64,000 nucleotides of DNA from an uncultured Pseudomonadales bacterium (lineage in GTDB: Bacteria; Pseudomonadota; Gammaproteobacteria; Pseudomonadales; UBA7434): the NCBI GenBank assembly GCA_943788835.1, contig CALSRU010000004.1:240300-304299 (forward strand), in the 5' to 3' direction. Below are positions 1-64,000 of the stretch, in pieces. Under the pieces are notes generated by a model. The model was not told where the DNA came from, did not search any database, and saw only the letters and a list, made by a program, of their open reading frames with translations. The position numbers were made by a program, and so were the translations under genes. The number at the start of each line of letters is the position of its first letter. The first letter of the stretch is position 1.

Positions 1-146
1 AAGTTTAAATAGTGCTAAAAAGCGAGCGTTGAGGAGTGCAGCGGTCGATTCATGTCTTCAAGCTTGCTATCATCCGCGCCTTCAGTTGGAGTGCTTTTCA
101 ACGAGGTGCTGAACTCCAGTCATCAAATTCACTGAGAGCGTAAATA

Positions 147-1199
147 ATGAAATACTCGACACTAGGCAGTAGCGGGCTTGAGGTTTCTCGGGTTTGTCTG
201 GGCACCATGACGTGGGGTGTGCAAAATACGCAGCAAGATGCCAACGATCAAATGGCTTATGCGCTTGAGCAGGGCATTAATTTTTTTGATACTGCAGAAA
301 TGTATGCCATACCACCGGCACCCGAGACTTACGGAACAACCGAAACCATACTGGGTTATTGGCTGGCCAATAATAAAGCCAAGCGCAGTGATATTGTGTT
401 GGCAACAAAAATCTCCGGCAAGGGTTTGCCTTGGGTCCGTGACGGTGGGCCTATTACGGGTGATGCGGTTATTGAGGCGGTCGACAATTCTTTAGCGCGT
501 TTACAAACCGACTACATTGATTTGTTTCAGCTGCATTGGCCTAATCATCTGCACCCACATTTCGGGCGTCACTGGCCTGATAGTATTGATTACGGTAAGA
601 CTAATGCTGCGCAGGCACTGGATAGTATGCACGACATACTCAAAGGCTTGCACCAGTGTGTGCAGGCGGGAAAGATCCGTTTTTGTGGTTTGTCGGATGA
701 TACGCCGTGGGGTATTGGCAAATATATTGAGCTGGCCAAAGAGCATAACTTGCCACGAATAACCTCCATTCAGAATGAATTTAATTTATTGAAGCATATC
801 GACTTTCCCTACGTGGTAGAAACCTGCGCAATGGAAGACGTGGCTTATTTGCCTTGGTCGCCTTTAGGAGGTGGTGTGCTTAGTGGTAAATACCTTAAAG
901 GAGCTCGTCCAGAGGGCAGTCGTTGGACAATGACGCAGCGCCAAGGGCTTATTCGTGCTAGCGAGCAGGTAGACGAGGCTGTTTCAGCCTATCAGGCAAT
1001 AGCCCAGAAGCATGGCCTTACTGTGGCGCAATTGGCGTTGCTCTGGTGTGATCAGGTTCATGGCGTTACATCTACCATTATTGGTGCCACAAGCATGGAG
1101 AACCTGCGTGAAAATATTGCCGCCTTTGGCATGCCTTATGAAGATGAGTTGGCAGCCGATGTGGCGGCCGCGCTCAAGCGTTACGCTCTTGCATTTTAG
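147..1199 (+). CDS. NAD(P)H-dependent aldo/keto reductase (Tas-like)
   Basis: 350-aa intact ORF. Aldo-keto reductase family pattern throughout (SRVCLGTMTWG, INFFDTAEMY, DYIDLFQLHWP, LPWSPLGGGVLSGKY). Confidence 0.85.
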   Translation: MKYSTLGSSGLEVSRVCLGTMTWGVQNTQQDANDQMAYALEQGINFFDTAEMYAIPPAPETYGTTETILGYWLANNKAKRSDIVLATKISGKGLPWVRDGGPITGDAVIEAVDNSLARLQTDYIDLFQLHWPNHLHPHFGRHWPDSIDYGKTNAAQALDSMHDILKGLHQCVQAGKIRFCGLSDDTPWGIGKYIELAKEHNLPRITSIQNEFNLLKHIDFPYVVETCAMEDVAYLPWSPLGGGVLSGKYLKGARPEGSRWTMTQRQGLIRASEQVDEAVSAYQAIAQKHGLTVAQLALLWCDQVHGVTSTIIGATSMENLRENIAAFGMPYEDELAADVAAALKRYALAF

Positions 1200-1249
1200 A
1201 TGCAACAGCTGTGATTAAACAGAGTTAAACGTTTTGTCCCTCTTAAGTG

Positions 1250-1274
1250 GCAACCCTCAGATTGGGTTGCTTTG
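1250..1274 (+). terminator. Possible intrinsic terminator after the aldo/keto reductase gene
   Basis: GCAACCC-tcagatt-GGGTTGC forms a perfect 7-bp stem, followed by TTTG. The T-tract is weak. Confidence 0.4.
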
Positions 1275-1314
1275 AAATAAATTAGGTCATCAATTCATTT
1301 TATGGAATAGGATT

Positions 1315-2331
1315 ATGTCTAGTACCTCTGCATTAGATGCTGAATCTCTCGGCAATTACTTAACCTCACATATAGAATCATTTGGGGAGCTGCAGTCGAT
1401 AGAAAAATTTTCGGGCGGTCAATCTAACCCTACATTTTTAATCACGGCCGCTAGCGGCCAATATGTTCTTCGTCGTCAGCCTCCAGGTGAGTTGCTGAAG
1501 TCGGCGCATGCGGTTGATCGAGAATTTAAAGTGATATCGGCACTGCGTGATACCGACGTGCCCGTGCCTATTGCCTATCACTTGTGTGAAGATCGCAGTG
1601 TTATTGGCAGCATGTTTTATGTGATGAGTTATGAGGCAGGCAGGATATTCTGGAACGCTGCATTACCCGAATTAGATAAACCTCAGCGAGGCTTGGTGCA
1701 CCAGCAGTTGATTGAAGTGATGGCCGCCATTCACAACGTCGACTTAAAGGCGGTAGGGCTCAGCGATTACGGCAAGGGCAAAAATTATTTTGAGCGCCAA
1801 ATAGGCTTGTGGACGAAGCAGTATCGGGCCGCTGAAACCGAAACTATCGACAATATAGAGCAGCTTATTAGTTGGCTACCGGCAAACATGCCTGCTGATA
1901 TTGAAAACGTTACGCTCTTGCACGGTGATTACCGCCTCGACAACGTCATATTGCATGCCCAAGAGCCTCGTATTATTGCGGTGCTCGATTGGGAGTTATC
2001 AACCCTCGGTAACCCCGTGGCCGATTTGGCTTATTTTTGTATGGGCTTGCGTTTGCCAGGTGGTATTTCTATGCCTGGTTTAGCGGGGCTCGATAGGCAA
2101 GAGCTTGGCGTGCCAAGCGAAGAAGAAATTGTTGCGCGGTATTGCGAGTTGCGCGGAATCGAAAATATTCCTAACTGGAATTTTTATTTGGTTTTTAGTT
2201 TCTTCCGCTTATGCTCTATTTGTCAGGGCGTTTATAAGCGTGCACTGATGGGTAATGCATCGAATGAAAAGGCCTTAGACGTGGGCAAAACCGTTCACGT
2301 ACTTTCAGATTTGGCGGTTGACCTTATCTAG
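1315..2331 (+). CDS. Phosphotransferase-family protein (APH/choline-kinase fold, the type often paired with acyl-CoA dehydrogenases)
   Basis: 338 aa. Brenner-type catalytic motif LLHGDYRLDNVIL, then VLDWELSTLGNP. The N-terminal FSGGQSNPTFLI is typical of this family. Confidence 0.75.
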   Translation: MSSTSALDAESLGNYLTSHIESFGELQSIEKFSGGQSNPTFLITAASGQYVLRRQPPGELLKSAHAVDREFKVISALRDTDVPVPIAYHLCEDRSVIGSMFYVMSYEAGRIFWNAALPELDKPQRGLVHQQLIEVMAAIHNVDLKAVGLSDYGKGKNYFERQIGLWTKQYRAAETETIDNIEQLISWLPANMPADIENVTLLHGDYRLDNVILHAQEPRIIAVLDWELSTLGNPVADLAYFCMGLRLPGGISMPGLAGLDRQELGVPSEEEIVARYCELRGIENIPNWNFYLVFSFFRLCSICQGVYKRALMGNASNEKALDVGKTVHVLSDLAVDLI

Positions 2332-2335
2332 GCAG

Positions 2336-3367
2336 CTAGCTGTTGTCAGCACTGGCTTGACTCAGCTTGCGATAAGCAAGCGGAGTCAGTCCAGTCCAGC
2401 GTTTGAATGCACGAATAAATGCTGCCCGCTCGGAAAAGCCCAGTTCAAAAGCCATAGTCTCGACGCTTTTTTTCTCGTTGTTAATTAAATCGATCGCAAA
2501 ATCGCGTTGTGTAGCTGACTTAATTTCTTTAAAGGTGATGCCCTCTTTGGCCAGCGTGCGGCGCAACGTTTGCGGCTGGCTCTGAAAATGTTCGGCCGTT
2601 TGAATAATATCGGGCAGCTGATTATTTTTGTTTAGACATCGCTCTAGCCACTGCCTGATTTTGGCCGAAAAATGCAGCGCATCGTAATGTGTAGAAAACA
2701 TATTTAAAGGCATTTGCCTCAAAAATGCTTTGAGTTGGGTGAAGTCGCGTATGTTTTTTACCGCCAGTACTCTTCGGCTAAATACTATTTTAGAGCGTTC
2801 ACAGTTGTAACGAATGGGGGCATTAATAAAAAGGCGGCGATATTCCTCGGCGTAATCAGGTTTAGAGTATTCAAGTTCGACAGCCGCAATGGGGATCATT
2901 TGATCGGCCAGCCAGCACAGCATGCGGTGATAGGTGAACAGGCAGTGCTCCACAGCGTAAGCATTTTTCATCTGTCCCGGGTACTCTTGTCTAACAGTGC
3001 AATACGCCTGCTGCTCGTCATATTGCACGGACATTTGTAGCCCTATATCCAACACTTTAGTGGCTTGCTCCCAAATCTTAATGGCGTCGCCAATAGTCTT
3101 GGCATTGATTGCACCGTAGGCCAGCATTTTAAAGGTGTTGGGTTTTATGGGCCTGTCTAAGAGCCCCATCATTTCATCTTGCATCAGCTCCATGAGGGCA
3201 AGCGATAGCTTTGATTGCTGGAGGTAGGTCACTCGCGAGCCGGGCTGCTGCAGAAGAGCGGGTGAAATGTTGCTATCTAGCAGTAACGTGTCGATATCGT
3301 GTCCAGCTTGGCTTGCGCCTTCTATTAAGTTGAGGGTGAAGCTCGAAGATACGGTGGACGATTTCAT
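2336..3367 (-). CDS. AraC-family transcriptional regulator
   Basis: 343 aa. C-terminal double HTH (ELGFSERAAFIRAFKRWTGLTPLAYRK). Divergent from the thiolase operon. Confidence 0.85.
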   Translation of the reverse strand: MKSSTVSSSFTLNLIEGASQAGHDIDTLLLDSNISPALLQQPGSRVTYLQQSKLSLALMELMQDEMMGLLDRPIKPNTFKMLAYGAINAKTIGDAIKIWEQATKVLDIGLQMSVQYDEQQAYCTVRQEYPGQMKNAYAVEHCLFTYHRMLCWLADQMIPIAAVELEYSKPDYAEEYRRLFINAPIRYNCERSKIVFSRRVLAVKNIRDFTQLKAFLRQMPLNMFSTHYDALHFSAKIRQWLERCLNKNNQLPDIIQTAEHFQSQPQTLRRTLAKEGITFKEIKSATQRDFAIDLINNEKKSVETMAFELGFSERAAFIRAFKRWTGLTPLAYRKLSQASADNS

Positions 3368-3622
3368 AAGGTTAAATCAGCAACAATGATTCGATAGTGT
3401 AACCAAGTGTCACTTTTTTGTATACCTGCGGTCACTGTAATTAGCGCTTTTTCCTTCCATACTCTGCGCCTCTTGCGGGGTGGCGGGCGCTGCTAAGATT
3501 CCCACGAGCCTAAAGAGCCGTTCAGGCCCCACACTTCCCGTCCCGCTCACCTATTCGGTATTTGAGTGCGGGTTTATACCGTTCTACTTTTTCCCATTGA
3601 TTTAATAGCAAAGAGGTTTTAG

Positions 3623-4831
3623 ATGAGTAACCACGCCTATATTTATGAAGCCGTTCGCACACCTCGTAGTAAGGGTAAAAAAGATGGCAGCTTGCATGAG
3701 GTAAAGCCCATTGATCTCGGCGCGGGCTTGTTGCGCGAAATTCAGCAACGCCATGACTTAGATACCTCCTATGTCGATGACGTTGTGATGGGTTGTGTAT
3801 CGCCGGTGGGAGAGCAGGGTAGCGATGTGACAAAAATGATTGTCCAAAATGCTGATTGGGACGAGTCTGTTGGTGGTGTTCAGCTAGATCGATTTTGTGC
3901 TTCAGGTCTTGAAGCGGTGAACATTGCGGCGCAAAAAATTGCCTCGGGCTGGGAAGATCTGGTCGTGGCCGGCGGTGTGGAATGTATGTCACGCGTGCCG
4001 ATGGGCAGTAATGGCGGTGCTATGGCCAGTGATGCGGCGTTTGCTTTAAAAACAGGTTTTGTACCTCAAGGCATTGGAGCCGACACGATAGCAACGTTAG
4101 AGGGTTACTCGCGCGAGGATGTTGATGCTTATGCAATGGCCTCACAGCAGCGTGCAACATTGGCGCGAGACAGCGGCTACTTTGACAATTCAGTCGTGCC
4201 CGTGAAGGATATCAACGGTTTGCATATTTTAGAACGAGACGATTTTATCAAACCGCATACCACGATGGAGGGGCTTGCTGGCTTGCGTGCTTCGTTTGAA
4301 GCGATGGGGCCTTTTGGCTTCGACGATATTATTTTAAATAAATACAATCAGCTTGACCGCATCAATCACGTGCACACGCCGGGTAATTCTTCGGGCATTG
4401 TTGATGGCGCTAGTGCCGTGCTCGTGGGCAGTGAAAAAGCGGGTAAAGATCTTGGTCTAACGCCGCGTGGCAGAATCGTTGCAACAGCGGTACTTGCCAC
4501 CGATCCTATTATCATGCTGATCGGGCCCGGTCCCGCGGCAAAAAAATGCCTTGCTAAAGCCGGCTTGAGCAAAGATGACATCGACCTTTGGGAGATTAAT
4601 GAGGCCTTCGCATCAGTAGCTCTGCGCTATATGAAAGATCTCGATATTGACCATGAGATCACCAACGTTAATGGCGGCTCTATTGCCATGGGGCATCCGT
4701 TAGGCGCCACCGGAGCCTGTTTGGTAAGCACTATGTTAGATGAGCTTGAGCGCCGACAACTAAAGCGCGGCATGCTGTCCTTATGTGTGGGTGGTGGTAT
4801 GGGTATTTCTTGCATCATCGAGCGCGTCTAA
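3623..4831 (+). CDS. Acetyl-CoA C-acyltransferase (thiolase)
   Basis: 402 aa. Active-site Cys context [10 protein letters not shown]-terminal thiolase signatures [17 protein letters not shown] and CVGGGMG. Confidence 0.9.
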
Positions 4832-4926
4832 GGGCCGGTAGAGTGTAACAGCGCCAGTAAAAAACTACGTATTAATGAGTGGCCTGCATGGCAGGCATTC
4901 GCAACGATTAAAGAAGAGACCTTAAC

Positions 4927-7074
4927 ATGAGTGTATTTAACTACGAAAAAGATACCGATGGCATCGTTACCATAACCATGGATATGACGGGTCCTGTCAA
5001 TTCCATGAACGATGAGTTTTTGCCAGCATTGAGCGCTGCGGTTGAACGTTTAACTCAGGAAAGCGATTTGATGGGGGTAATTTTTGCCTCCGCTAAAAAG
5101 ACCTTTTTTGCGGGCGGTAACCTGCATAGTTTACTAGCGGCAGAGCCGGGTATGGAGCAAGAATTCTTTGCGGGGATCGAGGCGGTTAAGCGAGAGTTTA
5201 GAGCACTAGAATTGATGCCCGTGCCGGTAGTGGCGGCGATTAATGGTGCCGCATTGGGCGGTGGCTATGAAATTTGCTTAGCTTGTAATCATCGCATTGC
5301 TTACAAGCACAAGTCGGTTCAACTCGGTTTGCCTGAGGTAGGCTTAGGCTTGCTTCCTGGTGGCGGCGGTGTGGTGCGGCTGACTAACTTGCTGGGTATA
5401 GAAAAAGCATTGCCTTACCTACTTGAGGGTAAAAAGGTTACGCCAGAGAAGGCCGTAGCCGTTGGTATGATTGATGAGACGGTCGACAAGTTAGAAGACC
5501 TTTTGCCTAAAGCCAAAGCTTATATTCTTGCCAGTCAAGGTGACGAAGCGTCTGCCGTCCAGCCTTGGGACGCTAAGAACTTTCGTATTCCTGGTGGGAA
5601 AATCAACTCGCCCAAAAATGCCCAAATGGCAATGATGGCACCTGCGATGCTTCGTCAAAAAACACGAGGCTTGTTACCGGCTCCCGAAGTTATTCTTGAT
5701 ACAGCCTTTCAGGCGGCACTGGTTGATTTTGACACCGCGCAGCGTGTAGAAAGCCGTGGCTTAACGCAATTGGTGATGACGCCACAAGCTAAAAACATGA
5801 TTTCTACCTTCTTTTTTGGACTGAATAAGGTCAACGGCGGTGCAAGTCGACCAAAAGATATTGAGAAGAACCTAACGCGTAAGGTAGGTGTGCTAGGCGC
5901 AGGAATGATGGGCCAGGGTATTGCTTATGTGTCGGCAATGGCTGGCATTAAAGTGGTATTAAAAGATATCTCTGATGAAGCTGCTGAAGCGGGCAAGGCT
6001 TACTCAGAAAAGTTGTTGCAAAAACAAGTGTCGCGTGGGCGCATGGACGAGGCCAAAGCTCAGGCTATACTGGGTTTGATTACTCCCACCGCTAATGATG
6101 AAGACCTACAAGGTTGCGATTTAATTATTGAAGCTGTTTTTGAAAATATTCAGCTGAAAAATAAAATTACCGCTGCTACCGAAAAATATCTTTCTGACGA
6201 TGGATTTTGGGGTTCTAACACCTCTACTTTGCCTATCACACAATTGGCCGAAGGCAGTGCCAAGCCCGAAAACTTTATCGGTATCCACTTTTTTTCCCCG
6301 GTTGACAAAATGCCATTGGTGGAGATTATTTGTGGTGAAAAGACTAGTGATGAGGCTCTGGCCAAGGCCTTTGATTACACTATGCAAATTCGCAAAACGC
6401 CAATTGTTGTTAATGATTCATTGGCGTTTTTCACTTCGAGAACGTTTGGTACCTACCTTGATGAAGGTGGGCGTATTCTTACCGAAGGTTGCCACCCGGT
6501 TAAGCTCGATAACTTGGGCCAAGCAGTGGGGATGCCGGTTGGTCCTCTGGCGGTGCAAGATGAAACCAGTTTGGAGTTAAGTCGTAAGGCGATGGAAACT
6601 TGGGAAGAAATGGGCGTGCTCGATAAATGGGGTAATGGTGACAATAATCGCCGGATTATTAAAGATATGATTACCGATAACGGCCGCGGCGGCAGACATC
6701 ATGGCGGTGGATATTATGAGTATCCTGAAACGGGTGAAAAGTATATTTGGCCAGGACTCTACGACTTATATTACGATGAGAATAAAAAGTTTGACGATGA
6801 AGACATTAAAGACCGCCTGTTGTTCAGGCAGGTCATTGAGACGTTGAAGTGTCTCGAAACCAACGTGTTACGCACCGTTGCTGATGGCAATATTGGCTCC
6901 ATTATGGGTATTGGCGCGCCAATTTGGACGGGTGGATTTTTACAATTTGTGAATACCTACGGTTTGCAAAAATTCATTGATAGATGTGGAGAGCTTGAGG
7001 CTGAATTTGGTCAGCGATTCGCTTGCCCGCAGATTGTAAAAGATAAGTTAGCAGCTAACGAACTGTTTGTTTGA
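4927..7074 (+). CDS. Fused enoyl-CoA hydratase / 3-hydroxyacyl-CoA dehydrogenase (FadB/FadJ-like)
   Basis: 715 aa. N-terminal crotonase segment AAINGAALGGGYEICLACNHRIA. Central Rossmann motif VGVLGAGMMGQGIA of the 3-hydroxyacyl-CoA dehydrogenase domain. Confidence 0.9.
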   Translation: MSVFNYEKDTDGIVTITMDMTGPVNSMNDEFLPALSAAVERLTQESDLMGVIFASAKKTFFAGGNLHSLLAAEPGMEQEFFAGIEAVKREFRALELMPVPVVAAINGAALGGGYEICLACNHRIAYKHKSVQLGLPEVGLGLLPGGGGVVRLTNLLGIEKALPYLLEGKKVTPEKAVAVGMIDETVDKLEDLLPKAKAYILASQGDEASAVQPWDAKNFRIPGGKINSPKNAQMAMMAPAMLRQKTRGLLPAPEVILDTAFQAALVDFDTAQRVESRGLTQLVMTPQAKNMISTFFFGLNKVNGGASRPKDIEKNLTRKVGVLGAGMMGQGIAYVSAMAGIKVVLKDISDEAAEAGKAYSEKLLQKQVSRGRMDEAKAQAILGLITPTANDEDLQGCDLIIEAVFENIQLKNKITAATEKYLSDDGFWGSNTSTLPITQLAEGSAKPENFIGIHFFSPVDKMPLVEIICGEKTSDEALAKAFDYTMQIRKTPIVVNDSLAFFTSRTFGTYLDEGGRILTEGCHPVKLDNLGQAVGMPVGPLAVQDETSLELSRKAMETWEEMGVLDKWGNGDNNRRIIKDMITDNGRGGRHHGGGYYEYPETGEKYIWPGLYDLYYDENKKFDDEDIKDRLLFRQVIETLKCLETNVLRTVADGNIGSIMGIGAPIWTGGFLQFVNTYGLQKFIDRCGELEAEFGQRFACPQIVKDKLAANELFV

Positions 7075-7231
7075 TGCGGCGCAAAGAATGGACTCGCTGC
7101 TGTTGTGCTCTTGACTAAATCTGCGGGCTTGGACGGTGCAAGGCTTTTGGTCTTTTTTCGACGGCGTTTTTTTGAGTGTTGTTAATCAATTTTTCTTGTT
7201 TAATTAAAATTAGATAAGTGTTGGAGATTCA

Positions 7232-8392
7232 ATGAGAAGTTTCACTGAAGAACAGGTAATGTTTAGACAGGCCTATCGTCGTTTTTTAGAGACTGAGGTG
7301 TCGCCTCGCATGCCAGAATTTAAAGAAGCCGGTATTGTTGATCGTGAGATTTTCAAAAAGGCTGGTGAGCAAGGTTTTTTAATGGTCTGGCCTGATGAGA
7401 AGTATGGCGGCTTGGGTGATGATGACTTTCGTTACGAGCAAATCATTATTGAAGAGACCGTCAGGGGTGGGTGTGGGGGTTGGTATAACTCACTGCACAG
7501 CCGTTTGGTGGGGCCTTATTTTGATAAATTTGCTAATGAAGAGCAAAGGCAACGTTTCTTGCCGGCCTGTGTGCGCGGAGAAAAAATATTAGCCATAGCT
7601 ATGACGGAGCCTGATGCGGGTAGTGACTTGGCGGGTATGAGAACTTCAGCGAAAGATATGGGCGATCACTTTTTATTGAATGGCTCAAAGACTTATATTT
7701 CTAACGGCATTAATTCCGACGTCATTATTGTGGTGGCAAAGCTTGATGGCGCGGAAAGCCCTCATGCGATGGTGCTGTTGATTGTAGAGCGTGGTATGGA
7801 GGGCTTTGAGCGCGGCCGTAATCTCGACAAAATGGGGCAGAAGGCTCAAGACACAGCTGAGTTGTTTTTTAGCAATGTAAAAATCCCAAAAGAAAACGTG
7901 TTAGGTGAGCCTGGCAAAGGTTTTTTGTATTTGATGCACGGTCTTGCCGAGGAGCGATTGCAGGGTGCCGTGGGGTTTATTGCGGGTGCGCGCCTTGCCT
8001 TTAACGTTACGCGTGAGTTTTGTATGGAGCGTAAAATGTTCGGCAAAACTTTGGCGCATATGCAAAATACGCAATTCAAAATGGCCGAAATGGATATGGA
8101 AATCGACATGGCGCAAACCTATGTTGATCACTGCGTGGATTTACTTAATGCCGATCAATTAACGCCAGAGATAGGCGCGAAAGTTAAATGCCTAACCAGT
8201 GAAATCGAATGGAAAATGATTGATTTGGGTGTGCAGCTGCATGGTGGCGCAGGCTATATGCGTGAATACCCTATCTGCGAGATGTTCACTGATGCGCGAG
8301 TGAATCGAATTTATGCAGGCACCTCTGAAGTGATGAAACTGATTGTTGGGCGTGAGATATTTTCCGAGGGTTACAGCAGTATCTTGGATTAA
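7232..8392 (+). CDS. Acyl-CoA dehydrogenase
   Basis: 386 aa. ACAD pattern (AMTEPDAGSDLAGMRT, TYISNG, C-terminal IYAGTSEVMKLIVGREI). Confidence 0.9.
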   Translation: MRSFTEEQVMFRQAYRRFLETEVSPRMPEFKEAGIVDREIFKKAGEQGFLMVWPDEKYGGLGDDDFRYEQIIIEETVRGGCGGWYNSLHSRLVGPYFDKFANEEQRQRFLPACVRGEKILAIAMTEPDAGSDLAGMRTSAKDMGDHFLLNGSKTYISNGINSDVIIVVAKLDGAESPHAMVLLIVERGMEGFERGRNLDKMGQKAQDTAELFFSNVKIPKENVLGEPGKGFLYLMHGLAEERLQGAVGFIAGARLAFNVTREFCMERKMFGKTLAHMQNTQFKMAEMDMEIDMAQTYVDHCVDLLNADQLTPEIGAKVKCLTSEIEWKMIDLGVQLHGGAGYMREYPICEMFTDARVNRIYAGTSEVMKLIVGREIFSEGYSSILD

Positions 8393-8445
8393 TGGATTGA
8401 GTTGCGTTATTAATTTTGAACAATGTCATTAAGAGGTTTTGAGGG

Positions 8446-9216
8446 ATGGATATTGCGGAAAAAGTAGCAATTGTTACTGGCGGTGCGTCAGGCTTAGGTG
8501 AGGCTACGGTGCGGTTATACGTATCGCTTGGTGCAAAAGTTGCTGTATTTGATATGAACGACGAGCGCGGGTCTGCATTGGTAGCAGAGTTCGGTGATGC
8601 GGTTATTTATCAGTCCGTTAACGTATCCGATGAAGCGGCAGTGCAGGTGGCTATGCAATCCACCGTTGCTGCATTTGGTGCAGTGCATATTTGCAATAAT
8701 TATGCAGGTATTGGCAGTGCGGCCAAGACGGTTAGCAAGGGAGAGCCGATGGCTTTGGCGGCTTTTACACATGTCATCAACGTCAATTTAATTGGCTCGT
8801 TTAATGTATTGCGTTTGGCTGCGGCACAAATGGCATCGCAAGAGCCATTCGATGATGATGGTCAGCGTGGGGTCATCATTAATACAGCATCAATTGCGGC
8901 CTACGAAGGCCAAATTGGTCAGGCTGCTTATAGTGCATCGAAAGGCGGCATTGTGGGTATGACGCTGCCTATTGCTCGCGATTTGGCATCGGTGGGTATT
9001 CGCGTTAATACTATTGTGCCGGGTCTCATTCATACGCCGTTATTTGATACATTGCCGGAGCAAGCCTATACAAGTCTCGTGTCCTCTACGTTGTATCCAA
9101 AACGATTGGGCCGTCCCGAAGAAATTGCCCATTTATCCAAATACATAGTTGAGAACGACTACACCAACGGTGAGTGCATTCGTATGGACGGCGGTATTCG
9201 CATGCAACCAAGATAG
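8446..9216 (+). CDS. Short-chain dehydrogenase, type-II 3-hydroxyacyl-CoA dehydrogenase-like
   Basis: 256 aa. TGGASGLG cofactor motif and YSASKGG catalytic motif. Confidence 0.85.
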   Translation: MDIAEKVAIVTGGASGLGEATVRLYVSLGAKVAVFDMNDERGSALVAEFGDAVIYQSVNVSDEAAVQVAMQSTVAAFGAVHICNNYAGIGSAAKTVSKGEPMALAAFTHVINVNLIGSFNVLRLAAAQMASQEPFDDDGQRGVIINTASIAAYEGQIGQAAYSASKGGIVGMTLPIARDLASVGIRVNTIVPGLIHTPLFDTLPEQAYTSLVSSTLYPKRLGRPEEIAHLSKYIVENDYTNGECIRMDGGIRMQPR

Positions 9217-9482
9217 TAGGTGTTGATGTTATAAAGTGAAAGTTAACTAAGTGCGGATGACAGATTGGCCCGAAGTATAAGTGAAGTGATTCTTGGGCAG
9301 AGTCATTCTTTGACAGAGAACTAGCGATGCAGGCTTTGGAAAAACCACCTTTGATATTGACGCAAACGTTCTGTAGTCATCTTGAATAACCTCAGGCTGA
9401 TGACTACTGTTAGCTTGTCAATGCGCTATGACCCAATGGCTGCAATCTTTTAGCGGCAAGAACCTTTTAGATAGTGATATTT

Positions 9483-10940
9483 ATGCACGATAGAGATTAT
9501 CAAGTCATTATTATTGGTGCGGGTTTTTCTGGCCTATGTATGGCTATTAAGCTTCAGCAAGCAGGCCTGAGGGACTTTTTGATTTTAGAAGGGGCTAGCG
9601 AGGTCGGGGGTACGTGGCGTGAAAATACCTACCCTGGGGCGGAGTGCGATATCCCTTCAGCATTGTACAGCTATTCATTTGAGCATAACTCGGCCTGGGA
9701 ATTTAAATGGTCGGAGCAACAGCAAATTTTTGATTACCAAAAAAATATTGCTAAAAAATATGGCCTGTATGAAAAGGTGGCGTTTGATCAGCGGGTTGAA
9801 AGCGCGGTGTTCGATGAGCATAAAGCTGTTTGGAGCATAACTTCCGGTAAGGGCGATACGTTTCGTTGCCAGCATGTTGTCTCTGCAGTAGGGCAGTTAC
9901 ATCTTCCTGCGCAGCCTGAGTTTGCAGGTGAAGTACAATACACGGGCGCTAAATTTCATTCGGCCAAATGGGATCACTCAATTGAACTTGCAGGTAAGCG
10001 AGTGGCGGTTATTGGTAATGCAGCCAGTGCGTTGCAGTTTATTCCGCAAATAGCGCCCTTGGTTGAACATTTAACAGTGTTTCAGCGCAGTGCCAATTGG
10101 GTTATTGCAAAGCAAGATCGCTCGTATGCGTCCATTGAGCAGTGGGTCTCTGAGAAAGTTCCGTTGATTACTCGCCTATATCGATTGAGTTTATGGCTTC
10201 GTGGCGAATGGCTGGTGTTGCCGGCTATGCGGCGAAATCGTATAGCGCAGCGTTTACTCAAATGGATGGCGCAAAAGAGTATGCGTCAGGTTATTCAAGA
10301 TCCGGACTTAATTAAAAAATTAACGCCCGATTATCCAATCGGCGCCAAGCGCATCTTGTTTTCTGATGATTATTATGGCGCCTTAGTACGCGATAATGTG
10401 CACCTCGACACGTCCGGTGTCAAGCAGTTTACAAGACGGGGTATTCTGAGAAATGATGGGGTCGAAGAGTCCTTTGATGTAGTCATTTACGGTACGGGTT
10501 TTAAAACGAACCCCTTCCTAGCCTCCATTGATGTGCAAGGATTGGGTGGGCGTTCGTTGCGTGAGCATTGGCACGGCGGCGCGCATGCCTACCTAGGTAT
10601 TAATACGTATGATTTTCCTAATTTTTATATGATGTATGGACCGAACACGAATTTAGGTCACAACTCGATCATTATTATGATTGAGGCGCAGGCTCGATAT
10701 ATCGTCAAGTGTATTGAGCGGCTAGAAATTACTGGACAAAAAACGCTACAAGTAAAAGAGAGCGTTGAATCACAGTACAATGATGAGATCCAAACACGTT
10801 TAAAAAAAATGAGCTTTGCTGATGTTAAAGAGAGTTGGTACATGGATGGAGGGAGAATCACTAATAACTGGGCTGGTAGCACGTTTGAGTATCGGCGCAG
10901 ATTACGTAAGGTCAAATGGAATAATTATTTAATTACCTAA
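9483..10940 (+). CDS. Flavin-dependent monooxygenase, Baeyer-Villiger type
   Basis: FAD motif IIGAGFSG. YTGAKFHSAKWD fits the BVMO fingerprint FxGxxxHxxxW[PD] with Y in place of F. Second dinucleotide motif VIGNAASA. I placed the start at the ATG at 9483 rather than the GTG at 9474. Confidence 0.8.
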   Translation: MHDRDYQVIIIGAGFSGLCMAIKLQQAGLRDFLILEGASEVGGTWRENTYPGAECDIPSALYSYSFEHNSAWEFKWSEQQQIFDYQKNIAKKYGLYEKVAFDQRVESAVFDEHKAVWSITSGKGDTFRCQHVVSAVGQLHLPAQPEFAGEVQYTGAKFHSAKWDHSIELAGKRVAVIGNAASALQFIPQIAPLVEHLTVFQRSANWVIAKQDRSYASIEQWVSEKVPLITRLYRLSLWLRGEWLVLPAMRRNRIAQRLLKWMAQKSMRQVIQDPDLIKKLTPDYPIGAKRILFSDDYYGALVRDNVHLDTSGVKQFTRRGILRNDGVEESFDVVIYGTGFKTNPFLASIDVQGLGGRSLREHWHGGAHAYLGINTYDFPNFYMMYGPNTNLGHNSIIIMIEAQARYIVKCIERLEITGQKTLQVKESVESQYNDEIQTRLKKMSFADVKESWYMDGGRITNNWAGSTFEYRRRLRKVKWNNYLIT

Positions 10941-10966
10941 AGCATGATTAAAACTGAGGCGCGATA

Positions 10967-13174
10967 ATGAAAAGTTTAGTCGTTAAATGTTACGTCGGTT
11001 TAGTTGTCGTATTGGTAGGCACAATCTCTAGCTGTCAATGGCCTCAGGGCGTTGAGCCAAAAGGGTCCGCTGAGCATATTCGTTACGCAACGGGCAAGGT
11101 CGATGACAGAGCATTGCAAAATATTGACGCGAACGATGGTGATTGGCTAACGCATGGAGGCAATTATGCTGAAGATCGCTACAGCGAGCTGGAGTTAATT
11201 CATCGCGATAACCTCCAGGATCTAAGCTTGGCCTGGACAATCAATGTGGGTAGCAAGCGAGGCTTGCAGTCGACGCCTTTAGTCGTTGACGGCATTATGT
11301 TTTTCACCGGCCCTTGGTCAATTGTGTACGCTGTCGATGTGCGCAGTGGCCAGCGTTTGTGGACTTACGACCCGCAGGTGCCTAGTAAAAAAGCGGCGCA
11401 ACTGTGTTGCGGCATTAATAACCGGGGGCTGGCGCTGTACCGTGGCTCGGTTTTTGTTGGCACGCTCGACGGGCGGCTGATTTCGATTGACGCGGCCAGT
11501 GGAGAGCCAAATTGGCAAGTTCAAACCGTACCCGAAGACACCTTTTATTCAATTACTGGCGCTCCTAGAATTGCTAATGGGCTCGTAATTATTGGTAACG
11601 GCGGGGCTGATATGAAGGCACGCGGTTATGTGACAGCCTATGATGCTAGCAGTGGTGCACAACGATGGCGTTTTTATACGGTACCAGGTGATCCAGCTTT
11701 GCCGTTTGAACATGACGACCTTAAAGATGCCGTCAAAACATGGAGCGGCGAGTGGTGGAAGCAAAGCGGTGGGGGCACCGTATGGGATGCCATCACTTAT
11801 GACCCAGAGCTGAATCTTGTTTATATCGGTGTAGGCAATGGTTCGCACTGGAATCGCATGATCCGTAGCCCAGATGGTGGTGACAATCTTTATCTTTCAA
11901 GTATTGTTGCGCTCGACGCGAGTGACGGCAGTTATGTTTGGCATTATCAAACGACACCGGGTGATACCTGGGACTACACCGCTACGCAGCATATTATTCA
12001 GGCTGATATTGAAATAGACGGCAGGATGCGCAAGGTGTTAATGCAGGCACCCAAAAATGGATTTTTTTACGTTATCGATCGTACCAGTGGTGAATTTATT
12101 TCCGCCAAGCCCTTCGTCTATACCAATTGGGCCAGTGCAATTGACGCACAGGGTCGTCCTGTAGAAAATGAGGGCGCTCGTTACGAAGATGGTAAGCTTC
12201 ATTGGATCTCGCCGAGCAGCCATGGAGGCCACAATTGGCCACCCATGGCCTTTAATCGTAAAACAGGTTTGGTTTATATTCCTACTTCTAATCAAAGTGA
12301 GCCTTACATGTATGACCCCGCTGTAGGCTATGATTCGGCGCGTGGTTTTATGGGCGCAGGGGGAGCTAACACGTCACTAAGCGCGCGCTTATATGCCGAT
12401 AGCGTGTACGACCCGAATCCGCGCGCGCCCGCTCCTTGGACGGTCTCGGGGCGTTTGATTGCCTATGACCCTGTTCAGCAGCGTGAAGTGTGGGGTGTTG
12501 ACCAAGTCTTGCATTACAACGGTGGACTTTTAACTACGGCTAATGGGCTGTTATTGCAAGGCGATGCGCAGGGGATATTTTCAATTCGCGATGCAGCGAA
12601 TGGCGAGGTCCTTTGGCAATACGACGTGCGCTCTGGTGTGGTGGCCCCACCCATTACCTACATGGTGGATGGCGAGCAATACATTAGCGTATTGGTAGGT
12701 TGGGGCGGTATACAAGGTCAGGTTTTTCAGGCAGTACCGCGTTTGCATCCAGGCACCCTCTATACGTTTAAATTAGGTGGCGATGCACCGCCACCTGCGA
12801 AGTTACCACCGCTTGCAAAACCGCTGACTGAGCTTACTACTGATGCCAGCGAGCTAACTATTGGCCGCGGCTACAACCGCTATGCTGAAAATTGCATGAG
12901 CTGTCATGGCACTCCAGGCACGGGTAACGGCACCATACCCGATCTGACTCGGTCAAATGTTGGGGTTTATCAACTGCTGCAGCAAATTGTGTTGCAAGGC
13001 CTGTTCGAAAGCCAAGGCATGCCTAATTTTGCCGGTCAAATTACGCCGCAAGATGTCGAGGACATTAGAGCCTTTTTACTTTTCACAGCGCAGTCGCTGC
13101 GAGGGGGTATGACGCTAGAAAGCTATCTGGGTAAAGTTGCCGTCATGCAAAAACTGGCTGATGAGAATCAATAA
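10967..13174 (+). CDS. Quinohemoprotein (PQQ + heme c) alcohol dehydrogenase
   Basis: 735 aa. N-terminal signal sequence, W-rich PQQ beta-propeller repeats, and a C-terminal cytochrome c domain with the CMSCH heme-binding site. Confidence 0.85.
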   Translation: MKSLVVKCYVGLVVVLVGTISSCQWPQGVEPKGSAEHIRYATGKVDDRALQNIDANDGDWLTHGGNYAEDRYSELELIHRDNLQDLSLAWTINVGSKRGLQSTPLVVDGIMFFTGPWSIVYAVDVRSGQRLWTYDPQVPSKKAAQLCCGINNRGLALYRGSVFVGTLDGRLISIDAASGEPNWQVQTVPEDTFYSITGAPRIANGLVIIGNGGADMKARGYVTAYDASSGAQRWRFYTVPGDPALPFEHDDLKDAVKTWSGEWWKQSGGGTVWDAITYDPELNLVYIGVGNGSHWNRMIRSPDGGDNLYLSSIVALDASDGSYVWHYQTTPGDTWDYTATQHIIQADIEIDGRMRKVLMQAPKNGFFYVIDRTSGEFISAKPFVYTNWASAIDAQGRPVENEGARYEDGKLHWISPSSHGGHNWPPMAFNRKTGLVYIPTSNQSEPYMYDPAVGYDSARGFMGAGGANTSLSARLYADSVYDPNPRAPAPWTVSGRLIAYDPVQQREVWGVDQVLHYNGGLLTTANGLLLQGDAQGIFSIRDAANGEVLWQYDVRSGVVAPPITYMVDGEQYISVLVGWGGIQGQVFQAVPRLHPGTLYTFKLGGDAPPPAKLPPLAKPLTELTTDASELTIGRGYNRYAENCMSCHGTPGTGNGTIPDLTRSNVGVYQLLQQIVLQGLFESQGMPNFAGQITPQDVEDIRAFLLFTAQSLRGGMTLESYLGKVAVMQKLADENQ

Positions 13175-13291
13175 AATTGCTTGTCTTGATCTTTTGAGTG
13201 CTCAGTGGTGTGCCTGCACGTTTTCATGGGCTTCCGGTCGCCATTTTGGCGCGAGTATAAAGCCAGCATTGCGTGAATTAATGGCAACTCC

Positions 13292-14578
13292 CTACGTGCA
13301 ACGCTCAACGACTTCTTGCATGGCATGTGTAATGGCATCGAGCTGCTTAGCGTCAATAATAAATGGCGGCATGGTATAAACCAAACGGCCAAATGGGCGT
13401 AACCATACACCGAGTTCGGGTAAGATTTTTTGCACTTTTTGCATGTCAACGGGTGTATGCGTTTCCATGACCCCAATAGCACCGAGCACCCGAACGTCAT
13501 GAATTTTTTCATGGTTTTTTAAGGGCAGTAGATTTTCGCCTAGCTTTTTTTCGATTGAGGTAAGCCTTTGCTGCCAATTACTTTGCAATAAAAGGTCTAT
13601 GCTGGTTGAGGCTATTTTGCAGGCTAGTGGGTTGCCCATGAAGGTGGGGCCATGCATAAATGCGCCAGGCTCTTTGCGGCCAATACCATCGGCGACTGCG
13701 TCAGTGGTGAGGGTGGCCGCTAGTGACAGGTAGCCTCCTGTCATAGCTTTACCCACACATAAAATGTCCGGTGCTATATCGGCGTGCTCACAAGCAAATA
13801 ATTTACCGGTTCGCCCAAACCCCGTGGCAATTTCATCGGCAATCAAAAGAATCCCGTAGTGATCGCATAGTGAGCGAGCGGCTTGGAGATATTCGGCCGC
13901 ATAAAAGTACATGCCACCGGCCCCTTGAACAATCGGTTCAAGAATAACCGCTGCAATGGTTTCGTGTTCGGAAGCTAACAGTTGTTCGAGGGGAAGGATG
14001 TGTTGCGGTTTGCATGATGAGCCAAATACACAAGCAGGGCGCTCAATAAAGTGCTGTTGGGCGAGCGTGTCGCTAAATAAATGATGCATGCCGGTAGTGG
14101 GATCGCACACCGACATCGCTCCGAGCGTATCGCCATGGTAGCCACCTTGCAGGGCAGCAAATTTAGTCTTTTTGGGTTGCTCTAAAGCCTGCCAGTATTG
14201 CAACGCCATTTTCATAGCAACGTCAACGGCCACTGAACCTGAGTCACAAAGAAAAACTTTGTCCAGTCCTGCCGGCGTTATTTCGACTAAAGTTTTGCAC
14301 AAGTCGACAGCGGGTTGATGAGTGAGGCCGCCAAACATCACATGTGAGAGCTGGTCAATTTGCTCTTTGGCTGCCGCGTTGATAGTAGGGTGATTGTAGC
14401 CGTGTATGACTGACCACCATGACGACATGGCATCAATGAGTTGACGGCCGTCATCAAGTTCCAGTGTGACGCCTTGAGCCGTGCGCACTGCCAAGGGGGA
14501 TATAGGATGGCTTAGAGGGCTGTAGGGGTGCCAAATATGGTTCGCATCAAATGAAAGATCGCTAGGGTTCATAGTCAA
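13292..14578 (-). CDS. bioA: Adenosylmethionine-8-amino-7-oxononanoate aminotransferase
   Basis: 428 aa. Class-III aminotransferase with BioA-like N-terminus (IWHPYS), DEIATGFGRTG and PLP-lysine region VGKAMTGGY. Confidence 0.9.
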   Translation of the reverse strand: MTMNPSDLSFDANHIWHPYSPLSHPISPLAVRTAQGVTLELDDGRQLIDAMSSWWSVIHGYNHPTINAAAKEQIDQLSHVMFGGLTHQPAVDLCKTLVEITPAGLDKVFLCDSGSVAVDVAMKMALQYWQALEQPKKTKFAALQGGYHGDTLGAMSVCDPTTGMHHLFSDTLAQQHFIERPACVFGSSCKPQHILPLEQLLASEHETIAAVILEPIVQGAGGMYFYAAEYLQAARSLCDHYGILLIADEIATGFGRTGKLFACEHADIAPDILCVGKAMTGGYLSLAATLTTDAVADGIGRKEPGAFMHGPTFMGNPLACKIASTSIDLLLQSNWQQRLTSIEKKLGENLLPLKNHEKIHDVRVLGAIGVMETHTPVDMQKVQKILPELGVWLRPFGRLVYTMPPFIIDAKQLDAITHAMQEVVERCT

Positions 14579-14624
14579 TGGCTACTTAAATCGTAAAGAA
14601 CAAACGCTGGGTGAGCGTGTTTTG

Positions 14625-15341
14625 TTAAAGTGGCAGCAGCGCCCTTAGCGCCGGTTTAATATTATTTAGAATCAATGCCTGTGCTTCGCTACTGGGATGG
14701 AGACCATCACTTTGCATTAATTTTGCTTCGGTCGCTATGCCATCAAGTAAAAAAGGCACCAACGCACTGTCGTATTGGCTCGACAAGCGGGCATAAATTT
14801 CGAAAAATCCTTGAGTGTAACGTGGTCCGTAATTAGGCGGAATGCGCATGCCGGCAAGCAACGTTTTAGCGCCATGTTCTTGGCTCAGTTTGATCATACT
14901 TTCGAGATTGTTGCTAATGACTTTTAGCGATGTGCCGCGCAGCCCATCATTACCCCCTAGTGCAATAACTACAAGCTCTGGCTGCCAGCGTGCCAAGGCG
15001 GCAGGCAGGCGCTGTAGGCCGCCTGAAGTGGTCTCACCGCTGATGCTGACATTGACTACGCTCACAGGTATTGACTGATCTAGCAGCCAAGCTTCAAGTA
15101 ATGTGACCCATCCCAAGGCAGGATCAAAACCATAGCTGGCACTGAGGCTATCGCCTAGCACCAAAAGCGTGGGGATCGATGCGGGCGCTTGTTGCTGTTC
15201 ACCTGATGTTGAAGGCTCGCCTATGGCTGTGTTGCTCACTATCAATAGTAAGCAGGAGCAACACAGTGAACTGAGGCTTCGCCCAAGTCGTGACCACGAC
15301 GGGCGATTTCGATTTTTTTGGTCAGGTCTACGTTGCTGCAT
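14625..15341 (-). CDS. tesA: SGNH/GDSL arylesterase-thioesterase (TesA-like), secreted
   Basis: GDSL block LVLGDSLSASYG, GGNDG block and C-terminal DGLHP. Divergent from ybbA-ybbP, as in E. coli. The start is set at the internal ATG (15341), which gives a signal peptide; the longest ORF extends to 15395. Confidence 0.8.
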   Translation of the reverse strand: MQQRRPDQKNRNRPSWSRLGRSLSSLCCSCLLLIVSNTAIGEPSTSGEQQQAPASIPTLLVLGDSLSASYGFDPALGWVTLLEAWLLDQSIPVSVVNVSISGETTSGGLQRLPAALARWQPELVVIALGGNDGLRGTSLKVISNNLESMIKLSQEHGAKTLLAGMRIPPNYGPRYTQGFFEIYARLSSQYDSALVPFLLDGIATEAKLMQSDGLHPSSEAQALILNNIKPALRALLPL

Positions 15342-15664
15342 AAGTTTTCGTGTCAGGCTTGGTTGACGGGCGCTCGTTAGTTTGAAATTCGCCAAACTGC
15401 ATTATTTTGCTTTGCCAAAGCTTAAGGCCTTTATTTTCGCATAATTACCTGCTCGGAGGTATTTTTTGCGAGCGTCACTCATGCAACTGGCACAAAGGTG
15501 GTAAGTTGTAGCATTTAATAATATTCTCTCAAAGGTATACGCACTTTGGGCACGATAAGATGTGCATCGGGTAGCGAGATACCCATGCAGTACTTTCAGC
15601 CTTCAAACCCTTGACGATAATCGGCCGCACACGAAGCGCGCCACCGCATTGATAAGTAGCTCCT

Positions 15665-16345
15665 ATGACAACAGCAAAGACGTTGGCGCTCTCGGCGCAC
15701 AATTTAACTAGAGCGCTGCAACTTGGCGAGCAGCGGATAGAGATATTTAGTGCAATCGACTTTGCTGTGGCGACTGGACAATCGTGTGCAATTTTGGGTG
15801 CCTCCGGTTCAGGTAAAACCACATTGTTAGGTGTGCTTGCTGGTATGGATCCTCCCGACACGGGTGTGGTAGATGTTACGTGGGGTGGTGAAACATTCAA
15901 TATTTATGACCATAACGAAGATTGGAGAGCGGCATTGCGCGGAAAGATGATGGGCTTTGTTTTCCAAAATTTCCAGCTGATTCCGGATATGACAGCGCTT
16001 GATAATGTATTGCTGCCCTTACAGTTACTCAACAATGGTGATGAAACGCTAGCCAAACAATGGTTGCATAAAGTGGGGCTTGGTGAGCGCCTCAATCATT
16101 ACCCGCGACAATTATCGGGTGGCGAGCAGCAGCGTGTAGCGCTGGCTAGGGCCTTCGCGCATGAACCGGCCCTGTTATTGGCCGATGAGCCTACGGGTAG
16201 TCTCGACGCAAAAACGGCGGGCATGATTATGGACCTGCTCTTTGACTTACATCGTTCTACCCAATCAACCATGGTTTTAGTTACCCATGATCGGCAGTTG
16301 GCAGCGCGCTGCGACACAGTCTTTGAGCTGTCCACTAACGAGTAG
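15665..16345 (+). CDS. ybbA: ABC transporter ATP-binding protein (YbbA-like)
   Basis: Walker A GASGSGKTT, signature LSGGEQQRV, Walker B LLLADEPT. Confidence 0.85.
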   Translation: MTTAKTLALSAHNLTRALQLGEQRIEIFSAIDFAVATGQSCAILGASGSGKTTLLGVLAGMDPPDTGVVDVTWGGETFNIYDHNEDWRAALRGKMMGFVFQNFQLIPDMTALDNVLLPLQLLNNGDETLAKQWLHKVGLGERLNHYPRQLSGGEQQRVALARAFAHEPALLLADEPTGSLDAKTAGMIMDLLFDLHRSTQSTMVLVTHDRQLAARCDTVFELSTNE

Positions 16346-16350
16346 TTTGT

Positions 16351-18891
16351 ATGTCAGTAACCACGTTGAGTCAGGCTCCTAGTATCGCGGCGGTAGCGCG
16401 CTTTGCGTGGCGCTTATTGCGGCGTAAGCCCAGTGCCGAGCTGTGGCTTTTTTTGTGTTGCCAAGTTTTTGCGGTAACCATTGTTTGCGGCATCTTGCTA
16501 TTCACGCAACGTATTGAGTGGGCCATATACTCTGAAAATGCCAAACTTATGGCAGCTGATTTGTTGGTTGAATCATCGCGCGCAATCGATCCCAAACCGT
16601 TAGCTCAATGGCAGCAATACGCTACTGAGCAAGAGCTACAAGCAGCTAGCAGCGTAAGTTTGTCATCGATGCTTTACTTTGAAGGGGCATTGCAGTTAAC
16701 CGAAGTGCGAGCGGTGAGTCAGGCATATCCACTGCGTGGCCAATTGACCATTGCGCCAGATTTGAGCGCGCAGCCTACAGTTGCTACCGCCATGCCTGGG
16801 GTTGGTGAAGTTTGGCTCGATGCTCGAACAGCGCGCGGGCTAGATGCTACACCAGGCGACTCTGTTGAGCTGGGTAGTGTCCGTTTAAAGTTCGTGCAGG
16901 TCCTTCATGACGAGCCTGGCTTGGTTTTACCTAGCTTAGGTTTGTCAGGGAGAGCGCTCATGAATGAAAATGATTTGAGCGCAACCGGTTTGCTAAGTGC
17001 TGGAAGTAGGGCAACGTACACGTGGTTGCTGGCCGGCGAGCGCGGTCGCATAGATGATATGTTGCAATGGCTAACGCCCCAGTTGGGTCCGCATCAACGT
17101 GTTTTTTCTAGTCAGCAAGGTAGTCAGCGCACGACTCGAACGATTGAGCGTGCTAAAAGTTTTTTGAATCTTGGTGGCGCTACAGCACTTTTACTAGCGC
17201 TAGTTGCAACATTAGTCACGGCTTACAAATATCTTGAGCGTGAACAGCATTCGGTGGCCATTTGGAAGGCAGCAGGCTTCAGTAGCTCTTTGCTTAGTCG
17301 AAGTTATTTGCTGCAGTTTGCAGCTTGGTGGTTAGGTGCCTCAGTGCTTGGCTGTGCCGCTGGATTCACCTTGCAAGCGGCTGGATTTTATGTCATTCGC
17401 GACTGGGTCGACGTGTCAGTAGGGTATTCATCGCAACCCTTTATACTGGCTGTACTAACGGCATTATTTTGCTTGGTGTGCTTCGCTTTGCCAGTGGTGC
17501 AGGGTTTGTCTAAGGTTTCGCCCATGCGCTTGTTGCGCAGTGGTACAGGGCTTAAAGGCGCTACTTATACGCTGGGGTGGTTGCTACCTGCTTTTACTTT
17601 ATTGTTGCATTCCTTCAGCGAAAATTGGCAGGCCACTCTTGCCGTGGTCGGGAGCTTATTATTACTGGTGATATTTTGTTGGCTGTTAGTTGCTTTGTTA
17701 GTGATGGGTTTACAGAGATTTTTAGCGTTAGCGCAGACAAAAATTATGGCGTTCATGCCGGTTGTTTATTTGGGTCTTCGCGCCTTTAGTCGACAGCGTC
17801 GCCCCAGTCAAATTCGCACCACCGCTCTGGCTATGACGCTCTCTCTTTTAGTCGTGGTTGTCAGTTTGCGCAGTGAGCTTCTTGCTGGTTGGCAGGCGCA
17901 AATTCCCGAGGCGGCGCCTAACTATTTTGCGCTGAACATCGCTGAGTCGGAACGCGATCGTTGGAGTAAATATGGCGATGAGGAGGGTATTTCAAGTCAA
18001 GGGTTGTTTCCCGTCGCGCGGGCGAGATTAGTAGCGATTAATGGTCAATCCACTGCCGTGCGTGCGGCAAATAACCCGGGTGCACAGCGAGCCTTAAGCC
18101 GTGAAATGGTAATGACCGAGGCAGCAAGACTGCCGCTCGGTAATAAAGTCGTGCTCGGCCAGTGGCATGGTAATGATCAACAAGCGAGTGTCTCAGTCGA
18201 GCAGTCTATTGCTCAACAGTTAGATATTGAGCTTGGCGATACACTGCAATTTAGTTTCGCTAATCAGTCTTTAGATGTTGAGATAAGCAGTATTCGCAGC
18301 TTGAATTGGAATAGCATGCAGCCCAATTTCTATTTTATTTTGTCCCCACCTTTATTAAAGGCTTACCCCTATACCTATATGACAAGCTTCTTGGCCTTGC
18401 CGGAGCAGGTAAATGCGCTGTATGAGCTGGGTAGTCAATTTCCTGCTGTGGCATTGATTGATGTGGGTGACTTGATGGCACAAGTTAAAAGCGTACTCGA
18501 CCGTGTGGGACTGGCCGTGCAGGCTTTAGCGGTGGTGACGGTTTTTGCGGCGCTGTTAGTTTTGGTGGCAAGCTTAAGAGCTTCACTCGATGACCGTTTA
18601 CATGAGCAAAGTATTCTGCGGGCGCTGGGTGGTCAGGCTGCCACCTTGAAGCGAATTGCGATGGTTGAACTTGGTTTTTCAGGCTTGGTTGCCGGATTAG
18701 TGGGCTGTGGCAGTGGGGCATTGTTCGTCTTTTTATTAGGGCGGCAAGTCTTTGAGCTGCCTATGGCGTTAAGCTTGGATACAGCGGTTTGGGTGCTGAT
18801 GATAAGCGTAGCAGCGGTGATTGCAGTAGGGCTGGCCATTTTGAATCAAGTTTACGCGGTCAGCCCGCTGGTTATCTGGCGTAAAAGCTGA
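16351..18891 (+). CDS. ybbP: FtsX-family ABC transporter permease (YbbP-like)
   Basis: 846 aa. Multiple TM segments in two FtsX-type modules. The start lies 6 nt after the ATPase gene. Confidence 0.8.
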   Translation: MSVTTLSQAPSIAAVARFAWRLLRRKPSAELWLFLCCQVFAVTIVCGILLFTQRIEWAIYSENAKLMAADLLVESSRAIDPKPLAQWQQYATEQELQAASSVSLSSMLYFEGALQLTEVRAVSQAYPLRGQLTIAPDLSAQPTVATAMPGVGEVWLDARTARGLDATPGDSVELGSVRLKFVQVLHDEPGLVLPSLGLSGRALMNENDLSATGLLSAGSRATYTWLLAGERGRIDDMLQWLTPQLGPHQRVFSSQQGSQRTTRTIERAKSFLNLGGATALLLALVATLVTAYKYLEREQHSVAIWKAAGFSSSLLSRSYLLQFAAWWLGASVLGCAAGFTLQAAGFYVIRDWVDVSVGYSSQPFILAVLTALFCLVCFALPVVQGLSKVSPMRLLRSGTGLKGATYTLGWLLPAFTLLLHSFSENWQATLAVVGSLLLLVIFCWLLVALLVMGLQRFLALAQTKIMAFMPVVYLGLRAFSRQRRPSQIRTTALAMTLSLLVVVVSLRSELLAGWQAQIPEAAPNYFALNIAESERDRWSKYGDEEGISSQGLFPVARARLVAINGQSTAVRAANNPGAQRALSREMVMTEAARLPLGNKVVLGQWHGNDQQASVSVEQSIAQQLDIELGDTLQFSFANQSLDVEISSIRSLNWNSMQPNFYFILSPPLLKAYPYTYMTSFLALPEQVNALYELGSQFPAVALIDVGDLMAQVKSVLDRVGLAVQALAVVTVFAALLVLVASLRASLDDRLHEQSILRALGGQAATLKRIAMVELGFSGLVAGLVGCGSGALFVFLLGRQVFELPMALSLDTAVWVLMISVAAVIAVGLAILNQVYAVSPLVIWRKS

Positions 18892-19072
18892 CTAATATTA
18901 GCGGTTGATGGCGTGTCTTTGGCTTCAGTGCCGCGGCGGCTAGGCAATCGAGTCAGGCTGGATTCTATATTTTCCTACTGTCATACTCGGTCGGTAGAGA
19001 AAATCCAAAGCGGGCTGTGTTAACGACCGATACGACGTAAACTCTGTGATTAGGCATAAGGGCTGAATATTG

Positions 19073-19438
19073 ATGCAATCGATGAATAGAAAGGTATTTT
19101 CGCTTAAGCATGTCGGAGAAGATGAGGCCCATGACGTGCGCGAGTTACTCTCTGATCATGATATTGAATTTTATGAGACGCAAGAGAATATTTGGCAAAC
19201 GGCCAACCCTGCTATTTGGTTGCATGATGCGCGTGAGTATAGCAAAGCTCGCACCTTGATTGATCATTACCAACAGCAGAGAGTTCAGCAAATGCGAGAG
19301 AGTAATCCCGTAACTAAGCACTCTTTTCTCTCTGGGCTTGTGGATGATTTTAAGCGTCAGCCATTACGTTTTAGTGTTTTTTTCCTAGGTGTGAGTGGCA
19401 TATTGGTTTTAAGCATCAAACCTTTTTTAATCAGTTAG
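19073..19438 (+). CDS. Hypothetical small protein with C-terminal TM helix
   Basis: 122-aa ORF in an otherwise empty interval. Soluble N-domain plus hydrophobic tail FSVFFLGVSGILVLSI. No function recognised. Confidence 0.45.
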   Translation: MQSMNRKVFSLKHVGEDEAHDVRELLSDHDIEFYETQENIWQTANPAIWLHDAREYSKARTLIDHYQQQRVQQMRESNPVTKHSFLSGLVDDFKRQPLRFSVFFLGVSGILVLSIKPFLIS

Positions 19439-19470
19439 AAAGATTTTTTATCAGGTATTGCGAGGCTCTC

Positions 19471-19890
19471 GTGACGCACTGGGTAGTTGTAGTGCGGTCT
19501 GGTTTTGTTATGCTAACCAATTGTGAATGGAATGCGAGTTACATGAATCGATACTATCTTGTGGTGATTGCCGATAATATTCGTCTTGAGCGTGGTACCG
19601 ATATTCCCATTGCTGGATTTGTGGCACCACGTTGCATAAAAGCGCGGGATGAACAAAGTGCGAAGCAGCTCGTAAAAATACAACTTTTAAAAGATTGGAA
19701 AAATAATTTTAATCGAGACAATAAAGCAGGCACGCCTAGGTTGGTGGTTGAATATATTAATCGCATTACCAATCCCTTTAAACGTTTGCGGCACCCAGGT
19801 GAGTTTTTCTTTTTTGGTGTGGATGAAGAGCGTTTGGACAGTATTTCCCGGGCTCGCAGTGCGTTTAATCGCTGGTTTCGAATACGCTAG
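19471..19890 (+). CDS. Hypothetical protein
   Basis: 139-aa ORF. The start is uncertain (an internal ATG at 19543 is possible). No recognisable motif. Confidence 0.4.
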   Translation: MTHWVVVVRSGFVMLTNCEWNASYMNRYYLVVIADNIRLERGTDIPIAGFVAPRCIKARDEQSAKQLVKIQLLKDWKNNFNRDNKAGTPRLVVEYINRITNPFKRLRHPGEFFFFGVDEERLDSISRARSAFNRWFRIR

Positions 19891-19951
19891 CGTATTTTTT
19901 AAGCTAGGCAGCAGGCGTAAAGATAATTAGTCTGGATATAATTGGCGTTGG

Positions 19952-20491
19952 TTAATCGCTTTTTACGCTCACCATTACATCGTCAGAAATATCTTCTAAA
20001 ATTGCTTCGAGCTCTTGAAGTGTTAGCTGTTCAGGCAAGGCAACTTTTATATTGGCTTGAAAGATATCGTAGCCGGCCATCGACGCACTCGAGCAGCTCG
20101 ATGTGAGCTTTTCAACATTAATATGATGTGTGGCCAGAGCACTGGCTATTTCATCAACGATGCCCTCGCGGTCGTTGGCTTCGACTGTGAGCCTTACAGT
20201 TTGATGCTCGCCAATAACGTTGTTGCCATTCGCCGCATCGCCGTGAATGGTTACGTGGATGTTCAGGCTGCCAATTGCAGCGAGTGCGGCTTCTACGCTG
20301 GTTTTTTGTGTGGCAGGCACACTAATGTGTACGATGCCCGCAAACTGCCCACACATCCGCGTCAAACTACTTTCAAGCCAGTTGCCACCATGCGCCAGCA
20401 CAATATCGGACAAGTTTTTAACGATGCCCGGGCGGTCCGGGGCGAACACAGTGAAAATAATTGTTTCGGTAGCCATAGCGTGCCTAAACAT
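19952..20491 (-). CDS. gcvR: Glycine cleavage system regulator GcvR-like (tandem ACT domains)
   Basis: 179 aa. The N-terminal segment FAPDRPGIVKNLSDIVLAHGGNWLES matches the GcvR ACT pattern. A second ACT-like half follows (VEANDREGIVDEIASAL). Confidence 0.7.
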   Translation of the reverse strand: MFRHAMATETIIFTVFAPDRPGIVKNLSDIVLAHGGNWLESSLTRMCGQFAGIVHISVPATQKTSVEAALAAIGSLNIHVTIHGDAANGNNVIGEHQTVRLTVEANDREGIVDEIASALATHHINVEKLTSSCSSASMAGYDIFQANIKVALPEQLTLQELEAILEDISDDVMVSVKSD

Positions 20492-20556
20492 AGTGTTGGT
20501 TAGCGGGAATACCCTACGATTATAAATGAATTAACTCGATTTGTACGGGCTTTACT

Positions 20557-20604
20557 GGTCTATGTAGAAGGCTATGTAAAAGGCTATGTAAAAGGCTATG
20601 TTAT
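20557..20604. repeat. Four tandem copies of a 12-bp unit (AGGCTATGTAAA)
   Basis: Read directly: ggtctatgtaga / aggctatgtaaa / aggctatgtaaa / aggctatgttat. The repeat is intergenic, 66-113 nt upstream of the gcvR-like start. Confidence 0.85.
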
Positions 20605-20676
20605 CTGACTTTATGTAATATCGGCCACGCAGTTTAAAGCGAGTCGTGTCTGAAAAATAAATACAGGTTTGGTGGT

Positions 20677-22257
20677 TCAGGACAGGCGCGCTGCGAGTAG
20701 TGTTTTCGTATAGCTGTGTTGAGGATTTGTTAGCAGAGCCTCAGTGTTGCCTAACTCGACAATCTGACCTTTTTGCATTACTGCAATACGATCGGCGACG
20801 TAACGGACAACAGCAAGGTCATGAGAAATAAAAATCATGCTGATGCTGTACTGCCAGCAAAGGTCTAATAATAATTTTAGTATTTGCGCTTGAATCGTGA
20901 CATCAAGTGCAGAGACCGGCTCGTCTGCGATAATTAATTGAGGCTCAACGGCAATAGCCCGGGCTATGGCAACTCGTTGGCGCTGACCTCCCGAAAACTG
21001 GTGAGGGTATTGGTGTGCCCAGTTAGCTTCTAGACCCACTTCGCACATGAGGGCCAAGACCTTCTCATTTAATGATCGTTTGGTGGTTGCCAAACCATGT
21101 AGCTTTAGCGGCTCTGCAATAATTTCAAAAATAGACATGCGGGGGTTGAGAGAAGCAAAAGGATCTTGAAATATCATTTGCATATCCTTGCGGGCTAACC
21201 GTAGTTGTTTTTCGTTGAGCGAAGTCAGCGATTTATTTTTTAGCTTTATTTCACCTTGCTCTAGGTCAACGAGTCGCACCAGACTTTGCGCAAGTGAGGT
21301 TTTACCGCAGCCCGATTCACCTACCAAGCCTAATATTTCTCCACGCGCAATAGATAAGCTGACATCCTTAACAGCTAGGTTGGGTGTTGGTTTAGCTGGA
21401 AATGAAATTGACGCGTTTGTAATGCTTAGAAAATTGGGCGCGAGCGGTTGTTCGTGTCGATAGCGTGTAGGCTTTTTTCCCTTTGGAATTGCGTCCAGCA
21501 AACTTTTGGTATAGTCATGCTGAGGTGCGGCGAACACCTGTGCGCAGCGACCTTGCTCGACCATGCAGCCCTTTTGTAAAACCAATACGCGTGTGGCGAT
21601 TTTTTTAATGACATGTAAATCATGGGAGATGAATATCATGGCAATATTGCGCCGCTGTTGCAGCTCGTTCAGTAAGGCAAGAATTTGTGCCTGAGTGGTC
21701 ACATCAAGTGCTGTAGTAGGTTCGTCTGCAATAAGTAAGTCGGGCTCAGTGATCAGTGCCATTGCGATCATGACGCGCTGACGCATACCACCAGAAAGTT
21801 CATGTGCATAGCAGTCCAGACGTTGTTCAGGCTTATCAATTCCCACCTCTTGCAGTATGGCGAGTGTTTTTTTTCGTGCGAGCTCTTTTGGCGTTTTATA
21901 ATGTAGCTGCAAAGGCTCCATAATTTGTTGACCAATACGCATAAACGGGTTCAAGGCCGTCATAGGATCTTGAAAAATCATACCGATGCGACGACCACGA
22001 ATTGAACGTAATCTGCTTTCTGAACTCGTGAGCAGGTCGACCCCATCAAACACGGCGCGCCCTTTAATAGCCGCGGGCGGTGTTGGGAGTAAACGCATTA
22101 AGGCATTGCAGCAAACTGTTTTGCCCGAGCCTGACTCGCCGACGATCCCTAAGGTTTCGCCGCGGTCGACAGTAAATGAAACGCTATTCACAGCATTGAT
22201 GACGCCCTCGCGGGTGTTGAAATCTATATTCAATGCGGACACGTCAAGCAGGCTCAT
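20677..22257 (-). CDS. Peptide ABC transporter, fused double ATP-binding protein (YejF/GsiA-like)
   Basis: Two complete cassettes: GESGSGKT...LSGGMRQRV...LLIADEPT and GESGCGKT...FSGGQRQRV...LIIADEPV. The start is set at MSLLDV (22257); the longer ORF overlaps the permease gene. Confidence 0.85.
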   Translation of the reverse strand: MSLLDVSALNIDFNTREGVINAVNSVSFTVDRGETLGIVGESGSGKTVCCNALMRLLPTPPAAIKGRAVFDGVDLLTSSESRLRSIRGRRIGMIFQDPMTALNPFMRIGQQIMEPLQLHYKTPKELARKKTLAILQEVGIDKPEQRLDCYAHELSGGMRQRVMIAMALITEPDLLIADEPTTALDVTTQAQILALLNELQQRRNIAMIFISHDLHVIKKIATRVLVLQKGCMVEQGRCAQVFAAPQHDYTKSLLDAIPKGKKPTRYRHEQPLAPNFLSITNASISFPAKPTPNLAVKDVSLSIARGEILGLVGESGCGKTSLAQSLVRLVDLEQGEIKLKNKSLTSLNEKQLRLARKDMQMIFQDPFASLNPRMSIFEIIAEPLKLHGLATTKRSLNEKVLALMCEVGLEANWAHQYPHQFSGGQRQRVAIARAIAVEPQLIIADEPVSALDVTIQAQILKLLLDLCWQYSISMIFISHDLAVVRYVADRIAVMQKGQIVELGNTEALLTNPQHSYTKTLLAARLS

Positions 22258-22309
22258 AAGCACTTTAGCCTTTCTAATTTTAATTGGCTGTGAATAAGGT
22301 GATTTGACA

Positions 22310-23203
22310 TTAGTTTTTTGCCGTGCGTGGATCGAGTGCGTCTCGCAGTCCGTCACCTAAAAAGTTCAGCGAAAATAACGTTATTGATAATGTTAAGCCA
22401 GGAAATATCAATAACCACGGATACTCCTCCATGCTTTCAACGCCCCGTGATATTAAAACTCCCCAAGAACTCTGCGGGGGTTGAATACCTAGGCCTAAAA
22501 AGCTTAAAAAGGATTCGAGTAAGATCACACTAGGTATTGTTAGCGTAATATAAACGATAACAGGGCCGAGAATATTGGGCATGACATGCCGATAAATAAT
22601 TTGCCAGTGAGCTAGGCCTGTAACGATGGCGGCGTCAATATATTCCTGTTTGCGTACGCTTAGTACTTGCGCCCTCACAATTCTAGCCATAGTCAGCCAT
22701 TCAACCAAGCCAATGGCTAAAAAGAGTAACAGGAAGCTTCGGCCAAAAACCACCATTAATAAAATAATAAAAATCATAAAAGGCAGGGCATAAAGGATAT
22801 CAACAATACGCATCATAACGGCGTCAATACGCCCACCTATGTAGCCTGCAATAGTACCCCATAGTATGCCAATCACTAACGAAACGGCTGTGGCTGCAAA
22901 GCCTACTAACAAAGAAACGCGACTACCGTACATCAAGCGAGTGAGTAGGTCGCGGCCATGGATATCGGTGCCCAATAAATGCTGTGCAGATGGTGGTGAA
23001 GCGCCGAGTGCTAGATTTTGGTTTTCATACGCGTAGGGTGCAAGCCAAGGTGTGCAGGCGGCGATTGCAAATAGAGCCAGCAAGGTCCAAAAACCCAGCA
23101 TGGCCATCGTGTTTTTTTTCAGACGATAACTGGCCTCACGCCACAATGAGTAGCTACCGTAGTCGCTATTGCTATGCGTATTTTTCAGTTGGGTCGTAGT
23201 CAT
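22310..23203 (-). CDS. Peptide ABC transporter permease (DppC/OppC-like)
   Basis: Six-TM binding-protein-dependent permease pattern. The start is set at MTTTQLK, just after the upstream permease stop. Confidence 0.85.
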   Translation of the reverse strand: MTTTQLKNTHSNSDYGSYSLWREASYRLKKNTMAMLGFWTLLALFAIAACTPWLAPYAYENQNLALGASPPSAQHLLGTDIHGRDLLTRLMYGSRVSLLVGFAATAVSLVIGILWGTIAGYIGGRIDAVMMRIVDILYALPFMIFIILLMVVFGRSFLLLFLAIGLVEWLTMARIVRAQVLSVRKQEYIDAAIVTGLAHWQIIYRHVMPNILGPVIVYITLTIPSVILLESFLSFLGLGIQPPQSSWGVLISRGVESMEEYPWLLIFPGLTLSITLFSLNFLGDGLRDALDPRTAKN

Positions 23204-23208
23204 TATTG

Positions 23209-24132
23209 TTAATCTTTTAGCGTTAGACGGGGGTTTAGCCATACCGTGAGGATGTCTGACAGAATGTTAAACACAACGATGAGTGTCGATAGCAGGATGG
23301 TTGTACCAAGAATCATGGTGTAGTCACGGTTAAATGCAGCTTGAACATAAAAACGGCCTAGCCCGGGGATTTGAAAAATCGTTTCAACCACAAATGAACC
23401 GGCCAGCAAGCCGGCAAAAGCGGGCCCTAAAAATGCTAAGACTGGCGCGAGGCCTCCTCGGAGTGCGTGGCGATAAATGATCGTGGGGGTTGGTAGCCCT
23501 TTAGCTTTCGCTGTGCGGATATAGTCTTGCCCCAATACTTCAATCATGCCACCGCGCGTAAGTCGGGCGATATAAGCTGCATATCCTGTGCCTAGGGTAA
23601 TAGCGGGCAGGATTTTATCGCCCGGAGCATAGCCCCAGCCGCTCACGGGCAACCAATCTAAACTGATGCCAAAGATAAGCACGAGCAGTGGTCCCATTAA
23701 AAATGAGGGCATGCATATACCCGCCATGGCCAACGACATGGGGATATAGTCTTGTGCTGTATTGGGTTTGATCGATGCGACAATGCCCGCGCTGACGCCA
23801 ATAATCAGCGCAATAAGCATCGCGTATAAAGCTAGCTCAAAGGTTATGGGTAGGCCGGTTAAAATCATTTCGGTGACGCTGCGGTTGCTGTACCGAAATG
23901 ATGGCCCAAAGTCGCCCTGTACAAGATTACCCATGTAACTTAGGTATTGTTTGTATAAGGGATCATCGAGATTGTAGCGCGCGTTAAGGTTGTCGAGCAC
24001 TTCTGCCGGCAGTGTTTTTTCAGCGTCGAAAGGCCCACCTGGTGCACTGTGAACCAAAAAAAAAGTAGCCGTGATCACAACAAACAATACCGGTATGGCC
24101 TGAAATAAGCGGGCTGCAAAAAACTTTAACAT
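23209..24132 (-). CDS. Peptide ABC transporter permease (DppB/OppB-like)
   Basis: 307 aa. The N-terminus MLKFFAARLFQAIPVLFVV and the IRTAKAKGL EAA-loop region are typical of DppB/OppB. Confidence 0.9.
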   Translation of the reverse strand: MLKFFAARLFQAIPVLFVVITATFFLVHSAPGGPFDAEKTLPAEVLDNLNARYNLDDPLYKQYLSYMGNLVQGDFGPSFRYSNRSVTEMILTGLPITFELALYAMLIALIIGVSAGIVASIKPNTAQDYIPMSLAMAGICMPSFLMGPLLVLIFGISLDWLPVSGWGYAPGDKILPAITLGTGYAAYIARLTRGGMIEVLGQDYIRTAKAKGLPTPTIIYRHALRGGLAPVLAFLGPAFAGLLAGSFVVETIFQIPGLGRFYVQAAFNRDYTMILGTTILLSTLIVVFNILSDILTVWLNPRLTLKD

Positions 24133-24196
24133 AAAAGCGCTCTCATCAATGGATACCTTGTAGCTACCCGTTGCCTACATGTTGTCTACACATTCG

Positions 24197-25933
24197 TTAA
24201 TCATTGACTGCTATGGGATCAATGTATACATATTTATACGGGTGGTGGTCGAGAATATTGGCTAGCCAGCCTTTGACTTCCGGGTGCATGAGTTGTACGC
24301 GGGTATATGTGTATATTGGCATGATGGGACTGTCGCTGAGTAATAATTCTTCAGCCTGATAAAAGTTTTTGTAGCGCAAAGTTTGGTCGGCTTGCGTGGC
24401 TGCTTGGGCAATAAGTTGATCGTATTGGGGATTACTCCAGCCGGTTTGATTGTTGCCACCATTGGTAACAAACATATCTAGAAAAGTATTTGGATCGGCG
24501 TAGTCACCAATCCAGCCGGCTCTGGCAATGTCGTAATCAAGTGATTGAGCACGGTCTAAAAATACTTTCCAATCCTGATTTGAAAGAGTAATAGTAATAT
24601 TTAATGCTTCCTTCCACATTTGTTGAACAGCGACTGCAATGCGTCGATGGCCATCACTGGTGTTGTAAAGAAGCTCAAGTGTCGGGAAACCTTTACCATT
24701 GGGAAAGCCTGCTTCGGTCAGCAGTTGGCGAGCAAGGTCAACATCGTAGCGCAGGATTCCAGACGGCGGCTGATAGCCTTGGGTATTGGGTGGGGTAAAG
24801 CTGAAGGCTGGTATTTGTCCGCCTTTAGTAATGGCATCAACCAGCATTTGTCGGTCAATAGCTAGACTCAGTGCGCGCCGAACACGTGGATCGACCAGCG
24901 GGCCGCGTGTAACATTAAAACGATAGTAGTACGTTCCCAAGTAGGGGTTAATCGATATTTTCTCAGGATGGTTTTGTTGGTAGCTGGCAATCTTATCGGC
25001 GGGTATGCTGCTGGCAATATGGAGTGCGCTGGTGCGAAACATGCGTTCTTCGGTTTGTGCATTATCAATGGGATAAAACCGTATTTCGTTAAGAGCAACG
25101 TTTTCTTGATCCCAATAAAATGGATTTTTTGTGACTTGAATTAAATAGTTAAGCCGCCATTTTTTTAAAACAAATGGCCCGTTGCCTACGAAGTTTTCCG
25201 CTCGTGTCCACAGTGTCCCGCGCTCATCCTGCTTGCCGTGAGCAAGCACGGTGTTTTTGTGCACAGGGAAGGTGCTGAAGTGCGAAAGTAGCGATAAAAA
25301 GTAGGGCGTAGGATAGGCCAAATTAATAATTAAGGTTTGAGGGTCGGGTGCGCTGATACCAACCTGAGAGAAATCGTTCAGCTCACCTTTGTTAAAGGCT
25401 GCTGCATTGACGATAGGATAGAGTTGATAAGCATACTCGCCTGCCAGTGAAGGCATTAGCAGGCGTTGCCATGACCACAGGAAATCGTCTGCTGTTACGC
25501 GGTCGCCATTCGACCAGTAAGCGTTATCGCGGAGTTTAAATGTATAACGCCGGCCATCCTCGCTAATGCTCCAACTTGCAGCAACACCAGGCTCGGGTTG
25601 CAAGGTTCTAGGGTGTTCGGTCACTAGGCCTTCAAGCAGGGCGCTAATAATGTTGTGCTCGGTGACGCCGGTAACAATATGAGGGTCTAGGTCTTTCGGT
25701 TCGGTACCGTTGCCTAAGTGCAGTATCTGTTGAGCGGCACCGGTGGCTCTGTTGCTCGGGCCAAGATCACAGCTGACTATCAAAAGCAGGCTTAACAACA
25801 GCAGACTTAACAACAGGCAAGCGCGCGCGATTGAGAGAGTTTTTATTATTACAGCTTGAACCTTTAAATTGCGTATCAAATGGGTTCCAGTAGAGGGCTT
25901 TCGTGGGCAAGGCGTTTGATTGTGAAGCCTCAT
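24197..25933 (-). CDS. Peptide/oligopeptide ABC substrate-binding lipoprotein (family 5)
   Basis: Family-5 SBP-like sequence with a hydrophobic leader ending in the lipobox-like LLIVSC. The start is uncertain: ATG at 25933 (a TAATG overlap with the gloB stop), TTG at 25879, or the longest ORF to 25951. Confidence 0.8.
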   Translation of the reverse strand: MRLHNQTPCPRKPSTGTHLIRNLKVQAVIIKTLSIARACLLLSLLLLSLLLIVSCDLGPSNRATGAAQQILHLGNGTEPKDLDPHIVTGVTEHNIISALLEGLVTEHPRTLQPEPGVAASWSISEDGRRYTFKLRDNAYWSNGDRVTADDFLWSWQRLLMPSLAGEYAYQLYPIVNAAAFNKGELNDFSQVGISAPDPQTLIINLAYPTPYFLSLLSHFSTFPVHKNTVLAHGKQDERGTLWTRAENFVGNGPFVLKKWRLNYLIQVTKNPFYWDQENVALNEIRFYPIDNAQTEERMFRTSALHIASSIPADKIASYQQNHPEKISINPYLGTYYYRFNVTRGPLVDPRVRRALSLAIDRQMLVDAITKGGQIPAFSFTPPNTQGYQPPSGILRYDVDLARQLLTEAGFPNGKGFPTLELLYNTSDGHRRIAVAVQQMWKEALNITITLSNQDWKVFLDRAQSLDYDIARAGWIGDYADPNTFLDMFVTNGGNNQTGWSNPQYDQLIAQAATQADQTLRYKNFYQAEELLLSDSPIMPIYTYTRVQLMHPEVKGWLANILDHHPYKYVYIDPIAVND

Positions 25934-26784
25934 TAAAAGGTGTCTTTCCACTGCCTGATAACGGCAAATATTACATCGTGATCGTACTTTACCCCATTAT
26001 TGTGAGCGTCAAAGTTTGTATTTGTTCGACGGCCGGCCGCAGAGATAACCGGATCGGTATCGTAGCGCAGAAAAGGGTTGGTGCCCAACTCGTCGGCAAG
26101 TATCGATGGGATGCTCGGATATCCCGCTGCTCTTAGCTCGTTGACGTTTTTTATGCGCTGCTGCAATGCCTTGTTTTTTGGTTCTACTGCCAACGCAAAA
26201 GCTAGATTAGCCTGGGTATATTCATGTGCGCAATAAATGCGGGTGGATTCGGGTAGCTCGCGCAGCTTAGCAAGTGAATGACGCATTTGAGCAAAGGTGC
26301 CTTCAAAAACTCTGCCGCATCCGGCGGCAAACAGCGTGTCACCGCAAAATAATAGTGGCGCCCCGAATGAGTTAGGTTGATTAATAAAATACGCAATATG
26401 GTGTAGTGTGTGCCCCGGCACTTCTATCACTTGGGCGGTTTGCCCCAGTAGCGTATAAGTTTCACCATCGACCACTCGCTGCGTCACCTGTGGAATGCGT
26501 GAGTCGGCGGGCCCAATGACCGGCACAGAATAGTGCTTGAGCAGAGTATCGATACCACCAATATGATCGGCATGGTGGTGCGTAACTAAGATGCTAGCGA
26601 GGGTCAGGTTGCGTTTGTTGAGCTCATCAAGTATCGGCTGTGCATCGCCTGGGTCAACCGCAACGGCATATTCGCCATCGTCAATGAGCCAGAGGTAATT
26701 ATCTTGGAATGCGGAAATACCGGTGATTTTGAGCGCCTTCTTTGACGAAGGCGGCGGGTTGCTAGGGTTGGCGTTATTTTTCAT
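25933..26784 (-). CDS. gloB: Hydroxyacylglutathione hydrolase (glyoxalase II)
   Basis: Metallo-beta-lactamase motif THHHADH. N-terminal FQDNYLWLI, as in GloB. The start is uncertain; the longest ORF extends to 26820. Confidence 0.85.
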   Translation of the reverse strand: MKNNANPSNPPPSSKKALKITGISAFQDNYLWLIDDGEYAVAVDPGDAQPILDELNKRNLTLASILVTHHHADHIGGIDTLLKHYSVPVIGPADSRIPQVTQRVVDGETYTLLGQTAQVIEVPGHTLHHIAYFINQPNSFGAPLLFCGDTLFAAGCGRVFEGTFAQMRHSLAKLRELPESTRIYCAHEYTQANLAFALAVEPKNKALQQRIKNVNELRAAGYPSIPSILADELGTNPFLRYDTDPVISAAGRRTNTNFDAHNNGVKYDHDVIFAVIRQWKDTF

Positions 26785-27039
26785 GATGGGCACTATTGCG
26801 GATGAGGTGCTAGTAAACATTGTGCGCGACTCAACGTTTTACTGCTTATTCGGCATTCGATAATTGCGCTGTTCTATATGAATTTTAGAGCAAGTAGCTG
26901 TTAAAATACACCTATCAAGCATGGCGTGACTGCTGAGCAGGCGCGAGTCGTTGTAACGCCTAAAAAGTAAGTGCAACATAAAGACAGGCGGCCTGTGGCT
27001 TAGTCAAACGATTATCGAGTTAATTGAGCGAATCTTGCA

Positions 27040-27876
27040 ATGCAAAAAGAAGCGGCTGAAGTGATGCTAATGCCAGAGTTAATGAGTGGCTTTTCGGCAT
27101 TTCTTGACTCTGACATTGGTGCGGCGATGTTAGCGCTTGAGCGCGCCGAAATTCAGCAATTGCTGCCTCAGCTGGTTGGTTATAATTGCTTGCAGTTGAG
27201 TGTCCAAAAGAATGGGTTACTCTGTGAAGAATCAAAGTTCGGTCAATTAATTAAAGTGGGTTACGCCCCTGTCAGTCGGCGCCAGATGCCGACTAGCGCG
27301 CGGAATGAGGACGTTTGTGCCAACTATGAGTCCCTGCCGGTAGCCAGTGATTGTGTGGATGTGGTGCTTCTGCATCATGTGTTGGAGTTTGCGAGCGAGC
27401 CGCATCAATTGCTGCGTGAGGCTACGCGAACGCTTACCGCCGGGGGTTATTTGTTGATAGCCGGTTTTAATCCAATGAGTGCTTGGCCCGCTTACCAGCG
27501 CTACTATACGTGGAAGCAGCGCTCAGCAGGTATTGATGCATCAGCCACAAAGCGTTTGAACAAAAATGCCGCCTTACTCAAGCCTATTCGGCAAGGTCGC
27601 TTGGAGGACTGGTTATCGTTGTTGAACTACGATGTGCTTCAGCAAAAGCAATTTTTCTATCGGCCGCCTATTAATAGTGAGCGTTGGTTAAATAGATTGC
27701 AATTTTTTGAGGACTGGGGGGAGGTTATGCATCTGCCAATAGGACTGGGGTATATTACTTTGGCGCGCAAGCGCACGCTTACCGCTACGCCAATTATGTC
27801 ATCTTGGCGTCAGTCGCTGCGCTCTTCACGCAGGGCAGGTGCACATGCAAAACAACCCCATAAAAGATCATCGTAG
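27040..27876 (+). CDS. Class I SAM-dependent methyltransferase-like protein
   Basis: 278 aa. It occupies the conserved slot between gloB and rnhA seen in pseudomonads. Methyltransferase-like segments VDVVLLHHVLEF and GGYLLIAGFNP. Confidence 0.65.
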   Translation: MQKEAAEVMLMPELMSGFSAFLDSDIGAAMLALERAEIQQLLPQLVGYNCLQLSVQKNGLLCEESKFGQLIKVGYAPVSRRQMPTSARNEDVCANYESLPVASDCVDVVLLHHVLEFASEPHQLLREATRTLTAGGYLLIAGFNPMSAWPAYQRYYTWKQRSAGIDASATKRLNKNAALLKPIRQGRLEDWLSLLNYDVLQQKQFFYRPPINSERWLNRLQFFEDWGEVMHLPIGLGYITLARKRTLTATPIMSSWRQSLRSSRRAGAHAKQPHKRSS

Positions 27877-28044
27877 GCGAGCCATTCACAGTGGCTAGGA
27901 TGAATACATGTTCCTAAAGACGGTTTCACCTTACAATAAGATTTGTCGGTTAACATAGCCTAGCAAGCACTGACTTAAACCAGATTCTCTAGAGCGCTAC
28001 TATGCGCTGTTACACCCCCACATTCGGAGCAACTAACAACGCAA

Positions 28045-28473
28045 ATGACTATTGAAATTTATACTGATGGAGCCTGTCGAGGTAATCCTGGCCCTGGTGG
28101 CTGGGGCGTTTATGTTAAGGCGCCGAGTGGTGAGCAGGAGTTTTGCGGCGGCGAAGCTTCTACAACGAACAATCGTATGGAGCTTTTAGCGGCCATTGAG
28201 GCGCTGCGTTTGTTTGAGGATGCGCACGATATTATTGTGCATACTGATTCGCAGTACGTGCGTAAGGGAATTACTGAGTGGATGCAAAACTGGAAGCGCA
28301 ACGGCTGGCGAACATCGGCTAGAAAACCCGTTAAAAATGCTGATCTATGGCTTTTGCTCGACACTGAAGCTCAGCGCCACAACGTAGTATGGAAGTGGGT
28401 AAAAGGGCACAATGGTGACCCAGGAAATGAGCGAGCCGATGAGCTCGCTAATCGGGGCGTAGATCAGCTTTAG
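28045..28473 (+). CDS. rnhA: Ribonuclease HI
   Basis: 142 aa. [29 protein letters not shown] and [14 protein letters not shown] match RNase HI catalytic blocks. Confidence 0.95.
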
Positions 28474-28587
28474 TTGCATAGCTAATCGCTGTGTTTTATC
28501 GCGCAGTTGTCTCAATGTTTTTGGATACCATCGTAAAAACTGCCTCTTACATCGAGGCGTATATCAAAACCTTTAGGTGTGTTTTTT

Positions 28588-29322
28588 ATGTCCACCCGAC
28601 AAATTGTTTTAGATACTGAAACCACGGGGCTTGAGCCTACACTGGGGCATCGGATTATCGAAGTGGGCTGCGTAGAGCTTATTAATCGCCGCCATACCCG
28701 AACGCACTACCATCAATATATCGATCCCGACCGCGAAGTAGAGGCGGGCGCGTTAGAAGTGCATGGCATCAGTAACGAATTTTTAACGGGTAAGCCGCTC
28801 TTTGCTGCGGTAGTTGAAGAGTTTATTGAGTTTGTTGATGGTGCTGAACTCATTATCCACAATGCGCCGTTTGATATAGGCTTTATCGATCATGAGTTGC
28901 GCCTGCTCGGGCATAAAGTCAAGTCGATAACCGATATCTGCACCGTGGTCGACACCTTAGCGGTAGCTCGCCAAAAGCATCCCGGGCAGCGGAATAGTCT
29001 CGATGCTCTATGTAAGCGCTATGGTGTAGATAATTCAGGCAGAGAATTACACGGGGCACTCTTAGATTCAGAAATTCTTGCCGACGTTTATTTATTGATG
29101 ACCGGCGGGCAAACAACCCTGCAATTAGCGACTGAGGCTAAGAGCAGCGAACAGCAAACAGACGCCGAAAAGTTAGCCGGAGATTTAAGCAAACGCAGTG
29201 TTAGCTTGCCAATTATTCAAGCCGATGCAGATGAGCAGCGCGCGCATGACGAACTGATTGCACATATTCAAAAAATCAGTGACGGACAGTGCGTCTGGCA
29301 CAAACTCGACTCAGTCAAGTAG
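28588..29322 (+). CDS. dnaQ: DNA polymerase III epsilon (proofreading exonuclease)
   Basis: ExoI VLDTETTG, ExoII IHNAPFDIGF, ExoIII HGALLDSEILADVY. The start is set at ATG 28588. Confidence 0.9.
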   Translation: MSTRQIVLDTETTGLEPTLGHRIIEVGCVELINRRHTRTHYHQYIDPDREVEAGALEVHGISNEFLTGKPLFAAVVEEFIEFVDGAELIIHNAPFDIGFIDHELRLLGHKVKSITDICTVVDTLAVARQKHPGQRNSLDALCKRYGVDNSGRELHGALLDSEILADVYLLMTGGQTTLQLATEAKSSEQQTDAEKLAGDLSKRSVSLPIIQADADEQRAHDELIAHIQKISDGQCVWHKLDSVK

Positions 29323-29375
29323 CAGTGAGTATTGGCTCAGGATGCCGCTGAGCGTAAGAGCGCCAGTTTATAAGC

Positions 29376-30257
29376 TTAGCTTGCTCGGTAAGGGTAAGTT
29401 CCGTTGGGTAATCGCTTGAAGCGTTTGTAGCCCCACTGATATTGGGCTGCATCTTCTTGCGTTGACATTTCCACCATTTGGTTCATGGCCGTCAAACTCA
29501 CGTCTTGTTCTTTACTGTAGATCTCTGCAGGAGCTTCCTTGAAATGAATGCTAAAGCCATTAGCATCTCGCAGAGCGTAACCCAGGATAATCTTGCATCC
29601 TGTTCGTTGCAGTAATTTGTAGACCAGCGTCATCGTCAATGCTTGTACGCCCATAAATGGAGCAAATGCACCTGAATCATTCTTCGGTCTCTGATCAGGC
29701 AGTATGCCTACAATTTGTCCCTGTTTGAGTGCCTTGAGAAGTTGTGCAATGCCGCGTTGATTAGTTGGCACTAAGCGGGCGCCGGATTGTTCGCGCCCTT
29801 TTTTCACCATGGCCTCTAGGCTGCGGTACTTAGGTGGCTGATACAAGCTTGTAGTTTCACCATAGCGAGGTAGAAAACGACCAAATACTTCCCAGTTGCC
29901 CACATGCGGGCAGATCACTAAAACGCCATGGCCGGCGTGTAACTTCTCGCGCAGATGGTCTTCGCCATGTACCGCTGTTATTTTTTTATCGAGCCACGTA
30001 TTACTGTGATGCCAAACAGCCGGCATTTCTAGCGCTGTGGCTATCGTACTAACGATCGATTGCTGAACAAGCTGCATTTTGCCCTGTTCACTGAGAGTGG
30101 GGTGAGTGAGCTTAATATTTGTGGCAGTAACATGCTGTAAGGTGGTTTTAAACCCCAGTACGCAGCGTGCAATAACCCAAGCAAAAGGCTGTACCAAACG
30201 AAGTGGCAGCAGGGCAAGGATAGTAAGTGTAAAACCAGCTAGAGCGTTTTTTAACAT
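29376..30257 (-). CDS. Lipid A late acyltransferase family protein (LpxL/HtrB-like)
   Basis: 293 aa. N-terminal membrane anchor and the acyltransferase motif region CPHVGNWE. Confidence 0.75.
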   Translation of the reverse strand: MLKNALAGFTLTILALLPLRLVQPFAWVIARCVLGFKTTLQHVTATNIKLTHPTLSEQGKMQLVQQSIVSTIATALEMPAVWHHSNTWLDKKITAVHGEDHLREKLHAGHGVLVICPHVGNWEVFGRFLPRYGETTSLYQPPKYRSLEAMVKKGREQSGARLVPTNQRGIAQLLKALKQGQIVGILPDQRPKNDSGAFAPFMGVQALTMTLVYKLLQRTGCKIILGYALRDANGFSIHFKEAPAEIYSKEQDVSLTAMNQMVEMSTQEDAAQYQWGYKRFKRLPNGTYPYRAS

Positions 30258-30344
30258 AGGCTAATCAAGGCAGTGCATTGTCAAGACAATCATCGTTCCT
30301 GTGGGGCATAAAAATGCACCTATGCGACACAGCGATTGACTTAC

Positions 30345-31949
30345 TCAGTGCCCACCATGTGAACCTTCTCCGTGGCCCTGTTTTATCGACTCACTATGCT
30401 CGTAGTTGGCATGATCTTGGATTAGCTCGTGCTCTATCATATAGTCGGTGGCCGGTGGGAGGATATAATTTACCGCAGCTAGGCCAACCAAAGTCATTGC
30501 TATTGTATAGGGTATGGCTTTGTAAACCATAGTGAGATATCCAAGGCGGATGAGCGGTGCTAGCGACGATGTGAGTAAGAATAGAAACGCTGCTTGACCG
30601 TTCGGTGTGGCAACCGACGGAATGTTAGTTCCGGTGTTGATCGCGACCGCTAACATATCGAATTGCTCACGATTAATGACATTGTTGGTCAAGGCTTGTT
30701 TGAGTTCGGTTATATAAACCGTACCAACAAATACGTTATCGGAAATCGCTGAGAGTAAACCATTGGCAAGGTAAAACATGGGCACCTGTAAGCTCTGCTC
30801 CAGTGCTAAAACCGAACCAATAATGCCTGTAAATAGTCCTTGGCGATCAATTACAGCCACAATCGCAAAAAATACAACGAGCAATGCCGTGAAGGGCAGA
30901 GCCTCTTCAAATGCTTTGCCCAGCGCATGTTCATCGGTTACGCCATTAAAAGCCGTGGTGAGTACGATTACCGTTAAGCCAATAATGCCAACTTCGGCCA
31001 AATGAAGCGCTAATCCAACGACCAGCCAGACCGCTACAATGGCTTGCACAATAAGCGCTGCCTTTTCTCGCTGAGTGCGCCGAGCATCATGAGCGGCGGC
31101 ATCCTCTTGCAAAATAGTTCGAACACTATCGGGGAGCTGCCAGCCGTAGTTAAACCAGCCGGTTTTTTCCAGCAAAACTGCCATGCATAAACCAGTGGCC
31201 AGCACAGGTATCGTTACAGGCGCCATACGCAAGAAAAATTCAATAAATTGCCAGTCCGCCTGAGCAGCAATAACTAAGTTTTGTGGCTCGCCTACTTGCG
31301 TACAAACACCTCCCAGCGCGGTACCAACTCCTGCATGCATCATTAAATCGCGTAAAAAACCTCTAAACTGGTCGAGATCTTTGCGGAAGTGATCGCCAAA
31401 TTTTTCTTCGTCCTCTTCACCGTTGTGCTGCCCCGAAGCCGCTTTGTGGTAGATGCTGTAAAAGCCTACAGCGACACTTATGATGACCGCTATAACCGTC
31501 AATGCGTCGAGAAAGGCCGAGAGAAACGCGGCTACAAAGCAAAAGAGCAGCGATAGACGTGTTTTAGATTTTACGTTGGTAAGTAATTTAGTAAATGTGT
31601 ACAGCAGCAGGTCTTTCATGAAGTAGATACCGGCCACCATAAATACCAGCAGCAATATCACCGGTAGATTCAGTTCAACTTCATGCATTACATCAGATGG
31701 CGAGGCCATCCCTAGCGCAATAGCCTCGATGGCTAATAAACCACCGCTTTGTAGCGGATAACACCGCAGCGCCATGGCTAGAGTAAAGATGAACTCAATA
31801 ATAAGCAGCCAGCCAGTCACGTATGGGCCTACTGTGTAAAGCATGATTGGGTTCAGAATCAAAAACAATATGATGGCGCTTTTATACCAGTCGGGAGCGT
31901 TCCCCAAAAAGTTTTTATAGAACGCCTGACTCGTAGATAGGGTGGTCAT
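30345..31949 (-). CDS. nhaB: Na+/H+ antiporter NhaB
   Basis: Long collinear similarity to E. coli NhaB ([49 protein letters not shown]). The start is set at the ATG preceded by AAGGAA. Confidence 0.9.
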
Positions 31950-32043
31950 TTTCGATTCCTTGGTGTGATTTTTAGCCACTAAATCAGTGGCCTTACGTGG
32001 TAAAGCTAATTACTAAGGTTAGATCATTATTTAGTGGGTGTCA

Positions 32044-32262
32044 TTATAGTCTTCCGTAATCGGCAGACATTGTTTTCGAGTGTTGAATTATTCCTAACAT
32101 GAGGTACGCATTACCGTGCACGCCAACATTGTTACTGTTTGTAAAATAATCACTCGCTGTTTTTTTATCGCTTGGTAAATCTCGAACTGTATAAAGCCAA
32201 TTGATTGTCTCTAAATGTTGGCGCGCATGGTGGGCTTCGATATTCGCCCAATCGTAGGCCAT
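32044..32262 (-). CDS. Hypothetical small protein (doubtful)
   Basis: 72-aa ORF upstream of nhaB. No motif and no clear RBS. Confidence 0.25.
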   Translation of the reverse strand: MAYDWANIEAHHARQHLETINWLYTVRDLPSDKKTASDYFTNSNNVGVHGNAYLMLGIIQHSKTMSADYGRL

Positions 32263-32504
32263 GATCTTTGAATAGGGCCGATAAATGAACTTGAAAGTTT
32301 GAAGTCGTTCACAAAATTAGATTACAAATCTACCACCTATTAGTTAAGCATACGCCGCCACTTTTACTTATCTATAGTTAATCCAGCACGTATCAAATAC
32401 CGTCAAACATGTTTAAAACTCACTTTTATCGCCAGTGCAGCGCCCGATAAAAAATGTTTTGTAAGACTCGTGCAGCCTCTTATTTTTATAGGAATATTTA
32501 CGAT

Positions 32505-34307
32505 ATGGCACAGGCATTAGCTGAAAAAATCGATAGGGCCAAGAGTGATCGCTACATCGATAGCTCGTTGCAGAGCTTGCAAGATGAAATCGCCGAAATA
32601 CAACAGGCTTTAGCCAAGGCGCTGGACAGTAACTGGGATGAGATCGATACGGCTCCGCCTTTCGAGGCTGCGGCAGCCGGGAGAATTGCATCGAAGCTAG
32701 AAGAAATAGCGGGTGCGCTTACGATATTAAACATGGCAGAGCCTGCAAGACTTGTGGTCCATTTGAAGATGGCGGTATTGAAACTGGGTGATAATCCAGC
32801 GTTAGCCAATGTAAAGCAGCGGCAAGCTGTTTTTGAGGCTAGCTATTTTTTGTCGCTTTATATTGATTTTATACGTTCATTACGCGCCAATTCAGGCGAT
32901 GAAATGCCTTTGATTTTGTCACCTTTCTTTTACAAGTTGGCGAGCGCCGGATTGGCACCGTTTGTTGATGAAAGCGAGATAGCCGGTATTGCTACTAATT
33001 TGCGGCTTGCACCAGAGCGGCTCGATTTGTGTGATGAGGCTAATGCGGCGCATGCAAACCCGAGTCCTCCTGATTACAACCCCGAGCATAAAAAGAACTC
33101 GAATCAAAGAGAGGCCATAGCAAATAATCAAGCGACTTATCGACGGCTTCGCAAAATGTACCAAGTAGCACTTATCGGTTTGTTACGCGGCTCTTCATCG
33201 GACGAACAACTGACACTCGTTGACCACGTTGCCAAGCGCTCAGCAGAATTGATAGATGAGCCACTGTTGCAGGCGGCTTGGGCGAGTATTTCGATGCTAG
33301 TGACCCAATTTACAGAAGGTAATCTTGAGCTGACACCGCAGCGCAAGCACTTTTTTGCGCGATTTGATCGCTGGCTTAGAGAAATGTCGAAAGGTGAGTT
33401 TGTTGAATTTCATGAGCCTGAGAATTCAAATGCGATTCGTGAGCTGACTACGCTGCTAATGTTGGCGGGTCATCAGGAGTATGCGCAAAGTAGGTTTCAA
33501 GATTTTTTCAATATCGATGTGGTCAAGTGGACAGATAAGCAGATCGTTGCCCAGCGTAGGTCCGTTGAGAGCGGTTTGCGTGAATCACTAATGGCTATGA
33601 GCGAGTCGATTAGTGAGCTGCTTGACGGGCTCAAGCAACGCCTGAGCGTAATGTCTGAAAGTGAGTTGTGTGAGCAATCTGATGTGAATTACTTGACATC
33701 GACTATGCATGCGATTGCAGCAGTACTTAAATTTTGTAATTTCAATAAACCGGCCTTAGTACTTGAGTCTGCGGCTGAGAACGTAAAGTCGTGGACGGTA
33801 GATATGCCCAGCGAACAGGTCCTTTTGCAGGTCGCTAATTCAATTTTGAGTATTGAAAATGCGTTGTTGTGCTATTCGATGAACAGTGCAGTGGGTCAGA
33901 ATGAAGATGATGCTAGTCTCTCTCTCGAAGACGGTATGATCGCTCAAGCACATCAGAACTTGTTCAAAGAAATGCAAGCCAATATTAGGTTGTCAATACG
34001 AGCCCTAAACAGTTATGTAGAGTCTGAATACGATCGAGAGCATATTTCTAATGTGGGAAGCTCTTTGATCGGAGCCATTGGTGGTTTTCAAATGGTTGGC
34101 TTAATGGACGCTGCAAATCTAGCCGAAAAATGCGCTGCCAGAATTAGTGAGGAATATGATAGCGAGGAGGGCGGGGACACGGCTCGTTTAGAAAAAATTG
34201 CTGATTGCTTGGTATCGATCGAATACGTTTTACATGAACTGGCGGCAGGCGGTAAATTAGACGCCTCTATGCAACAGCTCATTGCCGAAAACATGGGCTC
34301 TCTTTAG
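32505..34307 (+). CDS. Large helical scaffold protein, possibly FimL-like (Hpt-repeat, ChpA N-terminus-like)
   Basis: A roughly 600-aa acidic, alpha-helix-rich ORF. The call rests mainly on position next to nhaB, as for fimL in Pseudomonas aeruginosa. No catalytic motif was seen. Confidence 0.4.
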   Translation: MAQALAEKIDRAKSDRYIDSSLQSLQDEIAEIQQALAKALDSNWDEIDTAPPFEAAAAGRIASKLEEIAGALTILNMAEPARLVVHLKMAVLKLGDNPALANVKQRQAVFEASYFLSLYIDFIRSLRANSGDEMPLILSPFFYKLASAGLAPFVDESEIAGIATNLRLAPERLDLCDEANAAHANPSPPDYNPEHKKNSNQREAIANNQATYRRLRKMYQVALIGLLRGSSSDEQLTLVDHVAKRSAELIDEPLLQAAWASISMLVTQFTEGNLELTPQRKHFFARFDRWLREMSKGEFVEFHEPENSNAIRELTTLLMLAGHQEYAQSRFQDFFNIDVVKWTDKQIVAQRRSVESGLRESLMAMSESISELLDGLKQRLSVMSESELCEQSDVNYLTSTMHAIAAVLKFCNFNKPALVLESAAENVKSWTVDMPSEQVLLQVANSILSIENALLCYSMNSAVGQNEDDASLSLEDGMIAQAHQNLFKEMQANIRLSIRALNSYVESEYDREHISNVGSSLIGAIGGFQMVGLMDAANLAEKCAARISEEYDSEEGGDTARLEKIADCLVSIEYVLHELAAGGKLDASMQQLIAENMGSL

Positions 34308-34626
34308 GTTTGTGATTCGGCTTATACGATGGGGCTAAACTTGCCAAGCCATCGACTAGTATGAAGGTCTATGCGGGCCGCTGGAATGCCCCAATTAAGC
34401 GACTGCGTTGAGTAGAATCGATTTTATTGACTACGTTAATCCTGATTAAATCCAGTTTAAGCCACTGGTATTGGGGTGCTTTTGCCGATATCAGCCATTA
34501 ATCGCATAATTAGTCCGTAAGGCTCAAGTCTCGGCATAGACTTCCCCACCTAATCCTTGTTTAATTCGCTCCGTAAGTTTGCCCTAATGGCGTCCTGAAT
34601 GTTTACTCACAGAGGTTGCATCAACA

Positions 34627-35736
34627 GTGTTAATTGAACTTTTGACTGAATATGGTTTGTTTTTTGCGAAGGCGGCTACTTTTGTGGTTGCTGCCTTCTT
34701 AATAGTGGGTGCCGTGGCGGCAGCAAGTCAGCGCCCAGGGCATGACAAAGGCGGCGAGCTTCATGTAAAAAAACTCAATGACCACTATGAAGATATGGAG
34801 GTTGCTATTCGATCTGCAGTGATGGATGCGGCCGGTTTGAAAGAGTATGACAAGTCGAAGCGCGCTGATGAAAAGCAAAAAGCTAAAGATCAAAAGAAGG
34901 CAGCCAAACTTAAGTATGCCAAAGAAAAGCAAGCTAAAAAGAAACAGGACAAGGCAATAGATGAGCCTGCTGAAGAAAAGACGGTTTACGTGCTTGATTT
35001 TGATGGCGATATGAAAGCGTCGGAGGTTGATGGCTTTCGCGAGGAAATTACAGCGGTATTAACTATTGCTAAAAAACATGATGAAGTTGTACTTAAGCTA
35101 GAAAGTCCCGGCGGCATGGTGCATGCCTATGGCTTGGCAGCCTCTCAATTAGCGCGATTTAAAAGCGCTGGTGTGCCATTGACTATTTGTGTAGATAAGG
35201 TGGCTGCCAGCGGTGGTTATATGATGGCTTGTATTGCCGATAAAATACTGGCGGCACCTTTCGCTGTGATTGGTTCCATCGGTGTGGTGGCGAGCATTCC
35301 CAATTTTAATAAAATTTTGAAAAAGAATGACGTTGATTATGAACTGCTGACCGCAGGAGAACACAAGCGAACCTTAACGATGTTAGGTGAAAATACCGAT
35401 GAGGGGCGTAAAAAGTTTGTTAGCGATCTTGAAGAGACACATACATTATTTAAAGACTTTGTGACTGATTATCGCCCTCAGTTAGATATTGCAGCGGTTG
35501 CCACTGGAGAGACTTGGTATGGTCAGCAGGCACTTGCGAAATTATTAATTGATGAGATTAGTACGAGTGATGAATATATAACCTCATTGGCTAAAACGTC
35601 TCCCGTTTATGAGGTCAGTTACGTTGAGAAAAAGCATTGGCAAGAAAAGCTAGGTATGTCGGTACAGGCGGCTCTGACCGGTAGTTTTGACAAGTTGCTC
35701 TCCTCTGTCAGTAATGTATGGAATACACGGCATTAG
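34627..35736 (+). CDS. sohB: S49-family inner-membrane peptidase SohB
   Basis: N-terminal TM segment, lysine-rich linker and an S49 core (VDKVAASGGYMMAC). Located near topA, as in enterobacteria. Confidence 0.85.
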   Translation: MLIELLTEYGLFFAKAATFVVAAFLIVGAVAAASQRPGHDKGGELHVKKLNDHYEDMEVAIRSAVMDAAGLKEYDKSKRADEKQKAKDQKKAAKLKYAKEKQAKKKQDKAIDEPAEEKTVYVLDFDGDMKASEVDGFREEITAVLTIAKKHDEVVLKLESPGGMVHAYGLAASQLARFKSAGVPLTICVDKVAASGGYMMACIADKILAAPFAVIGSIGVVASIPNFNKILKKNDVDYELLTAGEHKRTLTMLGENTDEGRKKFVSDLEETHTLFKDFVTDYRPQLDIAAVATGETWYGQQALAKLLIDEISTSDEYITSLAKTSPVYEVSYVEKKHWQEKLGMSVQAALTGSFDKLLSSVSNVWNTRH

Positions 35737-35821
35737 ATGTTAATGAGTCCATTATTAAAATTTTTATTCCTATGGTGCAGCACTTAACAACGATATTTTC
35801 GGATAAAGGTTGAATGGTTCG

Positions 35822-36064
35822 ATGTTCAAGCTAACTTTATACGGCAAAGCGGACTGTGAACTGTGTGATCAGGCTGAGGCGATGGTTCGATCAATGACCC
35901 AGAGAAACTGGCAACTCGTTAAGACTGACATTACCAGTGAGGCGAAACTGTTGGAGCAATATGGCTGGAGTATCCCTGTGTTGCAGCGCGCTGATACGGG
36001 TGAAGAATTAAAATGGCCCTTTCCGCCAAGTCGTTTGCGTGCATTTTTGAGTATCGCGCATTAA
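35822..36064 (+). CDS. Glutaredoxin-like small redox protein (thioredoxin fold)
   Basis: About 80 aa with a CELC redox motif after LTLYGKAD, and a later cis-Pro context (SIPVL). Confidence 0.6.
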   Translation: MFKLTLYGKADCELCDQAEAMVRSMTQRNWQLVKTDITSEAKLLEQYGWSIPVLQRADTGEELKWPFPPSRLRAFLSIAH

Positions 36065-36109
36065 AAGCACGGCTATAGGCTTAATCACCAAGACAAGCAC
36101 CACGTCCTT

Positions 36110-36899
36110 TTACAGATTGAAAAAGTCTACCGCGGTATCTCGGGTTTTTTTATGCACCACTTCAATATCGAGTTCCAGCGAGTCGGCTAAAGCCTGGGCT
36201 GTATAGTTCAGAGTCCAAGGTTCATTGCGATTTTTATGTGTCATTTTGTTTTTAAGCTGGTCGCGGTGAGGCATCAAATAGGGCGCATCAGTCTCAATCA
36301 TCAAGCGGTCAATTGGCGCGTAGCGAATAATCTCCCGCAATCGCACTCCTCGCTTTTTATCGCAAATCCATCCTGTGATACCAATATACAAACCCAGATC
36401 GAGGTAGGCTTTAAGTGCATCGAGGCTTCCTGTGAAGCAGTGCACGATGGCGCGAGTACATAGTTCTGGATGCTGACGCATGATGGGGTGAAAGATGTCG
36501 AAAGCATCGCGCTCATGCAAAAAAAACCGGTTTATGAGTTTGCTTGGCAAAGGCCAAGTGAGCTTCAAATGAATGTATCTGATTTTCCTGGCTGGAAAAA
36601 TTGCGATTGAAATCCAGACCTGTCTCACCTACAGCTACTACGGCATCCTCTTGGATGAGCGCCTTAAATGTAGCGAGAGTCTCTTCATTAAAGTCGTCAG
36701 CCGCATGCGGGTGAAGCCCAGCTGTTGCATACAAAAAGTTCGGATGCTGTTGGGCTAGCTCCAGAGCCGCTTGACTACTGGTGACGCTCGATCCCGTAAC
36801 GATGATTTTTTCGACGTGGTTTTTTTTTGCACGCTCAAGTACTTCGTTAATATCACTAGCGAACGATTCGTTGGTTAAATTGGCGCCGATGTCGATCAT
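36110..36899 (-). pseudogene. tatD: TatD-family Mg-dependent DNase/hydrolase, split by a +1 frameshift in an A8/T8 run
   Basis: ORFs 36513..36899 and 36110..36628 together are collinear with E. coli TatD (MIDIGANLT, GLDFNRNFS, then HCFTG, GITGW, ETDAPYL). Frame 1 ends KPVFFA*. Deleting one base of the run at 36519..36526 gives KPVFLHERDAF, which matches TatD PVFMHCRDAH. Confidence 0.8.
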
Positions 36900-37550
36900 T
36901 GTTTGGGTGTTTCCAGTAGAGTTGCGTGTTTGGCAAGGTGCAGCCGTTTTTTATCCTAACTAATCGGCCCGGTGTTTTTAAGGGTGGCTCTTTTGTGTGT
37001 TGCGTAAGCCAGGCAGATTACTGACTCGATAAGCTAACGTAGTGAGGCGTTTTTTAAAGTTGCTTAAATTTAACCATGTTGTTGCAGCGCTTCCAAGGGC
37101 GGGCCTCCAGGTCGCCCGCGTTCGGGGCCATCTTGTCATGTTTTCATTGCTTTGGGCGTCTAAGTCATAAAGCGGCAATTATTGTTTTGGTATAGGCTTT
37201 GATCGCGAGATCCGCATTTGATTCGGGTTTGTTAAATAGATTAGCCGAGCTTTTTAGATCCTGGCCGTCGGGGTAGAGTGCGCTAGTCAAGGTGCTGCAT
37301 GCTAATAACTAGGGCAATCCTTTAATGCTTTGCTCCGCGACAAGTAGCGTGTTGCTCAAAGACTTAGAATTAGACCCGATGCGGCTCTGTGGTCGGTAAT
37401 ATTTCAAATCGCTACTTGACCGGAGGGCCATCCTTCCTATTATATGTCGCCCCTCGAGCTGGATTTTCAAATTTTGCTAGGTTTAGGCGGTCCGAAAGCT
37501 CAAATATTGCCCATAGCGGTTGATATTTGATCTCTTGACTGGTTTCACTG

Positions 37551-37647
37551 TGCTGAGCCGTTGTTCTGAACTATTCGTGCTGAAGTATTCATGCTGAAGT
37601 AAGCACGCTGAGCTATTTGTGCCGAGCTATTGATGCTGAACTATAGT
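37551..37647. repeat. Seven degenerate tandem copies of a 14-bp unit (consensus about TGCTGAAGTATTCA)
   Basis: The CTGA/CCGA core recurs at 37553, 37566, 37580, 37594, 37608, 37622 and 37636, a period of 14 with one 13. The repeat lies 36-130 nt upstream of the topA ATG. Confidence 0.7.
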
Positions 37648-37682
37648 AAAGCGGCATCGTAATCAATTGTTGAGTTGTGTTT

Positions 37683-40451
37683 ATGGGAAGGTCATTGGTA
37701 ATCGTGGAGTCGCCGGCCAAGGCGAAGACGATCAATAAGTATTTGGGCAACGACTTTATCGTAAAGTCGAGTGTGGGGCATGTCCGCGATCTCCCTACCT
37801 CTGGCAGCGGTAAGCCGGTTGATACGAAGGCGCGAGCACTCGAAGCGGCGAAAACGCGCAAGATGTCTCCTGACCAAAAAATTCTTCACAAACGCAAGAA
37901 AGCTCGTAGTCAGCTAGTCATGCGCATGGGCATTGACCCTGACAAAGGCTGGAAGCCCAACTACCAAGTTCTACCCGGCAAGGAAAAAGTGGTTGATGAG
38001 TTGCGTCGTTTGGCGGCTGGCGCTGAGACTATCGTGCTGGCAACGGATCTTGATCGCGAAGGGGAGGCTATTGCATGGCACCTGCGAGAGATTATTGGCG
38101 GTGATGATAGTCGCTTTCAGCGAGTGGTGTTTAACGAGATCACCAAAAAAGCGATTCAAAAGGCGTTTGAAAAACCTGGCAAGCTTGACATGGATCGGGT
38201 GTATGCTCAGCAAACAAGGCGATTTTTGGATCGCGTGGTGGGATTTATGTTGTCGCCACTGCTATGGGCAAAAGTAGCTCGCGGTCTTTCTGCCGGTCGG
38301 GTCCAGTCGGTGGCCACTAAGTTGATCGTCGAGCGTGAACGTGAAATTCGCGCTTTTATACCGGAAGAGTATTGGGACGTTTATGCGGACCTTGGCGGCA
38401 GCGCAGGAGGCTTGCGTATGCAGGTCACGCGAGGTCATGGTGAAAAATTTCGCCCAACGAGTAAAGTTGAGAGTGATGCCGCATTAGCGGCGCTGAGTGC
38501 GGCGAGTTACAGCATTAGTAAGCGTGAAGACAAGCCCACATCGAGCAAACCTTCAGCGCCTTTTATTACCTCGACGCTACAACAAGCTGCGAGCACACGC
38601 GTGAGCTTTAGCGTCAAAAAAACCATGATGTTGGCTCAGCGTCTATACGAAGCAGGTTACATAACCTACATGCGTACTGATTCAACTAATCTGAGTGCTG
38701 ATGCGGTAGCCGCTTGTCGCGGTTATATCGAGGGGCATTTCGGTGCAGAATACTTACCTGAAAAGCCTCGCAATTATTCCAGTAAAGAGGGCGCTCAGGA
38801 GGCTCATGAGGCTATTCGCCCGTCCAATGTTGATATGATGCCGTCTGATTTAAATGGCATAGATCCTGATGGCGTGCGCTTATACGAGCTTATATGGCGT
38901 CAGTTTGTTGCCTGCCAGATGGTCAATGCACAGTTTACGAGCACGAGCCTCACAGCAACTGCAGCGGACTATGAATTGCGTACTCGAGGCCGAGTTATTC
39001 GCTTTGATGGTTTTACTCGCGTGCAGCCGCCCATGTCCAAAAAAGAAGAAGATCGCTTGCTGCCCAACTTTGCGCAAGGGGATTCGCTGGATCTTATTAA
39101 ACTCGATCCGAGCCAGCATTTTACCAAACCGACGGCTCGTTATTCTGAGGCCAGTTTGGTTAAAGAGTTAGAGAAACGTGGTATTGGTCGACCTTCAACA
39201 TACGCAGCAATTATATCTACGATACAAGACCGTGGTTATGTGCGCATTGAAAATCGTCGTATGTATGCTGAAAAAATGGGTGATATCGTGGTCGAGCGAT
39301 TGAACGAAAGTTTTGAAAATTTAATGGATTATAGTTTTACCGCTAACATGGAAGAAACGTTAGATGAGATTGCCGACGGTAGTAGGAAGTGGCAAAACGT
39401 CCTTGACGATTTTTATACAGACTTTAGTGGTAAGCTGGCAGTGGCGCAGCTTGACGCTGCTGAAGGGGGGCTGCGACTAAACGACCCCACAACGACTGAT
39501 GTGCCCTGCAAGGCATGTGGGCGGCCTATGCAGATTCGTACAGCCAGTACCGGAGTTTTCTTAGGCTGCTCAGGCTACGGTTTACCGCCAAAGGAACGCT
39601 GTAAAGAAACAGTTAATTTGGTGTCGGGTGATGAAGTTGTCAGTGCCGATGCCGACGACGAGGCTGAATCACGCTTGTTGATACACAAGCGGCGCTGTCA
39701 AAAATGTCAAACGGCTATGGATAGTTATTTAGTCGATGAGCAGCGCAAGTTACATGTATGCGGCAATAACCCCGATTGCGATGGTTACGAGGTTGAGCAG
39801 GGCCAGTTCAAAATTAAGGGCTACGATGGACCTAAACTCGATTGCGATAAATGCGGTGCTGAGATGCAACTTAAGTCAGGTCGCTTTGGAAAATATTTTG
39901 GCTGCATGGCGGATGATTGTAAAAATACGCGCAAATTACTGCGAAGTGGGGAGGCGGCACCGCCCAAAATGGATCCAGTGCCTATGCCGGAGTTGCAATG
40001 CCTGAAGGTGGATGACACGTATGTCTTGCGCGACGGCGCTGCAGGTATTTTTTTAGCAGCGAGCCAGTTCCCGAAGAACCGAGAAACTCGCGCTCCGTTT
40101 GTTGATGAGGTTTTGCCGCACAAAACAGAAATTGATCCCAAGTATCACTTCTTGTTAGAGGGCCCTGTGACCGATAGCGATGGTGAGCGTGTGCAAATTC
40201 GTTACATGCGTAAAACCAAGCAACAATATTTAATGACTGAAAATGATGGGAAGGCAAGCGGTTGGCGAGCCGATTTTGAAAATGGTCAATGGGTGATAAC
40301 GGAGAAATCGTCTAAAGCTGCAGCTAAGAAAAAAACGCCTAAAAAGAAGGTCACTAAAAAGAAGGCCCCTAAAAAGAAAGCTGCGAAAAAGAAAGCAGTT
40401 AAGAAAAAAGTGCCTGCGAAAAAAATTAGTGTTAAAAAGCCAGCGGAGTGA
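37683..40451 (+). CDS. topA: DNA topoisomerase I
   Basis: Toprim N-terminus [14 protein letters not shown], active-site Tyr region YITYMRTDS, three C-terminal CxxC zinc ribbons and a lysine-rich tail. Confidence 0.95.
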
Positions 40452-40496
40452 TGGGGTGCCTGCCCTCTATTTTTTACAGTCAGAGGAGATCATGCA

Positions 40497-41000
40497 TTGA
40501 GCCGCGAGAGTAGTTATTCTGGGTCTATCAATCAGGCTCTATATTTTGCGCGCTTGTTGGCCGAGCAGGGTCAATTGTTAGAGCAGGCTAATGGCGGTGG
40601 GCAATTCCACGGTCAGCAGTTGCAATGCTACTGTGAGGCCTCGCTAGACGCTCTCCATCGAGCACTATTCTTTTTAGTACAAGCTACCATCCCTAAAGAT
40701 GACGCTGCCGATAGCGGCAGTGCAATTGCTTCTGGCGGCCTCGAAGGGATGCTCGATAGGGCATTACAGAGCCAGCCTTCTCAGGTCTTGCAAGAATTAG
40801 CCGGCGCACTTCGTCAGGCAACACCTATCTCGGCAATGCTTCAGACCTACCGGCGCCTCTGGCAAACCAAGGCTCGGAGGGTGAAAACCGATGAAATTAG
40901 CATGGCCGAAATCCATCTTTCTCCCTCAGATTGCTTGCTATGGCAGCAAGAGATTACAAAGCTGCATGCGCGCATCCGAGAGCACGGTGTAGAGTATTAA
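40497..41000 (+). CDS. Conserved hypothetical protein
   Basis: 167-aa ORF with an apparent TTG start, filling the topA-lexA interval. No recognisable motif. Confidence 0.5.
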   Translation: MSRESSYSGSINQALYFARLLAEQGQLLEQANGGGQFHGQQLQCYCEASLDALHRALFFLVQATIPKDDAADSGSAIASGGLEGMLDRALQSQPSQVLQELAGALRQATPISAMLQTYRRLWQTKARRVKTDEISMAEIHLSPSDCLLWQQEITKLHARIREHGVEY

Positions 41001-41136
41001 TAGCCAAACCGAGCGTCAAATCTTGCGAGTAAACTAAGGCAAAATAGCGCTAGGATGGGCGGCTTTTTCAGAGGAGACGGGCTGCAATTCAACGCGGTCG
41101 ATGGTATACTTCCCTCACACAACAGGGGGTTTTATC

Positions 41137-41415
41137 GTGTCATCATTTCTTGAAATAGTTGAATTAGTCAACGGAGATATTGTCTTGCAGCGCGCCGATG
41201 GTGAAGGCGACGCACTCATGACAATTCATTTTTCGGATGAATCTAAAAACTATTTGCCAGAGGGCAGGCTTGAAGTTGCCCGAGCGATGATTCATGCCGG
41301 CATTGAAACGGCGTCCCAGCTAGAAATCGTGCGCTCCGAATCAGGTGAAAAAAATGACGGGCATGAGTCGGATGCGCGATTGACTGACGACGCTGAGTCG
41401 AGGGTCTTGCACTAG
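41137..41415 (+). CDS. Hypothetical small acidic protein
   Basis: A GTG start is preceded by GGGGG 7 nt upstream (the longest ORF starts at 41101). No motif. Confidence 0.4.
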   Translation: MSSFLEIVELVNGDIVLQRADGEGDALMTIHFSDESKNYLPEGRLEVARAMIHAGIETASQLEIVRSESGEKNDGHESDARLTDDAESRVLH

Positions 41416-41468
41416 ATTTTCGAGCACTATGTTTGTATCTGCGTTAAAAAAGGGTCTGCATCTTGGTT

Positions 41469-42071
41469 CTATTGACGCCTGATAACCCCAACGCTTAACC
41501 CCTCTATTTTGAAATGCTGCTCGCGCAAATCGACAACGATCGTGCTGTAATCGACGTTTTCCGGCTCCAGATGCACGATATGCTTACTGCGTGTGGTGCG
41601 AAATCTTTTTACCGTGACATCGTCATCCACTCTGGCTACAACGATCTCACCATTGGCCGCTTGGGCCGTGTTATGCACGACTAAGCAGTCTCCGTCAAAA
41701 ATTCCTACGTCTTGCATGCTGTCGCCAACTACCTCGAGTAAGTAGTCAGCCCTTGGTTTAAAAAAGCTTGGGTCGACTGCCACGTAGTCTTCCACATGTT
41801 CTGTTGCAAGAATTGGGCTACCCGCGGCAACGCGGCCAATGAGAGGGATGCCTGTAGGGGTCTCATCAATCAGTCGAATGCCTCGTGATGTCCCTGGAAT
41901 CATTTCGATCGCACCTTTGCGGGCGAGGGCCTTGAGGTGCTCTTCGGCGGCGTTAGCCGATTTAAAGCCAAACTCAGCTGCAATATCGGCTCGTGTGGGC
42001 GGGCGACCCGTTGCTTCAATATGCGACTTAATTAAACCGAGTATTTGCTCTTGTCGTTTGGTTAGTTGCAT
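41469..42071 (-). CDS. lexA: LexA repressor
   Basis: 200 aa. wHTH N-terminus, Ala-Gly cleavage site in GRVAAGSPI, catalytic Ser in VVGDSMQD and Lys in VTVKRF. Confidence 0.95.
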
Positions 42072-42145
42072 GCGCGGGCCTTCTTGCCGGGTTAGGTTGA
42101 CGTGCTAAGTTGGGTTCAGCTGCTAAATTTGGTTAAACTGTGCTG

Positions 42146-42161
42146 CTGATTAAATTTACAG
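42146..42161 (-). promoter_or_regulatory. SOS (LexA) box 1 upstream of lexA
   Basis: CTGATTAAATTTACAG fits CTG-N10-CAG, with one mismatch to CTGT-N8-ACAG. It lies 75-90 nt upstream of the lexA start. Confidence 0.6.
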
Positions 42162-42162
42162 T

Positions 42163-42178
42163 ATGTAATTATATACAG
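42163..42178 (-). promoter_or_regulatory. SOS (LexA) box 2 upstream of lexA
   Basis: ATGTAATTATATACAG. The extended 20-mer GTATGTAATTATATACAGTA matches 15/20 of TACTGTATATATATACAGTA. Confidence 0.6.
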
Positions 42179-42364
42179 TAACTGTTTGGGTGCAAGTTGG
42201 CATTTGCCAAAGTCTGCCGGGGTAGTGCTCTGAGCGGTGAATTATCGAGCAATTTTTAGCTATTGATGTATTTTTGCCATGGTTTTGCGCTACATACTAC
42301 CAAAGCCTTGCTCTGTGATTCTCCTAGACTTCAGTTAAATGCCTGAGTGTTAAGGAGTTTTACC

Positions 42365-43126
42365 ATGACCGTGCTCACTAATTTAAGCCGAATGTATGAT
42401 CTGGATGACAGTACAACGCTCATTGATCAGCATGCCGGGGGTTGTATGCCGGTTAAAATTATTAAGCCGCGCACCGCTGGACCGCATCCCGTGGTTATTT
42501 TATTGATGGGTATGACAGGGGTCGATCTGGCTCTTTGTTCTATAGGGCGTTTGATTGCCGAAGAGGGTTACGCAGTAGCCATTCCTGATCTGTATCATGA
42601 TGCCGGTAGCAAGGCTTCGGCACTACCTGCAGATTTTGATGAAGCGCTAGAGGCTATGCACGGCATTCGTGAGCAAAGAGCGATGGATGACATTGGTGCA
42701 ACTTTGGAGTTTATTGCCAGCCGTGGCGATATGAATACTTCGCGTATAAGTTTGTTCGGCCATTGTCTTGGTGGACGGCTGTCGTTAGTTGCAGCAAGCT
42801 ATTTTCCTACTCAATTTCGTTGTATTGCGAGTTATTATGCCAGTGGCTTAGAGACATGTTTGTCTGCATTTGGCTCGCTTGATATTCCCACCCAAATAGT
42901 TGGCGCGGGTAAAAGTTTATTTGCCTGTGAGCAAGCGCTCGGGCGAGTTGAAGCGAATTTACGCCAACATAATCAGTTTGTTGAGCGCTTGAGCTATGCG
43001 GAAGCATCACATAACTTTTTAGACGCTGGCTGCCGGAATTATGATCCGGTACTGGCCGCCGATGCCCTTTACCGAACTTTCAATTTTATTGCTGCAAATA
43101 CCGTTAACGATACTGTGGCAGCTTAA
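42365..43126 (+). CDS. Dienelactone hydrolase-family protein
   Basis: Cys-nucleophile elbow LFGHCLGGRLS, typical of DLH. An AAGGAG RBS precedes ATG 42365. Confidence 0.75.
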   Translation: MTVLTNLSRMYDLDDSTTLIDQHAGGCMPVKIIKPRTAGPHPVVILLMGMTGVDLALCSIGRLIAEEGYAVAIPDLYHDAGSKASALPADFDEALEAMHGIREQRAMDDIGATLEFIASRGDMNTSRISLFGHCLGGRLSLVAASYFPTQFRCIASYYASGLETCLSAFGSLDIPTQIVGAGKSLFACEQALGRVEANLRQHNQFVERLSYAEASHNFLDAGCRNYDPVLAADALYRTFNFIAANTVNDTVAA

Positions 43127-43257
43127 AATCGATTTTTAAATGATTAAAACAATATCCTCAGCAAGTCACTGCGTCATGGTTATATTGACGATCGGTCGCC
43201 TATAGTTTGTTGGGGTCGTCGGTTGCGGTCGCTTGTGACACACCCATTTGGCTCGTT

Positions 43258-43713
43258 ATGAAAAACCTAGTGCTTATTTATCATACTCAATCAGGTAACA
43301 CGGGCCAGCTTGCCGAAGCTGTGGTGCGTGGCATTACAGGTGAAGCGAGTGTGGCGCTAACGGTTAAAGAGGCTTTTGATGCGGGACTTGAAGACTTGTT
43401 GGCAGCAGACGCCGTCATTTTTGGTAGTCCCGAAAATTTTGGCTACATGTCTGGAGCGCTAAAAGATTTTTTTGATCGGACTTATTATCCGGCCGAGCAT
43501 TATCAACTGGGCATACCTTACGCGCTGTTTATTAGCGCCGGAAATGATGGGCGTGGTGCGGTCAGAGAAATTGATCGTATACTCAAAGGGTATCCCATGC
43601 GTAAGGTCGCCGAGCCTGTTATAGCAAGAGGTAATGTGACTGCGAAGGACTTACAAGCCTGTGAAGAATTAGGCCAGGCAATGGCAGCAGCTGTTGCGAT
43701 GGGTGTATTCTAG
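43258..43713 (+). CDS. Flavodoxin-like FMN protein / NAD(P)H oxidoreductase
   Basis: N-terminal LIYHTQSGNTGQLAEA FMN-phosphate loop and FGSPENFGYMSG. Confidence 0.7.
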   Translation: MKNLVLIYHTQSGNTGQLAEAVVRGITGEASVALTVKEAFDAGLEDLLAADAVIFGSPENFGYMSGALKDFFDRTYYPAEHYQLGIPYALFISAGNDGRGAVREIDRILKGYPMRKVAEPVIARGNVTAKDLQACEELGQAMAAAVAMGVF

Positions 43714-43844
43714 TTTGTTCTGCAGTTGCACCGTTGCTATCTTGGCAGTATAGGTGCGCGCATTGACTGCGTATTTTTAACTAAAACTAATGGGCCGCTC
43801 AGCGGTCGAAATGATGCGTATGCTGTCGTGAGCCGAGTTGATAT

Positions 43845-44531
43845 ATGAAGTCAGATCCTTCGTTAGAAAAAAAATCAGAAGCATCCAGTGCGTTTTTAGC
43901 GCGCCGCTGGCCCCTGTGGTTAGTGGTGGTATTGACCTTCGTCCTGACGTTGCTCGTGATGTTGCTGGCTTACCGTTACTATTTTTCACCGTCTCCATTC
44001 GATCCGGTTGAGTTGAATGCAAACGAAACCCAACAATTAGAAGAAAAACTTGAGCAGCTTGACCCTAGTCGATTGAACCAAGAACTTGGTACCGCAACGA
44101 GCCCACTTGCCCCTCGCGTTTATACTGAGGCTGGAGCTAAGCGTCAATTGGCTTTCAGCGAGCGTGAGATTAATGCAATGCTGGCGCGAAACACTAACTT
44201 AGCTGATAAGTTAGCGATAGACTTTTACGATGATTTAGTGAGTGCCCAGCTGCTGGTACCGGTAGACCCTGCGTTTCCAATTTTGGGTGGAAAAACGGTG
44301 CGAGTCAGCGCAGGTTTGGAGCTTGCTTACACTAAGGGCAAGCTCACGGCGATTTTGCGCGGCGTCAGCGTGATGGGCGTGCCGATTCCCAGTGCTTGGC
44401 TGGGTAATCTCAAAAACACCGACTTGATTAGTGAGTTTGGCAGTAGCGAGGGCTTTTGGCAGAGCTTCGCCGCTGGGATCAGTCAGCTGAATGTCGAGCA
44501 AGGCCAGCTGAGCGTTACTTTGGCAGAGTAG
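43845..44531 (+). CDS. Hypothetical membrane-anchored protein
   Basis: 228 aa with one N-terminal TM helix (WPLWLVVVLTFVLTLLVMLLAY). No motif. Confidence 0.5.
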   Translation: MKSDPSLEKKSEASSAFLARRWPLWLVVVLTFVLTLLVMLLAYRYYFSPSPFDPVELNANETQQLEEKLEQLDPSRLNQELGTATSPLAPRVYTEAGAKRQLAFSEREINAMLARNTNLADKLAIDFYDDLVSAQLLVPVDPAFPILGGKTVRVSAGLELAYTKGKLTAILRGVSVMGVPIPSAWLGNLKNTDLISEFGSSEGFWQSFAAGISQLNVEQGQLSVTLAE

Positions 44532-44581
44532 CGCTAGAACTGGTTTTGATGTGTTGCCTCACACTCACCCTCGCCACTGGG

Positions 44582-47515
44582 CTAAAGTGTTATTATTTCG
44601 ATGGCGTTGCGCTCGCAGAGGGATTCATACTGCGCTGTTTCGCCGCTGTGAGTAACTATGCCTATACTGGCTTGTTCTGGTTTCAAGTAATGCTCGGCGA
44701 CGCGTATTAAGTCGGCGGCTGTAACGTCAAGCACTTCTTGTCTAAACTGCGCATGCTGCTCGGGACTGCGGCCAAATAAAGCATCATGAAAGTGTTGTTT
44801 AGCTGTGCCAGCTGGCGATGATGGTTTGTCTAGTGAGCTGACTACGCCCAAGATGGCTTCTTCAATGACGCGCCACTCATGCTGCGTTTCGAGAACCCAA
44901 GCAATAGATTGATCGAAATCATTGAGAGTGTCAGATAGCCGCGGATCGCGATAAGAGTAAAAGCGAAATGCGGCATTCATCGAGTCTTGGCTGGCACCAC
45001 CGCCATAAGCGCCACCTTGCTCACGAATAGCGGTGTGTAAAAAGCCGTTACGTAATACACCGGCTAGCACTGTCAGTGAAGCTGCGTCGGCATGACCCAC
45101 GGGTACCGTAGCGTAGGCCTTCGCGCAAAAGTTCACCTGGGAGTTACAAACCCATAGCTGGCGGCTTTGTTGTCGCGTAGCGGGCAACTCTAGCAGTGCG
45201 CTTTTTACAGTATTTTGAGCCGGCCAGTTTTGCATCAGCGCATCAACCGTTTTTTCTTGTTGGTCAGCTTCGCCAACGGCTAAAAATTGATGCTCGCTGT
45301 GACTGAGCAGTTGATGTAACTCAGCAAGTTGAGCGCTAAAGTCAGCTTGTGCTGATGGCTCTAAAAGGCTTTTATTGAGCGCTTTAAGCTTTTGAATTCC
45401 TCTTAAGCCGCTGCTGTTATGCCCAAGTTTAGCGATAGGGCTCATGCCCTGGCAGGCCGCGCTCATTGCCAGTGCATGGCCATTGCCAGTGACTGACTGT
45501 TCGGCGCGGGCAGTGTACCGAGCAATAAGTTCGGCAATTCGTTGGTGCTCATCAAAGCGGGCATCATTCCAGGTGCTGGCCAGAAGCTTATCAATGTCAC
45601 TGCCGCGAGCAGCCAAACCTTTTGCCGAGAGCGTGAAATAGCCCTGCACTCGTTGCTCGTTGTCGATTTCACCGCGAATTGAACTGTAAGCGTTAATGCC
45701 ACCACAAACGCCGGTTTGCCAGCTCTGTGTTTGCAGGTAATCCTGTTCTCCGACACCCACCTCGGTGAGCACGCGATTGTGTAATGAAAGTATTGACAGT
45801 TGTGCCTCGCTAAGCGGGGGCAGTGAGCCGATGACTTGATGATAGGTCAAGCCATTGGTGCCCTGTGGGTAGTAGGCGAGCTTGCGGCCGCCGCAATCGA
45901 GCGGGTTAAATGTGGGTGGCACAGCCATGGCGGGCACGTCGTCTAATCCCACTTTTGGTAGCACGCCAGGATCATCAACAGCCGCTTGACGTTCCGTGAG
46001 TGCCTTACTCGTTGCAATAATGGCCTGTTTTTCATCTTCGCTTAACGCGGCTTTGATTGTTGCAAGTCGATCTGTTTCTTCAGTAATCAACTGTTGATTG
46101 AGGTGAGCGTCTGGGGTGAGCGTTACGGTTACACGGTGAGGGTTGTCGAGTAAAAGCCTCTTGATTAGCGTAGAGATAAAATTCGGGGCCTCTATATCCT
46201 TGCGCAGCTGCTCTAACACCGGATCGATGTTGAGCATGCTGGCCGGCTCGCCGCGATGCAAGGCTGTGGCGAGGCAGGAGAGAATAAGTTGGAGTCCATA
46301 AGGGTGGCTGTCACCACTGATTTCACGCTGCTGTAATTCTAACTGGTCGAGCAGAGCAACCAGTCGGCTCTGCTCGACTCCTTGGGTAATTGTATTTTGC
46401 AGGGCATCTAGGACGAGCGCTTCGAAGTCATCTTGTCCGCTTTCTTCGCAGCCTTCAAGGCCGCATACAAAAACCATTTGCAAACCTGAATCATCAAGGC
46501 CACATAGCGGTGACGGAGAACTGCCAAGCTCGGTTGTTTCAAGCGCTTGCTGAAGGGGAGAGGCACTATCTTCAAGCAAAATACTCGACAGTAGGTGCGC
46601 GGCCATTACTGCCATAGGATCGCGTATATCATCGAGAACCCAAGCCATTACGCGGTGACAGTTTTTGGCGGACGCCTCGCCTTTAGCTAAGGGGTAGGCC
46701 TTGGTATTGCTGGTTGGTTTGTCGAACGGTGCTTGCAATGGAACTTCGATGACCGTTTTGTCACTGGCAAAATGTTGCAGCGCCAGCGCTTCAAACTTTT
46801 GTTGATGTTCACAGGCAGGGATGTCGCCATAAGTAAAAAAGACGGCGTTATCGGGGTGGTAGTGTTTTTTGTAAAATGACTGTAACTGTTCGTAGCTGAG
46901 TTGCGGAATAACAGCAGGTTCGCCGCCACTGTTGTATTGATAGGTATTGTCGGGAAATAAATTCTCACCTACAGCTTGCCAAAGTTGAGATGAAATAGAG
47001 CTCATCGCACCCTTCATTTCATTAAAGACGACACCTTTATAAACTAAATCGCTGCTTGCATCGTCGCTTTTTTCAAATTCAACTCGATGGCCTTCTTGAG
47101 CAAAATCAAGTGGATCTAGACGCGCAAAAAAAACGGCATCGAGATAGACTGTGAGTAGGTTGTCGAAGTCTTTGCGACTTTGACTAGCAAACGGATAGGC
47201 GGTCCAGTCGGAGCTGGTGAATGCATTCATGAAGGTATTGAGCGAGCGGCGGATCATCATAAAGAATGGATCGCGAACCGGATATTTTTTACTGCCGCAA
47301 AGGCTTGTGTGTTCGAGGATATGTGCAACACCGGTAGAGTCAGTAGGTACGGTGCGCAGGGCCACTAGGAAGACATTTTCTTTATTGTCGGCTGCAAGAT
47401 GAATGTGACGTGCGCCAGTCCGGGTATGTTGGTACTCCTCGCAGCGCAGGTCTAGCGATGCTATCTTGGTAGTGGTCAGGAGTTTAAACGTTGATTGATT
47501 GGTATCTATGTTCAT
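44582..47515 (-). CDS. M16-family zinc metallopeptidase (PreP/insulinase-like)
   Basis: 977 aa. Inverted zinc motif HILEH (HxxEH) near the N-terminus. The size and layout match presequence-protease-type M16C enzymes. Confidence 0.85.
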   Translation of the reverse strand: MNIDTNQSTFKLLTTTKIASLDLRCEEYQHTRTGARHIHLAADNKENVFLVALRTVPTDSTGVAHILEHTSLCGSKKYPVRDPFFMMIRRSLNTFMNAFTSSDWTAYPFASQSRKDFDNLLTVYLDAVFFARLDPLDFAQEGHRVEFEKSDDASSDLVYKGVVFNEMKGAMSSISSQLWQAVGENLFPDNTYQYNSGGEPAVIPQLSYEQLQSFYKKHYHPDNAVFFTYGDIPACEHQQKFEALALQHFASDKTVIEVPLQAPFDKPTSNTKAYPLAKGEASAKNCHRVMAWVLDDIRDPMAVMAAHLLSSILLEDSASPLQQALETTELGSSPSPLCGLDDSGLQMVFVCGLEGCEESGQDDFEALVLDALQNTITQGVEQSRLVALLDQLELQQREISGDSHPYGLQLILSCLATALHRGEPASMLNIDPVLEQLRKDIEAPNFISTLIKRLLLDNPHRVTVTLTPDAHLNQQLITEETDRLATIKAALSEDEKQAIIATSKALTERQAAVDDPGVLPKVGLDDVPAMAVPPTFNPLDCGGRKLAYYPQGTNGLTYHQVIGSLPPLSEAQLSILSLHNRVLTEVGVGEQDYLQTQSWQTGVCGGINAYSSIRGEIDNEQRVQGYFTLSAKGLAARGSDIDKLLASTWNDARFDEHQRIAELIARYTARAEQSVTGNGHALAMSAACQGMSPIAKLGHNSSGLRGIQKLKALNKSLLEPSAQADFSAQLAELHQLLSHSEHQFLAVGEADQQEKTVDALMQNWPAQNTVKSALLELPATRQQSRQLWVCNSQVNFCAKAYATVPVGHADAASLTVLAGVLRNGFLHTAIREQGGAYGGGASQDSMNAAFRFYSYRDPRLSDTLNDFDQSIAWVLETQHEWRVIEEAILGVVSSLDKPSSPAGTAKQHFHDALFGRSPEQHAQFRQEVLDVTAADLIRVAEHYLKPEQASIGIVTHSGETAQYESLCERNAIEIITL

Positions 47516-47760
47516 TGAAAAACTATTTTCCTAATTAGGTTTTGGCTTTAGTGTAGTGTACTTGACTCTACGTTTCGAATCACAATGCTGCGAAGTAATG
47601 TGGTGATTCAACGTTTGCTCAAGCGCTTAATCAGTTGATGGCGTGGTCAGTCGGTAAATTGGCTAGTAGGCATATTAGAGAGCTAGCTGACTCACTCGCC
47701 TATGGGATTCTTGCATCACTGCGTGGCCTTGTGGCACGGCTAGGTGCTGTGTAGGCACTG

Positions 47761-48687
47761 TTATTGCGCTGCGTTACTGAGTTCTAGCTCGTAGATATGC
47801 TGCCAGTTTTTGCCGGTCACCAGCACGTTGCCGTTGTCGTGTCGATAGGCGATGCCATTAGTAACATTGGCCTGATCGTTGCGCTCGCGTTTAGCCAGTG
47901 AAGCAAGGTCGATTGTATATCGTACCTGACCATCAGTGGGGTCAATGAGGACCACTGTATCGCTGCCCCAAATGTTTGCCATAATACAGCCGTTGGCCCA
48001 CTCCAATTCATTGAGGTGCTTAACGGGTCGGTCCATGACACGCACAATGATTTTCTTTTCTGGTTTCAAGGTCTCCAAGTTTCTGAAGGTCAGCGCGGAG
48101 CTACCATCGCTGCTGACTAGGCTTGTGCCATTGGAGGTCAGTCCCCAACCCTCGCTCTCGATCTGCTGTGTTGCAGTCAGCTCAAACGTGTTGGCTTGCG
48201 ATTGTGAATCAGATTGGGTGGTGGCGTCGGTGGTGTTCTGAGTCAGCCGATAGCGCAGCACATCGCCTGATTTCCAGGTCAGCACCACAAACTCGTCATC
48301 GACCATAGCGAGCCCTTCGCCAAAATACTTGTCATCCAGCGTTTGGCTAGTATCAGGGGTAAGCTGCCCTAATGGATAGCGCGCCAGCATTGATTGACCG
48401 TACAAGCCGGTCGACTCATAAATATAACCCTGATGAAAAATAAGCCCTTGGCTGAATGCATTGTTACGATGGGGATAGTGGTCAACCAGCTTAAAGCTAA
48501 GTGGCTCTGGGGTCGGCGACCCCGCAACTGCTGAACGATGCCTCGTTGCTCCGCATCTAAATGCAAGCGGCAACTGCGCTTGGCTATTAACGTGAGGTTC
48601 ATTGGCATGCGCTAAGGTGCCGGTTGCCAACGCAACCTTTAGGACCACAACGATGTTGCACAGAGCCGATAATTTAATCATTCTCAA
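47761..48687 (-). CDS. Glutaminyl-peptide cyclotransferase (beta-propeller type), secreted
   Basis: Signal peptide, then HYPHRNNAFSQGLIFHQGYIYESTGLYGQS, characteristic of plant/bacterial glutamine cyclotransferases. Confidence 0.8.
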   Translation of the reverse strand: MRMIKLSALCNIVVVLKVALATGTLAHANEPHVNSQAQLPLAFRCGATRHRSAVAGSPTPEPLSFKLVDHYPHRNNAFSQGLIFHQGYIYESTGLYGQSMLARYPLGQLTPDTSQTLDDKYFGEGLAMVDDEFVVLTWKSGDVLRYRLTQNTTDATTQSDSQSQANTFELTATQQIESEGWGLTSNGTSLVSSDGSSALTFRNLETLKPEKKIIVRVMDRPVKHLNELEWANGCIMANIWGSDTVVLIDPTDGQVRYTIDLASLAKRERNDQANVTNGIAYRHDNGNVLVTGKNWQHIYELELSNAAQ

Positions 48688-48803
48688 TCGGCGTTTGCAG
48701 TGTCTGTCAAGTGCTCGTTTATTAATCGGTAGTACCTGTTTAGTTAGTTGAGGGTGCTGAGCGTTGTAGCCATTTAAAGTGGTAAAAATGTCTCGAGTTT
48801 ATT

Positions 48804-51122
48804 TTACTCATGCGCGCCTGATTTGTTAGTTCGCCTGTTGGCATTGCTTCGAATAAGTTGCCGTACTAAAAAACGAGACGGCGAAATGGCCTGTCGCAGC
48901 GTATCGCTTAAAGGCACTGGCGAGCCATTTATTTCTGCAACTAGAAGCTCTGTAGCCAATGGTGCCATGGTAAAGCCATGCGAGCCATATCCAGTGTTGA
49001 TATATAGACCCGGTATGGGCGCGGCCAAATTTGTGGGCGTTTGCTTGGCATTGTGACTCAAGCTGGTAAAGCTCTTACAAAAGGCCTTTGGCTCAACCAC
49101 GCTCCCAGCGATGGGCATGTAGTCTGGTGAGACGCAGCGAAAGTTAGCTCGGCCTTGGATTGATTGAGCCAGTGTTTCATGGGTGGCGGGCGCAGGCATC
49201 GAAGCGCAAGCCCGGTGAGCATTGCTTAGGTTTTCTATATGGTCGGCAACGGTAACTTGCGTATTGGTGACGCCTAGGTTGTAGGTCGCGCCGATACTAT
49301 GAAGGCCATGTATCGATGGGGTTGTGTAGCCTTTTTCGCACAGTGTTACGCGAAGCTTTGCCGAACGATTGCTGGCTGGTATGTCCGATGTTTGCCCTCG
49401 CAATGCCTTAAGCTTGAGCCAGTTGGTTTGGGCGAATTCGGCGCTGGCATGGCCGCACGCCACAACAACGATGTCGGCATGAAGCACATTGGCATTGTTT
49501 AGGTGCGCTTGCCATTGTCCATGGCTTATATTTGCGTGGTATGCAAGGCTATCCACCGCGGTGGAGGTGAGTAGTTTAATCGCAGGATCATTCAATAAAA
49601 ACTCGCACACAGCACGCGGATTCAGATGGCCACTCCGGGGGTAATAAATGGCGGGCTCCGAAAGGGTTGCGCCCGCTATTGCGCTGGCGGCTGTGGCGTT
49701 TAAGTTGCGCCGGCTGTGGCACTCTGGGTGAGACTCGAGCCATTCATCGCTTAGCTGCTCAGTGAGTTGCAGCATGCCGTTGAGTCCAGTTGTTAGGTGG
49801 TTGGCGGGTCGTTTTTGTTGGTGATCAGTTAGGTTGGTACCAGCTGATTTCGGCGCGTGAGCTGACTCTAGCTGCCGATAATAGTTCACAGCGTAGTGAA
49901 AAGCAGCCTCATGAAAGTCGGCAAGTTTGGATCGTTGCAGAGCTGTTCGCGCATAGAGCACCGCGGCAGAATTGCCTGACGCGGCATCGGCAAAGCGCGC
50001 CCGCCTATCAAGCACCGTTACCTGCCAGCCCGACTGGGCAAGGCGAGATGCCGTGCTGCAGCCAGCAATACCTGCTCCGATTATTAATGCAGACGGCCGC
50101 TCGCTGGTGGTCTTGGTTTGCTCGTGGTGACTTTTTTCAGCATGCCGAAAAAAGCACGGCGATAATGAAAAGGCGGATTTTCTGGTTTTCAAAGGGGCCG
50201 GTTGGTCGTGTTCATGCTGCCCTAGTGCGGTTGCTAATGAAGATGTTTTTGCTGCATAAGTAGCGGTGAGCATTTCACGCTTACGGCCAAAGCCGGTTTT
50301 TTTTTGCAGGGTAAAGCCTGCCAGCGAAAGGCCTGTTCTCACCGGTCTGGCAACAGAAAATGTGGCCACTGTGCTGCCAATTCTGCTGTAGCGTCTAATT
50401 AACGTGAAGAGAGATGTGTGCCACATGTTTGGGTTTTTGCTTGGTGCAAAGCCATCCAAAAACCATGCGTCAACGCATAGCCCCAATGGCGACGGTGAGG
50501 GAGCTGCTAAGGATAAATTTGTGCGGTTTGTTCTGGATGATGTTATGTCTGCTGATGGGTAGAATTCTAAACGTTGTAGCGCGTCACAGCTGTCGCCTAA
50601 CAATAGCACCAAGGATATCGTGCAGCCGTCAAATTCAAACGGTATGAGATAGTCGCTGCCGACTAGGTCGGGGTAGTTGGCCCGCAACTCCGCTGAGTAT
50701 GTAGGAAAAGGATCGTAAGCGGCATGAACTTTTTTCATTGCTTGCAGGGTGAGAGGAAACGCCTCAGTGGCATAATAATATAGGCGCGGCTGGGCTGAGC
50801 GAGGCAAATGTTTATGTAACTCTACCCACCCATTAACTGTAGCCAGAAAGTTGAGGCCGCTACCAAAACCTGTTTCACCCACGATGAAATGATTGGTTGC
50901 ATTTGAAGAGTTGCCGTTCCTGTTATTATTTTTTAAGGCCTGAAGCCAGCGCTGTTCGAGTTGGTTACCCTGAATAAATACATGCTGTGCTTCTGCAGCG
51001 CCTTGACCTGGATTAAAGTAAATATCATCAAAGCGCAGGCTACGCACGGCACCACTTGCATCGACAGAAACTTGGTCGCTGGTGGTGCAGGGGATAGGGC
51101 GTTCATTGGCAGACAGCGTCAT
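48804..51122 (-). CDS. mnmC: Bifunctional tRNA mnm5s2U34 synthesis enzyme MnmC (methyltransferase + FAD oxidoreductase)
   Basis: N-terminal MTase half (ETGFGSGLNF, DAWFLDGFAPSKNP). C-terminal FAD domain (LIIGAGIAGCS). It is 772 aa, longer than the E. coli enzyme. Confidence 0.85.
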   Translation of the reverse strand: MTLSANERPIPCTTSDQVSVDASGAVRSLRFDDIYFNPGQGAAEAQHVFIQGNQLEQRWLQALKNNNRNGNSSNATNHFIVGETGFGSGLNFLATVNGWVELHKHLPRSAQPRLYYYATEAFPLTLQAMKKVHAAYDPFPTYSAELRANYPDLVGSDYLIPFEFDGCTISLVLLLGDSCDALQRLEFYPSADITSSRTNRTNLSLAAPSPSPLGLCVDAWFLDGFAPSKNPNMWHTSLFTLIRRYSRIGSTVATFSVARPVRTGLSLAGFTLQKKTGFGRKREMLTATYAAKTSSLATALGQHEHDQPAPLKTRKSAFSLSPCFFRHAEKSHHEQTKTTSERPSALIIGAGIAGCSTASRLAQSGWQVTVLDRRARFADAASGNSAAVLYARTALQRSKLADFHEAAFHYAVNYYRQLESAHAPKSAGTNLTDHQQKRPANHLTTGLNGMLQLTEQLSDEWLESHPECHSRRNLNATAASAIAGATLSEPAIYYPRSGHLNPRAVCEFLLNDPAIKLLTSTAVDSLAYHANISHGQWQAHLNNANVLHADIVVVACGHASAEFAQTNWLKLKALRGQTSDIPASNRSAKLRVTLCEKGYTTPSIHGLHSIGATYNLGVTNTQVTVADHIENLSNAHRACASMPAPATHETLAQSIQGRANFRCVSPDYMPIAGSVVEPKAFCKSFTSLSHNAKQTPTNLAAPIPGLYINTGYGSHGFTMAPLATELLVAEINGSPVPLSDTLRQAISPSRFLVRQLIRSNANRRTNKSGAHE

Positions 51123-51514
51123 GCCACATCCCGCAGTAGGAGTTCTATTTTATTGCTGTAGGCAACTGATGGACGTGGTGTTTTGTTGGCTTCGCTCATA
51201 GGCAGTCTATGTCTTTGCTATCTACTTGTTCTATGCATTGGTGGGCGCACTTAAAGTAGCATCCGAGTATTGCTGGAAAGTGTGCGGTTCGCTTTTTTTG
51301 TCGTCTAGCCGCCTGCACAGTGGGCAACTGTGGGTCGGCGTTGCTCGGACGATGTTTCCGGTTGCTATTATAAAGTAAAGTGTGGGGCATCAACGCTCGC
51401 GTTAGCAAACATGTAAAAAATCCTACCTGTTACGGTGAGATGCTCAAGGCGGCGCACCTTCGCACAAGCTCTGTTAAACTACAGCTCGATTTTTCATCGA
51501 GTAGCAAGCAAGGT

Positions 51515-54500
51515 ATGTCGTCAAATAGCGTTCACCGCTCAAAATTAACGGTAGCTTCACAGCTCGTGTTCATCGACGAGCTGCGCCCGGCCGATGTGCC
51601 TGCTCAGGCGCAGCGTTTGCTAGAGATGATTGCAAGTGCTCTTTACAAAGATCGAGGGCGTTTGTCGCGCCAGCTTGAGAAAATTAGCAAGTTGGCAAGC
51701 GACAAACACGATTGTGTTGATGACTCCCAGCGTTTGTTGCGTGCGCTGCAAGTTTCACTCAAGTCTGTGGCGAAGCGCAGTGCGCCGCTAGCCGATATGA
51801 CCTATCCACCCTCGCTACCGATTGCCTCGCATATTGATCGTTTACGAGCAACGATTGCCCAGCATCCAGTGGTCATTGTTGCTGGCGAAACCGGCTCGGG
51901 TAAAACCACGCAGTTACCGAAAATTTGTCTACAGTTGGGCCGCGGCCAATTTGGACGCATTGGTCATACTCAGCCTAGGCGACTTGCTGCTCGCACCGTC
52001 GCTGCCAGGATTGCTGAAGAAATGGGTACCAATGTGGGTGATCTGGTGGGTTTTCAGCATCGCTTCAGCGAGCAGCTCGATGAGGGTACGCGAGTTAAGG
52101 TAATGACTGATGGAGTCTTATTGGCTAACCTCCATAGTGATCGCCACCTGCGTGAGTACGACACAATTATTATTGACGAGGCGCATGAACGCAGTCTGAA
52201 TATTGATTTTTTGCTGGGCATGTTGAAAACTATTTTGCCTAGGCGGCCCGATCTTAAGCTGATAGTGACTTCGGCAACGATTGACGTCAAACGGTTTGCT
52301 GATTACTTTGACGGAGCGCCAATAATAGAGATTCCAGGCCGCAGTTTCCCTGTTGCTATTGAATATCTTGCCGATAATGAGTGTGGTGCCGTTAAGGGTG
52401 ATGACACAACTCAAATAGATAATGATAAAAAAGTAACGACGAGAGTCAGCCAAGCATCTTCCGTCCAATCTTTGGCAGAGAATTCATTAGATGATTTTAA
52501 TGGCCATTTAATCCAGACGCTGGACAAGATTGAGGGGCTGTTATTAAACCGTGATTCATTAGCGCGAGATGTGCTGGTTTTTTTGCCAGGCGAGCGTGAG
52601 ATTCGCGATGCGAGTAAAGCTCTGCGCGTCCTGCACGATAGGTATGAAGTGTTGCCGCTTTACGGCCGTTTAAGTGTTGCCGAGCAGCAGCGTATCTTCA
52701 CTCTGGAGGCGAATGCTAAAAGAGGTGATCGTAAAAAGCGCCGGGTCGTTTTAGCGACTAATGTAGCTGAAACATCGATTACCGTGCCGGGTATTGGTTA
52801 TGTGATTGATAGTGGCTTGGTGCGAATGAGCCGGTACAGCCCTAGAAGTAAGTTGCAGCGTTTGCAGGTTGAGTCGATATCCAAAGCCAGTGCTCAGCAG
52901 CGCTCTGGTCGTTCGGGCCGAATTGCCCCTGGCGTTTGTTATCGGCTTTATACCGAAGAGGATTTTAATAGTAGGCCAGACTATACCGAGCCTGAAATAC
53001 TTCGTACGCAGTTAGCGGCTGTTATTTTACAGATGAAGCGCTTGGGGCTCGGTGATATAGAAAAGTTTCCATTTCTCGAGGCGCCAGCACTAAGGCAGGT
53101 GACGGCCGGGGTCAAAACACTCGTTGAGCTGGGTGCCATGCATGCTGATGGTAGATTAACAGCCGTCGGCCGACAGCTGTCGGCACTACCCATTGATCCT
53201 CGTCTTGGCCGCATGCTGTTAGCTGGCTTAGCAAAGCATTGCGCCGCTGAAATTTTGGTCATTGTTAGTGCCTTAGCTGTGCAAGACCCGCGCGAAAATC
53301 CGGTTGAAAAGCGTGAGGCTGCGCGAATGTCACATGAGCGTTTCGCTCACTCGCAATCGGATTTTATGGCGTGGCTCAAGCTGTGGGATTATTTTGAGGC
53401 GCAGCGTCAGACCATGACACAGAGCCAGCTGCGTAAGCTCTGTGCCAAAGAGTACCTGTCTTACATGCGTATGCGAGAGTGGCGCGACATGCACCGCCAG
53501 TTACGTCTGGCCATCCGAGCCCCGGCGACTAAATTAGGCGCTTCATTGCTACCCGCTGCATGGTTTTCTTTGCCTGATGACGAGTTACCCTATGAACAGA
53601 TCCATCGCGCGATCTTGACAGGGGCCCCGCTGCAGCTAGGGCGGTTAGATGACCGCAGCAAGCGCAAAGGGGTCGTAACTGGAAAAAAGGCAAAAAAAGG
53701 TTTCGCTCGTTATTTGGGTCCCCGCAATCTGGGTTTTTCTATTTTTCCGGGGTCGTCACAATTTAAGCAAGCGCCGCGCTGGGTGATGGCTGGTGAAATT
53801 GTAGAAACATCTAAAGTCTATGCGCGCACGGTGGCAGCGATTGACCCGGCGTGGATTGCTGCTGAGCTCAAGCACTTAGTTAAGTATGAATATGCCGAGC
53901 CTTACTGGCATCGGAAACGCGGGCAGGTTGTGGCCAAACGCAGCACTTTATTTTTTGGCCTGACGCTTGAATCGTCAACGCTCACTGCCTACGCATCTAT
54001 CGATACCCTGATTGCGCGGCAGTTATTTATCCAAGCTGCGCTGGTTGAGCAGCAGTTAGACCCCGATCACCGACTCCTTGCTGCGGCCAAATTTTGGCAA
54101 CACAATCGGCTCGTTTTAGAAAAAATACGTGTACTTGAGGCAAGATTGCGGCGCCGTGATCTGCTGGTGGAAGATACGGTTTTGCAGGCTTTTTATCAGC
54201 GAGTCATACCCACGCATATCGTGAGCCGTGCAGATTTGGCCAAATGGTTGGCGACGGCTTCGGCGCAAGAGCAGCAGGTTTTGCTGTTAACCGAGCAAGA
54301 GGCCTATGCGTGCGCACCACCTGTGGATGCAATGGAGCAGTATCCTGGCCAGTTTGTGGTTGGCACGCAAGCCTTTGAGCTTAGCTACTGCTTTGCACCG
54401 GGCGAGGCCAATGATGGCGTCACAGCGCGCATACCTCTGCCTGAGATTGGGACAATACCCTTGGCGTCATTTGAATGGTTAGTGCCCGGCATGCTGGTAG

Positions 54501-55750
54501 ATAAATGCACAGAGCTGATTAAACTGCTGCCTAAAACTCAACGCAAAAGATTAGTGCCCGCTGCCCAAGTCGCCAAGGCGTTATGTGAGTATATTGCTAT
54601 TGATGATTGTATTAGTCAGTCGCGCTCACTTTTTGTAGAGTTGGCAGCCCAGATAAAAATACATCACGCCGTGGTAATAGATCCGCCCACTTGGCGAAAT
54701 CTGGCTTTGGATAAGTTGGATCCCTTTTATCAACTGCGTATTGAAGTCAGTGACATGCAGGGTAAGCAGATCTGCGAAGGTAGAGATATTGCTGCATTGC
54801 AGCATGAATGTTTGCGAGACTTTGAGCAACGTAGTAGTGACCTCAAGAGCCATGAGGTTAAAGAGAGCCCCATTACTCAGTGGAGTTTTGGCGATCTTAA
54901 TGCAGCGAGGCAGCTAGCTGCACCGGTGAGCGAGTTGACCGGTTTTATGTCTCTGGAGCGCGAGGGGGAAAGGCTGCTTATAGGGCGCTGCGCTACGTTA
55001 AAAGAAGCTGAGGCGCAAACGCGGGGCAATTTGCCGCATCTGGCGATGTATGCTTTGCCGGATAAAGTGCGCTACTTGAAAAAGCAAATATTCAAAGACA
55101 CAAAAAAGATCTTGCCCTATGTTCATTTGGGCGACCGCCAGCAATTAGTCGGCGATTTAATTCGCTTGGCGATTGTGCACTCTTGTTTTGACGATTTTAA
55201 GCAGGGTATGCCGCACACTGAGGCCGAGTTTAAGCAGAGTGTTGACGAAGGGCGCGGAGACCTTATTGCTGTGGCTAACGAATTAGAGGAAGTGACTTAT
55301 CGAATACTGGAGGGTTATCACCAGGTGTCAGCTCTGCTGCAAAAAAAGCGCGAACATTTCCCTGTCCAGTGTGTGGATATCGATGCGCAGCTTAACGAGT
55401 TAGTTTGCCCAGGTTTTTTATTGCAAGCAGGTTATGTGCAGTTGCAGCATTTGCCTCGCTACTTGCAAGCCATTGCCGTGCGGTTAGATCGCTTGGGCGG
55501 TAGGGATGTGAAAGATGCTCAATTGTGTGAAAAGTTGTCATCTTTGCAGCAGCCCCTTCATAATTTGCTATATAAGTACCCACGCGCGCAACTTTATGAT
55601 CAGCAGGTATCTGATTTTAGATGGCTGCTTGAGGAATTGCGCGTGTCGCTATTTGCGCAGCATTTAAAAACCGTTGTGCCCGTTTCAATTCAAAGAGTTC
55701 AAAAAGCGTGGCAAATGATCGACTTCAACCAATATCCACTGGTTCGTTAA
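51515..55750 (+). CDS. hrpA: ATP-dependent RNA helicase HrpA (DEAH box)
   Basis: GETGSGKTTQLP, DEAHERS, TSATID, TNVAETSITVPG, QRSGRSGR, plus the long HrpA C-terminal region. The start is uncertain; the longest ORF begins at 51380. Confidence 0.9.
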   Translation: MSSNSVHRSKLTVASQLVFIDELRPADVPAQAQRLLEMIASALYKDRGRLSRQLEKISKLASDKHDCVDDSQRLLRALQVSLKSVAKRSAPLADMTYPPSLPIASHIDRLRATIAQHPVVIVAGETGSGKTTQLPKICLQLGRGQFGRIGHTQPRRLAARTVAARIAEEMGTNVGDLVGFQHRFSEQLDEGTRVKVMTDGVLLANLHSDRHLREYDTIIIDEAHERSLNIDFLLGMLKTILPRRPDLKLIVTSATIDVKRFADYFDGAPIIEIPGRSFPVAIEYLADNECGAVKGDDTTQIDNDKKVTTRVSQASSVQSLAENSLDDFNGHLIQTLDKIEGLLLNRDSLARDVLVFLPGEREIRDASKALRVLHDRYEVLPLYGRLSVAEQQRIFTLEANAKRGDRKKRRVVLATNVAETSITVPGIGYVIDSGLVRMSRYSPRSKLQRLQVESISKASAQQRSGRSGRIAPGVCYRLYTEEDFNSRPDYTEPEILRTQLAAVILQMKRLGLGDIEKFPFLEAPALRQVTAGVKTLVELGAMHADGRLTAVGRQLSALPIDPRLGRMLLAGLAKHCAAEILVIVSALAVQDPRENPVEKREAARMSHERFAHSQSDFMAWLKLWDYFEAQRQTMTQSQLRKLCAKEYLSYMRMREWRDMHRQLRLAIRAPATKLGASLLPAAWFSLPDDELPYEQIHRAILTGAPLQLGRLDDRSKRKGVVTGKKAKKGFARYLGPRNLGFSIFPGSSQFKQAPRWVMAGEIVETSKVYARTVAAIDPAWIAAELKHLVKYEYAEPYWHRKRGQVVAKRSTLFFGLTLESSTLTAYASIDTLIARQLFIQAALVEQQLDPDHRLLAAAKFWQHNRLVLEKIRVLEARLRRRDLLVEDTVLQAFYQRVIPTHIVSRADLAKWLATASAQEQQVLLLTEQEAYACAPPVDAMEQYPGQFVVGTQAFELSYCFAPGEANDGVTARIPLPEIGTIPLASFEWLVPGMLVDKCTELIKLLPKTQRKRLVPAAQVAKALCEYIAIDDCISQSRSLFVELAAQIKIHHAVVIDPPTWRNLALDKLDPFYQLRIEVSDMQGKQICEGRDIAALQHECLRDFEQRSSDLKSHEVKESPITQWSFGDLNAARQLAAPVSELTGFMSLEREGERLLIGRCATLKEAEAQTRGNLPHLAMYALPDKVRYLKKQIFKDTKKILPYVHLGDRQQLVGDLIRLAIVHSCFDDFKQGMPHTEAEFKQSVDEGRGDLIAVANELEEVTYRILEGYHQVSALLQKKREHFPVQCVDIDAQLNELVCPGFLLQAGYVQLQHLPRYLQAIAVRLDRLGGRDVKDAQLCEKLSSLQQPLHNLLYKYPRAQLYDQQVSDFRWLLEELRVSLFAQHLKTVVPVSIQRVQKAWQMIDFNQYPLVR

Positions 55751-55809
55751 ACAGCAGTTTAGCTAAGCAAGCAGAGCGGCAGTTAGACGCTTTTGCTGAC
55801 GACGAAGCG

Positions 55810-57141
55810 ATGTGCGCTAGCCATGACAGCGCGGATCATAATTCTATTGGGGGCGGGCAGCAGGCGGATGCCGGCGCTTTGCTCAAGGTCAATTCAATTT
55901 GGGTGTCGCTGTCCGGTGGTGAGCAGCTTCATCTTCGGCATTTTTTGCCTGCAGCCGGAACGCCGAGCCAGCACGATGTGGCACATTTTTCCTCTGAGCT
56001 ATTGGATCATTTAACTGATTCTCATGGTCAGCCCAGACGCAGTGTATTTATGCTGCATGGTGAGGCTGAGTGTGGGCGTATTTTTTATGATGACTCAAAT
56101 CGCGGCTTGGCCCGTTACTTGGCAGGTTTAGGTTATGAGGTGTTTGTTGCCGATCTAGGAGGGCGAGGGCGGAGTTTAGTGCCGAATCAGCAGCAGTCGT
56201 CTTTAACCGTGCATGACTTGATCACTGAGGCTATTCCCTCGCTACTGCAGTCCGCTGCTCAACACAGTGTTGTAGTGAACAATACACAGCAACCCGCTGT
56301 AGCTGAGGCCCTTAAGCCCTGCGCCACAGGCCCGGATGTTTGGGTCGCTCACGGTTTTGGCGCCGTGCTTTTGAGTGCTGCTTGGGCCAGAATGCCAGAA
56401 GCCCAGCGCTGCGCAAAACAATGGGTGTTTTTTAATGGGCGCAGACGGTTTAGTGCAACCCAGCGAATTGCAGGTTTCTGTGTGAAGGTGTTTTGTCACT
56501 CAATCACTGAAAAACTCGTTAGCTGGCGCAACTTGTTTCCGGCAACACGCTTGGGCCTGGGAACTGCCGATGAAAATGCGAGTTGGTATCAAACGTATGC
56601 CAGCTGGATGAATGGTAAGTGGTGGTGTGGTGATGATGGGTTCGATTATTCCGCCGCGTTGCTCAGCGCCAAAGTGCCGCCAACATTGCACTTGGCAGCA
56701 GCCAGCGATAAGGTGTTTTCAAACCTTGTTGATGTGCGAAATTTCATTCATGAATTAGGCCCGCATGATGCAAGGCTATTAGTCGTAGACCAAATAGCAG
56801 CGAGTAGGCGGCGCTACAACCATCTATCCATGTTGCTTGATCAGGGTGCCGAGCAGGACTTGTTTGCCCCTCTTCAAAGCTGGCTGCGGCAGGCGCAAGC
56901 TTCGGTGATTGCCAAGCAAGCGAGCGCCACGCAAGATAGTGTCATTGCCCCAGCCCTAGTTGAGTCTGCTTATAACAAACATACAGGCCAGGCCGACCTG
57001 AGCTCTATCGACAGTGACGCGGTAAGCCCTAATTCGCAGGCTGCTATGGTTGAGGCAAATGTTCAGAAGCCATCACTCAAGGAGAGTATGGAAAAGCTGT
57101 CATTGCACGGCAAGGCTGAGCAGCTTGCTGCCTGTCTCTGA
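55810..57141 (+). CDS. Alpha/beta-hydrolase-fold protein with atypical nucleophile elbow
   Basis: VFMLHGEAECGRIFY and VADLGGRGRS resemble an alpha/beta hydrolase. The expected GxSxG position reads AHGFGA. The start is uncertain (the longest ORF, from 55708, overlaps the end of hrpA). Confidence 0.5.
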   Translation: MCASHDSADHNSIGGGQQADAGALLKVNSIWVSLSGGEQLHLRHFLPAAGTPSQHDVAHFSSELLDHLTDSHGQPRRSVFMLHGEAECGRIFYDDSNRGLARYLAGLGYEVFVADLGGRGRSLVPNQQQSSLTVHDLITEAIPSLLQSAAQHSVVVNNTQQPAVAEALKPCATGPDVWVAHGFGAVLLSAAWARMPEAQRCAKQWVFFNGRRRFSATQRIAGFCVKVFCHSITEKLVSWRNLFPATRLGLGTADENASWYQTYASWMNGKWWCGDDGFDYSAALLSAKVPPTLHLAAASDKVFSNLVDVRNFIHELGPHDARLLVVDQIAASRRRYNHLSMLLDQGAEQDLFAPLQSWLRQAQASVIAKQASATQDSVIAPALVESAYNKHTGQADLSSIDSDAVSPNSQAAMVEANVQKPSLKESMEKLSLHGKAEQLAACL

Positions 57142-57213
57142 GTTTATTTCAGGGCTCCAAGCTTCCGTCTGTATCCACATCCGTTAGGTTGCCCCTGGCG
57201 AGCGTCTTCATTC

Positions 57214-57237
57214 GTGGCCGATGGCCGCTGCTTTTTT
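57214..57237 (+). terminator. Possible intrinsic terminator separating the hydrolase gene from the RiPP operon
   Basis: GTGGCC-gat-GGCCGC stem (one G-U pair, tight loop), followed by TGCTTTTTT. Confidence 0.4.
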
Positions 57238-57360
57238 CCAGGTTCTTCTTAAGTTTACTCGCTACTCATTGTGGGTTGCCCCGCGCAATTAATTGTGGGA
57301 TTGTATTCATGTTTTATAGGCAATACGTGAAGATGCACTGCAAGGGTCTTTTTGTGTAAA

Positions 57361-57383
57361 ATGCCGTTACCTGGGCACGGCAT
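57361..57383 (+). promoter_or_regulatory. Perfect inverted repeat ATGCCGT-N9-ACGGCAT upstream of the precursor gene (candidate operator or 5' UTR hairpin)
   Basis: Read directly. It lies 45-67 nt upstream of the precursor ATG, and an AGGAG RBS follows at about 57417. Confidence 0.3.
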
Positions 57384-57427
57384 CGTGAGCTGAGGATGTA
57401 TTTAGTGAAATTAATGAGGAGTCTGAT

Positions 57428-57682
57428 ATGAGTCAACGTAATGTAAAACCTGCATCGGCGACATTGGGTGCGGCTTTCTTGGCCACGGCTCTCACCGCTG
57501 GGGCTAGCGCAGGGGTGAATCCATTCGCGGCGCAACCGCTGGGAACAGGTTACGACACTGTGCTCTTTGGTGTTAAGGGCGAGGGCGCATGCGGTGAAGG
57601 TGCATGTGGTGAGGGCGCGTGCGGTGAAGGCGCATGTGGCGGTGAAGGCGGCGGCACCGAATCTAAGGAAGGCGAGGAATGA
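57428..57682 (+). CDS. hvfA: RiPP precursor peptide: Sec signal peptide + conserved linker + (EGACG)x4 Cys-repeat core (HvfA/bufferin-like metallophore precursor)
   Basis: 84 aa. Signal peptide MSQRNVKPASATLGAAFLATALTAGASA with an AxA cleavage site. Core GEGACGEGACGEGACGEGACGGEGGG and an acidic tail. AGGAG RBS. It sits directly upstream of the DUF692 and DUF2063 genes. Confidence 0.75.
   Translation: MSQRNVKPASATLGAAFLATALTAGASAGVNPFAAQPLGTGYDTVLFGVKGEGACGEGACGEGACGEGACGGEGGGTESKEGEE
57578..57655 (+). repeat. 15-nt in-frame tandem repeat (4 full copies plus a degenerate fifth) encoding G-E-G-A-C
   Basis: ggcgagggcgcatgc / ggtgaaggtgcatgt / ggtgagggcgcgtgc / ggtgaaggcgcatgt / ggcggtgaaggcggcggc. 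The four full copies differ only at synonymous third positions. Confidence 0.9.
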
Positions 57683-57814
57683 TGTCACAAAGATAAATAG
57701 GGATCGGAGCGCGTTGGACAGTTGCAGGCTGCTTTGCCTAATTCATGATGCTGGAGATAGCAGAGTAGCCGTCGAGCCGAGTGCTTACACCTTAGTTGCT
57801 CGGGCGTATGAACT

Positions 57815-58663
57815 ATGACGTCAGTTTGCTGGTCAGCAGAGAGTGCAGTGGCTGGTATTGGCCTGCGTAGAGAAATTGCTGATGATTTAGCCGCGGCGCC
57901 TGACGGATCATTTGATTTTTTAGAAGTGGCCCCCGAGAACTGGATTCGAGTTGGGGGGCGCTATGCCAAAACTCTGCGAGCCCTGACGGAGCGGGTTCCG
58001 CTAGCGTTGCACGGTCTTTCGCTAAACATCGGTGGTTTTGCCCCCATTGATCTCGAGCTGGTAAATTCCATTGGTTTGTTCATAAAGCAACACCAATGTC
58101 CTATTTATTCTGAACATTTGAGTTATTGCGGCGATCACGGTCATCTCTACGACTTGATGCCGATTCCCTTTAGACGTGATGCAGTTAGGTTTGTAGCTGA
58201 GCGCATAGCGAGAGTGCAGGATGTTTTAGGTCAGCGAATAGCCCTTGAAAATGTTTCCTATTATGCCGCGCCCCAGCAAGAAATTCCCGAAGTTGATTTT
58301 ATCAATGCTGTTGTAAAGCAAGCTGACTGTAATATTCTGTTAGACGTTAATAATGTTTATGTGAATAGTGTTAATCATGGTTATGATGCTAAAGCATTTA
58401 TGCAGAGATTGCCTGCAGATCGCATCGTTTATATGCATGTAGGCGGTCATCTCTTTGAAACTCAGGATTTACGCGTTGATACCCATGGCGATTCAATCGT
58501 AGAGCCAGTCTGGCAGTTATTGAGAGACGCCTATCAAATGTTTGGAGTTGTACCTACGCTGCTTGAGCGAGATTTCAATTTTCCGCCTATGGCCGAATTA
58601 ATGGGGGAGGTTGCCCAGGTGCGGTGCGTGCAGAGGCTTTTTAATGGCGGGGCGAATGTCTGA
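57815..58663 (+). CDS. hvfB: DUF692 / MNIO-family multinuclear non-heme iron oxidase (MbnB/BufB/HvfB-like RiPP maturase)
   Basis: 282 aa. TIM-barrel UPF0276 pattern: GIGLRREI, FDFLEVAPENW, LHGLSLNIGG, YSEHLSYC, IALENVSYY, LLDVNNVYVNSVNHGYD, VDTHG, PTLLERD. Confidence 0.85.
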   Translation: MTSVCWSAESAVAGIGLRREIADDLAAAPDGSFDFLEVAPENWIRVGGRYAKTLRALTERVPLALHGLSLNIGGFAPIDLELVNSIGLFIKQHQCPIYSEHLSYCGDHGHLYDLMPIPFRRDAVRFVAERIARVQDVLGQRIALENVSYYAAPQQEIPEVDFINAVVKQADCNILLDVNNVYVNSVNHGYDAKAFMQRLPADRIVYMHVGGHLFETQDLRVDTHGDSIVEPVWQLLRDAYQMFGVVPTLLERDFNFPPMAELMGEVAQVRCVQRLFNGGANV

Positions 58664-59468
58664 CACTAGCAAGCTTGGTGGTAAAGACTGCGCTGTCGCT
58701 GCGCAAGGGCACGATGAGATGGTCGCTATCCAGAAGCGTTTTAGTGCCCACATGCGCAACCCCGAAGTAAACGCTGGGCCCGCTTTTATTGAGAGTCGGC
58801 GGCTTAAAATCTATAGTGATCTCGTTTATAACAATATTGAACGGCTGGCCCTTAGTGCTTTTCCTGTGGTGCGTTCTCTCTATGGTGATAAGGATTGGCA
58901 GGAATTAGTGCGTAATTTCATCTGTATTCATAGCTGCCAAACCCCATATTTTACGGAGTGGGGCGGTGAATTTATTAATTATTTAGAAAATGAACATCCC
59001 GCAAGCGATAGTGATCAACCATTTTTGCTTGAATTGGCACGGTATGAGTGGGCAGCATCAGCACTCTTTTTCTCAGATGCAGAAAATCCGGCATCGATGA
59101 TTAAGCATGATACTGATGCAGCACTCATCGATGGCGTGCCTCACTTATCGCCACTGGCTTGGCCAATGGTTTTTAGTTATCCGGTGCATAAAATTGGCCA
59201 GCACTTTCAGCCTCATCAGCCTAGTGCCGATCCTGTCTGTTTGGTGGTTTATCGTAACCGGGCAGATCAAGTCCGATTTTTGGAATGCAATGCGGTGACT
59301 GGGCGTATGTTGGAGCTTTTGGAACAAGGTGCTGGCGCTAGCGGTCGAGATTTGCTGCAAACAATTGCCATCGAACTGCGGCACCCCGAGCTGGCTCAAG
59401 TGATTGATGGTGGCCGGGTCATCCTCGAACAGCTACATAGTTTGGATATCATCTATTATTTAAATTGA
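58656..59468 (+). CDS. hvfC: DUF2063-family partner protein (BufC/HvfC-like, substrate-recruiting subunit)
   Basis: The ATG at 58656 overlaps the upstream stop (ATGTCTGA), suggesting translational coupling. DUF2063-like N-domain: QKRFSAHMRNP, LKIYSDLVYNNIERLALSAFPVVRSL, YFTEWGGEFINYL, ELARYEWA. Confidence 0.8.
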   Translation: MSDTSKLGGKDCAVAAQGHDEMVAIQKRFSAHMRNPEVNAGPAFIESRRLKIYSDLVYNNIERLALSAFPVVRSLYGDKDWQELVRNFICIHSCQTPYFTEWGGEFINYLENEHPASDSDQPFLLELARYEWAASALFFSDAENPASMIKHDTDAALIDGVPHLSPLAWPMVFSYPVHKIGQHFQPHQPSADPVCLVVYRNRADQVRFLECNAVTGRMLELLEQGAGASGRDLLQTIAIELRHPELAQVIDGGRVILEQLHSLDIIYYLN

Positions 59469-59632
59469 CCAACCAAAATACTGTAGTTTTAATCACTATA
59501 AAGCTGATGTAGGTTGATATCCTTTGGCTTGTATAATCGCGAAGCCCGCGGGGACATTGCCCAAGTGGTTTTTACGATCGGCCACTGTTAACATCCCTCT
59601 CGCCAAAAACAAGAACAGGACGCGCTATTAAC

Positions 59633-60418
59633 ATGTTTTTCACGTTCTTTGCCCCAGGCTCGTTTACTCTGCTGTCGAAGGATTGTGGTCAATGGCTTTC
59701 GGTTAAGTTATGTCGAAGAATTTGTGCTGCCAGCTTTGTCTTTTTGTGCTTGCTTTTCGTGGTAGCGCCAACGAATAGCTGGGCAAGCCCTGTTGACCCT
59801 TATGAGAAATTTAATCGCAAGGTATATGCATTTAATGAGCTTTTTGATCGTTGGGCCTTGAAGCCGGTGGCAAAGTTTTATCGCTGGAGTACGCCAAGCA
59901 TCGTTGACAAGGGCGTTAGCAATTTCTTTGATAACTTGGGCGAAGTAAGGAATTTACTCAATGCGGGTTTGCAGGCGGATTTTCAGCATATGGCCGTTTC
60001 CACTGGGCGGCTCTTGGTCAATTCTACGGCTGGATTGGCGGGGCTTATCGACGTGGCTTCTGGCTGGGGTTTGGCAGAGCGTGATGAGCATTTTGGGCAA
60101 ACACTGGGCGTGTGGGGCGTTGAGAGCGGTCCCTATCTCGTTTTGCCTTTTCTGGGTGGTAGCAGTCTGCGTGATACAGTGGGTTTTTTTCCAGACATGT
60201 ACATGTCGCCGCTTACCTACCTTGACGATCAGTCAGCTCGAAATTGGCTTCGTGCGCTCAATGTCATCGATGTTCGCGCTGATATATTGGATGTTGAAAG
60301 TTTAATTACGGGCGACCGGTACACATTTTTGCGAGAGGTTTTTTTGCAGAAGCGGCGTTCAGACATAGCCAACGGTGATTTACCCGATGATTTTGATTCA
60401 TTTGGCGATGATTTTTAG
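59633..60418 (+). CDS. mlaA: MlaA/VacJ-family outer-membrane lipid-asymmetry protein
   Basis: DPYEKFNRKVYAFNELFDRWALKPVAKFY, VSNFFDNLGE and GPYLVLPFLGGSSLRD are MlaA hallmark blocks. Confidence 0.8.
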   Translation: MFFTFFAPGSFTLLSKDCGQWLSVKLCRRICAASFVFLCLLFVVAPTNSWASPVDPYEKFNRKVYAFNELFDRWALKPVAKFYRWSTPSIVDKGVSNFFDNLGEVRNLLNAGLQADFQHMAVSTGRLLVNSTAGLAGLIDVASGWGLAERDEHFGQTLGVWGVESGPYLVLPFLGGSSLRDTVGFFPDMYMSPLTYLDDQSARNWLRALNVIDVRADILDVESLITGDRYTFLREVFLQKRRSDIANGDLPDDFDSFGDDF

Positions 60419-60677
60419 GCGTTTTTAATGAATCGTTTGACCACTGTGGGGCGCATTAAAGTAAGCTCAATCTATCCGCGGCATATTATCCAGCGCATTA
60501 CTCTGCCATTTAGCGGAAGACGATTTGTAAAAAACTAGTCAATTTAGGCAGAAACCTGGGCAGCTTTTTGAGTGGACAGAATAGTAATAAGAGCTTACGG
60601 TTGCTTGGTAGAATAAATATTTAAGTGGAATACGGGCGGCAAAATTGACATCCGCCGCATTATAAAAGAGTTTTATT

Positions 60678-61868
60678 GTGGATTACCCGAATAGCACAAG
60701 TCTTACCAAGGTCTTAATCATTGATGCGGATGCAACGATGCGAGAGCATGTCGCCGATTACTTGCAAAAGACCGGATACAATACCGTTAGTGCCTCAAGT
60801 GGGGAGGCAGGCCTGGCCATGATACAGACTGCAAGTCCTGGGTGTGTCCTTTGCGACCTGAATCTCCCTGAGGTAGGCGGGGTTAGTGTTTTGCAACTTA
60901 TATCCAATGAAGATGCTGAGCTGCCTATCATTGTCATTTCTGGTGAGGGTGAAATGACTGATGTGGTAGAGGCCTTGCGATTGGGCGCCAGCGATTTTCT
61001 GATGAAGCCTATTGTAGACCTCGAAGTTCTCGAGCACGCTATTGAGCGAAGCCTTGAAAGATACAGTCTGCGTCAAGAAAATAGCCGGTATAGGGCACAG
61101 CTAGAGCAGGCTAATAGCGTTTTGAAAAATAATTTGGCTGTGCTTGAGCAAGATCAGCAAGCGGGTTTAATGGTGCAAATGAAAATGTTGCCAGTGAGCC
61201 CAATGCAGAAGGGAGCTTATGTATTCCGCCATCAAATTGTACCCTCGCTATATCTTAGTGGCGATTTTGTAGAGTACGTTACGGTTGGTAACGATCACGT
61301 TGTTTTTTTTGTGGCCGATGTTTCTGGTCATGGTGCCTCGTCGGCATTTGTGACTGTGCTACTGAAAAATCTAACAGCGCGAGTACGCAGCGAATATAAC
61401 CATAGTGGTACCGATACAATACTACATCCGGCTGAGTTTCTAGTGCAGGCTAATGCTGAGTTAATGGCTACCGGGATTGGCAAGCATGCAACGCTATTTT
61501 ATGCAGTGTTAAATACGCGACGAAATAATTTGGTTTATACAGTGGCGGGGCACTTGCCTCTACCTATTCTGATTGCGAACAATGAAGCGCATTATCTTGA
61601 GGGTAAGGGTGCGCCGGTAGGTTTATTTGATGATGCTGAATACGACGAGGTTGAGTTGAGTTTGCCATCGGAGTTTCGTTTGATGTTATTTTCAGACGGT
61701 ATATTAGAGGTGCTTGAAGATGCATCGCTATCAGCCAAAGAAAAATATTTATTAAATCATGCTCCTTCCTCTCGAGCGGACCCTGAGTCCGTTTTGAAAA
61801 ATTATGCGGTTGATTCTACGCAAAAATATCCCGATGATATTGCAGTGCTTTTGGTCGACAAGCATTGA
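60678..61868 (+). CDS. Response regulator fused to PP2C/SpoIIE phosphatase (RssB-like)
   Basis: N-terminal receiver (VLIIDAD..., CVLCDLNLP, VISGEG, DFLMKP). C-terminal PP2C (FVADVSGHGASSAFV, LFSDGILE). GTG start. Confidence 0.8.
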   Translation: MDYPNSTSLTKVLIIDADATMREHVADYLQKTGYNTVSASSGEAGLAMIQTASPGCVLCDLNLPEVGGVSVLQLISNEDAELPIIVISGEGEMTDVVEALRLGASDFLMKPIVDLEVLEHAIERSLERYSLRQENSRYRAQLEQANSVLKNNLAVLEQDQQAGLMVQMKMLPVSPMQKGAYVFRHQIVPSLYLSGDFVEYVTVGNDHVVFFVADVSGHGASSAFVTVLLKNLTARVRSEYNHSGTDTILHPAEFLVQANAELMATGIGKHATLFYAVLNTRRNNLVYTVAGHLPLPILIANNEAHYLEGKGAPVGLFDDAEYDEVELSLPSEFRLMLFSDGILEVLEDASLSAKEKYLLNHAPSSRADPESVLKNYAVDSTQKYPDDIAVLLVDKH

Positions 61869-61913
61869 ATGACATATGTGGTAGGTTTTTGGCGGCTTTT
61901 GGCATAAGAAAAT

Positions 61914-62453
61914 ATGGGTCTGGTTGCGTTGTGCGAGGGTAAGCAGTTGCAAAGTGGTGAAGTGTTTGCTGGATGCGAGGATAAAACATTCTATCTTCGC
62001 ATGACTGGTGATGTTCGTTTGACTTGGAGCGTGAGTCTAGAAGATTATTGTAGGCACATTTTCCAAACTCAGGCGATCGAATTGGTTTTGATTGATCTTT
62101 GTCAGGTGAAAAATCTCGACAGCACGACGTTAGGTATTCTCGCTAAGATTGCAATAGCAGCTAAAGCAGATCTTGGTCGAATGCCTGAAATCTATCTACA
62201 GGATGCAGACATCGAAAGGCTACTGATGAGCATGGGGTTTAGTGCTATCTTTGTGCTGCATAACTCGATGCCGCCGTTGGTGCCTCAATTGCCCCGGCTA
62301 CCCTTGCTTGATGCGTCTGCTTCAGAGATGCAAGAAACGGTCATTGATGCTCACCGCACATTGATGGATATGAATAAGCAGAACAGCGATCAGTTTGAAA
62401 GCTTAGTTAGCACACTGAAGAGTGATCGAGATAAGTCAGGCCCCGCCTCCTAG
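61914..62453 (+). CDS. STAS-domain anti-sigma-factor antagonist-like protein
   Basis: STAS-like core with a putative phospho-Ser motif NLDSTTLGIL. It has a C-terminal extension of about 60 aa. Located directly downstream of the PP2C response regulator. Confidence 0.6.
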   Translation: MGLVALCEGKQLQSGEVFAGCEDKTFYLRMTGDVRLTWSVSLEDYCRHIFQTQAIELVLIDLCQVKNLDSTTLGILAKIAIAAKADLGRMPEIYLQDADIERLLMSMGFSAIFVLHNSMPPLVPQLPRLPLLDASASEMQETVIDAHRTLMDMNKQNSDQFESLVSTLKSDRDKSGPAS

Positions 62454-62699
62454 CCAGATAACCTATGTGATTTTTATAATTTAATTTCCTGGCAACCCTC
62501 TACTTCTATTGCCGTGCTTAGCCTTTCTTCCTGTGTTTTTTGCGGGTGGTGATAATTGGATGGACTGAAAGCCTGCTGTTTGACTTTTGTACTATACTTT
62601 TTAGTATTGCGGGCTATCTAGCCAAGGTTGACAGGGAGTGTCTAGTCGTAAGCCGCCTAGGTTGTCATCTTACAACTAAGCATCAGGGAATTAATTAAT

Positions 62700-63956
62700 A
62701 TGAAAACGTCCGTTTCGCGCGCCGCGCGTCAAGTTGTCTCGCAACGATCGGTCAACATTCACGTAGCTGAACTACAGCTCGGTATGTTCGTTTCTGATCT
62801 TGACCGTGGCTGGCTGGAAACGCCGTTTGTAACCCAAGGCTTTATCATTGAAACAGAAGAACACCTTGCACTACTGCGTGAATATTGTGACACCGTCTGG
62901 GTCGACAAGGTTTTTAGTAAATGGATAAAAGCTGAGACTCAAGCTGTATTTGAGAGCCCTGCTCATTTGTCATTGATCCACCAAGTGCCCGCCCAAGATG
63001 AACATGAGAATGCGAGCAACATCTATCAAAAGGCTAGGCAGATAACCAAGACACTCATGGATGAAGTCAGGTTAGGACATGCTATTGATACAAAAAGTGC
63101 GAAAGAAGCGGTTTCCGGATGCGTGACGAGTGTGATGCAGAATCCAGACGCATTGCTCTGGATGGCTAAAATGCGTAATTCAGATGAATATACGTCAGAG
63201 CACTGCATGAGCGTGTGTATTTTGGCTATCGCATTTGGCCGTCATTTGGGTATGAACGAAAAAGAACTCAATGATCTTGGTTTATGCGGCTTGCTGCACG
63301 ATGTAGGCAAAATTCAAGTTCCCGATGAAATACTCAATAAGCCGGCGCGACTAAGCAAAGATGAGTGGGCCGTGATGATGAGGCATGCAGCTCATGGTCG
63401 CGACTTATTGCTTTCGACATCTAATATACTGAGCGCTGCCGTTGATGTTGCGTATGCGCACCATGAGCGTATCGACGGGAACGGTTATCCAAGGGGGCTT
63501 AAAGGTGCGGCAATTCCTACCTACGCTAGAATAATCGCTGTTGTTGATACCTATGATGCAGTAACAGCTGATAGGTGCTATGCGCCGGGTATGCCAACGA
63601 CGGACGCGCTGAGAATTCTCTATGAGTCACGCGACACTCACTTTGATGGGCATTTAGTTGACTCTTTCATGAAAATGATTGGGTTATATCCGCCGGGCAC
63701 AATTGTTGAGTTGGTTAATGGTAAGGTCGCGTTGGTGTTGGCTTCGAACCACAAATATCAGCATCTGCCGCGCATCATTCAAATACTTGATGAATGCAAA
63801 AACCAGGTGCCGGAACGCGTTATTAATTTAATGGACGTAGAGAAGGGGCGCTTGGAAAAAGATTACTTTATTAAAAAAGCCCACGTGGACGGGGCCTTTG
63901 GTATTAAGATGTGTGATTATCAATCCAAAGGTATCCAGTTCTCAAGAGCCAGCTAG
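62700..63956 (+). CDS. HD-GYP domain c-di-GMP phosphodiesterase
   Basis: HDVGK metal motif and HHERIDGNGYPRGL (HD-GYP signature). An N-terminal regulatory domain of about 150 aa has unknown function. Confidence 0.85.
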   Translation: MKTSVSRAARQVVSQRSVNIHVAELQLGMFVSDLDRGWLETPFVTQGFIIETEEHLALLREYCDTVWVDKVFSKWIKAETQAVFESPAHLSLIHQVPAQDEHENASNIYQKARQITKTLMDEVRLGHAIDTKSAKEAVSGCVTSVMQNPDALLWMAKMRNSDEYTSEHCMSVCILAIAFGRHLGMNEKELNDLGLCGLLHDVGKIQVPDEILNKPARLSKDEWAVMMRHAAHGRDLLLSTSNILSAAVDVAYAHHERIDGNGYPRGLKGAAIPTYARIIAVVDTYDAVTADRCYAPGMPTTDALRILYESRDTHFDGHLVDSFMKMIGLYPPGTIVELVNGKVALVLASNHKYQHLPRIIQILDECKNQVPERVINLMDVEKGRLEKDYFIKKAHVDGAFGIKMCDYQSKGIQFSRAS

Positions 63957-64000
63957 CCCCAAATTCTTAGGGGTTAACGAGTGATTTTGGTTGCAAGTTG

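Follow-up and report, generated by a model that had tools for sequence, protein, structure and literature searches.

Gene clusters that pair a multinuclear non-haem iron oxidase (MNIO) with a DUF2063 protein have been catalogued in the thousands, and four of their EGKCG-type products are characterised: oxazolin, fontiphorin, gonophorin, and bulbicupramide. The cysteines of the EGKCG repeats are modified in the precursors HvfA, FonA, and MmrA (PMC11252979, PMC12668002, PMC12538549); in MmrA each Cys loses four hydrogens with formation of thiooxazole rings, and binding is selective for Cu(I) (PMC12538549), while installation of 5-thiooxazoles by FonBC was shown by NMR (PMC12668002), and oxazolin takes up about one Cu(I) per pair of modified Cys (PMC11252979; bioRxiv 10.64898/2026.06.05.730506 and 10.64898/2026.07.17.739211). 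Cleavage of the homologous signal peptides has been demonstrated (PMC11252979), and the RRE of MmrC was modelled on the MmrA leader (PMC12538549). Here, we describe a locus found in a 64-kb stretch of DNA (hereafter the window) from an uncultured Pseudomonadales/Cellvibrionales-like gammaproteobacterium, which is a genuine chromosomal three-gene operon of the hvfABC/mmrABC "captophorin" type, orthologous to Microbulbifer mmrABC (bulbicupramide), Fontimonas fonABC (fontiphorin), and Haemophilus hvfABC (oxazolin). Such a system is already known: these three clusters represent the "captophorin" or Buf_EGKCG class, of which public genomes contain thousands of members, the orthologous mmrABC and fonABC have been characterised, and processing of an EGACG substrate has been shown. 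The only unusual trait of this otherwise ordinary locus is the replacement of Lys by Ala in the usual EGKCG repeat, in all four repeats. This analysis established how the genes are laid out (Table 1), to which families the B and C proteins belong, that the A leader is homologous, that the catalytic residues are conserved and the core is under purifying selection, and that hvfX is absent from the window. The proposal as a whole, namely an hvfABC-type operon in which HvfBC produce 5-thiooxazoles in HvfA, yielding a Sec-exported periplasmic Cu(I)-binding peptide, is in our estimation highly probable.

Table 1. Features of the hvfABC locus and its 5′ flank (positions within the window)
Feature	Position	Strand	Description and basis
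Terminator-like hairpin with T-run	57214..57238	+	stem GTGGCCGATGGCCGC then TGCTTTTTTC; consensus match only
Perfect palindrome	57286..57295		CAATTAATTG; upstream of hvfA
Shine-Dalgarno	57416..57421	+	GAGGAG, 6 nt 5′ of the hvfA ATG; read from sequence
hvfA/mmrA-like precursor gene	57428..57682	+	84 aa + stop; ORF list, sequence reading
Predicted Sec signal peptide	57428..57511	+	residues 1-28, cleavage after A26-S27-A28; sequence features, hydropathy, family consensus
Leader-like conserved segment	57512..57580	+	GVNPFAAQPLGTGYDTVLFGVKG with NPF…L..GY motif; motif counts, profile alignment
Core	57581..57640	+	tandem array of four EGACG pentads, forming two EGACGEGACG doublets; sequence, TRF
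Acidic C-terminal tail	57641..57679	+	GEGGGTESKEGEE, Gly/Glu-rich; sequence
hvfA-hvfB spacer	57683..57814	+	132 nt; no significant structure
hvfB/mmrB, MNIO (DUF692) peptide maturase	57815..58663	+	282 aa, alternative start gives 271 aa; profile, PDB, alignment matches
hvfB stop/hvfC ATG overlap	58656..58663		8 nt, ATGTCTGA
hvfC/mmrC, DUF2063/RRE partner protein	58656..59468	+	270 aa, overlaps hvfB; profile, PDB, alignment matches

The initial annotation had described an 84-aa ORF with a good ribosome-binding site and four perfect EGACG repeats, followed after 132 nt by a 282-aa DUF692 protein whose stop overlaps the start of a 271-aa DUF2063-like protein, and this anatomy was recovered as described except for the last length, the family and the overlap of the third protein standing but its size being 270 aa. 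Both enzyme starts leave some latitude: gene callers on near-identical contigs give HvfB as either 282 or 271 aa, and a second in-frame ATG at 58644, used alongside the first one by callers on such contigs, would make HvfC 274 aa. The overlap of hvfB and hvfC is consistent with translational coupling. hvfA directly precedes the MNIO-DUF2063 pair and reads in the same direction, and the order A-B-C is retained in close relatives. A survey for small EGxCG-repeat ORFs beside such enzyme pairs, which had been suggested as a check, located signal-peptide-bearing ORFs of this type directly upstream in about 64 of the 80 nearest HvfB loci, HvfC being present in 78 of the 80.

The DUF692 identity of the second gene product was borne out by Pfam PF05114 (1.5e-100, 336 bits) and, at the level of the particular enzyme, by the NCBIfam equivalog NF003818, matched over model positions 2-264 of 264 with 412.1 bits against a cutoff of 360. 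The protein also matches PDB 3BWW (2e-71) and shares 57% identity with FonB and 44% with H. influenzae HvfB. Scores on the models for BufB, MbnB, ApyH, and ChrH remain below the respective cutoffs. The partner is likewise a DUF2063 protein, as had been claimed, with matches to PF09836 (9e-23) and PF22106 (1e-29), 268.1 bits on the HvfC equivalog NF050145 against a cutoff of 142, similarity to PDB 3DEE (1e-9), and 46% identity to FonC. The same enzyme superfamily and partner type, together with Sec-signal precursors, are found in bufferin systems (BufABC, DUF2282 or Buf2), and the BufB model NF050167 gives as much as 257.2 bits; nevertheless, this falls short of its cutoff of 310 while the score on the HvfB model exceeds its own, the precursor aligns with EGxCG-type leaders and gave no DUF2282 match in profile search, and sigma/anti-sigma or DoxX genes were not found in the operon, which makes assignment of the locus to bufferins instead of the oxazolin/EGKCG type hardly credible.

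The conserved motifs HGLSL, SEHLS, ENVSYY, LDVNN, HVGGH, DTHG, and LERDF are all present in HvfB, and residues H66, H101, E145, D177, N180, HVGGH, D222, H224, E251, D253, F254, R18, and R19 align with FonB, HvfB, and 3BWW, the indexed columns being invariant in aligned HvfB homologues, truncated contigs excepted. According to roles assigned in PMC12668002 and bioRxiv 10.64898/2026.07.17.739211, N180, D222, and H224 are equivalents of the site-3 ligands, D253 of the proposed catalytic base, and R18, R19, and F254 of substrate contacts. As to the product of this enzyme, the statement that HvfA carries EGKCG repeats and that about 4 Da are lost per modified Cys agrees with the literature (PMC11252979), while the oxazolone/thioamide chemistry that had been named for the HvfA clade has since been reassigned to 5-thiooxazole. 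Methanobactin-type oxazolone/thioamide pairs were indeed the original assignment for HvfA (PMC11252979), and they share with 5-thiooxazole both the -4 Da shift and absorption near 300 nm; but oxazolin was reassigned to 5-thiooxazole by the original authors (bioRxiv 10.64898/2026.06.05.730506) and by an independent group (PMC12668002), and the window MNIO reaches only 53.7 bits on the MbnB model with its cutoff of 325. Installation of such pairs by this operon in place of 5-thiooxazoles is therefore very unlikely.

The product of hvfA reads MSQRNVKPASATLGAAFLATALTAGASA/GVNPFAAQPLGTGYDTVLFGVKG(EGACG)x4GEGGGTESKEGEE (slash, predicted cleavage point). Its predicted signal peptide combines an n-region with R4 and K7, a hydrophobic core over residues 10-27 (hydropathy), and ASA at -3 to -1, in line with the cleavage consensus ...AsA/eeNPF obtained from the profile of 64 N-termini of the precursor family. 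The motif NPF…L..GY of the following segment occurs in 51 of the 64 neighbouring precursors, and this leader GVNPFAAQPLGTGYDTVLFGVKG is the presumed recognition region for HvfC/RRE. The profile built from the N-termini of 64 precursors located upstream of HvfB homologues scores the hvfA product with 52-58 bits; for its first 50 aa, free of repeats, it gives 52 bits (E 7e-15), the best of 1000 shuffles having 12 bits, and judged by this similarity the predicted signal peptide and the leader are homologous to those of EGxCG-type (MmrA/FonA-like) precursors independently of the repeats. The four EGACG units are identical as protein, DNA differences among them being confined to third codon positions, and TRF describes the array with a period of 15 (4.3 copies) or 30 (2.0 copies, 93% match). 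Modification is predicted at Cys55, Cys60, Cys65, and Cys70, by analogy with the homologues, and the predicted mature peptide has 10 D+E versus 2 K+R. The ORF is retained in 99%- and 90%-identical relatives, and the repeat region of the 90% relative differs at four positions, all synonymous; the core is under purifying selection. No other GxCG-repeat ORF than hvfA is present in the 64-kb window. The antisense 124-aa ORF at 57314..57688(-) is not a gene but a mirror of the GC-rich repeat, and a similar artefact lies opposite hvfA in L001 and other loci. A word-indexed protein search with the peptide returned only four matches, owing to its low complexity; scanning DNA for the pattern and surveying the neighbourhoods told more.

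Among 446 pentads of the 64 neighbouring precursors, 3.4% have Ala at the Lys position and three precursors are Lys-free, so that the core found here is a genuine, rare variant. It is also a shallow one, because a 68%-identical relative retains EGKCG. A Lys-free EGACG core arises independently in soda-lake and saltern contigs, whose lineage has Lys-free (EGACG)n cores with poly-Glu/Asp spacers, and Lys-free EGACG/EGSCG precursors recur beside HvfB in independent lineages. What had been put forward as an uncharacterised subfamily is accordingly a shallow, recurrent core variant within a very large known class and not a deep new lineage. Curated NCBI models of HvfA-family precursors (NF050137 KCGExKCG_twice/NF050188 HvfA) do not capture such peptides: NF050137, with a required score above 19.5 bits, gives 23-90 bits with Lys-containing relatives, 6.6-18.5 bits or no match with other Lys-free precursors, and no match even at E<=10 with the HvfA peptide, which falls outside this signature because all four Lys are replaced by Ala. 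The "Lys-Cys group" of captophorins (PMC12668002) does not embrace this precursor either, all four dyads being Ala-Cys; despite that, the window enzymes carry the signature residues of the group, and no co-variation with Lys loss was revealed at R18, R19, D253, and F254 in 15 Lys-free-associated HvfB sequences.

Loss of the name-giving Lys from all four repeats and the failure on NF050137 raise the question of whether such a core is a poor substrate or no substrate at all, the peptide being exported with plain Cys or decaying while the enzymes act on a precursor encoded elsewhere. FonB-F250 is modelled as touching the substrate Lys (PMC12668002), and orphan precursors are found in some genomes (PMC12452194). 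Opposed to this are the synonymous divergence of the repeats between 90%-identical relatives, the canonical position of hvfA behind a strong RBS, the recurrence of Lys-free precursors beside HvfB, the lack of a second candidate precursor in the window, and the acceptance by FonBC in vitro of Ala at repeat position 3 in the engineered substrate EAACGEGACG (PMC12668002), albeit observed with a different enzyme and only two repeats. Thus a non-substrate core seems very improbable, and HvfA is taken as the cognate substrate of HvfBC. Whether Lys-free, strongly acidic Ala-Cys cores, here and in the soda-lake/saltern lineage, make up a functionally distinct, under-annotated sub-type of thiooxazole metallophores is a separate matter, and we regard it as doubtful. 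If they do, removal of the cationic Lys might affect how soluble the peptide is or whether Cu makes it aggregate, which metals it selects, or its cellular partners; or else Lys loss could be an adaptation to saline or alkaline habitats.

The genomic surroundings are those of a resident locus. Its GC content and skew resemble those of flanking DNA, and the terminator-like hairpin lies 3′ of an upstream 477-aa gene, parting the latter from hvfA. A horizontally transferred island was rejected in view of this base composition and of the hrpA…hvfABC…mlaA synteny common to about 30 loci, which keep the operon as a non-mobile unit beside mlaA and a partner-switching module. A conserved operator or promoter 5′ of hvfA was also looked for: no sigma-70 consensus was found upstream of the gene, and neither the palindrome CAATTAATTG nor the remaining upstream region is conserved in the 90%-identical relative. 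An RNA element (attenuator or processing site) in the hvfA-hvfB spacer was considered as well and rejected, its fold having a z-score of -0.91 versus shuffles, with no Rfam and no terminator match. The claim that no protease, exporter, DoxX-like gene, or regulator belongs to the operon proved correct and can be extended, since HvfX/DoxX was not found in six-frame translation of the whole window (best 6.9 bits) using an HvfX profile made from 17 candidate ORFs, four of them confirmed against NF050144. Hence the cluster lacks the NF050144 gene that would mark a four-gene hvfXABC operon; HvfX occurs in 22 of the 80 related loci, and none of these 22 shows the hrpA…mlaA synteny.

The following scheme takes its chemistry, order of steps, Cu(I) stoichiometry, and periplasmic location from the characterised homologues. 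HvfA would be synthesised as an 84-aa pre-peptide, the NPF…L..GY leader of which is expected to be bound in the cytoplasm by HvfC, consisting of a DUF2063 N-domain and an RRE-type C-domain. HvfC would heterodimerise with the multinuclear non-haem iron oxidase HvfB, which may use O2 to oxidise the four Cys of (EGACG)x4 by four electrons each, converting every one, together with the carbonyl of the preceding residue, here Ala and not Lys, into a 5-thiooxazole, with a predicted mass change of -4 Da per site and -16 Da in total. The modified peptide would then be exported via Sec and cleaved after ASA28, giving a 56-residue, strongly acidic periplasmic product (net charge about -8), whose two thiooxazole doublets should bind approximately two Cu(I).

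The physiological role, here as in the characterised orthologues, may be copper buffering or detoxification, or something else. The chemistry may be as proposed and yet serve copper acquisition (a chalkophore), the binding of another soft metal, or a redox or envelope-stress function. Copper sulphate at 0.1-0.2 mM did not induce the Microbulbifer orthologues (PMC12538549), a chalkophore role was considered by the authors of oxazolin (PMC11252979), the locus is stably kept beside mlaA and the partner-switching module, and the charge of the acidic Lys-free peptide sets it apart from every characterised member. Moreover, the orthologous Microbulbifer cluster had no detectable expression with or without added copper (PMC12538549), so that any copper-stress role of the hrpA…mlaA synteny group is tentative. 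On the other hand, Cu(I) binding is common to all members characterised so far, bufferins confer protection from excess copper (PMC12452194), and a surplus of metal is a frequent inducer of 5-thiooxazole pathways (PMC12668002). A role other than copper detoxification is possible, though we do not favour it.

The locus opens no new question, and what it adds is modest. Its natural all-Ala core under purifying selection supports the in vitro finding that Lys is dispensable for catalysis and predicts a thiooxazole with an Ala-derived substituent. Curated precursor models keyed to "KCG" miss Lys-free relatives, and such peptides are consequently labelled hypothetical or low-complexity proteins. 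With just four Cys and two sites, the peptide would also be a convenient small substrate for work on the mechanism and on Cu stoichiometry.

Among known systems, methanobactin MbnABC likewise relies on an enzyme of the MNIO superfamily and on a copper ligand derived from Cys, as predicted here, but differs by its oxazolone/thioamide product, a leader peptide with no Sec signal, the MbnC partner, and dedicated export and uptake genes. Bufferins BufABC (PMC12452194) have an MNIO with a DUF2063 partner, as does the window, and, as predicted here, a Sec-signal precursor, conversion of Cys to thiooxazole, and periplasmic copper chelation; their precursors, however, belong to the DUF2282 or Buf2 fold and family, and their clusters usually include DoxX and sigma/anti-sigma genes. 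With H. influenzae hvfXABC (oxazolin), the window has in common passing of the HvfB and HvfC equivalog models, conserved equivalents of the HvfB site-3 residues N175, D242, and H244, and a precursor with doublet Cys repeats and a Sec signal, the latter predicted for the window (PMC11252979). In contrast to the window, H. influenzae HvfA has an N-terminal disulfide and no NPF…GY leader, its HvfB contains an insertion of about 23 residues, and its operon includes the DoxX-like hvfX. Microbulbifer mmrABC (PMC12538549) resembles the window in layout: it consists of three genes in A-B-C order, and neither a DoxX gene nor a protease has been reported beside it. Loci L017, L028, and L031 of the same genus encode HvfB homologues 60-62% identical to that of the window, accompanied by hvfA-like ORFs and HvfC, with HvfX not detected, and are positioned between hrpA and mlaA as here. 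The precursors of these loci combine a signal peptide with the NPF…L..GY leader, as predicted for the window, whereas the 5-8 Cys of MmrA are set in EGKCG doublet cassettes with Lys-rich spacers (PMC12538549); in the window peptide, four Cys lie in two EGACG doublets that adjoin directly, Lys-Cys is missing, and the tail is acidic. For Fontimonas thermophila fonABC (PMC12668002), FonB R15/R16, D249, and F250 have conserved equivalents in the window, and the leader pattern F…L..GY is common to both precursors, but FonA differs by seven EGKCG-type sites with Lys-rich spacers (PMC12668002), and EGACG is known in the fontiphorin system only as an engineered substrate, while the window provides it as a natural core.

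The three open reading frames of the initial annotation, encoding a precursor with a predicted Sec signal (hvfA), an MNIO (DUF692) maturase (hvfB) and its DUF2063 partner (hvfC), are all found in the window as claimed, only the HvfC length of 271 aa requiring correction. The hvfA product reads MSQRNVKPASATLGAAFLATALTAGASA, then GVNPFAAQPLGTGYDTVLFGVKG, (EGACG)x4 and GEGGGTESKEGEE; its four pentads are identical at the protein level, with codons varying at third positions only, and TRF describes the array either as 4.3 copies of period 15 or as two 30-nt doublets (93% match). No GxCG-repeat ORF besides hvfA occurs in the 64-kb window.

Features of the hvfABC locus and its flanks
Feature	Position	Strand	Remarks
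477-aa ORF	55708..57141	+	43-nt overlap with hrpA 3′ end; no family above cutoff, weak alpha/beta-hydrolase matches only (E about 1e-3)
Hairpin	57214..57228		terminator-like; between upstream gene and operon
Palindrome	57286..57295		perfect, 10 bp, CAATTAATTG; upstream of hvfA
124-aa ORF	57314..57688	-	opposite hvfA; rejected as a gene, artefact of the GC-rich repeat
hvfA	57428..57682	+	84 aa; GAGGAG 6 nt 5′ of start
EGACG pentads	57581..57640		within hvfA
hvfB	57815..58663	+	282 aa; 132 nt 3′ of hvfA
Alternative hvfC start	58644		upstream ATG; callers on near-identical contigs choose either
hvfC	58656..59468	+	270 aa; overlaps hvfB stop at ATGTCTGA
MlaA	59633..60418		downstream of hvfABC
Response-regulator/PP2C phosphatase	60678..61868		downstream of hvfABC
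179-aa ORF	61914..62453		downstream; near-identical contigs have no recorded family match for it
HD-GYP-type protein	62700..63956		downstream of hvfABC

Profile searches place both enzymes with the Hvf proteins. HvfB matches PF05114 (1.5e-100) and exceeds the cutoff of the NCBIfam HvfB equivalog (412 bits, cutoff 360), while remaining under that of BufB (257 versus 310) and below each cutoff for ApyH, MbnB and ChrH; HvfC contains PF09836 and PF22106 domains and scores 268 bits with the HvfC equivalog (cutoff 142). Solved relatives are 3BWW (2e-71) and 3DEE (1e-9). Compared with protein sequences from the supplement of PMC12668002, HvfB of the window is 57% identical to FonB of Fontimonas thermophila and 44% to Haemophilus influenzae HvfB, and HvfC is 46% identical to FonC. 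Metal-binding motifs are kept: site-3 residues N175, D242 and H244 of H. influenzae HvfB correspond to N180, D222 and H224, the proposed base D249 of FonB to D253, and the FonB substrate contacts R15, R16 and F250 to R18, R19 and F254. These columns are invariant across aligned homologues, truncated contigs excepted, and hold in 15 enzymes adjoining Lys-free precursors.

For the precursor, an N-terminal profile (start to first repeat) was built from 64 small ORFs upstream of HvfB homologues; the repeat-free residues 1-50 of the window peptide match it with 52 bits (E 7e-15), whereas none of 1000 shuffles exceeds 12 bits. The original interpretation of the locus as a RiPP operon is supported. 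What differs is the core, where Ala replaces the family's Lys in all four repeats. The 64 neighbouring precursors contain 446 xGXCG pentads, of which 384 (86%) have Lys at X, 17 Ser and 15 (3.4%) Ala; just three of these precursors are Lys-free. The mature peptide (56 aa) is acidic, with 10 D+E versus 2 K+R, in contrast to H. influenzae HvfA (10 versus 15) and FonA (14 versus 16). With NF050137 ('KCGExKCG_twice', cutoff 19.5), the domain model that NCBIfam curates for the HvfA family, Lys-containing relatives score 23-90 bits, but the window peptide gives no match even with the threshold relaxed to E<=10; the peptide is therefore a family homologue lying outside the curated signature. All other Lys-free precursors tested also score below cutoff, and genome annotation will therefore probably label such products hypothetical or low-complexity. 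Both NF050137 and NF050188 rely on Lys-Cys dyads; the Lys-free set comprised the window peptide and precursors of L021, L092, L093 and L085.

The window peptide recurs at 99% (P0001, 62 contigs) and 90% identity (P0002), gene order being kept. Because all four nucleotide differences from the 90% relative in the repeat region are synonymous and replacements are present elsewhere in hvfA, the EGACG core is under purifying selection. The upstream palindrome is kept in the 99% relative but not conserved in the 90% one, where most of the region preceding hvfA differs.

The neighbourhood survey suggested earlier covered the 80 nearest HvfB loci in species-representative genomes (identity <=67%), the closest being a Pseudomonadales MAG. 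Cellvibrionales-type genomes (Porticoccaceae, Spongiibacteraceae, Halieaceae, Microbulbifer, Cellvibrionaceae) account for many of the others, alongside methanotrophs, nitrifiers and further groups. HvfC is found in 78 loci, and the survey yielded 64 ORFs with signal peptide and EGxCG repeats ahead of HvfB, 51 of them with the motif NPF…L..GY. The order hrpA … hvfABC … mlaA … response-regulator/PP2C is common to about 27-33 loci and the operon's base composition is unremarkable, so that a genomic island is rejected and hvfABC is a vertically inherited chromosomal locus. MlaA and the phosphatase accompany hvfABC in about 27-29 loci, and only 8 have a homologue of the 477-aa ORF between hrpA and hvfA. 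Mirror ORFs like the one facing hvfA are also seen across from the precursor genes of L001, L028, L068, L075 and L080, again as artefacts of the GC-rich repeat.

The protease, exporter, DoxX-like gene and regulator reported as missing were indeed not detected: Pfam annotation over 10 kb on each side in near-identical contigs revealed neither a protease nor a transporter, sigma factor or copper regulator, and an HvfX profile (17 candidate ORFs, four confirmed) found no HvfX anywhere in the window, 6.9 bits being its best score. HvfX (DoxX-like, NF050144-confirmed) adjoins 22 of the 80 loci and none of those with hrpA/mlaA synteny. Twelve HvfB loci have no EGxCG-repeat ORF (L019, L025, L029, L032, L034, L050, L051, L053, L067, L071, L078, L079); HvfX is present in most of them, pointing to another type of precursor beside close HvfB relatives. 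Precursors of L016 and L072 contain an EF-hand-like segment (DADGDGKVTKDEF / DSDGDGRVSRDEF) between EGKCG blocks, a fused type mentioned in PMC12452194; the L016 contig is labelled 'uncultured Halobacteria archaeon', yet its hvfABCX content is gammaproteobacteria-like, and the label looks like a binning error.

The proposal of an uncharacterised subfamily has to be scaled down, the variant being shallow. The next relative (P0003, 68% identity) has the core EGKCG EGKCG EGACG … EGKCG x3, and L001, the nearest locus among the genomes, has Lys throughout; hence the Ala state arose recently inside a Lys-type clade, and the 30-nt doublet periodicity is consistent with spread of the EGACG unit by duplication. 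Furthermore, scanning metagenomes for three EGACG units in tandem gave 18 stretches. Of these, 11 encode Lys-free, HvfA-like precursors in which poly-Glu/Asp segments space the repeats, and soda-lake sediment and saltern-like samples are their main source; in 9 of these 11 an HvfB homologue, 52-56% identical to that of the window, lies on the same contig. Their contigs (L089, L092, L093, L095-L100, L102, L105) form an independent lineage with a D/NxF…L..GF leader. The EGACG core thus also occurs outside the window's lineage and is not unique. The literature search turned it up only in EAACGEGACG, an engineered FonA variant that FonBC was able to process (PMC12668002); in the part covered of that paper's supplementary table, EGACG appears 5 times, as scattered single pentads, versus 2951 EGKCG.

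By analogy with homologues, HvfC would recruit the precursor leader and HvfB with Fe and O2 would convert Cys55, Cys60, Cys65 and Cys70 into 5-thiooxazoles taking in the Ala carbonyl, after which the product would leave by the Sec route and be cleaved behind A28, and should provide about two Cu(I) sites. For the Cys-derived heterocycle foreseen initially, the one update is the ring structure, now assigned as 5-thiooxazole.

The window locus belongs to a populous RiPP class under active study, within which its core is a minor, recurring variant. HvfABC of H. influenzae produces oxazolin, with -4 Da at each of six EGKCG Cys, signal peptide cleaved and Cu(I) bound (PMC11252979); about 2,000 precursors make up the Buf_EGKCG/oxazolin family (PMC12452194). 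The 5-thiooxazole was established via FonABC, NgoABC and re-examined oxazolin, and 'captophorins' was proposed as class name for >20,000 RefSeq clusters (PMC12668002). The Rosenzweig group itself reassigned oxazolin to 5-thiooxazole and described the active form as a mixed-valent diiron state arising only with HvfC present. Closest among characterised systems in architecture and taxonomy is mmrABC, a three-gene cluster conserved in every Microbulbifer strain, for which cultures showed no detectable expression whether or not copper was added; its product, bulbicupramide, is built on EGKCG doublet cassettes, contains thiooxazoles and binds Cu(I) selectively (PMC12538549). The Microbulbifer loci of the survey (L017, L028, L031) resemble it in gene content.
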